A program made the translations under genes and the position numbers. A stretch of DNA of 63,347 nucleotides, counting the filler, from Hyphochytrium catenoides (Eukaryota; Protista; Hyphochytriomycota): NCBI GenBank assembly GCA_900088475.1. It is 10 parts of 10 records of this genome, joined end to end, with 100 filler letters (N's around TTAATTAATTAA, not from the genome) between each part and the next. Parts side by side here need not be neighbours in the genome. Positions count along the whole stretch, not along the records: positions 48,071 to 61,029 come from FLMG01003978.1; 9 more parts are not named here. One strand, 5' to 3'. This document shows, piece after piece, positions 1 to 63,347 of the stretch. Within the stretch, counting starts at the first letter, position 1. Each line of letters begins with the position of its first letter. The notes beneath the pieces are model-generated. The model ran no database searches and was not told the DNA's origin. It saw only the letters and a program-made list of their open reading frames with translations.

Positions 1-738
1 TCTTCTCTCTCTCTCTCTCTTTCTCTCTTTCTCTCTCTCTCTCCTTCTCCTTCCCTCTGACTTCCTTCTCTCCCTCCCTTTCCGTTCTTTCTCGCCTTTG
101 TTATCTCTCTCTCTCTCTTTCACCCCCACTCTCCCTCTCTATTCGTCTCCCTTTCTCTGTTCTCTCGCTTTCCTGTTTTCTCTCTCTCTCTCTTCTGCGC
201 TCCGTCTCTCTCCTTCTCTTTCCTGCCCTTCGCTTCTTTCTTACTCTACCCTGCTTCTTTTAACCTTTGTCCACAATCGGCTCGGCCATCCGTGCCGATC
301 CTTGGTTCTTGCTGACGGCAGGGAAGCCCCTCCTCCTTTCTGCCTCTCTCTGAACTCTTTCTCCTGCTGGACATCCTTACCTCCCGACCACTAGACGGGG
401 CTTATCGCTCTCACGTTGTCCTTGCGTTCATTTCCCGGTCGGCTTGCTTCCACTCCTCCTCCTCCTCGTTCTCCTCGTACTCTACATGCCCTTCTTCGTC
501 CTGTGACTTCCCACTCACTCTTTGCAATCTCATTCTTGCTCTGCTTGTCCTTCGCCTCCACTATACCCTAGGCTGCCCATTGACCCCTTCGATGACAGTG
601 CTTCTCCGCCCACAAAAGACTGAAGACTCCTGGGCCTGCAGAAGAGCTGCCGGGGAAAGTGGAAGGCCATGTGCTGCATGAGAGAGGAGTAAGGCATCCC
701 ACACAGGGTTATGATCCTTCCATATTCACCACCTTGCG

Positions 739-3329
739 ATGCCATCCAACAGACTAGAGAGAGTAAAAGGCCCAGAGGTCATGCTGTCAAAGAACAACGA
801 AGATCCTCCTCCACCGTTCATAGAAGGCATCCGGGCGAGGAGACACCTCCAAGTAAGAGGCAGTCCTAGTGGCGCAGATGGAGAGGGGGATCTCCCTCCT
901 TATAGGACCCAGGACCCTGGCACAGGGAAGCTAATGAGGGGCCTAGAGTCCGAACCATTGCCTATGTATAAGCCGAAGCAGGACCAGGAAGTGGAGACTC
1001 GAAAGGAGGAGTTACCTGTGTACCCATCTTCGAAAGCTGCAGGTAGCACGAACTCAACAGCTTTAGCAAGAAAGAAGATGACCATAGCGATAGACAGCAG
1101 TCCGCCGCCATATCATAGGGACCTCCAAGTAAGAGGCAGTCCTAGTGGCGCAGATAGAGAGGGGGATCTCCCTCCTAATAGGCCCCGGGCCCCTGGCGCA
1201 GGGAAGCTAATGAGGAGGCTGGAGTCCGAACCATTGCCTATGTATAGGCCGAAGCAGGACCAGGAAGTGGAGACTCGAAAGGAGGAGTTACCTGTGTACC
1301 CATCTTCGAAAGCTGCAGGTAGCACGAACTCAACAGCTTTAGCAAGAAAGAAGATGACGAGAGCGACAGACAGCAGTCCGCCGCCATATAATAAGAACTC
1401 AAAGGTGGCTTGGCAAGATGACCAAAAGCCAAAGGTGACTGACGCTCTGCCGCAGTATAAAGCTCGAATAGCTAGAAATGACAACAGCGGCTCTTTCAAG
1501 TTGAAGAGCCAGTCCCTTGCAAATGGCAACGGTGCCACTGAACCGCTTGATGGCTCTTCCGCATCCCCAAAAGGGAAACGCAGTCCGCCCCAAAGAGAAA
1601 GAGACTCAAGTTTTGATCAAGAGACTAAGCTATTGAAGTCATCGAAGGACAAGAAGGAGATGACGACCAAGAAGCCAGATGGTTTCTCGGAAGCTGGGCA
1701 GGCTGAGGAAAGAAGCGATGGAGAAGCTCAAAGTAACAGAGTAGAAGTTCCTGTGACTCGGAGGAACGTTGAGGAGAAGAGAGGAGGAATAGCCAAGGAG
1801 GGCAACGCTAGAAAAGGGAAACAAGAGGCTAGCGCGAAGCAAGGAAAAAGCGGGAGAGAAGTGGAGTCCTTTGGACAGATAAGCAGTAGTCCTGAGACTA
1901 TTGAGCACGCAGGAATCAAGAAGAACAAGAAGGTAGACAAATGGGTTGAGAGAGCAAAGCGGGAACAAGAGGTAGAAGAGGATGAAATGGATCCTTCGGT
2001 AGAAAGCAGTCAAGAGGAGAGCCGTCTGCCACAGGAAAGCCTAACAAGACAGAAGACAAAGGCGACTAGACAAAGGACAGAGCACGGGGCGTCGCTGCGT
2101 GATACTGACTCACCACTAACAAGGGTCACGGGCGTGAACCATATGACAGAGAGGCAATCACTGGCTAGAAAAGGTCTGTCAACAGGTAAAAGAAAGGGCG
2201 ATAAGCTACCCCAGCAAGTCAAAGAGCAGCCAGAGACAGTTAAGGACCGACCAAGGCCGCAACAGCGTGAAAAGACTTCTTCTGCGAGTCTCCAGCCGAC
2301 TAGCGGCAATAAGACTATAGGAAAGAGCAAACATGATTCCTCTGCTCAGCCAACAAAGGCGGGCTTTCTCTCTGTCGTTGGAGTCACAGTGGCTTCTGTA
2401 AGCACGCCACGGGAGCCCAGAGACGAACAGAGAATGCCATCCAAGCTTAAAAAGAGCAGGAGGAGGAAGAGCAAGAACGTACGGCGAACCTTGCAGTTGA
2501 TGATGAGAGACATGGACAAGGAGTATGAGAGGGCGCTGGAGGAGCAGCAAAGAAAGAAAGAGACCTATGAGGCTCAGCTCCAGCAGCTCAGCGAGGGGCT
2601 GGAGTCCGCGGAAGAGGCGAATAGGAAGAGAACTGATGCGGATAGGGAGCTTTTAAAGCTTGCATTGAAGCGGCGACAGGCAAGAGCCCCTTTCACTCCT
2701 TACTTCTCTCCTGTCTCTCTCTCTCTCCCCACCTATATTTGTCTGCGTCACGGTGCCTTCCTCTTGGTGCCTGTTATCTCTTTCAGGTAGGCCTCTCTTC
2801 ATCCCTCGCCTCTCTCCTCCTCTCGCTCAGTCTTTCTTACCTCTACAGCTGTCTATCTTCGAGTTGCTATGAGTTGAGTTCTCATGATGTGTGCATATGT
2901 AGGAACTTAACACTTTGATCTACAATACCAAGCGGCTGGAGGTGTCTTTGCAGAGAAAGAGAGAGAAGCTTCTCTCCGAGTATCGGTATAGTCACACTTC
3001 TTCTAACGGTTAATTTAAGCCCTGTTCTGACATTGCTGGGTCCTGCTTGCACTCTCAGGTTGAAGAAGATGGAAGCAATAGTCAAGGGCACCTCCGGCAA
3101 GCAGATGAAACAAGGCAAAAGGAAAGTAGATAGCGGAGAAGAATCTTCTAGCGCATCCTCCTCGCGCTCGTCCGGCTCTTCTGCCGAGAGTGAGGCAGAG
3201 AGTGAAGAAGCTGCATCTGACAGCAATAGTAGAAGGAGGAAAATGAATGGCTCGGAATCTGGCAACTCGGAAAGAGACTCCTCAGACGAAGAGGAGAGAA
3301 GCCACAGCAGCAGGCGGAAAGCGAGATGA
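739..3329 (+). CDS. Low-complexity protein with multiple (L/P)PxY motifs and a C-terminal coiled coil; predicted exons 739-2679, 2903-2985, 3059-3329
   Basis: 683-aa ORF in the track. Splicing at CAG|GCAAGA (2679/2680) to TAG|GAACTT (2903), then CG|GTATAG (2985) to CTCAG|G (3059), gives continuous KRRQ-ELNTLIYNTKRLEVSLQRKREKLLSEYR-LKKMEAIVKG, ending at the stop at 3329. The 5' end is uncertain. Confidence 0.65.
845..1390 (+). repeat. Intragenic tandem duplication, period 276 nt (92 aa)
   Basis: ACCTCCAAGTAAGAGGCAGTCCTAGTGGCGCAGAT occurs at 845 and 1121. The near-identical peptide LQVRGSPSGAD...DSSPPPY appears twice. Confidence 0.95.
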
Positions 3330-3480
3330 TAGAAGGAAAACAGAAGAAGATGGCCGGAAGGAGGAACAATCGTGAAGAGGGAGTTTGCAGAGGTTGAGAG
3401 AAAGAGAGAAAGAAAAGAAAAAGAGAGAGGAAAAGAGGGAAAAAATAACGGAGTTTTACTCAGCAACTCCCGTTGATGTG

Positions 3481-4511
3481 TTACATAGGCGACAGTGAAG
3501 GCGCAACTGTATAGAAATACACTGTCGATTCGTCTGTCCAAGTCACCTTCACTCTGGTTTCCTGGGGAGGGTCTAGAAACTTCATACATTGTCTTTCATT
3601 CCGCTGGCAAGCGCCACTCTCCCGATGGCGGGTGCAGATCTTCCGCATTGTTACCAGCATTCGAAGCTTCTTCGCTGCTGTGACGCGCTCGAGGATGGCG
3701 CTCATCAGCGGTGCGTCAAAGCAGACATTGTTCACAAAGACAACCGTAGCATCAGAGAGATCTGCTTCAGGAGGTGGAGCGCATGCATCTCCCTCAATGA
3801 TGTGGATTTTCTCCGTTATTTTCCTGGGAATGGATGGCATTTTGCCCTCAAGGCAACGAAGTCTGTTCCAAGCCTCTTTGGCGATAGCTACACGAGGTTT
3901 CGCCAGTTCTATGCCCTTTGACGGGCAGTTTGCATGCAGAGTCACCAGGAAGAGGACTTTGCCAGTGCCACATCCGACATCATAGAACACATCTTCCTTA
4001 GTTAGGCACATGACGGGAAGAATATCATTGATGAAGGCATGGTTCTTCACTTCTCCGTATGTGAGGCGTTTTTTGAACTCTGGGAAGCTGCAGACCTCTG
4101 CCGATGGCTCTGCCTCTGTTTGCCTTAGGCGTTTAGCTTCAATAGTCGTGTTATAGATTTTCCGTAGCTCGGTCGATTCGCTGTCTTCGTAAAGGGCGTC
4201 CAAGACCTAGAGAGAAGAGTGTAAGACGCTGAGACGATAAGGAAGGAGCCGACATGACTGCAAAGGAGGCAGATATACTTTACAATTTCTATGGGAGAGG
4301 TTGTGCCAGGCTCGTCGTCATATGCAACTCCTTTCTGTCGCTTAGTGGCAGAATCTGGCAAGGTTCTCCCGCTACTCCTTCGTCTTAGCGTGCTAGTTGG
4401 ACTCTTCCCTGACGCCGTTGAAGGCGACTGGACTTTCTTTATATCCTTCTGCTCTTGAGGGTCAACGTTTTCTTTCATTGAAGGCTCTATTGTTGAGCTG
4501 GAAGTTGGCAT
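3481..4511 (-). CDS. DOT1: DOT1-like (histone H3K79-type) class I SAM-dependent methyltransferase; exons 4511-4284 and 4206-3481, possibly more 5' exons up to ~4960
   Basis: Motifs LTYGE, VFYDVGCGTGKV, GIEL..PR, IIEGD, ATVVFVNNVCF and VTWT..VYFY match the DOT1 catalytic domain. A GT-AG intron at 4283-4207 joins PIEI to VLDALYEDS in frame. Confidence 0.8.
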
Positions 4512-5244
4512 CCTGATCGCTAGAGGTGCGCAGCGTGTGCGTTCCAGAGGCTGTCACTGAGATGTGAGGCCTCCAGAACTCTTATAACTTAGTATTATGG
4601 CACCCAGGCCCGACAGGTCTCCTCTTCGTGCTGTGACTGAGAGCGTGTGCCCCTTCCCACGGTCTCTCGGTAAAGAATGTCGTCTGGACCAACTTTGATC
4701 GAACGGCAGCTACTAAGGCTAGGGACTGATGAGATAGAGGGAGCCACCGGAAGAGGAGATCGGGCGAGCGAGCAAAGTATCACAGAGGAGACGCCCACGT
4801 CGTGGTGCTCCCTTGCGCTCTAGTCCGTGCGGGCTGCTGGGCTGCTGAGAGGGAGCTTTTGGGAGCTTTCTGGCTTTCCCCTCACTCCCGCCATTCTGCC
4901 CTGGTTCAAAATTCAGAGCTCCCCCAGAGGGAGGTTGCATATCAGAAGTAAGAGTTCTCACGTGATTACTACATTCTGATTATCAGAGGCTTAATCGGCG
5001 CACTGCAATCAGAGGAAAGGGAAGTTGAGACAGAGTCTCTAGAACACGTCTGCACTTCACCAGCGTTATCTGGGCATGTTCCACGCTCGGACTGCCAGCA
5101 AAGATCAGAGGGATAGTTCTAGCTAGTGACGTGCCAAGGAAGCTTTGCTATCGCCGTAGGCACAAAGACTCTGAGCCCGGTGCAGGCAAGAGAGGACAAG
5201 CACTCCGTGCAGCAGCAAAAACACAAAGTCTTCTGACAAGAGCC

Positions 5245-5584
5245 ATGGTGCAGTTTATGGAAGGTCTGCTGGTGAAGACGTAAGTTTCCTTTTGCTATTA
5301 TTTTTGTTCAAAGCAGGTTGATTGATTGTCTCTGTGTAGAGACCCTGCTCTGAAGGAGTTTATGAAGCATCTTAACCAGGTTAGCCATTGCTGAGTGATC
5401 CTTCAGAAGCGCATTTCCATACCTTTCTCACTGTCCACACCTCCGATGCGTGCAGAAGCGGCAGTTCATCATCCAAGACTTGGATAGCACTCATCTATTC
5501 GTCTTTCCTGACAGCAAGAAGTTCCTGCAGGAGGAGATCGAAGAGCTGAACAAGAAGAACACCTACGAGCCACCGCTCAAGTGA
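5245..5584 (+). CDS. TFB5: TFIIH subunit TFB5/p8 (GTF2H5); exons 5245-5279, 5340-5379, 5456-5584 (missed by the ORF track)
   Basis: Spliced translation is MVQFMEGLLVKTDPALKEFMKHLNQKRQFIIQDLDSTHLFVFPDSKKFLQEEIEELNKKNTYEPPLK*, with the Tfb5 signatures G.L...DPA.K and FII.DLD.THLF. Both introns are canonical GT-AG. Confidence 0.92.
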
Positions 5585-5747
5585 TTGAGGCCTCCTTTCT
5601 ATTATTTATTCCTCTTCAGTGCCTATTCGATTGAGCCAGCCATGTCCTTGTAAATAACCCATGACGGCTGGCCAGCAGTCAGTAGCCTGTCGTCAGCGGG
5701 AGAATATACTTGTTTCAGCCTTTTGACTCATTGTCCCTGCAGGTTGA

Positions 5748-7991
5748 CTAGGTAGCTTCTTCATACGACACGGCAGCCGGTGGATATTCATAGTAGGCGG
5801 TGTAAGGCTGAGCCTCGTAGGAATCTATCGGATAGTCAGTGGGTGCATAGTATGCGCCGTCACCTTGACCTTGGTATTGGTTAGGCTCCAGTGCTGCGGA
5901 CTGTTCCCAGCTTTGATCGTACGACGAAGAGAATACTTGCAAGCTGCTAGACTGCGCTTCCTGGGTTATGGCAGCTGCTCCTGCTCCTTCCATCAATGCG
6001 TTGGATCCTTGTTCTAGACCGCTTTGAACGATCGGGCCTGCAAGTGCACTGGGCTCTTCGTAGCCGTACCTGGTACCGTGAGCTTGAGCCCAGATGCTGT
6101 CAATGTACTGTCGGTACTCTCCAGCATAAAACCACGTCGTCCCATCTAATACTCGCAGGTAAAATGCGTATGGCTCGATCTCAACCTCCCGCTCCTCTTG
6201 TCCGTCTGTCAACCTCACTCGCAATGCATCTCTATCTTCGCGATACGAGAGAACGTCCAGCGGGCACCATCCGCCTCTGTCTTGGAGAAAGATCTCTCCT
6301 TGAAGCCCGACGAACATAGAGCTCTTCAGCGCTTGCTCTGAGGGCCGATAATGCAGTCCAGAGACCCAGACAGAGCCTGTAAAGAACCGCAGCGCAGCTC
6401 GATCGGCCTTGATATCCAGCCATTCCACGTCTCCATCCCTATAGTCCACCAGGTAAAGGCCCTTCTTCTTGCTAAACAACTTTACGTCTCCGTCTTGCAG
6501 CTGCATCTTCTCTGTTATTGCTCCTTCCTCCTCCCCCATAACTGCGGTCTCTCTTTCTACTCTAACTGTCATGCCTAGGTAGGCCCGCTGCAAGCAGGAT
6601 TCTAGGCGTGGATGAGTGAACGTTCTTTCCATTCGAGAGGGAGACCACCAGACCCTGCTCCCTGTGCTTTGGTCAATAAGATCTTGCCAGTCTCCCTCCT
6701 CTTTGCTCCCGGTGTTCCCACTGCCATCCTCCTCATCCGCATCATCACCACCGTCAGATAGACGCACTCGTCTTCTTCTTGCCTGAGATCATACATCGTG
6801 AGAGAGCGCATNNNNNNNNNNNNNNNNNNNNNNNCACTCTGTCTCGCCTAGCCTCTCACCTTCCACACTTCCCGTTGTGCTCCAACTTCTGTCTTACTCC
6901 TCTCAGCATTAGCCTCTTTAGCCCGTCTCAGCCGCAGTTCAGGAAGCTTTGCTGTCTTATGGCCGCGCCAGATCTAGGGATTAGAGCAGTAGATAGTCGC
7001 TCAGAATCTGAGTTGAACGATATGGTAGTCTTGCCTCTTCCCTCTCAGCAGAGCGCATGCCATATCTTCCATGTCGCTCTATCTCTCCACCTTTGAGCTT
7101 CGTTTTGATCGGGGTCCTCTCTCTATGCTTAGCTCCAGCAATCCCCTTCTATAATCTGCCTCTTGCTACCTTTAACATCGGCTCCTTCTTGCCCTTTTCA
7201 TTCTCTCTTCCTCTTACCTTCTGAATGTTGGCGGCAGCTGTTTGCTTCTCAGTCTCCGCTTGCCTCCTCTCTCTATACATATCTCGACCTTTCTTCCCTC
7301 TATAAAGTGCCTGTAGCCTCATCGCCGCTCGCTGCCTCTCCTCAAGTCGTTTTTTACTTTGAAGCTTCAATGCAGGGACTCGTTGGCGCCCGCTTCGCAC
7401 GTGAAACAGGAAGAAGGAGAGTGAGAACGCGCTGCCTTGCATGGGTGGGAGAAGAAGAAAGAGAGAGGTACACAGACCGAGATAGATCGGTAGATATACA
7501 GAGAGAGAGAGAGAGAGAAAGAGAACAAAGGCATTTAGAAAGGCGCCTTAAACGGGGAGAACAGGAGGAAGGCAACAGGTCCTTGAAGAAAAAGACGTCC
7601 CACATAGAGTGTAGGAGCAAAATTGAGAGAATGAGAGAGCGTTGGCTACCGGAAGCCTCTCCAAATCCTCTGAATATTTTTGGCAGCACGCTTTTGCCGC
7701 TTCAGCACTTCCTTCTCTCTCGCTTTGTCTTCTCTTCTCTCTCTTGCAATGCGCCGAGCCTTGACTGCTCTCCAGATGGCTTGCAAGAGAGTGGCACATC
7801 TATTCAGGTTCTCTCTCCGTCTTTGCAGAAGATGAAGAATGTGGAGGAGCCCGCGCCGCTGCTGCCGAGAACTTGAGCAAGAAGAGGAAGACATCATTAG
7901 ACTCTTGTTACGATCAGAGACAGCTCGCATACAAAAGAAGGAGGAAAGAGACAGACCAAGAGAGAGAGTGTGCGTGTCTGTGTGTGAGAGC

Positions 7992-8031
<40 letters not shown>

Positions 8032-11000
8032 AAGAGAGGAGGGCAATCTTCGAGAGAGCGACTAACCGGTAGAACTTTTGCAGGAACGTTGCGGCTCTGT
8101 CTTGCCTCACTCGCAGCTGACGCCGCACTGCCATTTTGCCAATTCTTCCAACCTAGGGCAGAAAAAAGCCAAAGAACAAGCACAAGGGAGACAAAGTTAT
8201 ATTTCTAAATGAGACCTCAAGTTGTGAGTGTAGACTTTGTCTGGGTGAGAAGAGCAAGAACGAATGAGACCAAGAGAGAACAAGAAGGAGAGAGAGGAAG
8301 AAGGAGAGAAAAAAGAGAGAGATGGGAGGAAGAAGAGAAAGAGAGAGGGAGAAGAGAAGGGGCAAGAGACAAGTGCACAATGAAAGCTCTTATGGCGCGA
8401 AAAGGAAAGTCCAGGGATCGTGAGAAAATCCGAGAGAGAGACACTCAGACTGCAGAAAGGACAACTCGGAGAAGAAGAAGACGATAATACTAAGAGTCTC
8501 CCCAACTCGTCTGACCTCATTTCTCCTCTCCTTTCGTAGCAAATATCCCCGGAAGAGAGCCTGGAACCTTATGATGGGAGGCACAACTCTTTCCAGAAGC
8601 AGCTTGCTTTCTTTCTCTTCCCAGAGCGCCTTCCTCACCCTGTACCCTCTAAATCTCTTTGTGATCCTCGATGCCGCGGCCATCTTCTCTCCTCTTTCTC
8701 GCACTTTGACCTGCATCTCAGCCTTGAACCTCTGGTTCCTGAGCCATCTCTGTACCTTGATGGCTCTTGGCTCATAGATTATCTTAGAGCGATACTTCCT
8801 CACGTAGGAGCGACAGCGGTGTCCTCTGTACAGCGCCTGGATTCTCAGCGATGCCGCGTCCGCGATAATCTGTCTTTGCGCTAAGAGTTTATTTCTACTC
8901 GCCTCTGGGCGCGGCTTCAGCCCAAAGAAGGTCTCCGCCCGCTGTACCGCTTGAAGGGGAGCGAGTGATGAAGAGAGAAGAGAAGGAGAGGAGGTGGACG
9001 GTGTGAGAGAGAGGTTGGAGGCTATCTCAATGAGTCCTCGAGAGGAGATGAGGAAACATCCGTCCAGATTGAGGCACTGGAGAGCTCTGCAGTGCGTTGT
9101 GAGCGAGAAGATTCCTTCTTGCTGCAGCCCGCAAAGTTAAGAGACTGCAGCTCTTGGCAGCCTCGGCTAAGAACTATTACACCTAAAGTGACATGCAAAG
9201 AAGAAGAAGCAATGGCGGTCACAAAGTGAGACGGATCGTGTTAGCCAAGAAGGGAGGAGGAGGGCACTATGTACAGAAGGACAGGCTTGGCTATGGGGCG
9301 GGCAATAGTATAGAGAAAGACAGAGAGAGAAAAGAGTAATAGATGACCTCATTGCCGTGTCTGGTCTTTCATCGTACCTTTGTCTGTCAGTTCTGAGCAC
9401 TTGCTGACGTTCAAGCTACGAAGGCCATGGAGCTTGCCTCCAATTGCCATCAGAGACCGGTCAGTTATCTGACATACACGAGAGCGCACTCAAGGGAGTT
9501 AGTCAGCAATAACTGAGGAGCAGAGGAGAGAGAGAGCTCGAGAAAGGAATGTATAAACGATGTAAGAAGGAAGGAAAACGGAAGGACTATTTAGGCGTGA
9601 CAGAGGAGGAGAGAGAGACCGTAAAGACAGAGAGAGAGAGAAGAAGTAACAGAGAAAGAGAAGGTAAATGAGAGGCGCCAGCGCTGGATGAGGAGAAGAG
9701 CTGTATGTCAGGAAAGACTCTTTCTTTGAGTTGGAGCGCCGGGGAGAAGAGACCAGTTAAGCTGCCACCACCTTGAGACATTTCCTAAGGTTAACGATCA
9801 GCAAACCGGGACAGCCTTGCACAAGAGCCGTCACTCCTCTGTCTGTCACGCGGTTGAGTTCCTCCAGGTTAATGCTCTGCAGCCGTCGGCAGCCAGTCCC
9901 GAGATACTGAAGTCCTAGATCTCCCACCGTGGAGCACTGGGCGAGTGAGAGAGAGGTAAGAGAGGTACAGCGAAGTGGCGGAATGTTCCCGCCCAGACAG
10001 CCTGCTAGCCAACCTAAGCCTAGCAACAAGGGCGAGCAGAGGACAGCAAACAGCAAAAAAGCTTGTGAGTAGGCCGTTGCATCATGTGAAATTGACTAGA
10101 AGGTGCATCGATCTATAGCAGCTTCTGCTAGGAAGAGCGGTAGAAATCAAACCCTTCGAGTAAGAGAGGAAGGAGGAAGGATAGAGTATGAACCGTTAGG
10201 AGAGGGAGAGAGTTACCGTCATCGCTAAGTGGACAGCTGTCCAGGGTAAGGCTCTGAAGGGTCCGGTGCATGCTCTCAGTCAGCGCTTGCAAGCAACTGT
10301 TCGACACAGCGGGACAGGAGCTGAGATTTACAGTCCGGAGGCTGGTTAGACCTGCATCACAAGATGGAAAGGAAGAATGTGAAGGCCAGAACATCAACTG
10401 GTTGAGCGGAAGAGGATATATAAGAAGCAGAGAAACGGAAGCGAGTCAGAGAGCGACGTCTCTCGAACTCTATGAGAGATAGGATAAAGAGATATAAAGA
10501 CGCAGAGCGGAGAGAGAGAAAAAGAGATCACAGAGAGAGAGAGAGAGACAGGGTGAGAGAGAGAGAGGGAGGAAACCACGAACCTGAAAAGAGGACTTTG
10601 AGGTCTCCCTCAGTCAGGGAGGAGTGGGAGACGTCCAGCTGGGTTAAGGATTCGCCCAGGTAGTGGGAGAGTGCCCGGAGGCTGCCCTGCGAGAGAGAAG
10701 AGAAGATATGGATCAACCATCCGAGAGAACTAACAGAAGAAAGATGGAGAATAAGCCTTCAGCTGACCCATTGATAACGGGAAGAGGAAGTTCATCCAAG
10801 AACTGTCGTCTGTTCTCTCCATCTCTTTCTTGTCTACTCTGTCTCCCACTCTCTTTCTCGCTCTCCATCTCCGTCACGTTCTTCTCTTCTGGTTAGCTGC
10901 GTCTGTACCTTGGTGAGGGCATTAGGAGAAGCTCCCTTCAGACAAAGAGAATGGGGTGACGGTGAGCCAAGAAGGGGCAAGAGCTCCGTAAGAAGGCGGT

Positions 11001-11570
11001 CCGAGACAGTCTGCCAAAGACTGGAGATGTCCAACGTAGGATAGCTCTTCGTCTTTTCATCATATGTTTGGCACGCCAACACCCGGCGGACAGCTTCGGA
11101 GGGCAAGCGACGAGGAGAAGCATCTCCTCCGGCGGCAGATCTCTTCGTCCCTCTCTCTTCATCGCTCTCCTGAGGCTCTGAAGAAGAAGCACAGCGCAGT
11201 TTCTTTCGTGTCTTCTTCTCTCTCGTTCTCGGGAACTCCTGCTCCTGTTGCTGCTCGCGAAGAATGGCATGGATCCTGTTGACACCTCGGAGCTTCTCAC
11301 TGTAGGCAAGCGCTCTTTCCTGCTTATGCAGCTCCATCCTGCCTTGTCTTCCCGATCTTCCTCCTCCTTCGTTGGGGTCTTCTCCCTCTCTCCCGTCCCT
11401 TCTGATGGCAGTCCTGGTGCTACATCATCTCGGGTACAGAAGGAAAGAGAGAGAGAGAAAGTGACGCAGATATGGGAGTAAGAAGAGATATGGTAGAGGA
11501 AGGAAATCGGCGAGGTGACAGTGAATGAACCGTTTGGGGCTGTCAGCAGGTGGTAAGAGCCGCTAAGATC
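5748..11570 (-). CDS. Multi-exon protein: cysteine-containing LRRs (FBXL/AMN1 type), multiple IQ motifs, WW domain, Tudor-like C-terminal domains
   Basis: LRR exons include LTQLDVSHSSL, LRTVNLSSCPAVSN, LTSLSLAQCSTVGDLGLQYL and LQSLNFAGC. IQ motifs include RIQALYRGHRCR, RFQALFRGYLLR, LLQAIWR, NIQRIWRGFR and RLQALYRGKKGR. The WW-like segment WQDLIDQSTGSRVWWSPSRMERTFTHP lies in the terminal exon 5748-~6810. The 5' start is not resolved. Confidence 0.8.
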
Positions 11571-14379
11571 TGAGATCGGGCGGGCGGAGGTGTTCTAGGA
11601 TATCACAAGCGGCTGTGTCGGGCCAGAGTTGGCTAAGTTGACTAAAGGGGATGAGCGCAGCTGTAGTAGAACGAAACAACAAGGAGAAGAGCTCCCTTCT
11701 TCGAGGGCTCTTCTCCCTTAGGAGAAAAAGAAGAAGACGTTGATGTCAGGATCGATGAGCAATGAAGGAAGAGACAGAGTGGATAGACCCCGGACCATAA
11801 GGCTGAGCAGCTTATCCTCTAAGAATCATCAAGAATCTTTCTTCCGTGCGCCTGAGGAGCAAGAAATAGAAGGAGAGACTGGGCAGGAAGATTGAAAAAG
11901 GAAGGAGGAGAACAGAGGAAGGCCAAGGGGAAAGAGAGGGAACTTACGGACTTCTTGATGTCCTGCCTGAGAGAAGAGGAGCGAGGAAAGTCAACTAAGG
12001 GAGACAAAAGAGAGGAAAGGAGCAGAAAGGTGGGAGGTACCAGCGGCAAAGTGGGAAGAGGGAGAGTGAGAAGAGAAGGGAAAGAGAAGAGAGAGAGCTT
12101 GAGAGAAACAGGGTAAGAAAGGGAGAGAGNNNNNNNNNNNNNNNNNNNNNNNNNNNNNNNNNNNNNNNNNNNNNNNNNNNNNNNNNNNNNNNNNNNNNNN
12201 NNNNNNNNNNNNNNNNNNNNNNNNNNNNNNNNNNNNNNNNNNNNNNNNNNNNNNNNNNNNNNNNNNNNNNNAAAGAGAGAGAGAGAAAGAGAGAGAGAGA
12301 GAAGAGAGAGAGACTTGGAAGGACAAAGGAAAAAGATGAAATGACATCATCTCTCTCCCTCCCTCCTCTCCTCTCTCTGAAACGGCTATCATCAGTCCTG
12401 GAGTAGCTCTGGAGCCCCACCCCCAATACAACGAACAGACAAACAACACACCTCTGTTGAAAAAAAAGACGTACCAGTAGAGCCACATGTACATCTTGGC
12501 CAACAGTACCGTTATGTTGAGCGAAGGTAGTTCCTATCTCTCTCTCGCTGCAGTACTGAATGGCTTAGGGCTATCTCTGACAGGTGTGGGAGTGTAGGTC
12601 TTCCTCTCTCATCTCTCACCGCCACCGCCTACTACAGACGCATATCTGTCCTGTCTGTTACTACAGCGTTATAATGCAGAGATGGTCTTCCATCGCATGC
12701 CGTCTACTACCTGCGCACATCGAGAATGTGGTCCTGGGTCAGCTTCCAGGAGGTGCTGTTGCTGGAGGTCTGCTGTACAAGTACCAGTAGTATAGTAGTA
12801 GACAGAAGTGGTAAGTCTATGTTACCTGCGTAAAGTCTAGCAGTAGTTGCAAGTACTACAATTATTAGGTTTCCCCAACTAATAAATAAATAAAAGTACT
12901 AGTAGTACGTCGTCGTACTACCATTCTTCTTGTCAGCAGCCGTCTTCCCAATATGCGATAAATAATAGAGATGCGGCGATAACTGATGATGATGACTGTT
13001 GCTGGCTCCAGCAGCCCGCCTGAGCATCTGTTGTCTTCTTCTTCAGTTCGATCGACGAAGTGATGACTTGCTTGCGACCTTTCAGTCGAAGATTATCAGG
13101 GTCCTCCTTATGTTTTTGTTGTTGAAGTGACACAACAATAGTAGTGCGAGTACCAGCCAGAGCCACCGGCAGCAGTAGTTATTACTACTTACTACCTACG
13201 GCGCTGGACTACATCTTTCTTTCTGCTATCATCACACGATAATGATGATGTTGATGGTGATCACACAGCACGTGCTAATGATAATGGACGACGCTAGCGT
13301 CTACTTCCCTATAAGAGAAGAAACAGTACTACTTTTGCTTGTAGCGCAACAAGAAGAAGGAGGAGAAGAGGACATTATCACCGCTACCACTAACAGAATG
13401 TCACAACCAGCAACTTAGGTTCCAGCCTTCAGGACTGCTTGGAGGACACTAGTGATGGACGCTCACCCGCTCCATAGTATAGATATATATATTCTACTGC
13501 TATTGTGGCTGCAGACAAAAATTCAACAAACTCACCATGTTAATAATAGTGGAGAGCAATCAAACAAGAATGAACAGACAACTTACTTCGGAGTCGTAGC
13601 GCTCTTTCTCATCAATTAATAACTAAAGCACTACTACGACGAGAATGCAGCAGGCATGATCATGAGCAGCGGACCTGCTGTCGACCACCAACAAGCGTGG
13701 TGGGAATAATGACGGTCTCTAGCTTGTGAATGACGGTCTCTAGCTTCTTGTACTTCTTGGCCCAAAACAGTAGAATATACACTTATATAGACTTATATAT
13801 GGAGCAGCTGAGCGTCCATCAGGGAGGCAACAGGTCACTTCTGCTCTTTACCTGCTGTTTGGCCTCCCTGATGGTGCTCCATACTAATTTATTACTAGCA
13901 TCATCAATAGGGGAGGACCAAGGTTGGTGGTGGTCTAGAACAAAGAGGAGCAAGAAAGCGCACAATGAACTGCTATACTACTACTAACTGCTCATTCTTC
14001 GCCATTTGCTCTCACGGATCTACTCCTCTTGGAACGAGGTAACAGTCCTGATGCAACCCAAAAAAGAAGTACGGAGAAAGGGAGAATCTTGTGGCTGCGA
14101 ACGGGTTCCGCCGCCCGCTAGTTGTTGCTGGTGCAATGCGAAACGTCGGAATGGTGGAGAACATGGTGCCTCCCATTAATCTTCAATCACTAGTATAGTG
14201 GATTCATCACGGTTCAAACTCTGAAGAAATCTGAACTACTGCTGACCCCTCCTCAGTGATCTTTAATTCTTACACCGTCCTTACAATTGAAGATGAACTT
14301 TATTATAAGGGCTTCGGTGATTTCATTGAGTTCTATCTCGAGTATCATGCATATTTTGTAGGACTTTGGCGCTGGTTGT

Positions 14380-14720
14380 TATTAGACTGCTGCTAGCTAC
14401 AGCTCAATAGTAGGAAACCAAGCATGAAGAGCTACCTTCAGTGCAACTTCTTGACTGCACAAGAGGCGTGTTACTTCTATGGCTTACGAGTGTGAAAGGA
14501 TGCTCGTCAGAAGTGCATTTGCAAGCGATGTCCACCGGCACAGCTAGAAACAGGTACAAATCCTGGGTACAATCAGCAAAATGAGAGTAAGAGAAGAGGA
14601 AAATGAATCTTCCATCTTCATCTTTCTCTTTCCTAAGATATCTACTGCCGTCAATCCTTGACGTGGTGGCTGTTCAGTCAGCGCCAAAGCCTCGAGGTTG
14701 ACAACCAGCAAGCAACAGTG
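14380..14720 (+). mobile_element. Possible highly decayed copia RNase H relic
   Basis: Broken remnants resemble S.KQ...ATS.EA.Y and EVDNQQA (copia DNQ.AI motif) in the expected order, with many indels. Confidence 0.25.
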
Positions 14721-15988
14721 TCAAGAGCCAGTGGTTGCTGATTCCCTCCCCTAGTCCCCATGTAGTTCTATATTTAAGAGCATCCACAAGACCCTGCACT
14801 TCTGTGCAGGAAAGTAGGGAAAGAAGAAAGGGAACCGAACGGGTGACTGACTGGCGCCCATCGGACAGAGAGAGAGAGAGGAAACAGAAAAGAGTCTAAC
14901 CAAGACCCACAAACCCGCCCACTCACCCTGATACTATTCCGCCTTGTATTACCGTGGAGCTCACTTCAGCTGCATCGTTACCTGATCATTAACCGCCTCT
15001 GGTCAAAGACGCAAGGGGATTGTGATCCTTTTCGCTGCTTTTGCACCAATCAGAGGTCTCTCCTCTCCTCTCTGACCAGAAGGCGTTCTACACCCTGCAT
15101 TCTCAACTCACAACCTGTTGTGTCTCTGTCTCTCTAATGCCCCCATTCTTCAATATTCTGGCTTTAAAGGACCATAACGTTAGCTATGTAGTACGGTATC
15201 TATATCTCACTCTGTCTCCCTAGAGCTGTATCTCTCTTCAGACTAAGGTGCAGCACTTGACCAGTGGCCCCTCCTCTCCTTTCCCTATCCGCCTTTTTTT
15301 TTGCATGTCAATCCTTGCCTAAGATATCTGACTCTCCGTACTACTACTCCTGGAAGAATACAATAAATTGACCTATTGACTGAACCGAGAGAGGTCATAT
15401 TATTATTTGTGGGTCCCTTTCCCAGTATGGCTGACGTTCCAAAAGTTCACAAACACTTGCCAACCCTTCAAACACACTATCACATGCCTCACACACATGA
15501 TCTCTTCTCATCCTGACCCCATGGATAATAGCTTCTTCAAAGGCCAAACACAGATGAGATGAGCTTAAGAATGGTGTTGAGAGTGTTCCAGATGGGTAAG
15601 GCGTTTTTGCCCCTGCAGAGATAGAACTTCGGTGCTTGGTAGATTCTCAGAGAGAGAGAGAGAGAGAGAGANNNNNNNNNNNNNNNNNNNNNNNNNNNNN
15701 NNNNNNNNNNNNNNNNNNNNNNNNNNNNGAGAGAGAGAGAGCGAAAGAGAGAGAGAACGGAAGCAGAGAGCAAAACCCATGGAGAGAGAGTGAGACTGAG
15801 AAAGAGAAAGAGAAAGAAGGAGAGAGAGAAGAGAGAGACAAAAGGGAAAGGTCACAGGGAAGAACGAGACAGAGCTCAGTATGGAAGCATACATCCAGGG
15901 CGAGAGACAGAGAAGAGGTTTGGACACGACAGGCTGCTGCTGGATGATGGCAGAGCTCGCGAATGGAACTGGATCGTGAGAAAACGGG

Positions 15989-16025
<37 letters not shown>

Positions 16026-16771
16026 GGGGAGGGTTCACAGCTGTGAGCACAAGGCACACGAAGACTGAAGAGCCGCTGCTTTGCATTCTGCTTTGGAGGA
16101 GGACCTTCCTTCCATTCTTGGTCGTTTGATATCTCTTGCAAAGGGTGGCAGGGCAAGGAAAGGAGAGAGAGAGAGAGATGGAGAGAGAAGAGAGAAGAGC
16201 CAAGTCAAGCCAAGCCACCTTGTCTTTCGCACGTTGCTGTTCTTCCTCTTCTCTCTCTCTCTCTCTTTTTCTCTCTCTCTCTCTCTCTCTCTCTTCTCTG
16301 TCTCTTTCTTTCTCCTTGCTCAACGCTCGTTCTCTGTACCTCGGCTCTTTCCTTGTCACCCCTTCCTCCCTTGTCCTTCTTCCTCTAGAGCTCCGTTAAA
16401 GCAAGTTTGTGGTTGACGCGATCCTTCTTTTACGCATCTTCATTTCTCCCAGCCCAGAGGTGGTTCCCCATGCTGCGCCAGTAGAGCGGAAAGCGATAGC
16501 TAGACCTAAAGTGGAGAGACTGACAGAGAGAGAGAGAGAAAGAGACTGACAAGAGAGAGAGAGAGAGACGTGCGAATGTTCGAATGAAAAGGAGCGGGGA
16601 GAGCGCATTCGAAGGAGCTTCTTATCGTCAGCACAATCCAACTTGGAGCTTCAGATAGTATTCTAGAGCTTCAGCGCTTTCCAGAGACATATTGAGACGT
16701 AGACGAGAACCAGATAGGGACATCTTAAAAGAGAGAGAGGAGACAGCGAGAGAGAGAGAGAGACCTTGACC

Positions 16772-17878
16772 ATGGGAGACTGCAAGCACGGTTGCGCAGC
16801 GAAGAAGAGCTCGCAAAGCTCCATCATCGCTGCAGTACTCCGCGATCGCTTCTGCATTGAGTTCCCCGAGCAGCCAAATGACTATGAGACACTAGGAAGC
16901 AAAGCCAGCAAGCACCAGCATAACGTTCAGCAGAAAGAGCTTCTCTATGACAATCTCAGTCTAGGAGGAGATAGCGTGCTTGGATCCTTCTATGACAAGA
17001 GACTGGATCCTCTCCCGTACGATGACAGCGCCCACTCAGACGATTCACGGAGCACACAGCCTACCTCAGACGACGATATGGGAAGCTTCCATCGGCCTCG
17101 GACGACAACTTTAACGCTGACAGAGAGGACCATGTCACCAAAGAGACGGCGCTCAAGCGCAACGTCCTTCACTCCTATTCAGAACTATCAGAGCGGGTTC
17201 ATGAAGTGCTACACGCCTGGTGCGCTGGTCTCAAGAACATACTGGTTTGTCCTGCAGCAGTCTGTGCTGTCCTATTATACTGACACCTTCGGCCCGATGA
17301 AAGGAACTTTTATCGTTGCGCACGTCAGTAAGAACGCTACCCCTCGGCCCTCGCTGCTGGTCTGTGGGCTGAACAGTACAGCGCTGGTGCTAGAGCCAGA
17401 GAGTGAAGCAGTGATGGAGAGCTGGTTTGCGGCGCTAGCAGAGGCTGCGTCATCGCGGATGGTAAACCTGGTGACAGAGCTGGAGGCGACGTCTAATGAC
17501 TGGGTGAGTAAGAGCTTGTCTATAAAGGGCTGGCTAGTGAAGGAGGGACGGCTCTTCAAGACCTGGAGAAGGCGGTTCGCGGTGCTATTGGAGAATGGAC
17601 TGTTTGCTTACTATCCTGATGATAAACCCTGGTCGGTGCCCAAGTATAAGGCTTATTTGCACTCGATTTCCTTCTGGGAGGGAAAGCAGAACGGCCTGGT
17701 GATGGCGCTGACGGACGGTAGAGTGTTGAAGGCCTCCGCACCGACTGTAGAGGAGCAGCTGCGATGGATTGCCGTGGGAGGTAAGATAGCAGAGAAGCGC
17801 CGAGAGCTGGACTATACTCAGCCTTCCTATGAGGTGGACAGTGATGAGGATCGGGCTAGCGACATTGCCCTGCTATAG
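16772..17878 (+). CDS. Tandem PH-domain protein (apparently intronless)
   Basis: PH1: SGFMK...TYWFVLQQSVLSYY...MESWFAAL. PH2: IKGWLVKEGRLFKTWRRRFAVL..GLFAYY...EEQLRWI. The first ATG is at 16772. Confidence 0.88.
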   Translation: MGDCKHGCAAKKSSQSSIIAAVLRDRFCIEFPEQPNDYETLGSKASKHQHNVQQKELLYDNLSLGGDSVLGSFYDKRLDPLPYDDSAHSDDSRSTQPTSDDDMGSFHRPRTTTLTLTERTMSPKRRRSSATSFTPIQNYQSGFMKCYTPGALVSRTYWFVLQQSVLSYYTDTFGPMKGTFIVAHVSKNATPRPSLLVCGLNSTALVLEPESEAVMESWFAALAEAASSRMVNLVTELEATSNDWVSKSLSIKGWLVKEGRLFKTWRRRFAVLLENGLFAYYPDDKPWSVPKYKAYLHSISFWEGKQNGLVMALTDGRVLKASAPTVEEQLRWIAVGGKIAEKRRELDYTQPSYEVDSDEDRASDIALL

Positions 17879-18199
17879 AGTCATTGCGGAGGAAAGCTGG
17901 AGAGAGTGCGCTGAACACCAAGTGTCAGATGCTAATCATCTGTGTCTATATGTCGTTTATATGAGGAGATTGAAGCTGCGGAAGGTTAGGTACCACTAGC
18001 ATCCATCTATAGAGAGGAAGGAGACGGCGTCTTCCGCCTGTGTGCTTCCTCATAATAATAAGTCCTAGAATAATGCTCTGACAAACGATAGACTGTCATT
18101 GACAGCTCGCCCTGTCTCTCAGCCCCACTTCCCCTGTCCCGTATTAGTCGAGAGATGCTCATACGTGGCTCCTGCTTCCAACCTCTCCTTTCAAAGGGA

Positions 18200-21100
18200 A
18201 AGGGTAGCAGAGCTAGATAGCAGATGCAAGCACCTCACCAGGACTTTCTTTTATGCAGAAGGGCACAGCTCAGGGAGCTAATGTAGACAGGCCAGTTAGC
18301 GGTCATTAAGACTCCTCTCAAGATATACTGCTCCCTCACATCCCTCCTCGGGCAGGAGGAAAGGGCGATCCCCACTGATAATGGGCTATGAACATAGAGG
18401 AAACGAACAAGCGACACATCGCTCCTCCATAAAGAATATGATAAGGTTCCTAGAAGAAAGGTGGATATGGGTCCATGACGCCTGTTCATTAACACGTTAT
18501 AAACGGCAGCTAAGGCCGTCCTAGGATATCGACTATAGGACGTAAGGAGCGGCGAACAGAGATTGCCGCGCCGCTGCGAAGCACGGGGAGCGTTGACGAC
18601 CAGGACAAAAACGCCGTCATCGCTACTCTTGGTCTCACTGCAGGCTCTATTGTAGCAAGAAAAGGACAAGTCAGACATAGAGTTGGCATTCGGAGGTGGG
18701 CATAGCGTTCTAGGGACGATGGTCAGTGTAACTATGACTAATAACTGATCCTCGCTCAGGCCCAGTCAGTACGACAGGCAACAGAGAGCTCCCTGGATCT
18801 AAACTGTCATCATCCCATCACGGAAGAAGACTTAACATAGGGAAGAAGCGTCCGGTCATGTTTCGAGCCTCAGAGTGTTACACTTTGTCCTCATAGATTG
18901 TAGGACAGGGATAATTGTTTGGCCATCAGTGGCATTTGACAGACCGGACCCGTGTTCCCACCCATACTTTTAACTTCTAACCTCATTGTTCCTCACTGAC
19001 CTTAAAGATTAAGAGCAGAGAGACTCCTGAGCTTCCAAGAGCATATGCCTGCGTCGTAAGCTCAGTTTGACAGTGCCTATGATAAAAGAAGGACGAGAAG
19101 GACGAGGAAAATGAGTTAGGGATGTGAAGAAGTAAAAGAAGGGAAACGAAAAGCGTGTGAAGAGGAAAGATTGTTTGCAGTCGTGGCAAGATCAGACAAG
19201 AAGGGCGTGACCCCTTCGGAACAAGCTTTCTGCATCGGCCGAGGCCTAAAAGCGAGCTGGGTATATTGGTGTCATCACCACAAGCCCCGACCGACATCAA
19301 GGAATAAAGCAAAGAGCTGGCCGATGTTGATCGACAGAGAGACGGAATAGACTTAACAAATGAGCAAGTAAATCAGTGATGCAGAGCGAGAGACAGATCT
19401 GTCTGTGCTGCGGCATCCATGTAGCGCGATGAGATCATGACCCACTCTGTTAAAATGGGCCCGAAGTGCACTCGTCAGAACCGTGGTTATTCCGCCTGGG
19501 GCGGCGACACTCGTTGTTTCCTAATCACCTCTCCTCGCACTCACACAGCCGCAGCACAGAACAGATACAGCCCTCGCATCAGATCATGAAACACCTGTCC
19601 ACACTTCCTACCTTTCGACTTGGCAAGTGACTCGGATAGCTGACAACCTGGGCCCATCACTATCAGGCTGAGTAAGCTCATAGATAGATGCACTGCAAGG
19701 GGAAAAGAATGTGTCTTAGCCACGGGGCCCCAACCGCGACGCAGAAGCGCTGCTGGCGCACGAAAAGCCAAGATATATCTTCCTGCCGTTTCAAGGCTAA
19801 TAACATACGAAGGATGTCCACTGCCTCAAGTTTCCAGAGCAGGTGAAGAAAGTACGAGAATAAAAAGGGGAGAAACGAGAGAAGCCTAGGAGTCCTACCA
19901 AGGCTTGGTGAGGGGCTTAGGACCGATAATGAGCCATCGCGAGAGTGTTGGCCCCTCAAACCAAAGGTGTCCTGGTGTGCATAGAGACAAGGAGAGAGAG
20001 ACACAGTTAGCGTCATTCGTGGCACCAAACTCTAGGCTTTAGAAAGATGAGGCGCAGGGATCAGGAGTTTATTTGATATAAAGACAACCACCAGTACACA
20101 GACTGTCTTGGATGGTTCTCTCATCAGCTCCCCGCATAGCAAGGAGTAGAAGAGCACACAGCAGCCTCATTAAGCCCGCAACGTCACCATAGGATCGAGG
20201 TGCGACCCCCGGTAAGATGGGTAAACGGCGTAAAGAGGGATCTAATCATAGGCACTGTGAAGGTGCAAGAGCCATAAACCCCAACTGGCTGGCAAGGAAC
20301 TTACTTTCAGGTGCTAACGCAGTTATACGCCATCCTGAGAGAGAACTTCAGGGAGCTGGGTGGCTAAAAGGTTGGGCAATCTCATCAACCTCGCCCCTGA
20401 ACAAGCTCGGATCTTGAATGAAGAACACTGTGACGAAGGAGAGCAGCATCGTCAGGTCATGCAGCTGCAGTATGCGATAGCCGAGGGAACATGTATTTCT
20501 GTTCTCTGCGGATAGAAAGTGTGCTCGATGTAATTTCGACCCTCTCAGGAATCANNNNNNNNNNNNNNNNNNNNNNNNNNNNNNNNNNNNNNNNNNNNNN
20601 NNNNNNNNNNNNNGATATGCTACGACCAAGGCAGAAGCGCGGAGAATATGACTATCCATCAACACGCCCCTGCTCTGGGATGCATACCCCTGTCGCAAGA
20701 AGATTGCAGCCACTCTAGTCACAGTCCAACAAAAACGACATCAACTACTGGAGTAGCCGCGATTCACTTACCGTGGGCAAGAAAGGTACTAGCTTTCGAA
20801 CAGAGAAGGCCAGTCCTTTGATGTCACAAGGACAGCTGTCGGTCTCGGCGCTCTTTCCGAGACACAACCATGGCACCATCTTCGACTCGGCGCCATCGTG
20901 GGGGAGGCTGGCAGACACTTGTGGACCAAGCACAAGTATCTCCGCTTTGAGCTTGAGCTTCACTTGGCTATTATCGATGTAAGCAAGGTCCAGGTAGTGC
21001 CTCTCTTTGGAGCCTCAGCCTCTGCCTTTGAGGCGCTTGCGTTATGAAAGGCTGAGCGGCGCTGCGGACCAACCACTTCCGTTCCATCAGAAGCCTCAGA

Positions 21101-21200
21101 CCAAGATCCTGCAGCACCACCCAATCGGTCCCTAACAGTATACACGATCAATAATACGCCGAGAACCAGATGTAAATAACCTGGCCTAAGGTCGTAGTAA
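18200..21200 (-). mobile_element. Probable strongly decayed LTR-retrotransposon relics (gypsy-like RT/RNase H remnants ~19800-20400)
   Basis: Microsatellite-free stretch with no long ORF. Fragments such as TPFTHLTG, EFGATNDAN (cf. TDAS) and PHQALVGLL (cf. TDH.AL) appear in pol order with frameshifts. Confidence 0.3.
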
Positions 21201-22187
21201 TGAGCTTTCACACTGTATTGTGCCTGATTTCGTCGTCTTTTCTTCCTTGTTGTACTTGTAGGTGTTACCTTAAACAGTCGTTAGTAGTCTCCAAGCGTTA
21301 GTATGGTACGATCCTACTTTTGCACTGCTTATTACAGTCGCATATTACGTCCCAAGGTCCTATTCCGATCTGAGCCAGCTTCTGGGGGACGTCTCTAGTC
21401 AGGTGAACATCTTAACAGACAGGCAAATACAGGGTTGTACAAGGTCAAGGAGTGGTCCTGTGGTCAGTGTGCTCGCAAACACAAACACAGACTCAGAGCT
21501 ACAACCACATGACAGACAGAGTCCTGAAGAGATACAAGAGGACGGGACTTTAGATTTAGCTTAAAGAGAATGCTTGATCGAGACAGATGTGAATGATAGA
21601 GAGTCAAGAAGTGAGAGAAAGAAGATAATGTGGGCGGGAGAGAAAGGCAAACAGAGGGTGTGACAGAGAGGGGGAAAGCAGAAAGAGAGGAAGACCAAGA
21701 GACAGAGACAGAGAGAGAGGGGCAAAGAGAGATATCAGGAGAGAGAGAGAGAGAGACCAGAGAGGGAGGAAGTGAGAACAACCTCAACATCTACGGAAGG
21801 AGTTAGGAAGAACAGGACAAAGAATGGATAGGAGAATGGGAAGAGAGAGAGAGAGAGAGNNNNNNNNNNNNNNNNNNNNNNNNNNNNGAGAGAGAGAGAG
21901 AGAGAGAAAAGAGAGACGGTGTTTTGATGGCGAGAGGTACCGTAGAACTTGAAAGATACGGAACAGACCTTGAGCTGGTGTAGTCAGCCTTCGTACCAGT
22001 ATGAAGCACTGGAGAGACTGACTGATCTGAGCAAGGGAGAACTTGAGAAGACACCGCTACTCAGTAGAACTATCTACACCAAGAACGTACTATCACGAAG
22101 CTGGTGCAGGAGCTCCAGCGGCACACCATTCTCTCTCTTTCCTCTCCTCTCTTTTCTCTCTCTCTCTCTCCCTCTCTCTCTCTCTCT

Positions 22188-22287
22188 NNNNNNNNNNNNN
22201 NNNNNNNNNNNNNNNNNNNNNNNNNNNNNNNTTAATTAATTAANNNNNNNNNNNNNNNNNNNNNNNNNNNNNNNNNNNNNNNNNNNN
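22188..22287. other. Artificial contig linker (44N-TTAATTAATTAA-44N); others at 26485, 29680, 32882, 37268, 40882, 47971, 61030, 62196
   Basis: The identical 100-nt spacer with a six-frame stop 12-mer recurs nine times. Confidence 0.97.
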
Positions 22288-22347
22288 AAAAGAACAACCA
22301 CAAAGAGTCAGATGAAAGAACGTGAGAGAAAAGTTTGATCCTCAACA

Positions 22348-25300
22348 ACAACCTCCTGCAGCGATGAAGGCATATCCCATGGTGGACTTGTAGTCATCCA
22401 CAGAGTTGCCCCAGTCAGCATCTGCATAGCCGAAGACATGGAGGCTGTTGAAGCCCTTGGATCGGTCACCTCCTCCAAACACAATACCAAGGTCAGATGT
22501 CTCCTTTAGGTAACGTAGGACCCTCTTCGCTGCTTGCCAGTGGGCCTGACCTGGGTTACTGACAAACCTTCCAAGCATCCCCACTGCAAAGGCAATGTCT
22601 GGCCTTGTTGCCACCATTGCATACATTAAAGATCCCACAAGGCTCCGGTACATTACTGCTAGATCCTTCTGACTCGGCTGAGGCCCAAGGTCTTTCGATA
22701 GGCTGAGCTTGGCCTCCATGGGTGTATGCACGCCGTTGCAGTCAGTCATCCGATAGCGTTCAAGGATTCGCTGTATGTAGGCCCGTTGGCCTACCCAGAT
22801 CTTTCCAGCTCCGGTCACGAATGATCTCCATGCCAAGGAAGAAGCCAACTTCCCCCAGATTGTTCATCTTGAACTCGGCATTGAATCCTCGTTCAAGCCT
22901 GTAGACCTCTCCCTCGTAATCGCCGATGACCAGAAGATCATCAACATACACAATGACCAGTGTTAGGTCATCGCCACTCCTGAGGTAGTACAAGCAGTCA
23001 TCCGCCTGGCTCTGGCAATACCCCTCAGAGATTAGAAAGCTGGATAGCCTTTCATTCCATACTCTAGGGGCTTGCTTTAGCCCATAGAGGGACTTCTTGA
23101 GCCGGCACACCTTGCCTTCCTGTCCATGTGCAGCAAAACCTTCTGGCTGCAGCATGTACACCTCCTCCTCAAGGTGGCCATAGAGAAAGGCTGTCTTCAC
23201 ATCCAGGTGGATGATATCCAGGTCCTGCAGTGCAGCCATAGCTAGGGCTAGGCGCACCGTGGAGAGTTTGGCCACTGGGGCAAAGGTCTCGAAGTAGTCT
23301 ACGCCAAAGACTTGGCGAAAACCTTTGACCACCAGCCGTGCCTTGTGTCTGGTGACTTTCCCGTCTGCACCAGTCTTAATCTTATAGAGCCATTTACAGG
23401 CAATTGGCTTGCGTCCAGCTGGCAGGTCAGTGAGCTCCCACGTACCGTTTTCCATCAGAGAATCGTATTCTTCACGCATGGCTGCCTGCCACTCGGTGCT
23501 TTCTGCACATCCAATGGCCTCTTTGTAGGTAGAGGGCTCATTCACGGCTTGGACCCCGCCGGAGTAGTAAGCATATTCAATCTCTCCCGGGTGCTCCATG
23601 GTGGTTAGTAGAGACTCCTCCTCAATAGCAAAGCGCACTTTGGGTCTCCTTGCCCTCTCAGACCTTCGTAGCTGTGGTGGTTGCGTGTTGGTCTCGTCAT
23701 GGTCAATGACATCACTGTCTATTTCCTCATCAGAGACTGAATCCTCTGAGTGTGAGTTTTCAGTCGATGAGTCTGCACGAGCAAATGTGTCTTCCTCTGA
23801 CTCCTCCTGAACGCTAGCCTCACCAGTGCTCTCTTCGTCTAACATATTCAGGGCTTGATCAGGTAATTGCTGCTGCTGCCGGTGCTGTCGCGCGCTCGCC
23901 CAGTGAATGACAGCTAGCTCCAGTGGTTCTCGGTGCCTATGTGCTCCTCTCTGCTCCGGGTAAGGAAATGAGGCCTCATCGAACTGGACATCTTTGGAAA
24001 TAATGATTTTCCTGTTCATTAGGTCCAACAGTCGATACGCCTTCTGCCCAGGACTGTAACCCAGCAAAATGCACTGAATCCCCCGTGACTCCAACTTGCG
24101 CTTGTGCTCCTTGTTCAGCGCATATGCTTCACAGCCAAATGGGCGTAGGAAGTGCACACTTGGCTTCTTCCCTCCATGCCAGACTTCATAGGGTGTTGCC
24201 CTACCCGCTAGCGCTGCGGAGGGCGACCTGTTACGTAGATAGACGGCTGTCTGTACAGCCTCACCCCAATACATGTCTGCTAGTCCTGCTTGCCTGAGCA
24301 TGCACCGAACATTTCCTAGAATTGTCCTGTTAAAGCGCTCTGCCACACCATTCTGCTCAGGGGTCCTAGGTGCTGTTTTCTGGTGCTCGATCCCATCACT
24401 CTCTAGGTAGTCCTCGAATTCAGTGGAGGTGTACTCTCCACCGTTGTCGGTACGGATGCATTTTATAGCCTTCCCAGTCTGCTTCTCCACATAGGCCCGA
24501 AACTTACGAAATGCAGCGCTAGCTTCTCCCTCATGCTTTAGGAGGTAGGCCCAAGAGAGTCGAGAGCGGTCGTCGATGAAGCTCTGCATGTACCGCTCCC
24601 CATTCTGCGTCTTGACCTTAAAGTCCAGCAGGTCTGAGTGCACAACTTCAAGAAGGTCCTTGGCTCTCGTCGCTGGACCCTTTGACCTCGGTTGCCTAAC
24701 TAGTTTCTCCAGTAGGCAGGTCTTGCAGCGTTGAACCTCATCGCTGCTTTCGATCAGAGGGATCTTCAAGTCCCTTAGTAGCTTCCTGACCGCTTCATGA
24801 TGCAGGTGGCCTAGACGGACGTGCCACTCTTGAAGGGTTAGACCCGAGCCATTTGCTGCTATGGTTGCTGCAATCTCCTTGTTGCTGCTGCCTTTGATCT
24901 TGGCTCCTTGAACCTTCCCTTGGAGTACATAAAGCCTATCCTCAATAGACTCTTGAGCCACCCCGAGCAGCTGGTGCCTTGTCTGCCGTCCGTTCTTGAC
25001 AGCCCGGTAGATCTTTCCCCCTTCGGACCCTTTGAAGGTGATGTAGTAGTTCTTGCTCTCGACCACCTTCTTCACGGAGAAGAGGTTTACATGCAGTCCA
25101 GGCACATGGTAGACATCCTTGAAGGTACAAGGGGTAATACTGTCGTCCGTCTCCAGCACCATTTCAACATCCCCCTTACCAATTGCCATGAGGTCCTTAC
25201 CCCCTGCAGGCTTGACTCTCACTGGCTTGGACAGCTTTTGATAATTCTTGGACACCGTCTTGTCATGGGACATGTGGGCTGTGCAACCCGAGTCAAGAAT

Positions 25301-26374
25301 CCATCGCTGATCCTTAAGCGTCGGATCACTTCCTGTTGAGATCGTTGTCACGGTCATGCTGGCATGACTGTTGACCTTCTTCTTGTTGCGACCTCGCCTA
25401 TCGTTTTCCTTCTTCTTCCTTGCCTTGGTGTCACTCTCGTCTACATCTGAGGGTTCATATTCCGGGCAGTCTGTTTGCTTGTGATCAGGGCTTCCACACG
25501 TCCAACAGGCAAACTTCTTCTTGCTGGCCTCCCCCTTTCCTAGAGGCTTCTTTTTGTTCCTCCCGCGACGAGCGGCGGCTGCCAGGGACTGCTCTGCCTC
25601 GCTGTCATCCCCTCCTCCGTAGCTTTCCTCCTCTCGCAGGCGTATTCTACGCTCTGAGTTAAGCAAGGCACTAGTGACCTTGGCTTTTGTGAGGTTCGGA
25701 TCTGCTTCCAAGATGTCACCGACATGGTGGAACTTTGGTGCCAACCCCTGCAGTAGGTAGTCCACCATGTCGGCATCCTCCACAGGTCTCCTCAGGCTGG
25801 CAAGTTTGGCCTCCAGAGTCTCAGCGCGACCAAAGTACGCCTGAAGGGACTCTCCCTCTCTCATTTGCAGTCGGATGAGCTGCTTCCTCACATCTCGAGC
25901 ATTTGAGGCTGTGGCGGGTTCCAAAGTTCTTCTAAGATTGTCCCATGCTTCAGCAGCAGACGCAGCCTCCAGAACATGTGGGAATGATATAGTCCTGGTC
26001 ACCGTGCTTGCAAGGTGCGACAAAGCCTGCGCATCCCTCTGTTGCAACTCACTGCTGTTAACAACGGTGCGTCTGGCCATCGCTTCGGCATGGTCACTCT
26101 CTGGGTGGTCTTGGACTAGATGCCACAGACCTCTTGCCCTCAAGGCAAGTCTGGTGTGTGCTCGCCACACTAGATAGTTCGAAGTACCCGTTAGCTTCTC
26201 ATAGCTAAAGTCCTGCCTCGATGACTCTATCGTGACCACGGGAGAAGATGTAGTGGCCATAGTTGTGAGTGCTGGTGTTGTTATATCTGCCGTGGCGTCC
26301 TGCTGCTGCTGGAGGTACTCGATCTGTTCTTTCTCTTCCTGTTGCAAGGCGCCGTCCTTCTCACTTGAAGACAT
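22348..26374 (-). CDS. Copia gag-pol polyprotein (1204-aa ORF plus a frameshifted continuation after ~22810)
   Basis: Zn knuckle CWTCGSPDHKQTDC, protease WILDSGCTAHM, pre-integrase WHVRLGHL..CKTC, integrase HSDL/RTDNGGEY/EQNGVAERFNR, RT LDVKTAFL..SLYGLKQAPR..YVDDLL, RNase H GYADADW. Confidence 0.95.
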
Positions 26375-26412
26375 CTACATGCAGCTCGCTTCTAATAGAC
26401 GTAAGGCTCGTG

Positions 26413-26426
26413 TGGGCCCATAACCA
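26413..26426 (-). promoter_or_regulatory. Primer-binding site complementary to the internal (anticodon-stem) region of initiator tRNA-Met
   Basis: TGGTTATGGGCCCA lies immediately downstream of the LTR end. TGGGCCCATAACC is a conserved internal segment of eukaryotic tRNAiMet. Confidence 0.85.
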
Positions 26427-26584
26427 CTGTTAGCCTTTCTTAGTCAGCGCAGCCTTTGGGCGATTAGTCCCAGTGTCCGTTCTTNNNNNNNNNNNNNNNN
26501 NNNNNNNNNNNNNNNNNNNNNNNNNNNNTTAATTAATTAANNNNNNNNNNNNNNNNNNNNNNNNNNNNNNNNNNNNNNNNNNNN

Positions 26585-27340
26585 AGTGACTACTGTACTA
26601 CTGACAACGAACATAGTAGCACTCAACATAAGATATGGAGTTATAGAGATATCCCTGTCTAGAATAGTCAGTCCTGGAGGTATCCTGGGGTACTGACCAT
26701 AAGCCATAGGTATAAACAGGGACATTTCCTTTACTTCATATCTCGGCTTCTACTGGGAGTTTGGAGCTGAAACTTTGGTAGTTAAGCTTGCCAGCTTGTA
26801 GGTACACATAGCTGTGCCCTCAGACTCCAACACAGGGAGGTGCTGAAGTATGGACTATCTGAGTCTTACTTCATAGAACTAAGATGTACCAGACCAATTG
26901 TCCGAGTTACAGTCCCAAACTCCAAGTAGAAGCAGAGATATGGAGGAAGAAGTGGACTCTAATGTTATCTATGGGTAATTACTAGGCGAGAACAGGTCTG
27001 TTGAGTGCTACAATTTTCGTTGTCAGTAGTACAGTCGTCACTCTCTATACACACCTAGCTCTCAGGGACATAGACGTTACGGGTACACCTGTGTTTTGGG
27101 AAAGACGGATGTGAGAAGAAGTTCCAGAAGAACACAGAAACAGCACAGGAGAGAGAGATGATGAGGGAAGCTGGGTGTTGAGTGCTACAATGTTCGTTGT
27201 CAGTAGTACAGTAGTCACTCTCTATACACACCTAGCTCTCAGGGACATAGACGGTACGGGTACACCTGTGTTATGGGAAAGAAGGATGTGAGAAGAATTT
27301 CCAGAAGAACACAGGAGCAGCACAGGAGAGAGAGATGATG
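26585..27340. repeat. Cluster of LTR fragments: three TGTTGAGTGCTAC... 5' ends (26628 minus; 26999 and 27176 plus) around a piece of a second LTR family (26629-26832)
   Basis: 26999-27163 and 27176-27340 are ~165-nt direct copies. 26585-26628 is the reverse complement of their start. 26629-26832 matches 38656-38820. Confidence 0.8.
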
Positions 27341-27353
27341 CTCATTCTTTTTT

Positions 27354-29679
27354 ATGGAGAACCAGACGGGTGAGCGCGTGAAAGAGATACGCTCCGATCG
27401 CGGGGGAGAGTTCGTTAGCAGTGCTGCACACAAAGTGTGCTCTCGCCGCGGCATCCTGCACTCTCCTACACCTGCTTATTCCCCCTCTAGCAACGCCTGT
27501 TGTGAACGCTGGATGAGAACTGTCATGCAGGCGACGAGATGCCTTCTGATTGCTACTGACCTACCTGTTTTTGGGCAGATGCATTGGCCTCCGCAGTTCA
27601 TGTGATCAATCGCTGTCCTACTGCTTCACTCGATGGCTCTACCCCCTACGAAAAGTGGTATGGCAAGCCGCCTGATGTTGGTCATCTACGCGTCTTTGGT
27701 TCACTTGCGTATGCTTTATGGCCGTCGACGATGCTGCCAAAGCTTGATGCGCGGAGCTCTCGGTATATCTTTGTAGGGTCTGACTCTGGCACCCATGGCT
27801 ATCGACTGTATGATCCTCTGACCAAGAGAATCTCTGTGCGGTGTGATGTGGTTATCGACGAGTCTCGCTCTGGGGCCTTTCTACTCAAACAGGCAAAAAG
27901 GCAGCAACATTATGACTATGTCTCTTTGTTTCCCATCATAAGGAGCGAAGAAGCAACTGCCGCTGAAGCAGCGCAAGTAAGTGGTGAAGCGAGTGCAGCG
28001 AGACAAGCACAAAAAGAAAGTGAACCTTCTGCTGACAAAGCAAGTCCAGAGGAACCCACCAATGACTGTCTGGGGCCGGAGCCAGAGAGCAACGTTGCTG
28101 ATGGGACGGAGACGAGCGAGCTTGACGAAAACGAAGATCATCCCGCAGCTTCTTCTCCCTCCTCTCTGACCACAATCACTTCTCCACTCGGTCCTATCAC
28201 TCGTGGTCGTGATAGACTGCTACAAGAAGACTCTCTCTCTTCTCCAGTAGGCCAGGCTAATCTTCTTCTGCATGTCTCTGAACCGAAAACAGTCCGCGAG
28301 GCACTCTCTGGACCTCATGCCACAGAATGGCTAGCCGCCATTACCTCAGAGCTTACATCAATGCAGTCCCATGAGGTTTACGATCTAGTGCCCCCACCTC
28401 CAGGCGCTCATCTTATCGGCTCTCAATGGATCTTTGGGGTCAAGTTGCATAGCGATGGCTCAGTGGACAAGTACAAGGCACGTCTAGTCGCTCTTGGCAA
28501 TCGACAGAAGCAAGGTATTGACTTTAGCGAGGTCTTTGCTCCAGTGATAGGGCATGACACTGTCCGCGCGCTGCCTTCTCTGGCTCGCCGCAACGCTGGA
28601 CCTAGAAGTACATCACGTCGATATCAAGACCGCCTTCCTGAACGGTAATCTCAACGAGCAGGTGTACATGCGTGAACCACCGAGATTTGCAACCTCTGGA
28701 CAAGAAGATCACGTCTGGCGGTTGAAGAAGTCGATATATGGTCTCCGCCAGAGCCCCAAGATGTGGAATGACACGCTGCACCATTATCTGATTGAGCAAG
28801 GGTTCCAGCGCAGCCTTTGTGACTTTGGGGTATACGTCAAGCGCCACTCTTCGAGACCTGAGGACCTTGAGATCGTCGACGTCTTCGTTGATGACATGCT
28901 CCTCTTTGCTCCCATCACCGAGCAAATTGCAGGTCTCAAGACTATGCTGTCTGCTCGTTTCTCCATCACCGATCTGGGGGAGTTAGAATATTACTTGGGC
29001 ATCCAAGTAAAGCGGGATCGAGCTGCTAGGAAGCTATACCTTCGACAGTCGAAGTATATTTCCGAGATCTTGGAGCGCTTCAACCTACTTGATGCCTACC
29101 CCACTCCTATCCCAGCGGGGCCTAAGACGTACTTGCCCAAAGCTTCTACCATTCCTCTTTCTGATGATGGCGCTGACCGGTTGGCTCGCACCCCTTATCG
29201 TCAAGCAGTGGGTTCCTTGTTGCTGTACGTCATGGTGTGCACGCGGCCTGATATCGCTTATGCGGTACAAGCTGTGAGCCAACACGTCACTGCCTTCCGC
29301 CACGTTCACTGGGAAGCTGTCAAACGTATCTTCACCTACCTGAAGGCCACCCAAGACTACTCCTTGTGTCTAGGGGGAGATACCCCTATTCAACTCTCTG
29401 TCCAGGCTGATGCTGATTGGGCTAGTGACCCAGCTGACCGCAAGTCTATCACAGGCTATTTTTGAGCCTGAACGGCGGTGCTTTTGCATGGAAGTCAAAG
29501 AAACAATCTCTCAGAGCGTCGTCAACCACGGAAGCGGAATGCGTCTCTCTTTGGTCCGCAAACCAGGTCGCAGAGCACTTAAGTGTGTTCCTTGGCGAGC
29601 TTGGCTTCTCCAACCAGCTGCCCATCCCTGCTATTAGTCAGGACAACCAAAGCGCAATTGTCCTCTGCTCCTCTTCACG
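27354..29679 (+). pseudogene. Frameshifted copia pol (integrase C-half, RT, RNase H)
   Basis: IRSDRGGEF, HLRVFGSLAY, KYKARLVALG, VDIKTAFLNG, SIYGLRQSPK, VFVDDML, ADADWASD, WKSKKQ..SSTTEAE and QDNQSAI are spread over four ORFs in different frames. Confidence 0.93.
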
Positions 29680-30269
29680 NNNNNNNNNNNNNNNNNNNNN
29701 NNNNNNNNNNNNNNNNNNNNNNNTTAATTAATTAANNNNNNNNNNNNNNNNNNNNNNNNNNNNNNNNNNNNNNNNNNNNGTTGTTGGTGGAGAGCTGTAG
29801 GGGTAAGATGAGATTGGATGTGTGTGTGAGAGAGAGAGAGAGAGAGAAAGAGAGAAAGAAAGAAAGAAGAACGCGAAAGTTAAGGATAGATAGGGTGGAC
29901 GGGAGAGAGATATGGGACGACGCATTAGAAGCGAGACAGACTTATAGAATAGCCTTAGCACATCAAAAGAGTGAGAGAGAGACGGAAGAAGGGAAAAGAT
30001 GGAAGAGAGAGACCAAAGAGAAAGGAGGATGAGGAAGCTGCCAACGGGCACAGATTGGGTACCAGGGAGAGAGAAAGATAGATAGAGAGTTATACTAATG
30101 ACTACGAGCAGATGAAGAGAGAATGAGACTATGGAGAGGAGAGGGGAAGGCAGGGACCATGGAGAAGAAAGAGAGAGAGAAACAGGATACAAAACGTGGG
30201 CGCTAATAGGCCAGAGAAGATGAAGGACAAAAAGAGCTGTGGAGGAACAGGCGAAATGGAGAGACACTT

Positions 30270-30382
30270 TCTCTTCTACCTGCTCTGTCTCTTGGCTGTC
30301 TTGGTAACGCTTTTAGAAGAGTGCGTCAAATAAGAAGGGGCGCAGGAGAGATGGTGAGGGACACTGTGGATAGTGGAAGAGA

Positions 30383-30426
<44 letters not shown>

Positions 30427-30942
30427 GTGAAAAAAGGAAGAGAAACAGAGCGATTGAAGTAAGAGAGAGACGAGAAAGGGAAAAAGAGACACAAACAGAC
30501 AGCCGGATAGAGAGAGAGAGTAGGTGAGAGAACGACAGTGAGACATAGATGACTGAGAGAGAAGTAGAGACGGGTCTGAGAGAGAGAAATGGATCCAAAG
30601 TAAATGAGAGAGACTTGGGGATAAGAAGAAAAGAAGTTGAAGGTAAAAGAACATGAGAGAGAGAAGAGGAAAGAGGCAAGGCACCTGGTTTGTTTGTCTA
30701 GGTACTCCTCCATACTCTGCACAAGAGAGGCAGAGGAGGCAATGGAAGAGGAAGAGAGTTGAAAAGGGAGAGAGATAGTCTTTCCCTCTTTGTCTCTCAT
30801 TTCCTCAAGAGGGAGACGTGAGCGGCCCAACATCTCTCTCCTCTCTTCTTCCTTCTGCCGGAGACTCTGCACCAGTCTCCCCCTCTCCACAGCTTTCTCA
30901 TAATCAACTGGTTTTGCAGTGCTAAGANNNNNNNNNNNNNNN

Positions 30943-30980
<38 letters not shown>

Positions 30981-31781
30981 TGCGAGAGAGAGAGATAAAC
31001 AGATGGGTGACTGAAGAGAGACAGAAGAAAGATAGAGGAGACACAAAAAGATGCTGGAAGCGAAGAAGAGATATAGAGAGGGAAAGAGAGAGGCGGGAAT
31101 AGACAGAAAGAGAGACTTATGGAGGAGAGAGAGACAACTCAATGAAAAGGAAAGAGTGGGAGCGTACTTGGGATCCAAGGCCTTTCTATAAAGTCTTTGT
31201 CGACTCTCTGGCGATGTGTTGAGCGGTCTGGTGGGAGGAGAAGGAGGAGGAGGAGAGAGAAGAGTCGAGGCCCCTCGTAGCGCTCTCTCTTCTTCTCTTT
31301 GCTTCCTCTCAGCCTTCTCCTGCTCCCAGAGCTTCTGCTGCCGCGAGCTGTACTCCTCCGCCTTCCGCTGGAGACGGTTCTGGTTGTTGGAGAGAGAGGA
31401 ATAGAGAGAGAGAGAGAGAATGGGGTGGAGAAAGAGAGAGAAAGAGAAAAAGGGTGAGATAGGAACCGGGAGAGGACAGAGAGAGAGAGAGATTGTGTGT
31501 GACGTGAGCAAGGTAGCGTTAATCTTGGGCGCTAAGTCAAGAGACACAATCTCAAACGATAAGACAGTGAGAGAGAGAGAGGGAGAGACGAGGACGGTGG
31601 AGAGTGAGAAGAGAGGAGACTTTGGCCCCTACTTGCGGTGATTCTGCTGGCTTCTGAGGATTTGTCTTTGGAGAAAATGTGCATTGGCTTCGTTCCTATG
31701 ATGGATCGAGAGTGCCATCAGGTGAACCAGAGATGACGACAAACAGGAGAGCGGACGGAGAAAGGAAAGGGACAGACAGAC

Positions 31782-31821
<40 letters not shown>

Positions 31822-31864
31822 NNNNNNNNNNNNNNNNNNNNNNNNNNNNNNNNNNNNNGAGAAC

Positions 31865-31902
<38 letters not shown>

Positions 31903-32493
31903 TTTAGAGAGAGAGAGAGGACGCGATGAGGTGCATTATTAACGCTGTAGTGACAGGCATAGTAGAAGTCCAGATAGAGTCTAAAAGAGAGAGGGTCGGA
32001 GAGGGTGAGGGTAAAGGAGAGAGGAAAGAACAAGAGATCGAAAGAGAGAGAGAGAGAGAAAGAGAAAGAGAGAGTTTTGGGATGGGCAAGAAGTTCAATA
32101 AAAAGATAGAAAGATCAGAGGCAAAATTCTGAGAGGGCGAGCTTACTCTCTCCTTGGAATCCTCTAGAAGTTTGTGCCTCTGCGCCTCTCTCTGCTTGCC
32201 TTCCTGGTAGAGATGATCATACACTGTCTGTGGACCTTCTTTCTCTTGCTTTCTTCTCTCTTCTTCTCTCCCTTTTTGGCTTTCTTTTCCTTTCTCTAAC
32301 TCTTCGGGAGTAAGTTCAATGGCTACGTCAACGGGAGGAGAGAAAGAAGAATGTGCCCATGTCCTACTTCTCTCCGCAAGCTTTCTGATGGGGAGAGACG
32401 ATGTAAGTGAAGAGTAGGCGATCAGCTGAGTTACTGCTCACGGAAAGTGAATGAGAGTAGAAGTGTGAGAGAATGAGAAAAAGGAGAAAGGAG

Positions 32494-32547
<54 letters not shown>

Positions 32548-32881
32548 GATGAGAGAAAGAAGGAGGATGAGAGAGAGAAGGGGGATGAGAGAGAGAAGGA
32601 GAGCGAGGGGCGGACTGAGAGAGAGCGAGGAGAGAGATGGAGAGAGAGAAAAAAAGAGAAAGGGTAAGAGAGAGAGATACAGACACACAGAGACAGAGAG
32701 ATCAGGAAGAGAGCTGTTCGCTTAAGGAGAGACAAGGTCCCACCTGCTCCTAGGAGAGATTTGAGGTTTGAATGTACAGTCATTGTTTGCTTGCGCAGAA
32801 GAAGACGAAGAGTCGGATGGAGAAGAGAGGGACGGGGAAAGAGAAAGTTGTTCTTTGGTTCTCTCTGAAGCGTGTTTCATC
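30270..32881 (-). CDS. Partial multi-exon coiled-coil protein of unknown function
   Basis: Non-repetitive exon islands lie between (CT)n introns: YDHLYQEGKQREAQRHKLLEDSK, NEANAHFLQRQILRSQQNHRK, NRLQRKAEEYSSRQQKLWEQEK, KPVDYEKAVERGRLVQSLRQKEEERR. GT donors follow several of them. Confidence 0.55.
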
Positions 32882-33399
32882 NNNNNNNNNNNNNNNNNNN
32901 NNNNNNNNNNNNNNNNNNNNNNNNNTTAATTAATTAANNNNNNNNNNNNNNNNNNNNNNNNNNNNNNNNNNNNNNNNNNNNGAGAGAGAGAGAGGACATG
33001 ACGAATTAGCTTGAGGCGGGAATGTAGGAGGGATTGTGGTCAAATCAAAGAACAGTGACGATAGAAGGGGACAGAGAGAGAACAAGAAGGGAACCAAGGA
33101 AAGATCGGAGCTTTAAGAAAAGAGAGGGAGAGACAGAGAGAGTGAGAGAGAGAGAGAGTGAGAGAGAGAGAGAGAAGAAGAAGAAGACAGATCGTCCTCT
33201 AGGCATGAGGGAAGGTACACCCTTTTATCTCAAAAATGTGAGAGAAAGGTTCTCTGCCAGTAGATAAAAGCTGGAGGATGTTGCCACTATCTCTTTCTCC
33301 TGGGTCCTTTTCTCTCTCGGCTCTACTCTTCCTCATCCTCTCTCTCTCTCTCTCTCTCCCCTTCTCTCTCTCTCTCTCACTCCCTCTTCTCTCTCTTTA

Positions 33400-33578
33400 C
33401 CTTGGATCTGCCCTGATTTCTTCAGGCGTGACGGGAATGAGTTCATTGTTCTCATCAAAGATTTCTATGCCGTTGAGCCCAATGTAGAAGCTGTCGCCCC
33501 AGGTGCTGAGAAGCACCAGGCGCACGGTGCAGCCAGAGGGAAGGATGGGAGTCTCGTACTGCTGGAGAATGGGGACNN

Positions 33579-33619
<41 letters not shown>

Positions 33620-34390
33620 GAGAGAAAAAAAGGGAAATCATAGAGAGAAAGAGAATAGAGAGACACAGAGCGGGGTAGGAAACGGAGAGAGCATGGAGAG
33701 AGAGAGAGACAGAGAGAGAGAAGTACTTAGAGAGAGAGTCTGGCAAAAGAGAGCGAACTGCGAAGTGGAATAACAAAAGGGAGTTCTGCGCAGGATGGAA
33801 CGGATACTGCGCCTCTCTCCTTTTTAGAGGAGTGCTTGGTGAGACAGAAAGCGAGAGCGAAGAGACGAGAGAGAGAGAGAGAAGGAGAGAGAGAGAGACA
33901 GGGAGAGAAAGAGGGAGAGGAGAAATGCGACTGTGACAGAACAAAAACGAGAGCAAAAGAGAGAGAGAGAGACAGGGAGACAGAGAAAGACAGAGGGAGG
34001 AAGAAAGGAGAGAAAGAGNNNNNNNNNNNNNNNNNNNNNNNNNNNNNNNNNNNNNNNNNNNNNNNNNNNNNNNNNNNNNNNNNNNNNNNNNNNNNNNNNN
34101 NNNNNNNNNNNNNNNNNNNNNNNNNNNNNNNNNNNNNNNNNNNNNNNNNNNNNNNNNNNNNNNNNNNNNNNNNNNNNNNNNNNNNNNNNNNNNNNNNNNN
34201 NNNNNNNGGGTAGAAAATGGAGAGAGCATGGAGAGAGAGAGAAAGAGAGAGAGGAGTACTTAGAGAGACAGAGAGACAGGGAGACAGAGAAAGAGAGGGA
34301 GCAAGAAAGGAGAGAGAGAAGGAAATTATGAGGTTGAAAGCGATAAAAAAAGAGACGTAGCTTGAAGCGGGAGAGTAGAGAGAGAGAGAG

Positions 34391-34435
<45 letters not shown>

Positions 34436-35231
34436 CTCTTTACCTCTCCAATAGCAGGGACCTGAGGTCTCCAATGCTTCTTAACAGGAGACGCTGGGCG
34501 AGTGGCCGTCTGTCTCTGTCCTCTTCCTTTGTTTCCTTCCTCTTCTCTTCCCTCTTTCTTCTCAAAGTCAGGGAAGACACTGTGGCTCTCTTCTAAGTTG
34601 AAAGAAGAGAGAGAAGAGAGAACAGACACACTCTCTGGTTTCTCTAACGCAATGACCTGGCCAAAGTCAAAGCTCGTCGCGCCCAAAGCTTTCCGCACAA
34701 GAAAGCCCTCGGGAGGAGAGAGAATCTGCCCATCCAGAGCCACACCCATGCGCTTTACACCTAAAGAAAAGAGGGAGGAAGAAGAGGGAGAGGAGAGAGA
34801 GGGAGAGAGAGAGACGGAGAGAGAGAAAGAGGGAAGAGACAGACAGAGTGAAAGAAAAAAAAAGAGGGAGAGAAGAGAGCGCGAAAGGAGAGGAAGTGAG
34901 GAGCGAGTATGATGAGAGAAAGCGGTAGAGGAGAGAGTTTGGAATTGGAAGAGATCGTGTAGGGCAGGAGAGAAACAAGAGACAAGAGACAAAAGAGAAA
35001 GGGAGACCTCTGGAAGAGAAGACTGACGTGCCATAAGGCGATATCCCAAGACCAGGAGAGGAAAGAAAGAAGAGAGAGAAAGGAACAGAGGCCAGATAAA
35101 GTTATCCATAGTCGTAGGAAAGATAAGGACAGGACCAACGCTAGTTAAAAAAAGATGGGAGCAATTGAGAGAGGAAGAGAGAGCCACACACGAAAGACAG
35201 GACATCTTATTTCCTCTCTTTCTCTTTCTCT

Positions 35232-35271
<40 letters not shown>

Positions 35272-35885
35272 TACCCTTGTATGAGCCTTCTATGCCGTCG
35301 TTATAGTTGTATATCTTAAGCCCAGCGATGGCGGTGGGGCGAGGAAGAGTAATTGTTAGCACTGGCTCATTCTCTTCGCAGTGCTGGGAGGAAAGGAGGA
35401 GACGCACATGGGGTATAGATAAAGAGGAGACGGAGAAGAAGGGAGGGAGACCGAGAGAGAGAGAGAGAGAGAGAGAGAAGACAGACCGACAGACAGACGG
35501 AGAGAGATGTAAGCAAAGAGACAAAGAGGGAGGTGAGCAGAGAGTCAGAGTGGAAAGTGGAGAGAGAAGAGAAGGAGGTGCGAAAGAGGAACACGCATTA
35601 AGATTGAGACTTCTTCAAGAGAGAGACGGGCTTAGACAGACAAGAAGAGGAGGACGGGAGGCTGCTTGGAAAGGGAGAAAGATCAAAAGAGAGTGCATGG
35701 AAAAGAGGGAGAGGGTAGGCAGAAAGAGACGGAGAAAGAGAGAGAGGGAAAGAGTTGGCAATGAGCTAGAACAGTTAGAGCGACAACAGTGGGATAGACA
35801 ATAGGAAGAAAGGCAGTTGATCCACCAAGAATCGCACGTCGGGCTTCAGCCAAAGTGTATACGCGACTTCTTTTCTCTCTCTGTC

Positions 35886-35930
<45 letters not shown>

Positions 35931-36810
35931 CACCCCCTCCCGCTTACTTTTCTATCAATGAGCCACATCTGTTGCGGGTCGATGGTGAGATAATTGTCAT
36001 TGAGAAGGTTCTGCAAGCTGCCCGTCACTCCCTCAGACCCAGAGGGAGAGCAAGAGATACTGCTGACTTTCAGGGGAAGAGGAGAGAAAGTAGATGCTTC
36101 CAGGACCTAGACCAGAGAGAGAAAAGAGAAGAAAGAGAGGAAAGAGGAACAAAATGAGAGAAGGGAGAGAGGGAGAGATAAAGAAGAAGGGAAAAGAGGA
36201 CAAAAAGAGAAGAGTGAGCTCTAGGAAATGCCTCAATGCATTTTATAGAAAGAAAGAGAGAGAGAGACAGAGAGAGAAGAGGAACAGCACTTCGTACAGG
36301 AGAAGAAGCCACTGGGGCTCTCCTAGAGCAAAACAAGAGCGTATAAGCGCGGAAGAGGAAGAACCGAGAACCAGGGCAGAGATTGAGAGACAGAGACAGC
36401 GGGACGGAGAGAGAATTGAAGGATGAAGGAGACTGGGACGAAGAGGAATGAATTTCTATTAGAAGAAGAGACAGAAGGAAAATAAGAGAGAGAGAAAAGG
36501 AGAGAGAAAGAGAGAGAGGGAGAGCAGCCTAAAGAACTCAAAGTCTCTCCTCCACCTGCAGTCCCGTAATTCCCACGGAGGTGTTGTCTCCCCAGCTCTT
36601 CCCCAGCAGGAGAGAGATAACGGAGCCTCTCACTCCTCCCACTCCGCTACTTCTCCCTCCTCTGTAGGGCGCGGTCGTGGGTCGAAAGCCGCTGAAGTCT
36701 CTCCCCAGAGAAGAAGAAGGAGAGAGAGAAGGAGAAGACTGCCACTTTGCGATAGGAGTCCGCGGTCCTCCCTCCTGGCCCCAGCTCGGTTGAAGACGCA
36801 CCGGCCCCTT
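33400..36810 (-). CDS. KATNIP: Katanin-interacting protein (KIAA0556, DUF4457 repeats), internal exons
   Basis: Exons read KSWGDNTSVGITGLQV; LQNLLNDNYLTIDPQQMWL; AIAGLKIYNYNDGIEGSYKGVKRM; GFLVRKALGATSFDFGQVI; YETPILPSGCTVRLVLLSTWGDSFYIGLNGIEIFD. This is the characteristic KATNIP repeat pattern. Confidence 0.88.
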
Positions 36811-37367
36811 ATTAACGAGAGAGAGAGAGAGAGGAGAGATGGGAGGGAGGAGAAAGAGGGAGAGAGAGAGAGAGAGAGAGAGAGGTAGTGATGGGGAGAA
36901 GCGGTGAAGAGGGCGATAGCGAAAGAGAGACCGGAAGAGAGAGAGAAAGGAAAAGAGCAAGGTCAGAGGTGGTTGAAGGATAAGTGTCGTATCGAAACAA
37001 GAGAGAGAAGGAGAGATCGAAGGTGACTATAAAACGCCAGGAAAGAGCCAGAAAAAAGAGAAAGAAAGAGCAATGAACAGAGAGAGGAACAGGCACTTAA
37101 GGCAGAGAAACATAGAAAAGTAAGAATAGACCAATATATATATATATATTCAACATGCAGACACATGGAAGGACACGAATGGCTGCTACAACGAAAAAAC
37201 AGAGAGAGAGAGAGAGACGGGGAGAGAGAGAGAGTCAGAGAGAGAGAGAGAGGAAGAGAGGAGAAAGNNNNNNNNNNNNNNNNNNNNNNNNNNNNNNNNN
37301 NNNNNNNNNNNTTAATTAATTAANNNNNNNNNNNNNNNNNNNNNNNNNNNNNNNNNNNNNNNNNNNN

Positions 37368-38520
37368 GCTGAAGCCCCTGTGGGTTGAAATTGAGGCTCG
37401 CCCTTCGGGCTCGCAATTATGCATAATATGATGCCTAGACGAGGACAGGTATCAATAGCTTTAGGCTCCGCCTAGGGCTCGCCCGACGTTACTAGTGTGT
37501 AATCCAGCCTTCGGCTGCATTATTAGTGGAAGATGCTTTGGACCACCACTGATTTAGTCGTCGTACAAGTTCTTGTACCCGTCGTAACACTATAACTTGT
37601 AGGAGCTCTTCATTTCTTCTATCGATATTTCCTAGATAGGCAGGCCCACTCTCTCAAGGATCTCCCTACTCGTTCACCCACGCCTTCTACAGGAGAATAG
37701 TGAGTGAGTAAGTGAGTGAATTGCAAAACTTTCTCAACTCTCGACTGCTGCAGGAGTTGCGTGACATGTCACCTCCACCCTCAGCTCCTTCCACTAAAAA
37801 GACAGGATAGTAGGTGATGCGCCTCAGGTAAAATGAGGCTACAACACAATTTCGCCTGGACTCACGCGATGAGTCTCGGTTTATAGTGATACGTCTCGCG
37901 TTACAAATTCGATTTATGTTCATACAAACCCTTTCGCTTCTTCTCTGATCCCCTTTATATCTCCAAACTACACAAAGAAAGACCCAAACCCAAAGAAACA
38001 GCCAAAACAGTGATTAGTGAAAAAGCAAATAGTGAAATTTTGATCACAAACACACACACACACACACACACACAGACACACGAAACACGAAAAAGTCCAT
38101 TTGTGCTGAAGCCCCTGTGGGTTGAAATTGAGGCTTATCCTTCGGGCTCGCAATCAATAGCTTTAGGCTTCGCCTAGGGCTCGGCCCGAAGTTAATAGTG
38201 CGACATCCAGCCTTCGGCTGCATTATTAGTGGAAGATGCTTGTTGGATCACTGATTTAGGTGTACAACTAACACCAGGAGCTCTTCATTCCTTCTATCAT
38301 TATTTAAGTAGGCACACTCTCTAAAGAATCTCCCTACTCGTTCACCCACGCTTCCTACAGCAGAGTAGTGAGTGAGTGAGTGACTGAGTGAGTGAATGGC
38401 GAAACTCTCTCAACTCTTGACTGCTGCAGGTCGTGTGACATGTCACCTTCACCGTCAGCTCCTGAGGCTAAATACAGGACAGTAGGTGATGCGCCTCAGG
38501 TAAAATAAGATTACAACAAA
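37368..38520. repeat. Diverged direct duplication (37368-~37850 and 38105-~38520) of a hairpin-rich non-coding element
   Basis: GCTGAAGCCCCTGTGGGTTGAAATTGAGGCT, CCAGCCTTCGGCTGCATTATTAGTGGAAGATGC, GTGACATGTCAC and GTAGGTGATGCGCCTCAGGTAAAAT are present in both copies. Confidence 0.85.
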
Positions 38521-38536
38521 GAACCTTTGGTTCTTC

Positions 38537-38820
38537 TGTTGGACTATATGGGATGATTGGACAATGTCATTTGATGAGAGTGCTCTACTTATAAGCCTAA
38601 CTGGGGCCCACAATCTAGAGCTATTCTGGCTATGCCAACTATTCCAAATAAAGTCTAAGATATGGAGTTATAGAGATTTCCCTGTCTAGAATTTTCAGTC
38701 CTGAAGGTATTCCGGGGTACTGACCATAAGCCATAGATATAAACAGGGACATTTCGTTGAAACTTGGAGTTAAGCTTCCCCAGCTTGTAGTCCATATAGC
38801 TGTGCCCTTAGACTCCAACA
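38537..38820. mobile_element. 284-nt LTR with TGTTGGA...TCCAACA termini, abutting a copia RT fragment
   Basis: It has a perfect 7-nt terminal inverted repeat. Homologous pieces occur at 26629-26832, ~39530-39572 and 62858-63150. No target-site duplication is visible. Confidence 0.75.
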
Positions 38821-39480
38821 GTTTTGACGTCAACGTGGTGGAAGTCGAGATCATATGTGGCTGCCAATGAGAGAAGACATCGCACTGACTCATCACTGAC
38901 GACAGGTGCAATAACGTCATTGTAATCAGCTACAAACTTCTGGTTGTATGCTTGGGCTACCAGACGAGCTTTGTAGCGGTCGAGACTGCCCTCGCTGTTA
39001 TACTTGGTGCGGAGAACCCACTTACACCCGATCACAGTGGCGTCCGGTGGCCGTTCAACAAGCTCCCAGACATCATGTTGTTCCATCGAGGTCAACTCGC
39101 AAGCAATAGCAGCGCTCCATTCTTACCCCGGTTCAGATAGATCATTGTCCACCTTCTGATGATGGGAATCGGGAAACACTGCGGGATCGCCCAGACAGTC
39201 TACAAAATTCGCTTGTTCACAACCCTGATCCAGCAACCGGTATTCAACTACCTCCTTCCGCTCTTCAAACACCGCCTTCAACAAGAAGACTATTTTCTCG
39301 ATGGCTAACCACATCAAGAACTCCTCATCACCGACTGAACCCAAAACTATAGAAGAGGCTCTCTCTGGGCCGGAGGCTCCGGTGTGGAACGCCGATATCC
39401 TTAGTGAAATGACGTCTATGGACCAACACGACGTTTGGGAACTCGTGGAACGCCCTCCAGGCGCAAACGTCATTGGGTGT
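38821..39480. pseudogene. Two copia RT N-terminal fragments in opposite orientation (38821-39120 minus; ~39300-39480 plus)
   Basis: MTSMEQHDVWELVERPPDATVIGCKWVLRTK...YKARLVAQ on the minus strand; EPKTIEEALSG...MTSMDQHDVWELVERPPGANVIGC on the plus strand. Confidence 0.88.
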
Positions 39481-39631
39481 GATGAATGTATGGGATTTGG
39501 AGACAATTACAATCACATTATTGTCTCCTGCTCGGCTTATAATCCTGAAAGGGTAGTCTCTAGATTGTGGGGAACAAAGACTAAAGCCAGCAGCGTCCTC
39601 TGAACAGCTTCGAGATTACATTTTAGACCCC

Positions 39632-40783
39632 ATGTCCTTCTCAGAAGCAGACAGACAAAGAGACTTTATGCACTCGAAGATGGGAATGACGCTTGCTAAT
39701 TCACGAACATTGCTGGCCTTGGTACAGAACACAATCATGCTAAGACAGCAGTACCTTCGCAAGATCTACCCTGCTATGAACATCACTGAGGCAAGAGACG
39801 CACACCTTTTTGATATGGTCTTTACACAGTGCTTCCCACCTACCTCCATTGGATCAAAGCTACGCCTACTCAGAGCGCTATCGCCAGAGGACCGAGCCGC
39901 GTACAAGACCAAACCCTTTCTCAAAGCGCTCACCATGCTCGATGAGTCCTTTGATGTCGACAAATTGACAGACGAGAACTTTGAGCTGAAGCTGGCGACG
40001 GTGATGCACAAAGTTGAATCATATCTTCAAATTCTCTGTTTGCGCAGTGGTGTGGGCTACGAGACAATGCTCCATGATGCTGAGCATATTGAACGGACCA
40101 AGTATATGATCTATACACAGCTAGATCCCAATGTCGACGATCCCGAGAGAGAAGGCATGGAGACTGAAATGAGACAGGCTGACGGTGTTCCCATTACTGA
40201 TGATGACGCAGGTGCTGTCATGCAAGCAAACGGGCAGCGTGTGAGCACCACATGGAACCCTTCGACTCAAAATCAAATCACAAGAGACCAAATTGATGAC
40301 ACCAAGAAACAGACCTACGAAAGAGAAGTAGGAAAGTTCCTGATGTGGACCATGGACGGTGGCGAGGACGAACCTTATGTTCCGATGCATACAGGAGCCG
40401 CCGAATACTACTTTGGCGCGTCCAACTATGAAAACCTGAAGAAGAAGTTCGATTCGATGCGGCCTTTGCTTCCAAAGGAAAGCGTCAAGAACCCTAGCCA
40501 CGAGATTGAGAAGATCCTGGGACTGTATGGGCCCATTCTGGGAGTCAAGGGGCGTATCACAAGCGACAAAGACCATCCTGTGATGATTCAGCAGGAAGTG
40601 ATGGAACTGCAGGAGCTTGTCAAAGCATGCTCAGAGTACACTGTCACTTCCGAGCCCTACTATAACCACACGCCTTCCCATGAAAGACAGAAAGAAGCAG
40701 TCGAGCCAGAACGTTCGCAGGATATTTCTTCAAGAAGCGGAGTTTCTGGTGGTGGGAGGAAGGCGACGGTGGTGAGCATGTAA
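39632..40783 (+). CDS. Intronless orphan ORF, 383 aa, unknown function
   Basis: Long, complex, stop-free ORF with no microsatellites. The frame stays open upstream of the ATG (EQRLKPAASSEQLRDYILDP) into an LTR-like fragment. Confidence 0.6.
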   Translation: MSFSEADRQRDFMHSKMGMTLANSRTLLALVQNTIMLRQQYLRKIYPAMNITEARDAHLFDMVFTQCFPPTSIGSKLRLLRALSPEDRAAYKTKPFLKALTMLDESFDVDKLTDENFELKLATVMHKVESYLQILCLRSGVGYETMLHDAEHIERTKYMIYTQLDPNVDDPEREGMETEMRQADGVPITDDDAGAVMQANGQRVSTTWNPSTQNQITRDQIDDTKKQTYEREVGKFLMWTMDGGEDEPYVPMHTGAAEYYFGASNYENLKKKFDSMRPLLPKESVKNPSHEIEKILGLYGPILGVKGRITSDKDHPVMIQQEVMELQELVKACSEYTVTSEPYYNHTPSHERQKEAVEPERSQDISSRSGVSGGGRKATVVSM

Positions 40784-40981
40784 GGCGAGAGCTCGAAGAC
40801 GATACCATCGTCAAGTTTGAGCCCAAAAGTGTTAGATTTTATTATTTGATGGTGAGCACTTTGAATTAATATTGGGGGTTGNNNNNNNNNNNNNNNNNNN
40901 NNNNNNNNNNNNNNNNNNNNNNNNNTTAATTAATTAANNNNNNNNNNNNNNNNNNNNNNNNNNNNNNNNNNNNNNNNNNNN

Positions 40982-41260
40982 AAGAATCGACCGTGTCTTA
41001 AACCCCGGCGCCATGAGGAGAAGGACCGCACTCTGTGTCTCACAGGCAGCGAAACGGACGTCAAGGTCTAACATAATGTTCTGGTCCGAAGGATCGTTGT
41101 CCACGAGGCGAACGCTGGTCACCACGGGGTGACTGTTGCCGAAGTCAACCCTTGTGAAGACAGCCTGAGAGAGAGAGAGAATGAGAAAGAGAGAGAGAGA
41201 GTGAGTGAGACAGAGAGAGTGAGTGAGAGAGAGAGAGAGAGAGGGTAGAGNNNNNNNNNN

Positions 41261-41296
<36 letters not shown>

Positions 41297-42489
41297 CGAG
41301 AGAGAGACAGACAGACAGAGAGAGAGAGAGAGAGAGAGAAAAGGGAGCGAACGAGCGAGCGAGAGAGAGAGAGAAAGGAAGAAAGAGAGAGAGAGAAGGA
41401 GATGGTGGGAGAGAGCGGATTGGTAAGAGAATGCGAGAAATTGGAGAGCATTAGGGTTCGGGAGAGAGTTTATCAAAAGAACAGAGGGGGAGGAAGAGAG
41501 AAGGGGAAGGAGGAGCAAAGAGTGAAGAAGAGAAGGAAGGGGATACTGTGAACAGAGACAGAGAAGAGAAGGGAGAGAGAAGAAAGAAGAGAAAGGGAGA
41601 GAGAAGAAAAAGAGTAGGGAGAGAGAAGAAAAAGGAGAGCGGAGAGAGAAGAAAGAAGAAGGAAGGGAAGAGAAGAAGAAGGAAGGGAGAGAGAAGAAGA
41701 AGAAGAGGGAGAGAGAGAGAAGAAGAAGAGAAGGGAGAGAGAAGAAAGAAGAAAAGGGAGAGAGAAGAAGAGGGAAGGGAAGAGAAGAAGAAGGAAGGGA
41801 GAGAGAAGAAGAACAGAAGGGAGAGAGAAGAAGAAGAGAAGGGAGAGAAGAAGAAGAGAAGGGAGAGAAGAAGAAGAGAAGGGAGAGAGAAGAAGAAGGA
41901 AGGGAGAGAGAAGAAGGAGGAAGGGAGAGAGAAGAAGAAGAGAATGGAGAGAGAAGAAAGAAGAGAATGGAGAGAGAAGAAGAAGGAAGGGAGAGAGAAG
42001 AAGAAGAGAAGGGAGAGAGAAGAAAGAGGAGAAGGGAGAAAGAAGGGAGAGAGAAGAAAGAAGGAAGGGAGAGAGAAGAAAGAAGAGAAGGGAGAGAGAA
42101 GAAAGAAGAGATGAGAGGGAGAAGAAGAAGAGATGGGAGAAAGAGAGAGATGGTAAAGGACAAATAGAGTGAAGAGATGAGAGAGAGGGTTGGTAAGAGA
42201 CAGTGGTAGAGGTTAGAGAGGGCCTAAGTTGCCGAGAGAAGGTAAAAAGAGTGACCAGAGAGAGAGAGAGAGAGAGTTGGGAAGAAAGAGAGAGCTGGGG
42301 GAAGGGAGAAAGGGGGGCACTGGGGTTGGGAGAGAGAATGAGTGTGGATAGAGAGAGAAGAAGCAGGGAACGAGCAAGAGAGACAACTTAATGAAAGATA
42401 GAGAAGATAAGTGGAAAGTATGAGGGCTGCTAAGAAGAGAGAAGAGAGAGAGACGAGGGGAGACACAGAAAACGAGAGCGTTGAAAGTT

Positions 42490-42524
<35 letters not shown>

Positions 42525-43566
42525 CTAATAGAGAGGCCCACAAGGCTAAAAGGTATGGAAGAGATAAAGAAGAAACAATGGGGGGAGGTTCTTTTTCTTG
42601 AGGAAAGAAAGGGAAGGGACATGGAGCGCTCCCCCTCAGGGAGGCGAAGACAGGAAAGGAGAGAGAGAGAGAGAGAGAGAAAAGAGAAGGAAGGAGAGCT
42701 GGGAAGAGAGAGAGAAACAACAACACATGCGAGGGCGATGGAGAGAGAAAAAGAGACGTTGGAGAGCGTGGGAGCGGGGACAAAGAGAGAGAAAGAGCGA
42801 GAAAGGAGAGAAAGACGCGGACAGAGGGAGAGATAGAGGAGAGAGAGAGAAAGTGAAGAGAGACAGACGTAAGGAAGGAATGGAGGCAACCAAAGGAATA
42901 AGTAACTTGAAGAAGAGAGAGAGAGAGGGAAACCGAGAGAGATTGAAGGAGGAAATAGCTAAAAGCAGGTGGAAGAAGGAGCTCTAAAAATGTGGCAAAG
43001 GCTCACAGAGAAAGAAAAGGGAGAGAGAACGGGAGAAGGGGAGGGAGAGAGAGAGAGAACGGGAGAAGGGGAGAGAGAGAGAGAGAGAGACTACCTTGGT
43101 CAGATAAGAAGGCTTGGAGCTCTCCAGGAGAGGATTCAACGCTCCCATGAGAGAGTTTTCTATGGCTTTTCTTAGGAAAGGCCACCATCTCTCCAGAGCT
43201 CTGTTTAGCCATTCCACGCGACTTTCATCAGGAAACTGGACCCATCGAGGGAGATCAACGCTTTTGTAGAGAGAGAGAGGCGTTCTCTCTCCCTCATTCA
43301 GGTAAGAGATTCTCTCTCTTAGTTTTCTCAGCTTGACGTGGGTACTGTTGGCATAGTAGCGGAAGCCTGTGATAATACTAGGGACAAAGAGGTCCCAGCC
43401 TGTCACGCGAGCGAAGAGAAAAGAGAGAGAAGAGAGAGAGACAGTGGAGACATAAGAGTCTCTCTCTCCTTCCACAATCGCCACTCCTCTCTGGACAAAA
43501 AGACGGCTTTCTACACAGCAGAAGATACCACAAAGCGCCAGGAGCCACGCATAGTCACTCATCACA

Positions 43567-43601
<35 letters not shown>

Positions 43602-44068
43602 TCCTCCTAAGTAACTTGCCGTTGTATGGAGAGAGAAGACCATAGTATAATAGAGAAAGGGAAGAAAAGGAGAGAGTCTTTGGAGAAGTGTCTCTCCTTC
43701 TTCTGCATTTCCTTCCTCTAGACTTTGCCTGAGGGAAGAGAGATGGGGAAGTTCTCTCTGTATCTCATGCCTTCGAGTCCTGACTCTTTCTCTCTCTTCT
43801 TCTTCCTCTTCCTCTATCTCTCCCTTCGCTTCTCTCTCTTGTTCCAGTTCTCTCTCTTCTGCTGCTTTCTCTCCTTCTCTCTCTTCTTTGCTTCCTCGGT
43901 GGCTGCGGGGAGACATTTGACTCAGTTTCTTGAGCGTTGGCTCGAAGAGATGTCGGCTTCTCTCGTTCAGTTTGTCGGCAAACTCTGTGAACTCTTTCAC
44001 CTGAGAGAGAGAGAGAGNNNNNNNNNNNNNNNNNNNNNNNNNNNNNNNNNNNNNNNNNNNNNNNNNNN

Positions 44069-44099
<31 letters not shown>

Positions 44100-44490
44100 G
44101 GTGTGTTAAAGTGAGTGAGAGCAAGAGAGGGAAGGGAACAGGTGCAGAGCAAAAGGAATAAGGAAAAGAAGGAAGGATGAGTAATAAGAGAGAAAGAGAA
44201 AGAGCGAAAGAGGGACGGAGAGAGAGAGAGAGAGACAGAGAAAAATGAGATGATCAGAACCCAGATGGGTGACGGGATGAGAGAGAGAGAGAGAGAGAGA
44301 GAAGAAAGCGAGAGGGACATACCAGACGAGGATCAGAGAGAGAGAGACAGAGGCGACGCAGAGCATCGAGGCATAGAACGAGAGAAAGAGAAGAAAGGGA
44401 GAGAGCGAGAAAGGGGGAGAGAGCCGAAGATAAGCACAGCGAGAGCGAGGGAACGTAAAAAAAGAGAGAAGGTCCGAAGGGCTATGATGG

Positions 44491-44534
<44 letters not shown>

Positions 44535-46565
44535 CTGTGTTTGTCTCTTCTCGTTGATAATCTCAGCCATTTCCTTCAGTGTCTCCTGGGTCTGATGAAG
44601 AGGCTTTGCGGCAGCTCTGCATAGGAGGAAAATCGGGAGAGAGTGAGAAAGAGAAGAGGAAAAGAAGAGAGAGAAACAACATAGTATATCTATGAATAGA
44701 GAGAGACGGAGAAAGCGAGTGCAGAAGAGGAACGACAGAGAAATGTGAGGGGGAACGGAACTGTAAGTGAACAATGGGAGAGGGAGAAGTAAATAGGAAC
44801 AGAGAGAGAGAGGGGATAAGAGAGAGAGAGAGCGGGGATAAGAGAGAGAGAAAGAGCGAGAGAAGAGAGAGAGAGAGACTGACCTGCTCGCTTTTCGGAT
44901 GATCTCTCCTGTCTTCTTCATATCCTCCTGGAACTTGGTCGTGGAGTTCAAGATTGCGGACTTGACGGAAGCGTCCAACTGATGGAGACCAAAGGAGCTC
45001 TCGAAGTGCTTCAGCTCCGAGATCTTGTCACTGAGAATATCAAACGGCGTTGGGCGTCTCTCCTGGTCTGTCTCCTCCTCTTCTTCGCCTACCACTCTCT
45101 CTCTCTCTTTCTCTTCTTCTCTCTCTCTTCTCTCTCCTCTCTCTTCTTCTCTTCTACTGGTCTCTTCCTCTTCCGTCGACGGTGTGGCTCCTCCTCCTGG
45201 AGTCATCTTCGCTATGGCGCTGGAGGGCGCCTGAGACTCGAGAAGAGAGAGAGAGACTCTTTCTTCTTCCTTCACTTTCTCTCCTTGCGCTGGTTCTTCT
45301 CTCTCTTGGAGTCTCTCTCTTGCTGCGTCTCTCGTTAAAGACTCTACCACTCTTGATTGTCTCTCTTCCTCTTTCTCTCCATGGTCTGTCTCTCCCTTTC
45401 TCTCTGTCTGAACTATTTCAAACCATCTCTCTCTCTCAAATTGTGAGCGACACTTCAGAGAGAAAAGAGCAGTCTTTCTCTTCTCTCTCTTTCCTTTAAA
45501 ATAACTCTGCACTTCGACAGCGAAAGAGAGTGGCTCGTCGTCAATTTCTCTCTCTTTTTCTTCACTTTTTTGTTCTGTTCTTTCTTCATCGGTCCTTTGT
45601 CCCTGCAGGGGAAGAGAGAGAGAGAGAGAGAGATTGAGACAAAGAGAGAGGGCAACCGAGAGAGAAGGAGAGGAAATGGAGAGGGAAAGAAAGAGAGACA
45701 ACGCAACCGAGAGAGGAGAAGAGGGAGAAGAGAGAGAGAGAGAGAGGAAGAGAGGAAGAGAGAGAGAGAGAGAACGAGAGAGAGAGAGAAATTTCAGAGA
45801 GAAGAGAGAAAGGAAAGAGACGGAGAGAGTGAGAGTGCGAGCGACAGAGGAAGAGACGGAAAGGAGAGAAAGAGAGAGGGGCAAGGAAGGAGGAACAGAG
45901 AAAAAAAAGAGACAGAGAGTGAGAAGGCTATTGTGAGTAAGAGAGAGAGAGAGAGAGAAGAAAGATGGAGAGAAAATGGCCAACGGGAAAGAGTCTACGG
46001 AGAGAGGGAGAAGCAGCTGGACGATCTACGGATCGAGGAAAGAGAAATACAGAAAGAAAGAAAGAAAGACAAATGTGAAGGAGAAAGAGAAGACGCAGAA
46101 AAGAGAGAGAGAGAGAGAGAGAGAGAGATGTTGGGGAAGAGACACTATGTCCTTACGTGGCTACTACTGAGAGAGATTCCTGGACTATGGAGCTTTACAA
46201 AGGTGGAGTTCCTTAGGGGAAGAGCCAGCGAGAAGTGCTCTCGGATTTTATCGGGAGCTGCTCTCGTCCTGGGAGAGAGAGAAAGAGAAAAAGAGAGAGA
46301 GAGAAAAGAGAGAGAGAGAAAGAGGAGAGAACATAGAGAGAAGCCAAATATTAATTTCAGAAGGAGAAGAGTCAGTAGACCAACTCTTTGAATAGAGGCA
46401 GACAAAAAGTGTCTTCTCTCTCTCTCTCTCCCTTACCCGCATACACTGTCTTTTTCTCTCTCTCTCTCTCTCTTCGTCGGGACAATCTGCGCATTCCAAA
46501 GTCATTATCTCCCCTTTCTCTTGTTCTACTCCTAGCCTTTCTTCCTCAGCTTTTCTCCTCGCTCT

Positions 46566-46602
<37 letters not shown>

Positions 46603-46681
46603 TTCTGTCACTATGTCATCTGTTCCCTTCTTTGTCGTTATCTGGCTTTCCCAATTCTCCCGCTTTAGTTTAGGCTCATGT

Positions 46682-46729
<48 letters not shown>

Positions 46730-47245
46730 CTCTCTCTCCTCTCTCTTTGTGAGTCTCTCCGTTCAACTTACTCTGAGAGGTAAAGTGTTGGCTCTCCCTC
46801 GAAGATGACGGCAAACATTAGCTTGGGACTCTGAGAGCGACGGCTCTGAACCTTTATCTTCTGCACCATGATCTGTCCATAAATAGCCACACTTCTCTCT
46901 CCTTTCTCTCTCTCTCTCTCTTTCTCTCCATCTCTTTCCTTAACGTCTACCCCTTCTTCGCCAATAGTCTCTCCCGTTTCTTCTCTCTCTTTCTGGTGCT
47001 TTCTTGACGCGGCGCTGAGGCGAGAGAAGAAAGAGGGAGAAGAAGCTCTTCGTCTCTCTCCATCCCCAGGGCTGCTCTGGCTTCTTTCTCTCTCCTTTCT
47101 CTCTTTCTCTTTCTCCTCACTCGAGCGCGGAGAAGAGGAAAAGAAGAAGGGAGAAGAGAGAGGAGACGAAGCAAATCGAGTCAGGGCAGACTTTGTTTTA
47201 ACAGCTTCTGCCTCTCTGGTCTCCGTGGACTGGGAGAGAAAGAGA

Positions 47246-47290
<45 letters not shown>

Positions 47291-47670
47291 TACAAAGTGA
47301 GAGAGAATGAGAGAGAAAATTAGAGAGGAGAAAGGGAAAAAAAAAACCCAATGACATTTGAGGAAAAGAGGCGTAACACAGACGAAGAACGGTAAAAAAG
47401 TAGACAGCCCCTTTCAATTTCGATTCTCTCTCTCTCTCTCTCCTTCTCTTTCTCTCTCACTCTTCACCCCTTCTCTCTCTCTCTCTCTCTCTCTCTCTTC
47501 CTCTCTTTTTTGTGTCTCTCTTTCCCGCTTCTCCTCTTCCTCCTCTCGACTGACCTCTGGGGATGACTCCATAGCCAGGTCGGGGCTGGTGATGATGGGA
47601 GGAGGAGGAGACATTCTCTTCCGAGGAGATGTCTCTCCAGTCTGGTAGTTAGCCTTCTCTTTCATCTTTC
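40982..47670 (-). CDS. Synaptotagmin/tricalbin-like membrane-contact protein: N-terminal PH-like region, hydrophobic anchor, SMP domain (3' truncated)
   Basis: SMP entry motif LPRWVQFPDESRVEWLNRALERWWPFL is spliced (intron 43094-41165) to AVFTRVDFGNSHPVVTSVR...IMLDLDVRF. Hydrophobic WLLALCGIFCC...SLSFLFARVTGWDLF lies upstream. PH-like pieces are IYGQIMVQK..MFAVIF..TLYL and FSLKCRSQFERERWFEIV. Confidence 0.8.
41550..42140 (+). repeat. Purine minisatellite (GAAGGGAGAGAGAAGAAG-like units) within a 1.9-kb intron
   Basis: About 600 nt is almost exclusively A/G with recurring GGGAGAGAGAAGAA units. Confidence 0.9.
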
Positions 47671-48396
47671 TCTCTGTCTCTCTCTCTCTCTCTTCCTCTC
47701 TCTCTCTCTCTCTCTCTCTCCCTGCTGCCCCTCCCTAAGTCATGGGAGGACTAAGCTCCGTCAGGTCTGAAAGGGAGAGAGAAGACAGGAGAAAGAGAAG
47801 ATAAAGAAGAGAGGAGTTCCTCTCTCGCCCTTCTTGCTTTCGTCAGCACCTTGCATCTTCCTTCTTTTGCTGTCTTCCTCTGTCCTTTCCTGTCTTTCTG
47901 ACAGCCATTCTTTTCTAGGGGCTCTCTTTCTCCATACCTCTCTCTCTCCTTCTCTCTCTCTCTCTCTCTCNNNNNNNNNNNNNNNNNNNNNNNNNNNNNN
48001 NNNNNNNNNNNNNNTTAATTAATTAANNNNNNNNNNNNNNNNNNNNNNNNNNNNNNNNNNNNNNNNNNNNTCCATTCCCCATCTGTTACTTAAGTTCTAT
48101 TTCTCCATCTATCGATGTTGATTGTCGCTAGAGAATGGTGGTCTGTCTAGTTCTATCATCGCCTTCGCCTGCTTACACCTGGAGATGACGCAACATTCTT
48201 CCTCTTTACTTTGTCTTCCCGTGTCCAATAACATCTCATTCACTCGAGATTGCGTCCTCTTGAATCTCACGAGACCATCTCATTTTATGTCTCTTTCTCT
48301 CTCTCTCTCTCCCTTTCTCGCTCTTTAATCCTTTCTCTCTCCCTTCGCTTCTTTTCGCGCAATTGTCGTTGATGTTGCTTTGACGACGTATGACAG

Positions 48397-50185
48397 CCGT
48401 GTTCTTGTCTGCAACCACACCAGCCCATTCGACATACTTTACTTCTATTACTTCTATCTTCCTTCTTTCCTGGCAAATCACACCGTGAAGGGTCTGCCAG
48501 TCATCGGCCGAGCTGCCTGTCTCCTGGACTGCCTCTTTGTCGATAGGAGGAGCGCTGAGAGCAAAAGAGAGGTCGCCGAGAAGATCAAACAGAGAGCATC
48601 CGACTCCAGGTGAGATAGAGGAGAGAGTATGAGACCTTTTGGAGGTCTGGAAGGTCTTTTCTTCGCTCACAGAAGCGTGCGGGGAGGAAGGAAAGCTGGT
48701 AGATGGGCAGGGAGCGGCACGCTAGTGGTGGATGTAGATTGAGAAAGCTGGATGACGCCAAAGGAATTAACAAGAGAGAGTGGGAGCAGGAGCAGAAAAG
48801 GAAGACCAGCTAATGCAAACATCGGGCAGGCTTGCTCTTGGCCTTAGATTATAGATTGACCGGAACTGTCTTGCGATCCTCTTACAATCGTATCTCTTCT
48901 CTAGGGCGCCACCGCTGCTCATCTTCCCTGAGGGGACAACCACGAATGGGTCAGTGCTTATTTCTTTCAAGAAAGGAGCATTCGAACCTGGTGAGTGAGG
49001 GCCAACCTTGGAGTCTAACGGGACCTCGCTCTCTCTTTTGGTCCACAGGATGTCGAGGCTCTCTCCCTCTTAAGTTTTTATCTCTCTCAAGCGGTCTCAT
49101 TTTCAAGCTTCTTCTCTACGTATCCTGGTCCCTTTCTTGAGAATCTTGTCGGGCTCTCATCCTCGCTATTTTGCTTACCTTAGCGGTCTCTTCTCTTCGT
49201 CCGTCCTCTAGGAGTGCCAGTGACCCCAGTCATTCTACGCTACCCTTTCAAGCACTTCAACATGGCGCACACATCCTCTCATGACACGCAGCAGCCATTG
49301 AACATGCTGCGGGCGATGACTCAGTTCAGCAATTCCATCGAATGTACTATCCTACCTGACTACGTTCCCTCTCTAACTCCTGGTGAGAGAGGGATTGCTG
49401 CGGAAAGCACAGATGCGCCTCTGTTCGCGAACAATGTGAGAGCTGTGATGGCTCAGGCAATGGACGTTCCTACGACGGAGCATTCTTATGAAGACCTATT
49501 CTTGGCTCGGACAGCCACTGAGAAGAGAATCTTGCAAGTGTTCACATACAAAGCATTGCGTAGCTCCTTCCCGTCTCTTCAAAGCCTTGAGATGATAAAG
49601 AGAGCAATGATCGCCTTCTCTTTCCTAGATCGGGACATGGACGGACTGCTTCAGCCTCAGTGTTTGTGGCCGCAAGGCAAAGAGCAGTACTGGCACTCTC
49701 TCATCTACGCCTTGGTAGGAAGCCTCGTTATTCCCGGGAAGAGCGAAGATGCTGTAGGAGGGCTCGACTTCTTGGCCTTTCTGCATCTGCTCTGGCTTAC
49801 CCATCATGATGTCCCAGAAGCAAAGAAGATGGCTTACCTTAACGCTTGGATCTATGACCATTCAACAAAAGAGAGAGGGGCGCCGCTTATGCTTGACCTT
49901 TGCTCTGACTTTATCATCCCCGTTGCTGACGGTTCAACAGCAGCAGAGGAGCCAAACCGCGAGGTCAACAGCCCCCAGACACACTTTGTTGAGGACAATA
50001 CGATGCGAGGCGTGGAGAAGGGACTCCGGTTTGATAAGAATAGCTGCAACGAAGCTTTGCAGAGCTTGGGAGAGGGCCTTCAGGATGCCTGGGAGACTCA
50101 TATGACGAACGAAAGGAAGCAATGGGAGAAAGAGAAGCTCCCTTCCTCAGTGCACGCGATCTTATCCATAGACATAGACCCATAA
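48397..50185 (+). CDS. LPCAT: Lysophospholipid acyltransferase, LPCAT1/2-like (PlsC family), with EF-hand-like C-terminus; exons 48397-48609, 48905-48990, 49212-50185; 5' truncated
   Basis: Acyltransferase blocks VCNHTSPFD, LFVDR, LLIFPEGTTTNG, FKKGAFEPGVPVTPVILRYP. EF-hand-like AFSFLDRDMDGLL. GT-AG introns keep the frame. Confidence 0.9.
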
Positions 50186-51809
50186 TAGAGTCATTATATA
50201 CTAATAGAGAAGCAAGTGCAAATGTCTCCTGGACGGGCGCCAAGCGTAAACGATGCTCGTTCTCGTCGGACAAAGGACGTTTGGCCTCTGTAGATGAAAT
50301 TTGAGGTCCACCTTCAAGATCCCTTGCTAGTTGCGGATGTGGTCTCTCGTTAGTCACTGAGCTCGAGCGGGATCTCACAACCAAGTAGATGTCCATCCAT
50401 GAAGGTTAACAAGAGAAGGTTGCTATAGGTGAGGGGGAAAACTGATGAGAGAGAGAGAGACGCTAATGAGAGAGAGAGAGAGAGAGAGGAGAATGAGCGA
50501 GAGAGAAAGAGACAGTCTGGTGAGCGACCCATCCACTTGGGCGGTTAAGCTCGCCAGAGAAGAGCAATGTCAAAAGAGTGACAATTTATGATCTTACTTC
50601 TTACTTGGGTCGCCGTAGCTATTGACCTGAGCTTCTTCTCTTTCCCCTTCGTCATGACAGGAAGCTCCTTCATCTTACATCTCACTAACACAATGGAACC
50701 TACACACGCCTGGCCGCACTGCCGCCGCAATGATGGTGACATGATAAAAAGGAAAGACGTCTTTTACTCCGTCTCCACACGTCTAAGGCTCAAGGGCAGA
50801 AGGAGCCGTTATATCTCATGCAGCTTCATTCATCTTTCCGCTGTTGAAACGTCGTTCATTAGAAGAAGAAAGATCAGACTGCAGGCAGCCATTGTCCAGC
50901 TGCTCAGCTGCTGGGAGTCATTGAAAGAAAGACAAGGAACTAACGGACGGCCCTTGGCTTTCATCAATCATCATCATCACCAGCAGACCACCAGCCAGCA
51001 GCAACATTCCTAGGAGCTCTTTCTACTCGCTCCATTCCTCGTCTTTGCTTCTTGCAGAACAGAATAGAAGAGGCGGTACTACTGCTCGGCTCTGCGTCCC
51101 AACGCGACTCTTTGACGACGGAGAACTACCGTTTCGTGGTCGATCGTTGTGTTTGTTATCCTAAGAATCTGTGTGGCTCTTTCCTTGCGAGGTTGTTCTA
51201 CTCTTCAACAAGGAAGAATATACACTCCGTTCTGCCATTATAAAGCGCTATGCTGACCTCGGAGACAGGGCAGAGAAGGAGTAGGACGAAGAAATGGAGA
51301 GGAATTACCGAGAGGGGAAGGCTTGCTTGCTGGGTGATCTCAGTAAATATCCCTAGCAGGATTAGGATAAGAAGCGGCTGATAGCGGCCTGGCTCTTTGG
51401 CAGGTGGCCAGGACGGAAGAAGAAGAAGCCTAGAAGCTTCCTTACCGTTCCGAAAGCGTTCTTCTACTCTCAGAGGACACCGTTCACAGGAAATCTGAGC
51501 TGCTGTCCACTTAGTCTTGGCAGACTAATCGACTGGCTTTCTCTTTCTACTACTCTCCCTTGTCCACGAATGGCTCATGGATGGTGATGCAAACGAAGTC
51601 TTGGTTGTTGAGTAGGGAATGGCTCTGTGTGTACGCACTAGAGGAGAGCAGAGTTCCTTCTTCAGCTCATTCGTTGTCTCTCCTCGTTCGTCTCCTCTCA
51701 GTTGGTTAGTGTCGCCCAGCACGCCTCCGTCTCTTTTCTCCTTCTTTGCGTCTTAGACGTCGCAACGAGCAGTGGCCATTATTGTTCTGTTCTCTCTCTC
51801 TCTCTCTTT

Positions 51810-52037
51810 CTCAACGAGTGCCAAACTATGATGCTCCAGCAGTCTGCGGATGATGATGGAAGAGTTCGGTTTAAAAGACCTGGCGTCTTCCCGGAGGAAA
51901 GGAGTGCTGTTCTTGTCCTCTTTATCTCTCTCTCTCTTCCTCAACGAGTGCCGACTACGATGCTAAAGTCTTGTCGATGAGGAAGAGTTCGGTTTGAACT
52001 TCCCATCGTCGTCCCCGGAGGAAAAGTAGTGCTGTCC
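51810..52037 (+). repeat. ~130-nt diverged tandem duplication
   Basis: CTCAACGAGTGCC...GGAAGAGTTCGGTTT...CCCGGAGGAAA..AGTGCTGT occurs at 51810 and 51940. Confidence 0.8.
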
Positions 52038-52476
52038 AGGCAATCTTTTCGCTCCCAACCAAGTACTTTCTACCGTCTTCCTACTATGATGTCAAAGGCT
52101 CCTAGAGTATGGCGTTTGCTCTCTCTCTCCCTGCTGCTTCTGCCTCTTCTCCTCTCTATCGGCTCTACGTTTCCTCCTCTATCTTTTCTCCTCTTGGAGA
52201 AGAAGTCTGTCTTCCTTCCTCCCTCTAGGTCCTTAGGCAGTGGGATGCTTGTCCTGTTCGCGATCATGATGATAGATTCAGTCTTCGCGGCCTTGCCACG
52301 TCTCGCCCATGCTCATCTCATTCTAACTTTCTCCACCAACCAGCAAGGAGGGAGAGCCATCAAGACCCGTTCCTCCCACTCTTTCTCCATCGCTTCTGTC
52401 GCGAGCCCCGGCAACCAAGAACGAGGTCCCAATCGTACCATCGACCAGCAAATTGTCCGTGACAGCGTCAACAACC

Positions 52477-54441
52477 ATGGGCCTCATAGGAACCGGACCG
52501 ATACTCGCCGTGCAGATCTCTCTTCTTCTTCTCTCCGGTCGCTCTTGCGCCCTTTCCGCTGTCCTCGGTAAAGATACCTCCTTCACAATCCCTGTCAGTC
52601 GTCTCTTTGGTGACGGATATACGGGAAAGCTCATTCCCATTGGTCCCAATGGGGCGAACCGAGGGCCCGATGGCGCTGTGGGCCTGCGATGGACTAGTGC
52701 TCCACCTTCTGGGCTGAAAGGAGCGGACGGTCTGACGGAGGTATGGCTGAACTTTGACAAATTAACTCCTTGGGGAAGGAGCTTCACTGATCGCACTACC
52801 GTCAACATAACTGGGATCATTGAGGGACATGCCTTTGCCAGTAAAGCCAAGGAACAGCTTGCTGCTGGTGTCCAATTGCCAATGAACCTCGCGAATCAGA
52901 TAGATGTTAGCGCCTTGCAGACAAGAGCTGCCTGCCGCAGCTACAAAGGGGTGGACCCGGAGAAAGACCTAGTGGAGGTCTTTATCCCAAAGGACACCGT
53001 CAGGAGTTTCGAGTTCTTGGACGGCCAGCGAACGCCTACGCTTCTCATCGACACGGATCCCATTGAGATCAGAGGACGCCAGGTTGCCCTGGCTCAATTC
53101 GTTGGCCCTGCGCCCGATAGCGTGCCTGGTACGAAGGCTTACAAGGTAAATGTCTATGACATGAAGGCAAGACGCTTCTCAGAAATGGAGCGGGTTATCC
53201 ACCTTCAAAAGTCCGCTACGTATGATCAGGATGTGATCAAGAGAGCGAGCTTCGAGCAGATGGAGAGGAACACCGCCCTCAATGAGATTGGCTGGTACCT
53301 CTTTGGCGAGCATATTGACGGCAACTTCATCGTCCAGTCCATGGAGCCACGAGACCTCACAAAGGTCAAGAACCCTCCGCCTGTGGTTGTGGGTAAGGAT
53401 GAAGACAGAGAGACGAAGTATGCGTTCCTCCACGAGAAGAACTTTCAGAATGAAAAGGAGCGGAAGGGACAGGTTAGCGCGGCTCAGATACAGAGCACGG
53501 ATGACGAGAGCAACGTCTGGAGAGAAGGAGACAGAGGGCTCTTAGTTCATATCTACGGAGCAATGGGGACCACTGAGGAGTATAAGAAGTACGCAGATCC
53601 TCTTGTCCAGCTTCCTTTCGCAGGAGAGCAGTTCCAGTTCAGCACTGGACACTTCTCCTACGGCTATGTAGACGTGAGGCGGTGTCCCTTCACTCAGGAG
53701 CTGCGCTTCGACATCACGTACAATCAGGTCTACACGCACAACCGTGAAGGCGTGGTCGCTGGAAGGCAGAAGTTCTGCGTCTACTCCGGAAGCTTTGAAC
53801 GTGGCCTAATGTATACCTACTCCATCTCCGATGCCATTGTAAAGAACAGCGCGCTAGCGGGCAAAGTTGTCCGCATGGAGGAAGTCACTAACAAGCCCCT
53901 GACTTTCCTGGATCTTGTGAACCGCGAGATAGATGTCATGGCCGCACGGTATCGCAGTGGAGACGGTCTGGGCACTTCCTGGGTCGGTGCTACGAACAAT
54001 TGTGCTCAGGATTCCAATCTCGCGATGTGGGCCGCTTACCAGATCAACAAAAAGTGGATTGAAGGCAAGATCCCAGATCTGGAGAAGCTTGGCGAGCATA
54101 TGAGTGATCAGGTCGTGCCCGACGCTATGAAGAGAGACGACTGGGTCGCAGTGCTGAATAAGAAGTTGATAACGCGAAGTCAAGATGGAGACATTGTCCC
54201 GAACACTGTCAACTCAAAGACTCTGTCAACCTGGAGAGTAATGGCTCCTCGTTGGGCCTACGATGGCATCCTTCGCGGGCTGATAACCTTTGACTTCTCG
54301 ATAACTTTCCTTCGAGCCAGCCAGGTTGGAGGATGGCAGGAGATAACTATCCCCATCGCTCCAGGGTGGCAGTCTGATGCCTGGAATAAGTCTGACATCG
54401 AAACGATGAGAGAGATAAAGGACTTCTTCCGTCTCCCTTGA
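52477..54441 (+). CDS. Intronless secreted protein (654 aa) resembling the soluble domain of cyanobacterial 'Abi/CAAX protease'-annotated proteins
   Basis: ACAACCATGG start and signal-peptide-like MGLIGTGPILAVQISLLLLSGRSCA. Motifs GWYLFG..DGNFIVQS..PR, WREGDRGLLVHIYG, TGHFSYG..CPFTQELRFDITYNQVYTHN, VMAARYRSGDG.G..V..TNNCAQDSN.A, STWRVMAPR and LRASQVGG..IPIAP are recalled from that cyanobacterial family. Confidence 0.8.
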   Translation: MGLIGTGPILAVQISLLLLSGRSCALSAVLGKDTSFTIPVSRLFGDGYTGKLIPIGPNGANRGPDGAVGLRWTSAPPSGLKGADGLTEVWLNFDKLTPWGRSFTDRTTVNITGIIEGHAFASKAKEQLAAGVQLPMNLANQIDVSALQTRAACRSYKGVDPEKDLVEVFIPKDTVRSFEFLDGQRTPTLLIDTDPIEIRGRQVALAQFVGPAPDSVPGTKAYKVNVYDMKARRFSEMERVIHLQKSATYDQDVIKRASFEQMERNTALNEIGWYLFGEHIDGNFIVQSMEPRDLTKVKNPPPVVVGKDEDRETKYAFLHEKNFQNEKERKGQVSAAQIQSTDDESNVWREGDRGLLVHIYGAMGTTEEYKKYADPLVQLPFAGEQFQFSTGHFSYGYVDVRRCPFTQELRFDITYNQVYTHNREGVVAGRQKFCVYSGSFERGLMYTYSISDAIVKNSALAGKVVRMEEVTNKPLTFLDLVNREIDVMAARYRSGDGLGTSWVGATNNCAQDSNLAMWAAYQINKKWIEGKIPDLEKLGEHMSDQVVPDAMKRDDWVAVLNKKLITRSQDGDIVPNTVNSKTLSTWRVMAPRWAYDGILRGLITFDFSITFLRASQVGGWQEITIPIAPGWQSDAWNKSDIETMREIKDFFRLP

Positions 54442-57305
54442 GCAGACTGAGAACCGACGATGCGCGCGGAGAAGCGCCAAGAGCCTTAGTCCTCCTGCCC
54501 GTACACTTTCTTGCTGAATAGCACGTGGCATGCAAGCACCAGCAGTGTCAACAAGCAGATCAGTGAAGAAGAAGGGCTATCATCATCGTGGTGGCCGCGC
54601 TTCGGATCTAGATCTGCCGCTCTCGATGTTGAATAGTAGTGAACAGTAGAAACAAGCAGTCTCTATATTCGTCTAACAATCTTCTCAATAATGGATAATC
54701 AGTCCACTTGGACTGCTAACTAACCCAAGGAGTGCAAGAGCTTTCTTCTTCCAGCCAGAAGGCGGCTACTCGAAGAAGAAGCGAGAGAATATTGTCAAGG
54801 GCCAAGTGTGGCTCGGCTGGCCTCTTCTTCCTCCCGCCATACTTTTCCTACCAAGCCTCGCCTTCTTTCGGCGCCTGCTAAATCTTTATCTATCTGCTAT
54901 GTTACGTGCAGCAGGGCTACACCTGCTGGGATGCTACTCCTACCCGTTATCTGCTGGTTATTGAGTCTCTTCCGACGTGGTCGTCCACCAGAAGAAGAAG
55001 CCCACCGTCCGAGACAAGCAGCAGATCGTGACTAAATGAATCCTTAATTACTTTGTGCTGCTCTGTCTCCTCCGCCGCCACTGATGAGCAGCTTTAGCTC
55101 TGTCAGCAAGAGAAGCTTTATATCTTATCATCATTAACTTTATTTATGTCCCATTCCTTGTTGATGCTGGCTGCACCACCTGCTGCAGTCGATAGCTCCA
55201 AATGAAGAAAGTTGGCATCTATTGGGCTTTCTCTAGTCTGTTGCCATTGCTGGTGCGCAACAACTGGCAGCAGCAGGATCTGCTGCGCGGCAAACGATCA
55301 TACTAAGCAATTAAGCTGCTCTGTAGTGGGAGCTTGCCTCCCTAGTTCCTGTGCAGCTGGCTCAACTTACCACGGCCCACCACCACTGCGCCATAGCCCA
55401 CCTGTCCGTCCGATGATCCGTCTGATGTCTCCGCGTGGACTTTACTCGATAATAATAGGTAGAACCGTTCTCAGAGGACGTGGCGTTACTTCTCACTCTC
55501 TTGAAGGCTTGACAGCGGACAGCCGCTGCCTTCCGTTATGATCCTCTGCTCTTTATTAGACGCAACGTAAGGAAGCAAGAAGGGGCGAATGAGCAGGGAG
55601 ATTATAGGAAGAAGAAGAAGCCCTGCTGGATGACTGTTTAAACGCCACCATCCATCGTTCCTCCTCAAGAAGAGGGCATCTTCTTCGTCCAAGAAAGTCT
55701 CTAACAGCCGACAAGCTAATCGTTACTAGGCGGTGATATCCAGCAGCGACAGTTTCTCCGTGGGTCTCTTAGTGGTCTGCCCTTTTGCCGCTTTCTCCCG
55801 CTGATGATGATGGGGCACCTTCATTGGCACCATCCTTGCCCTTGTACACGTCAGCCGACCTCTATCTCACACTCGAGCAGCCTCTCATTCATACTCCGTC
55901 AAGGCTTGTACCACAGCTCCACATTGAGAGCAGCAAAATCGGCACGCTTCCGCACGGCAAGGAACAAGCAGAGATCCACATTTCTCATTCTCCTCCTCCT
56001 TCTTCCAACCACTGCCTACCACGACGAACAAAGACCGCACAGGGGAACAGAAATCAAGGCGATGTCGTCGCTTCGTTGGAGACAGAGTCTCACTGTGGCT
56101 CACAGAGGCACGTGGAAGGATCCACGTTTTCACATTTGCTTTTTATGGATAGCAGCGGTTATCTACGCTGATCGTTCCCTGCTGCGCTGCTAAGCGGTAC
56201 GGAGGAGAAGCCTGAACGGCACCACGTACAGAGCTCGGTTAAGGAAAGCGGGACCTTTTTCTCTTACTGTCCTCGCGCACTGCGTCTATTGCCAAGCCCC
56301 ATTGGGTCATCTCTGGCACGGTTCTCTCTGTCTTGTCCATTGTTCCCTTGTATGGCTGAACAGCGGTTTCCTCGTCCTCAGCCGGGCTGTTAAGGGATGG
56401 ATGTGGACAGGAGGAGAGAGAAGGTGGGAGAGAAAGGAGAAAGGGTGGAATGCAAGCTTGTAGCTTCTAGAAAGGCTACTGATAGGCGCTGCAACCACAT
56501 GCTGAAGAGTTACAGGGCCATGACAGGAGGGCCGCTCAGCGCTGCTTCTACTACGTAAGCGCATCTAGGCGAGGTATGACTCTGTCAGAGGCCAGCGATA
56601 GAGACAAAGAAGAGCCTGTTCGGACCAAGAACATGGAGGGGCGAGAAGGAAAGTGATGGGCAAGGAAGTGGCAGGTAAAATCCACTGCTGTGGGGGGCAG
56701 CAGAGATGAGATTTCCAGCTCACAGCCCATCGATGCTGAGCAGAAGAGGGAGGGAAAACAATGGAGAGCAGCATGTCGAGGACGCTTTTAGCCTTGTGGG
56801 GCCTTTCTGCCCTGTTTCCCTCCGTCCTCCTTGACCCAATCTCTGCCTCTTCCTCGGTGGCATCTTCGCTCCACATCGTACCTTCCTCATCCCTTCAAAC
56901 CTGCTGGCAGCTTGTTCTTCTTGTCGTTGACGTTGAAGTTGGGACTGAGCAGCCACAAGGAGGGAGAGAGAGAGAGACAAGAAGGGACGGTGGCCGCCAT
57001 TCTGGATGTTCTCTTTCTCCTTTCTTTTTCTTCTTTCTTCTCTGCTTCTTTCCGCCCGTGCCGCCATGGCACAGCTGCCCTGTCGACTTTCCGCTAGGTC
57101 CATCGCTCGTCAGGGAGAGCCCGATGTTGCTCTCAAAGTGCAACCTTATGGCCAGAGGAAAGTGGACGCCATCATAGACTACACTGGAGATGAGAAGGGA
57201 GAGACACGTGCAAGGTGGAACCAAGAAATAGTTCTAGGCCGTATCTTTCTCCTCTCTTTTTCCTTCCTCTCTCTCCCTCTCTTTCTCTCTCTTTTTCTCT
57301 CTCTG

Positions 57306-57344
<39 letters not shown>

Positions 57345-57359
57345 ATGTTCAAGGTGAGA

Positions 57360-59000
57360 AGTGTACCGGCGATAACCTTTATATAATTTTATTGGTTCTA
57401 TGTGAAAAAACGAGGGAAACGATCCTGTTGCCTATTTATTTGCCCGAGGAAGAGGGAGGTGAGGAGGGTGGTATAGGCGGTGTTCTACGTAAGTTTTATT
57501 GGGGATTTTATGTAGTTTATGGGGGTGCCAAACAATTTGTGTCTTATTATTTTGCAAATGCTTTTTATTTCTCAATACTGTAATAAATACGGTCTTCTCT
57601 GTCACCCTTCCTGCTTCAAGGGTTAAACCGAAGAAAAAAAAATAGAAGAGCCAAATACACATTTGGACAATCCCCAAAATAGCGACCACACAAATATCAA
57701 ACACTTTTATCTGAATGCAGAAATTACCTCATAAAAGCATAAAAGGATGAGAGATTATTGGACAGGGTGTCCTACAGGTAGCAGCCGTCTTTCTTAAATT
57801 TTGTAGACCCACAAGAGAAAACAAAAACAGGATGAGGTTTTAACCATGAAGAGAGTTAGTTCTACAACCAGACACATTTGAAAGCTGCCGAACGGTAGTC
57901 TATAGACATTTTTTTTGTGAAAAGAGGTGTAAGGATTTTTCCTTTCTGACCTCCTTTGTATTTTATTAATTGATTTTTCATAAAACTAGAGCGAAGTGGT
58001 GGTCAACGCTTGTGCTTTCCAAAAAAGCTTTATGCAGACGTCCCACAAAAAAATTAAAGAAGGAGACCTCAAAAGTTCACGGGGGCCAGGAAAGTTATTC
58101 CTAGAGAGGGTTAGCTCAGCTGTTAGCTCTATTATTTAGAGAAAAAGCAGGAAAATTTTTGCCAAAGAAAGGAAGGAGACTGATATAGAGGAACAGAAAG
58201 TAGAATGGTAGAATGAACAAAGTGCTGCAAAGAGAGAGGAGGTAAGGCCCTAGGAGTATCCAGCCACAGACCCCAGGTTCTCAAACAATGCTGAGGGCTT
58301 TGTCACTACGAAGGAATAAAGGGCCCAGTACCGTCTGAGGCAGCGCCTCAGAGCGAGACAGGGCTGCCCGTCATGATGTCACACGTACGTAGGGCAAGGT
58401 GACAGTGATGGACGGCTCTGCCCAAAGACTTCCCCGCGGTCCCTTACTGAAGGATATTTCCAAGCGTTGGGAAGATGGCAAAGGGAAAGAGCAGAAAGAC
58501 AGAGGGCTGGACTAAGTTTAGCAGGCATTATGGCCAACAGTGTTACTATGTCAGGCAGCGCCAAGAGATGGGTAACACTACCCAGGACAGTGCTGGCCTG
58601 TTAACAAACGTAGCCCACTCATTCACGTGAGTACGTACCTATACGGAGTGATATATGACACAGGTCAATGAGGGAGGCAGATAGACGACTGTCGCAGGAT
58701 GTAAACAGAGAACGGGAAGACAGGATGAGCTCGAGAGAAAGAGGGCCTTGTAGAGTGCTTTTTGAATAGAGAGGTGTGTGACGTACACGTGGTTGACAGA
58801 ACGAGGTTGCATGGACAGGTAGAGAAGCCTCTCACCTCTTTCACCTGACCAGATCAGCCGTCTTCTCACTGCAGCGTTTGTGTACGAGGATGGAACAAAA
58901 ATATCAGGAGGCAGAAGAGGATAAGACATGTCCGGGAAGGTAGAGCTAAATGAACGTTTTGGCCCCAATAGATGTTATCTGTTTGGCCGCAAGGGCCCAT
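57360..59000 (-). mobile_element. Decayed gypsy-like pol relics (RT/RNase H ~57400-58100; integrase-like ~58250-59000)
   Basis: AT-rich block with remnants RLPFG, VVAILGIVQ (cf. VRSFLG), KAF..PNKTYV, FHG..KQITS..FSSTF and GPF. It has many indels. Confidence 0.35.
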
Positions 59001-60927
59001 GAAATGAATGAGACGAGACAACGAGCTGGGTCACTGTGAGAAAAGAGAGAATGGGGAACAGATGATTCTTTTCTTTTTATAAAAGATGCAGAAGAGAACG
59101 ACTCTTCTTAGGTCTTTCGACGGTCCGAGCTCACCGAAGACCAAAAGGGGCTGACGAAAGGCAACCAGGAGACCTCTCTCTCTCTTCCATTTGTGTCCAA
59201 TGGCCCTAGTAGATGTGCAAAAACGCGGGGAGGTTGACTCTACTAACTGACTGGCCAATATGACAGGAGAAAGAGAAAAACAAAAATAAATAGGGGGAGA
59301 GAGAAAGGGAGCGTAAAGCGTCTTCTCTCTTTCTCTGCTCTTGCTCTTTTTCCCTTGCCTAGTGACCAGCCTCTTTGGCTCAGCTTTGTCAGCCAATGTC
59401 TCTCTTTCCAAAGTAGCCAATAATAACTATGTAAAAAATTGATCGCAGATGACGAGGGAGCTCTTGTGTCGAGTGAGGAACGACAGAAAGTTGGAGAGAC
59501 CAAGGAACTTCGAGTTAGAGGGAAAGATTGTGGGTTGAGAACCGAGAGAAGCCAGAGGCTCTAGCATGGCCTGAGAACTCTTCTTACATTTTCCCCAGCT
59601 GGTACATTGGTAGAATGTACATTGGTAGAATGACGTCCACGCTTCAGGTTCCACCTAACAGAACGACCTAGGAGAAGAGGGAAGGCCGTCGCAAGAGTTA
59701 AGGGCCAAGAGAGAAGAAAGCACCTTTGAAACGCCTCTCTCTCTCTCTTTCTCTGTCTCCCACTAGCGTTATTCAAGCGGCCCTTGCACCTATAGTTGGC
59801 TAGCCCAGCCCAGTAAACAGTAACGGCAAGAGAAAAGAGGAACACATCTTCTCTCTTTTCTCTCTCTCTCTCTCTCTTTCCCTCCTCCACTCTTTAGAGT
59901 GAACTGTTTATGGCATAGGCATAGTTCCAGGAATGTAACGTATGAGACAGAAGAATCCAGTGAAGAGGGAGAGAGGGTTGCTTATCCACTCTGTCTTCTT
60001 CGCGAAGACAGCCCACTTTTTCTAGTACACGTGATCGTAGGAGCATGGGAAGAGAGGATTGTGAGCCTGGAACAACGTCAGCTTTAGGAAAAAGGAAGGC
60101 CTTCTGTCCTCTCCCTCCTCCGGTCATCTCTCACCCACTCTGTCTCGTGCAGCGCCTATTATCATCTAGCTAATTGATTCATTAGTGATGGCAGCAATAT
60201 ATCTCGCTTCACTCTTTCTCTATCCTCCATCGTCAAGAGATACAGAGAAAAAGAAAAGAGGACAAACAGGGAGAGAGGGAGAGACAGAGAGAGAGAGAAG
60301 CGACTGGTCGTCGTTACTCTCTCCTTCATAGTCAGTTCACTGTCACTCTTTTTCTCTCTCTCTTCATCTCTCTCCCTCACACTGGTTTCCCCTTGTTGAT
60401 GACGCTAACAACGGCCTTCCCCACAGAATGTCTTGGCAGGTAAACGTGTCATCTCCTCCGTTAGTTAACACTGGGGTTACAAGGGCAAAACAGCCAAATG
60501 GTCCTCTGTTTTTCTCCTTTCTCTTTTGAATTCCTTGCCCAACGTGCCCTGCCCAGAGAGGAAGAAAGAGAGAGAGAGAGACGGCTGCCCCTTCTCGAGC
60601 CTCTCTGCTCTCCATCTTCGGCCTCTACCTGTCTCTCTCCCTTCTCTTACATGTCTTTTGCCTTGCCCTTTTCTCCCTTCTCCCTTCTGTCTCTTCTCTC
60701 TCTTCGTCTCGGTTTCTTCTTCTGCTTTCTTCTCAAGACTGTCGCTGGCGTGGCAGACATCTTCATAAATGTGGGAATGGACGATGGGCGGCCAAAACCA
60801 TGGCTCTATTCCTCTTTCATTAACTCTTCTAGAAGGTAGAGGCAAGAGAGAGAGAGAGAGAAACACAGAGAAAGAGAAAGAAAGAAAGAGAAAAGTCGAA
60901 AGGTGGAGAAGTGGAGGTGAAAAGAGC

Positions 60928-60999
<72 letters not shown>

Positions 61000-61129
61000 T
61001 TGGCCCTTCCGTTAGAGATGACAAACCCTNNNNNNNNNNNNNNNNNNNNNNNNNNNNNNNNNNNNNNNNNNNNTTAATTAATTAANNNNNNNNNNNNNNN
61101 NNNNNNNNNNNNNNNNNNNNNNNNNNNNN

Positions 61130-61510
61130 CGCTTGGAACTGACGGAACTCTGTCAATCCTCCGACTCCCCACCAGAGCACTCCGCCCGCTCTCTCCAGCA
61201 CTTTTTGGAAGAGAGAGAGAGACTTCTCTCCTAGATCTGCATAGTAAAAAGACGGAGGAATGCCAAGGAGAGGGTCCTCTTTCTTTCTCTTCTGTTTCTT
61301 TCTCTCGGCAGCGGCGTCTTCTTCGTCAAGAGGAGAAGATGAAGAGACAGTCTTCCCTCCTTCTTCTTCTTCTTCTCTCTTTCTGTCTTTCTCTCTTTCT
61401 GTTTTCTTGCTTTGTGAGAGAGAGAGAGAGACATCGATCACTTTCTTTTCGTATCTGGGATATTTCTTAGCCTTTGGACCCCAGAGACGGACTTGCTCTG
61501 TAAGCAAGAG
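61130..61510 (-). CDS. Exon of a divergent phosphoglycerate-kinase-like domain (partial, contig-truncated)
   Basis: GIPPSFYYADLGEKSLSLFQKVLERAGGVLWWGVGGLTEFRQFQA aligns by eye to the PGK C-domain consensus IP.GW.GLDIGP.T..LF...I..AKTIVWNGP.GVFE...F..G. Confidence 0.6.
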
Positions 61511-62569
61511 AGAGACTGCAGAAGGAGCGGGGGGAAGAAGAGAAGGAGCCGTTTTCTCTTTCTCTTCCGCTGTTTCTTGATCCTGTTAAGAATTCGAGGG
61601 ACAGGCACAGAAAGACGGAGAGAGAGATAAGGGCGGGGAAGAGAGAGAGACAGACAGACAGAGAGAGAAAGAGAGAGAAATGGCCAGGAGAGAGGGAGAG
61701 AGAGGGAGGGAGAGAGGAAAGAAAGGAAAACCGGCAAATAATGAAAATGAGGTACTCAGCAGACGGTGCACGGACTGAGAGCCACAAAGAGAGGGTTGAG
61801 AGAGAGAGAGAGACGGAAAGAACAGAAGAGAGAGACAGAGAGAAGAGGGAAAGAGAGACAGCTTGAGAGAGAGGTACGTGAGGGTAGAAGAGAAAGCGAC
61901 GAGACAGAGAGAGAGAGAGAGAAAAAGAGACCACCTAGGAGAGAACTAGCATTAAGAATGCAAAGTGCAAGGAGAAACACCTGTGAGAAACTTACCTCTC
62001 CCTGATTCTCTTCCTCATTCTCTTCTCCCTCTTCTTCCTCTTTCTCTCCTTCTGTCTCTTCTTCCTCTTTCTCTCCTTCTGTCTCTTCTTCTTTCTCCTT
62101 CTCTTCTTCTTCTTCTTCTTCTTCTTCCTCTTTTTGTTCAGTCTCTTCTTCCTCTTCCTCTTCTTCCTCTTCTTCTTCGTCCTCGTTTTCTCCTGNNNNN
62201 NNNNNNNNNNNNNNNNNNNNNNNNNNNNNNNNNNNNNNNTTAATTAATTAANNNNNNNNNNNNNNNNNNNNNNNNNNNNNNNNNNNNNNNNNNNNTAACC
62301 TAAATAAGAGTGTCTTCAAATCCCATACATTATAACAGGTAGGGTGTTAGGTTGCAGCGAGTCGGAGACAGTAACGTCAAAGAGCGTGCACACTCTCTGA
62401 GGCTTTGGACTGTAGTTCTTTTTGACGCTGTACTCTGTAGTCGTTGTTCCGCCTTTCCCTATTCCCCATACTATACTGAGGAACCAGATCCACTCCAACT
62501 CCTCCCTGTTGTAGTTGTATTTAATATGTAGCTGGTATTAGACCTACGGGCTACTGTATTGTTATAACA

Positions 62570-63150
62570 CAAATATACCCGGCTACTATTCCAAATAAAA
62601 ACAAATATACTCGGTTATTATTCATCAAATCTCAATTTGCTGCGAATAATAGTCTCTAAAAGAGGCTCCAATCTAATAAATAGGGGAGTACTACTATGGT
62701 CTAATCCTGCTTGAGCAAGTACGGTGTACCCGTACAAATAATCCTGCCGGTCAAGGCTGGATTACCCCTATCTAAAAGGGCGAGCCCACAGGCTTGCCTG
62801 CTGTATGATAACAGTATCTTAGGGTTTATTATGATCGTTGGCATAGTCAGAAAAGCTTTAGATTGTGGAACCCAGTTGGGCTTATGAGTAGAGCACTCTC
62901 GTCTGATGACATTGTCCAATCATCCCTCCCATACAAGTCCGACAATCAACAGGGACTTTGTAGCTAAAACATGGGTAGTTACAAGTCCGACAATCAACAG
63001 GGACTTTCCTTCATATCTCGGCTTTTACTACTGGGACTTTGTAGCTAGAGCATGGGTAGTTAAGCTTCCCAGCTTGTAGTCCACATAACTGTGCTCTCAG
63101 ACTCGGCTTTTACTGGGACTTTGTAGCTAGAACATGGGTAGTTAAGCTCT
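62570..63150. repeat. Scrambled fragments of the 38537-38820 LTR family with short internal duplications
   Basis: 62858-62944 is the reverse complement of the LTR start. GGGACTTTGTAGCTA..ACATGGGTAGTTA occurs three times and ACAAGTCCGACAATCAACAGGGACTTT twice. Confidence 0.75.
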
Positions 63151-63347
63151 ATCAAGGGCTATACCGGAAGCCTGCAGGGCTAGTCTGCGAATATCTGTGT
63201 GGTTATTAAGATCATTAAGCCGTTTGTGCCACAGGGTGATGGGCTCTTGCTTGCTCGTAGCTGCGGCTAGTCTTGGAGGAGAAGAGTCACTACTTTGTTC
63301 CGGTGCATCGTCAGTGTCCGAGGAGTAATAAACGGTTCCATTGGTCA

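Follow-up and report, generated by a model that had tools for sequence, protein, structure and literature searches.

The permuted NlpC/P60 enzymes are among the closest described systems to the protein that we discuss here. Their reference triads run from a histidine through a polar residue to a later cysteine (BcPPNE His49/Glu64/Cys154; TseH His64/Glu81/Cys172; Lnb His49/Asn66/Cys148), and the group includes YaeF/YiiX, LRAT, TseH (a Vibrio cholerae T6SS effector, 6V98), Tox-Act1, and Lnb/DUF4105 (a Bacteroides lipoprotein N-acyltransferase). Another member of the group is LnsA of Staphylococcus aureus, a signal-peptide-bearing, extracytoplasmic permuted NlpC/P60 enzyme that works atop LnsB, a membrane protein of the CPBP family. 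Among eukaryotes, dae/Tae amidase genes have reportedly been domesticated in ticks and other lineages. The dae genes encode canonical, non-permuted NlpC/P60 peptidoglycan amidases whose ancestry as T6SS effectors is proven. Finally, there is an Abi-annotated family (found, for example, in Microcoleus, Moorena, and Leptolyngbyaceae), whose members are either stand-alone proteins of ~600-690 aa or CPBP-fused proteins of ~810-860 aa.

Here, we describe a eukaryotic member of this last family, encoded in the window (the whole stretch of Hyphochytrium catenoides DNA that was analysed, 63,347 nucleotides long with its filler). On balance, we judge it probable that 52477-54441 is a real, intact nuclear gene of bacterial descent in a heterozygous microbial eukaryote, that it lies off the cyanobacterial branch, and that its product would work by the mechanism proposed below. 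The open frame occupies 52453-54441 of the plus strand, and its first ATG, at 52477, yields 654 aa and a stop according to both the ORF list and a codon check. The coding sequence (52477..54441, +) thus consists of 654 codons and TGA with no introns, and homologues align to it end to end. The ATG lies in the context caacaaccATGg, which has A at -3 and G at +4. The interval 51812-54630 is free of tandem repeats and microsatellites; (CT)n/(GA)n arrays lie on each flank of the ORF, outside that interval. The ORF list, the start context, and the repeat scan together bear out the first-pass annotation, which had described an intact, intronless 654-aa ORF with a good start and no microsatellites. 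A public gene collection, searched with two alternative starts, held no record matching the window protein exactly.

The window protein is a member of an unnamed, overwhelmingly prokaryotic family that has no Pfam or NCBIfam model. Among 1.84 billion proteins, 245 family representatives were recovered at E<=1e-3, the best being 38% identical with an E value of 5.7e-74, which excludes chance; 88 of them, at E 5.7e-74 to 1e-30, aligned over residues 47-632. A scan of prokaryotic species genomes with the subfamily alignment (A2) found 535 relatives, mostly in Cyanobacteriota, the top three loci belonging to Silvanigrella or an uncultured 'proteobacterium', and a structural atlas search returned the family's own members (TM 0.78-0.82). 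Best hits are not spread broadly over eukaryotes; such a spread had been named in advance as evidence against the proposed transfer. Like the Abi-annotated proteins, to which it is homologous over residues ~38-632, the window protein has TGHF, QVY.HN, ARYR.GDG, C.QDS, and QVGG, and the motif set that the first-pass annotation had listed is real and conserved in alignment A1 (WREGDRGLLVH, TGHFSYG, ELRFDITYNQVYTHN, ARYRSGDG, NNCAQDSN, PR, and QVGG...PIAP).

The Abi/CAAX label that it gave was also accurate, with homologues called 'predicted Abi (CAAX) family protease' or 'abortive infection protein'. The name is misleading because it derives only from a fused PF02517 domain, which in the CPBP-fused members sits C-terminal to the common region (residues about 690-825). 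Unlike those members, the window protein has no CPBP domain, as the first reading had stated: there is no Pfam match of any kind at E<=1, and the sole hydrophobic segment is N-terminal, whereas PF02517 is a multi-pass membrane domain with EExxxR, FxxxH, and HxxxN motifs. Bacterial members are fused to CPBP (PF02517), Lnb_N, or an alpha/beta hydrolase. Neither the protein nor 32 relatives drew a match in Pfam, NCBIfam, PADLOC, or PDB sequence searches (for PADLOC, whose anti-phage defence models were run on the query and three bacterial relatives, again without a match), and the neighbourhoods of four bacterial members (L001, L002, L004, and L081) show no conserved partner and no conflict-system context.

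In all four trees, the window protein falls in a lipoprotein-type subfamily that is set apart from the cyanobacterial clade across starred branches, with subfamily support of 99* in the first tree, 100/100* in two trees, and 100/99* when environmental eukaryotic rows were added. Besides the eukaryotic copies, this subfamily comprises stand-alone lipoprotein-type proteins, ~600 aa long, that come from Silvanigrellaceae-like and further uncultured bacteria. Its members score at least 632 bits against the A2 profile, as against at most 559 for cyanobacterial proteins, and its characteristic insertion, GVDPEKDLVEVFIP, before the 'D.VEV' strand (A1 columns ~250-270) is present in the query. Identity of the window protein to cyanobacterial proteins is 28-33%, compared with 33-38% to the subfamily and 27-34% to fungal proteins. 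The other eukaryotic members all belong to the same subfamily and come from Paraphysoderma (two paralogues), Quaeritorhiza (one), and two environmental contigs; the fungal copies are spliced and have eukaryotic genes on their flanks, and the environmental contigs (L085 and L086) carry GT-AG introns. These data support bacterial descent for the gene, in a family that is prokaryotic almost throughout and has a very scattered occurrence among eukaryotes. The first-pass annotation was thus right about the acquisition of a bacterial gene by a eukaryote and about the patchy eukaryotic distribution, and finds no support for nesting within cyanobacteria: lying outside the cyanobacterial branch, this is not an endosymbiotic gene.

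Do the eukaryotic copies share one origin? A single ancestral entry, or spread from eukaryote to eukaryote, would make them orthologues or xenologues and not separate captures, and we hold this to be a serious possibility while leaning slightly against it. The seven eukaryotic rows all branch from the same poorly supported base of the subfamily, group together in 38% of bootstrap trees, and all have signal peptides, and forcing them into one clade costs 0.92 lnL (AU p 0.45 with seven rows; AU p 0.295 with four). However, the clade is absent from the free trees, where the query instead pairs weakly with the bacterial protein P0007 (81/73), and the window protein is no more similar to the fungal proteins than to bacterial ones. 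The query branch is very long (~2 substitutions per site), so a result either for or against shared origin is unreliable.

Turning to the protein itself, structure models (pLDDT 82.8 over the whole length and 84.8 over the C-terminal domain) place a beta-rich N-terminal half, resembling two OB-like barrels (52588..53376, +; residues 38-300), ahead of a predicted permuted papain-like domain of the NlpC/P60, YiiX/TseH-like type with a large helical insertion (53389..54381, +; residues 305-635). Within this domain, three plus-strand codons specify a predicted triad. His392 of the TGHF motif (53650..53652) is the candidate general base, invariant in A1 and A3 and modelled at the start of a beta-strand. 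Gln417 (53725..53727), an invariant column, is the candidate third, orienting residue; its strand is antiparallel to that of His392, and the hairpin 392-402/409-417 would put the two residues opposite each other. Cys509 of the NNCAQDSN motif (54001..54003), conserved in at least 90% of sequences, is the candidate nucleophile at the N-terminus of a modelled helix (509-523). The predicted domain therefore has the permuted order, in which a strand bearing His is followed by one bearing a polar residue and then, further on, by a helix that begins with Cys, and the order His to Cys agrees with the triads of BcPPNE, TseH, and Lnb. Tyr415, Tyr419, and Tyr492 are conserved and are candidates for the conserved Tyr of permuted NlpC/P60 enzymes. 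What had been called an uncharacterised domain is indeed one for which no Pfam or NCBIfam model exists, although a permuted NlpC/P60-like fold is now predicted for its C-terminal half.

The domain also departs from the permuted NlpC/P60 references in several respects. It is about twice their size, with a ~100-residue helical insertion after the Cys helix and extra strands, its third residue is probably Gln and not Glu, and, unlike the references, it follows two OB-like domains. Neither sequence nor profile comparison linked it to the solved permuted NlpC/P60 enzymes. Unlike TseH and Lnb, the window protein lacks a Pfam match to PF25218 or PF13387, and unlike TseH, the family shows no toxin-immunity or T6SS context at the bacterial loci examined.

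These differences bear on whether the C-terminal domain might instead have some other or new fold, or be a non-catalytic binding module in which the His, Cys, and Gln are structural or bind metal, an alternative that we regard as unlikely though well worth weighing. Foldseek searches of the PDB with the full and domain models gave weak OB-fold rows or noise and nothing else; Pfam searches for PF05708, PF04970, PF13387, and PF25218 had no match in the query or 32 family members even at E<=5; a PDB profile search for a link to permuted NlpC/P60 enzymes was negative; and hhalign between the domain profile and Lnb_N of a family member, P0078, was negative too (probability 0.4%). Against the alternative, the three best matches to the domain fold all belong to one superfamily, cover 150-163 residues of chains of 180-189 residues, and stand clear of the next rows, and a language-model search, run independently, placed TseH and Lnb_N nearest among named families. 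In addition, the permuted arrangement of the His on its strand and the Cys at its helix start fits this superfamily, and so do the membrane- or lipid-related fusion partners. The modelling suggests that the family is a divergent permuted NlpC/P60 Cys-His enzyme.

At its N-terminus, the window protein has a predicted ER-type signal peptide, MGLIGTGPILAVQISLLLLSGRSCALSAVLG (52477..52569, +; residues 1-31), recognised from its hydrophobicity and a low-pLDDT helix. The hydrophobic N-terminal signal reported by the first-pass annotation is real, these residues being the only strongly hydrophobic stretch of the protein (Kyte-Doolittle 19-residue mean 1.9), and they are modelled as a low-confidence helix ahead of the conserved domain, whose start is near residue 38. 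The n-region lacks a basic residue, and cleavage is predicted to occur after SCA (Ala25) or after Gly31. The same position holds a lipobox or transmembrane signal in bacterial relatives and a signal peptide in fungal relatives, supporting the view that a signal-peptide-like N-terminus has replaced the bacterial lipoprotein/transmembrane signal. Thus, unlike the Abi-annotated bacterial members, the window protein has a eukaryotic-type signal peptide and lies in eukaryotic DNA, and unlike the cyanobacterial ones, it belongs to a non-cyanobacterial, lipoprotein-type subfamily.

Given such a fold and such a signal, what might the protein do? We propose that the ORF probably encodes a secreted Cys-His enzyme acting on lipid-linked molecules. 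The signal peptide would direct the protein into the ER/secretory route, and the mature protein would consist of the two OB-like beta-barrels and the C-terminal permuted papain-like domain (NlpC/P60, YiiX/TseH/LnsA-like). Cys509, at the N-terminus of its helix, would be activated by His392 on its beta-strand, oriented by Gln417. An acyl-thioester on Cys509 might then allow the hydrolysis or transfer of fatty-acyl groups of phospholipids, lipopeptides, or lipoproteins, as in other permuted NlpC/P60 enzymes; it is by analogy with these that lipid-linked acyl groups are the presumed substrate class.

Of the known systems, LnsA-LnsB offers an architectural parallel. The top HHpred matches of LnsA, 2IF6 and 3KW0, count as a likeness to the window protein, and, like LnsA-LnsB, the cyanobacterial members bring together a permuted-NlpC/P60-like domain and CPBP, here in one chain (a likeness of architecture alone). 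LnsA-LnsB nevertheless has no detectable sequence homology to this family, CPBP is missing in cis from the window protein and its subfamily, no CPBP domain was found elsewhere in the 13-kb piece that carries the gene, and eukaryotes make no bacterial-type lipoproteins that such an enzyme could acylate. The likeness to the dae genes is of another kind: in both cases a papain-like bacterial enzyme (here a predicted one) is patchy in eukaryotes, has a signal peptide, and is under constraint. Unlike in the dae genes, the ancestor looks like a housekeeping lipoprotein, and the function given here is a predicted one.

Could the gene be doing nothing at all in its host? A passenger, recently acquired or decaying, whose frame is open by luck and which is neither expressed nor functional, is in our estimation very unlikely. 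No RNA run holding the locus was found, the branch is very long, and the query carries eight substitutions at positions that are otherwise strongly conserved, most of them within the N-terminal half (residues 38-300) and some in the SPLE(S/T)LAG motif. Against this, the frame is open for 654 codons, the query retains 59 of the 67 strongly conserved columns and loses none in the C-domain, codon composition is host-like, and the signal peptide is of eukaryotic style. In addition, a soil-metagenome fragment of 121 aa is 80% identical to the window protein without gaps, and a relative's copy that is so similar and gapless argues for purifying selection. Peptide patterns taken from the window protein matched no relatives when scanned against metagenomes.

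Less probable still is that bacterial DNA was wrongly joined to a eukaryotic contig. The ORF is free of introns and its relatives are bacterial, but it lies 2.3 kb downstream, on the same strand, of a spliced LPCAT-like acyltransferase gene (48380..50185, +; exons 48380-48609, 48905-48990, and 49212-50185), the 5' end of which is cut at the edge of the piece. The presence of this spliced eukaryotic gene, claimed in the first-pass annotation, was confirmed: removal of two GT-AG introns joins its exons in frame into 429 aa with a single terminal stop, exons 1 and 2 match successive stretches of the PF01553 profile, the last exon is similar to EF-hand LPCAT/LPEAT proteins, and the neighbour gave weak matches to a marine-eukaryote catalogue protein (36%) and fish LPCAT2 (41%). 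Even coverage across 50185-52477 was a check that the same annotation had proposed, and Logan contig depth is indeed even from the neighbour gene over the spacer to the ORF in two runs that differ greatly in depth (~22-24 in X1 and ~320-360 in X2), although this linkage consists of tiled contigs of equal depth, none of which alone bridges the neighbour gene and the ORF, and the runs carrying the locus all come from one study, possibly also the source of the assembly. Individual contigs do connect the CT-rich 5' flank with the ORF (X2, 52157-52741; X1, 52357-53534), and another crosses the stop codon (X3, 54119-54544). The GC3 of the ORF (0.62) matches the LPCAT exons (0.59-0.65), as against 0.39-0.41 for the closest named bacterial loci, and even read depth over both genes in two runs together with this agreement makes contamination unlikely. 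The CT/GA microsatellites are alike in style on either side of the ORF, the 13-kb piece holds no other bacterial ORFs (ORF list) or RNA genes (Rfam), the N-terminal signal has no proper lipobox, and the best bacterial identity is just 38%, so that no close bacterial source is known. The evidence supports the location of the ORF in genuinely eukaryotic DNA.

Just as improbable is a plastid-targeted gene of cyanobacterial origin, acquired by endosymbiotic or horizontal transfer, for although cyanobacteria supply most known members of the family as well as the nearest atlas clusters, and an N-terminal signal forms the first half of the bipartite plastid presequence in complex algae, the four trees exclude the query from the cyanobacterial clade, the subfamily has no cyanobacterial member and is the closer in identity, neither cleavage site is followed by Phe, no transit-peptide-like extension or spacer precedes the conserved domain, and the other eukaryotic carriers are non-photosynthetic fungi. 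Of the earlier suggestion that the protein is secreted or plastid-targeted, the first half is consistent with the signal-peptide-like N-terminus and the second is not retained.

Thus, the locus is a solid, fairly ordinary, and well-documented case of bacterium-to-protist gene transfer, and, since the donor side is not cyanobacterial, the gene is silent on plastid ancestry. The wider interest lies with the family. Hundreds of bacterial species, especially filamentous cyanobacteria, have an extracytoplasmic protein of 600-850 aa that is misnamed an 'Abi/CAAX protease', and the mirroring of the recently reconstituted LnsA-LnsB by the CPBP fusion yields a testable hypothesis for it, namely lipoprotein or phospholipid acyl transfer on the membrane's outer face. 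It also offers a possible reason for the retention of a secreted copy by a few eukaryotes, notably algal parasites. As a long shot, the family may be an uncharted branch of permuted NlpC/P60 enzymes, in which the cyanobacterial CPBP fusions are single-chain equivalents of LnsA-LnsB and the lipoprotein form was captured by several microbial eukaryotes. If so, the capturing hosts would include the present organism along with two fungi, unrelated to each other, that parasitise the alga Haematococcus, and the protein, refitted with a signal peptide, would be secreted as an effector to strip or transfer the acyl chains of foreign membranes, whether bacterial or of a host alga, a lipid-directed counterpart to the domesticated dae amidases.

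Here, we show that the 654-residue protein encoded at 52477-54441 (+ strand) belongs to a family that appears, from alignment and structure modelling, to represent an enlarged and divergent form of permuted NlpC/P60 enzyme. In the ORF listing, the piece at 48071-61029 has one long ORF (52453-54441, + strand), and a codon check places its first ATG at 52477, in the context caacaaccATGg, which opens a frame of 654 codons closed by TGA at 54439-54441. The sole strongly hydrophobic stretch is residues 1-31 (MGLIGTGPILAVQISLLLLSGRSCALSAVLG), modelled as a low-confidence helix preceding the folded part, and signal peptidase could cut at either of two small-residue sites, after Ala25 (S-C-A) or after Gly31. 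The predicted signal peptide ends in LLLLSGRSC, which is like the lipobox of bacterial relatives (LTSGC, LLSAC, VSATGC) plus two additional residues; its GRSC segment (residues 21-24, 52537-52548) may be a relic of an ancestral lipoprotein signal.

The protein has no match in Pfam, NCBIfam, PADLOC or PDB sequence searches. An exhaustive search of 1.84 billion representatives recovered 245 proteins at E<=1e-3, headed by the homologues P0001 and P0007 (38% identity, E ~1e-73, over residues 47-632). In addition, 185,579 prokaryotic species genomes contain 535 relatives, overwhelmingly in Cyanobacteriota (Microcoleus, Moorena, Oscillatoria and others), the three top loci of the genome scan being from one Silvanigrella MAG and two "uncultured proteobacterium" MAGs. 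Relatives are named at source as "abortive infection protein" or "predicted Abi (CAAX) family protease". In all six scanned members of 810-848 aa the shared region is followed by a C-terminal PF02517 (Rce1-like/CPBP) domain, whereas the ~600-690 aa forms and our protein lack it; a CPBP protease identity is thus ruled out for our protein, and the family name is borrowed from a fusion partner. Other fusions, seen in some bacterial members, are to an alpha/beta hydrolase (homologue P0046, residues 190-375 and 506-933) and to Lnb_N (DUF4105; homologue P0078, residues 19-484 and 703-857). Microcoleus genomes hold a 692-aa stand-alone form together with a ~830-aa CPBP-fused form, and at one Microcoleus locus (L004, 5106-6425) an IS605 OrfB/Cas12f-like (TnpB) gene lies directly 3' of the family member.

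AlphaFold2, with a 32-sequence alignment, modelled the whole protein with confidence, at pLDDT 82.8 and pTM 0.87, and residues 305-640 alone at 84.8 and 0.87. Foldseek returned no match for the C-terminal domain, an exhaustive VIA-align search placed three matches at the top, and an independent language-model search ranked TseH and Lnb_N closest among named clusters. In the alignment and model, the invariant His392 (TGHF) begins a strand, the likewise invariant Gln417 lies on the strand paired with it, and Cys509 (NNCAQDS), conserved in at least 90%, starts a helix. These candidate catalytic residues come in the same permuted order as those of BcPPNE (His49/Glu64/Cys154), TseH (His64/Glu81/Cys172) and Lnb (His49/Asn66/Cys148), a conservation pattern that would fit a permuted NlpC/P60-like fold. 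Our protein retains 59 of the 67 strongly conserved columns, including all those in the C-terminal domain; of its eight deviations, seven fall in the N-terminal half and one (residue 449) is at a less strongly conserved position of the C-terminal domain.

Permuted NlpC/P60 enzymes, with their hydrophobic S1 pocket, target fatty-acyl amide or ester bonds, and LRAT/HRASLS proteins are acyltransferases and phospholipases. A fatty acid is present in the YiiX crystal (PMC3142127), TseH and Tox-Act1 have activity as phospholipases (PMC12994826), and Lnb serves as the lipoprotein N-acyltransferase of Bacteroides (PMC11573676). In Staphylococcus aureus, LnsA is a permuted NlpC/P60 enzyme bearing a signal peptide that caps LnsB, a CPBP-family membrane protein, and its Cys-His dyad moves the phosphatidylglycerol sn-1 acyl chain onto lipoproteins (PMC7387801, PMC13559823). 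The best HHpred matches of LnsA are the same 2IF6 and 3KW0. Cyanobacterial family members have in one chain the permuted-NlpC/P60-like domain and CPBP that S. aureus splits between LnsA and LnsB, by analogy a Rosetta-stone parallel. Based on fold, conserved residues and domain fusions, we infer that the family would act as an extracytoplasmic thiol acyl-hydrolase or transferase at a membrane surface, of which our protein would be a stand-alone form exported via the ER. In a eukaryote, its candidate targets would be lipids of its own secretory pathway, prey or associated bacteria, and the membrane of a host.

Does the gene belong to this genome? Upstream on the same strand lies a partial, spliced LPCAT/LPEAT-like acyltransferase gene (48380-50185), with exons at 48380-48609, 48905-48990 and 49212-50185 joined in frame across GT-AG introns of 295 nt (48610-48904) and 221 nt (48991-49211), giving 429 residues and one stop, which is terminal. 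PF01553 matches exon 1 (profile positions 17-89) and exon 2 (87-117), the last exon is similar to EF-hand LPCAT/LPEAT proteins, and the gene has the motifs NHTSPFD, FVDR and FPEGTT and a degenerate EF-hand tail. Its nearest database matches are only 36-41% identical, which suggests that the host lineage is sparse in public protein sets. The stretch is present in three DNA runs (X1, X2 and X3), all from one study, and was found in no RNA run. With Logan contigs aligned to 49600-55400, depth is flat over the acyltransferase 3' end, the spacer (50185-52477) and the ORF (~22-24 in X1, ~320-360 in X2). Contigs link the CT-rich 5' flank with the ORF (X2, 52157-52741; X1, 52357-53534) and, in X3, cross its stop codon (54119-54544). 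None in these runs covers the whole interval; contigs break at repeats and at many allelic differences, so the organism looks heterozygous. The runs match the window at 95-99% identity over 49600-55400, with many single-base differences and small indels (for example, X2 has 21 nt inserted in the GA array at 50444, and X1 has 3-4 nt indels at 52085 and 52210), pointing to heterozygous alleles or strain differences, which probably explain the fragmented assembly. GC3 is 0.62 in the ORF, 0.59-0.65 in the acyltransferase exons and 0.39-0.41 in the closest named bacterial loci, RSCU correlates between ORF and acyltransferase at r 0.50, and the 13-kb piece has no further bacterial-looking ORF, Pfam domain or RNA gene. 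Given the flat depth, flank-crossing contigs, host-like GC3 and lack of other bacterial-looking ORFs, a contaminant or chimera is unlikely, although these runs and the assembly are not independent.

Tandem Repeats Finder placed (CT)n/(GA)n arrays over both flanks of the ORF and no array at all within 51812-54630. Thus, the first-pass annotation was accurate in all it had observed: the ORF, its start context and hydrophobic N-terminus, its freedom from microsatellites and its spliced neighbour. A diverged tandem duplication (~125-130 nt; 51782-52035), at which Logan contigs are interrupted, lies 440-690 nt upstream of the ATG, each copy beginning with a (CT)n run and then CTCAACGAGTGCC; it could be a promoter-region duplication. 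The 6.5 kb 3' of the gene (54500-61029) has no ORF >140 aa and no Pfam match, is rich in CT/GA microsatellites with a low-GC patch (0.37) at 57571-58070, and is either gene-poor or contains unrecognised short-exon genes.

All trees (one with 142 rows and three careful ones) agree, placing our protein within a subfamily with support of 99* to 100/100*, together with bacterial members of ~600 aa with lipobox-like N-termini (P0001, P0002, P0007, P0012, P0014, P0166-P0182, L001-L003). The subfamily base is a polytomy of our protein (branch length ~2.1), P0007, P0012, a fungal clade, an environmental eukaryotic clade and two bacterial clades. Constraining the seven eukaryotic rows together costs 0.92 lnL (AU p 0.45), so that, on these sequences, one eukaryotic acquisition would be as good as several. 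Since few eukaryotes carry the gene and the subfamily nests within a large radiation of bacterial sequences, the economical direction of transfer would be from bacteria into eukaryotes. Half of the annotation's inference was right: the gene derives from bacteria, and its product has a predicted signal peptide and no CPBP domain, but a cyanobacterial or endosymbiotic source is not supported, as cyanobacterial sequences form a separate starred clade and score at most 559 bits on the subfamily profile, against at least 632 for members. Nothing points to a plastid.

Named eukaryotic members are confined to this subfamily. Paraphysoderma sedebokerense (Blastocladiomycota) has two paralogues, P0025 and the TPR-fused P0052, and Quaeritorhiza haematococci (Chytridiomycota) has one copy, P0026; each of the three is spliced and has eukaryotic genes on its flanks (e.g. 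Velvet, GDI, ribosomal L13e, LSM). P0052 (1109 aa; L082 8001-12088, GCA_025602915.1) joins the family domain to C-terminal TPR repeats, a eukaryote-specific fusion. Two environmental contigs (ENA ERZ28593212; Logan SRR24908252) carry intron-interrupted members of this subfamily: respectively, a tandem pair of paralogues, of which one contains a short GTATGT...CAG intron (L085, 2111-6167), and three coding pieces in three frames with GT...AG introns of ~80-90 nt (L086, 671-2816). Their neighbours are weakly eukaryote-like, and both contigs are probably from eukaryotes, widening the eukaryotic distribution. A 121-aa soil-metagenome fragment (P0008) aligns gaplessly to our protein at 80% identity, and a related organism therefore carries the gene.

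Single-gene transfers into microbial eukaryotes are common, which makes this one moderately interesting in itself. More interesting is the family, which is large, mislabelled and without a Pfam model, whose natural CPBP fusion echoes LnsAB, and whose eukaryotic carriers include two fungi, unrelated to each other, that parasitise the same alga.
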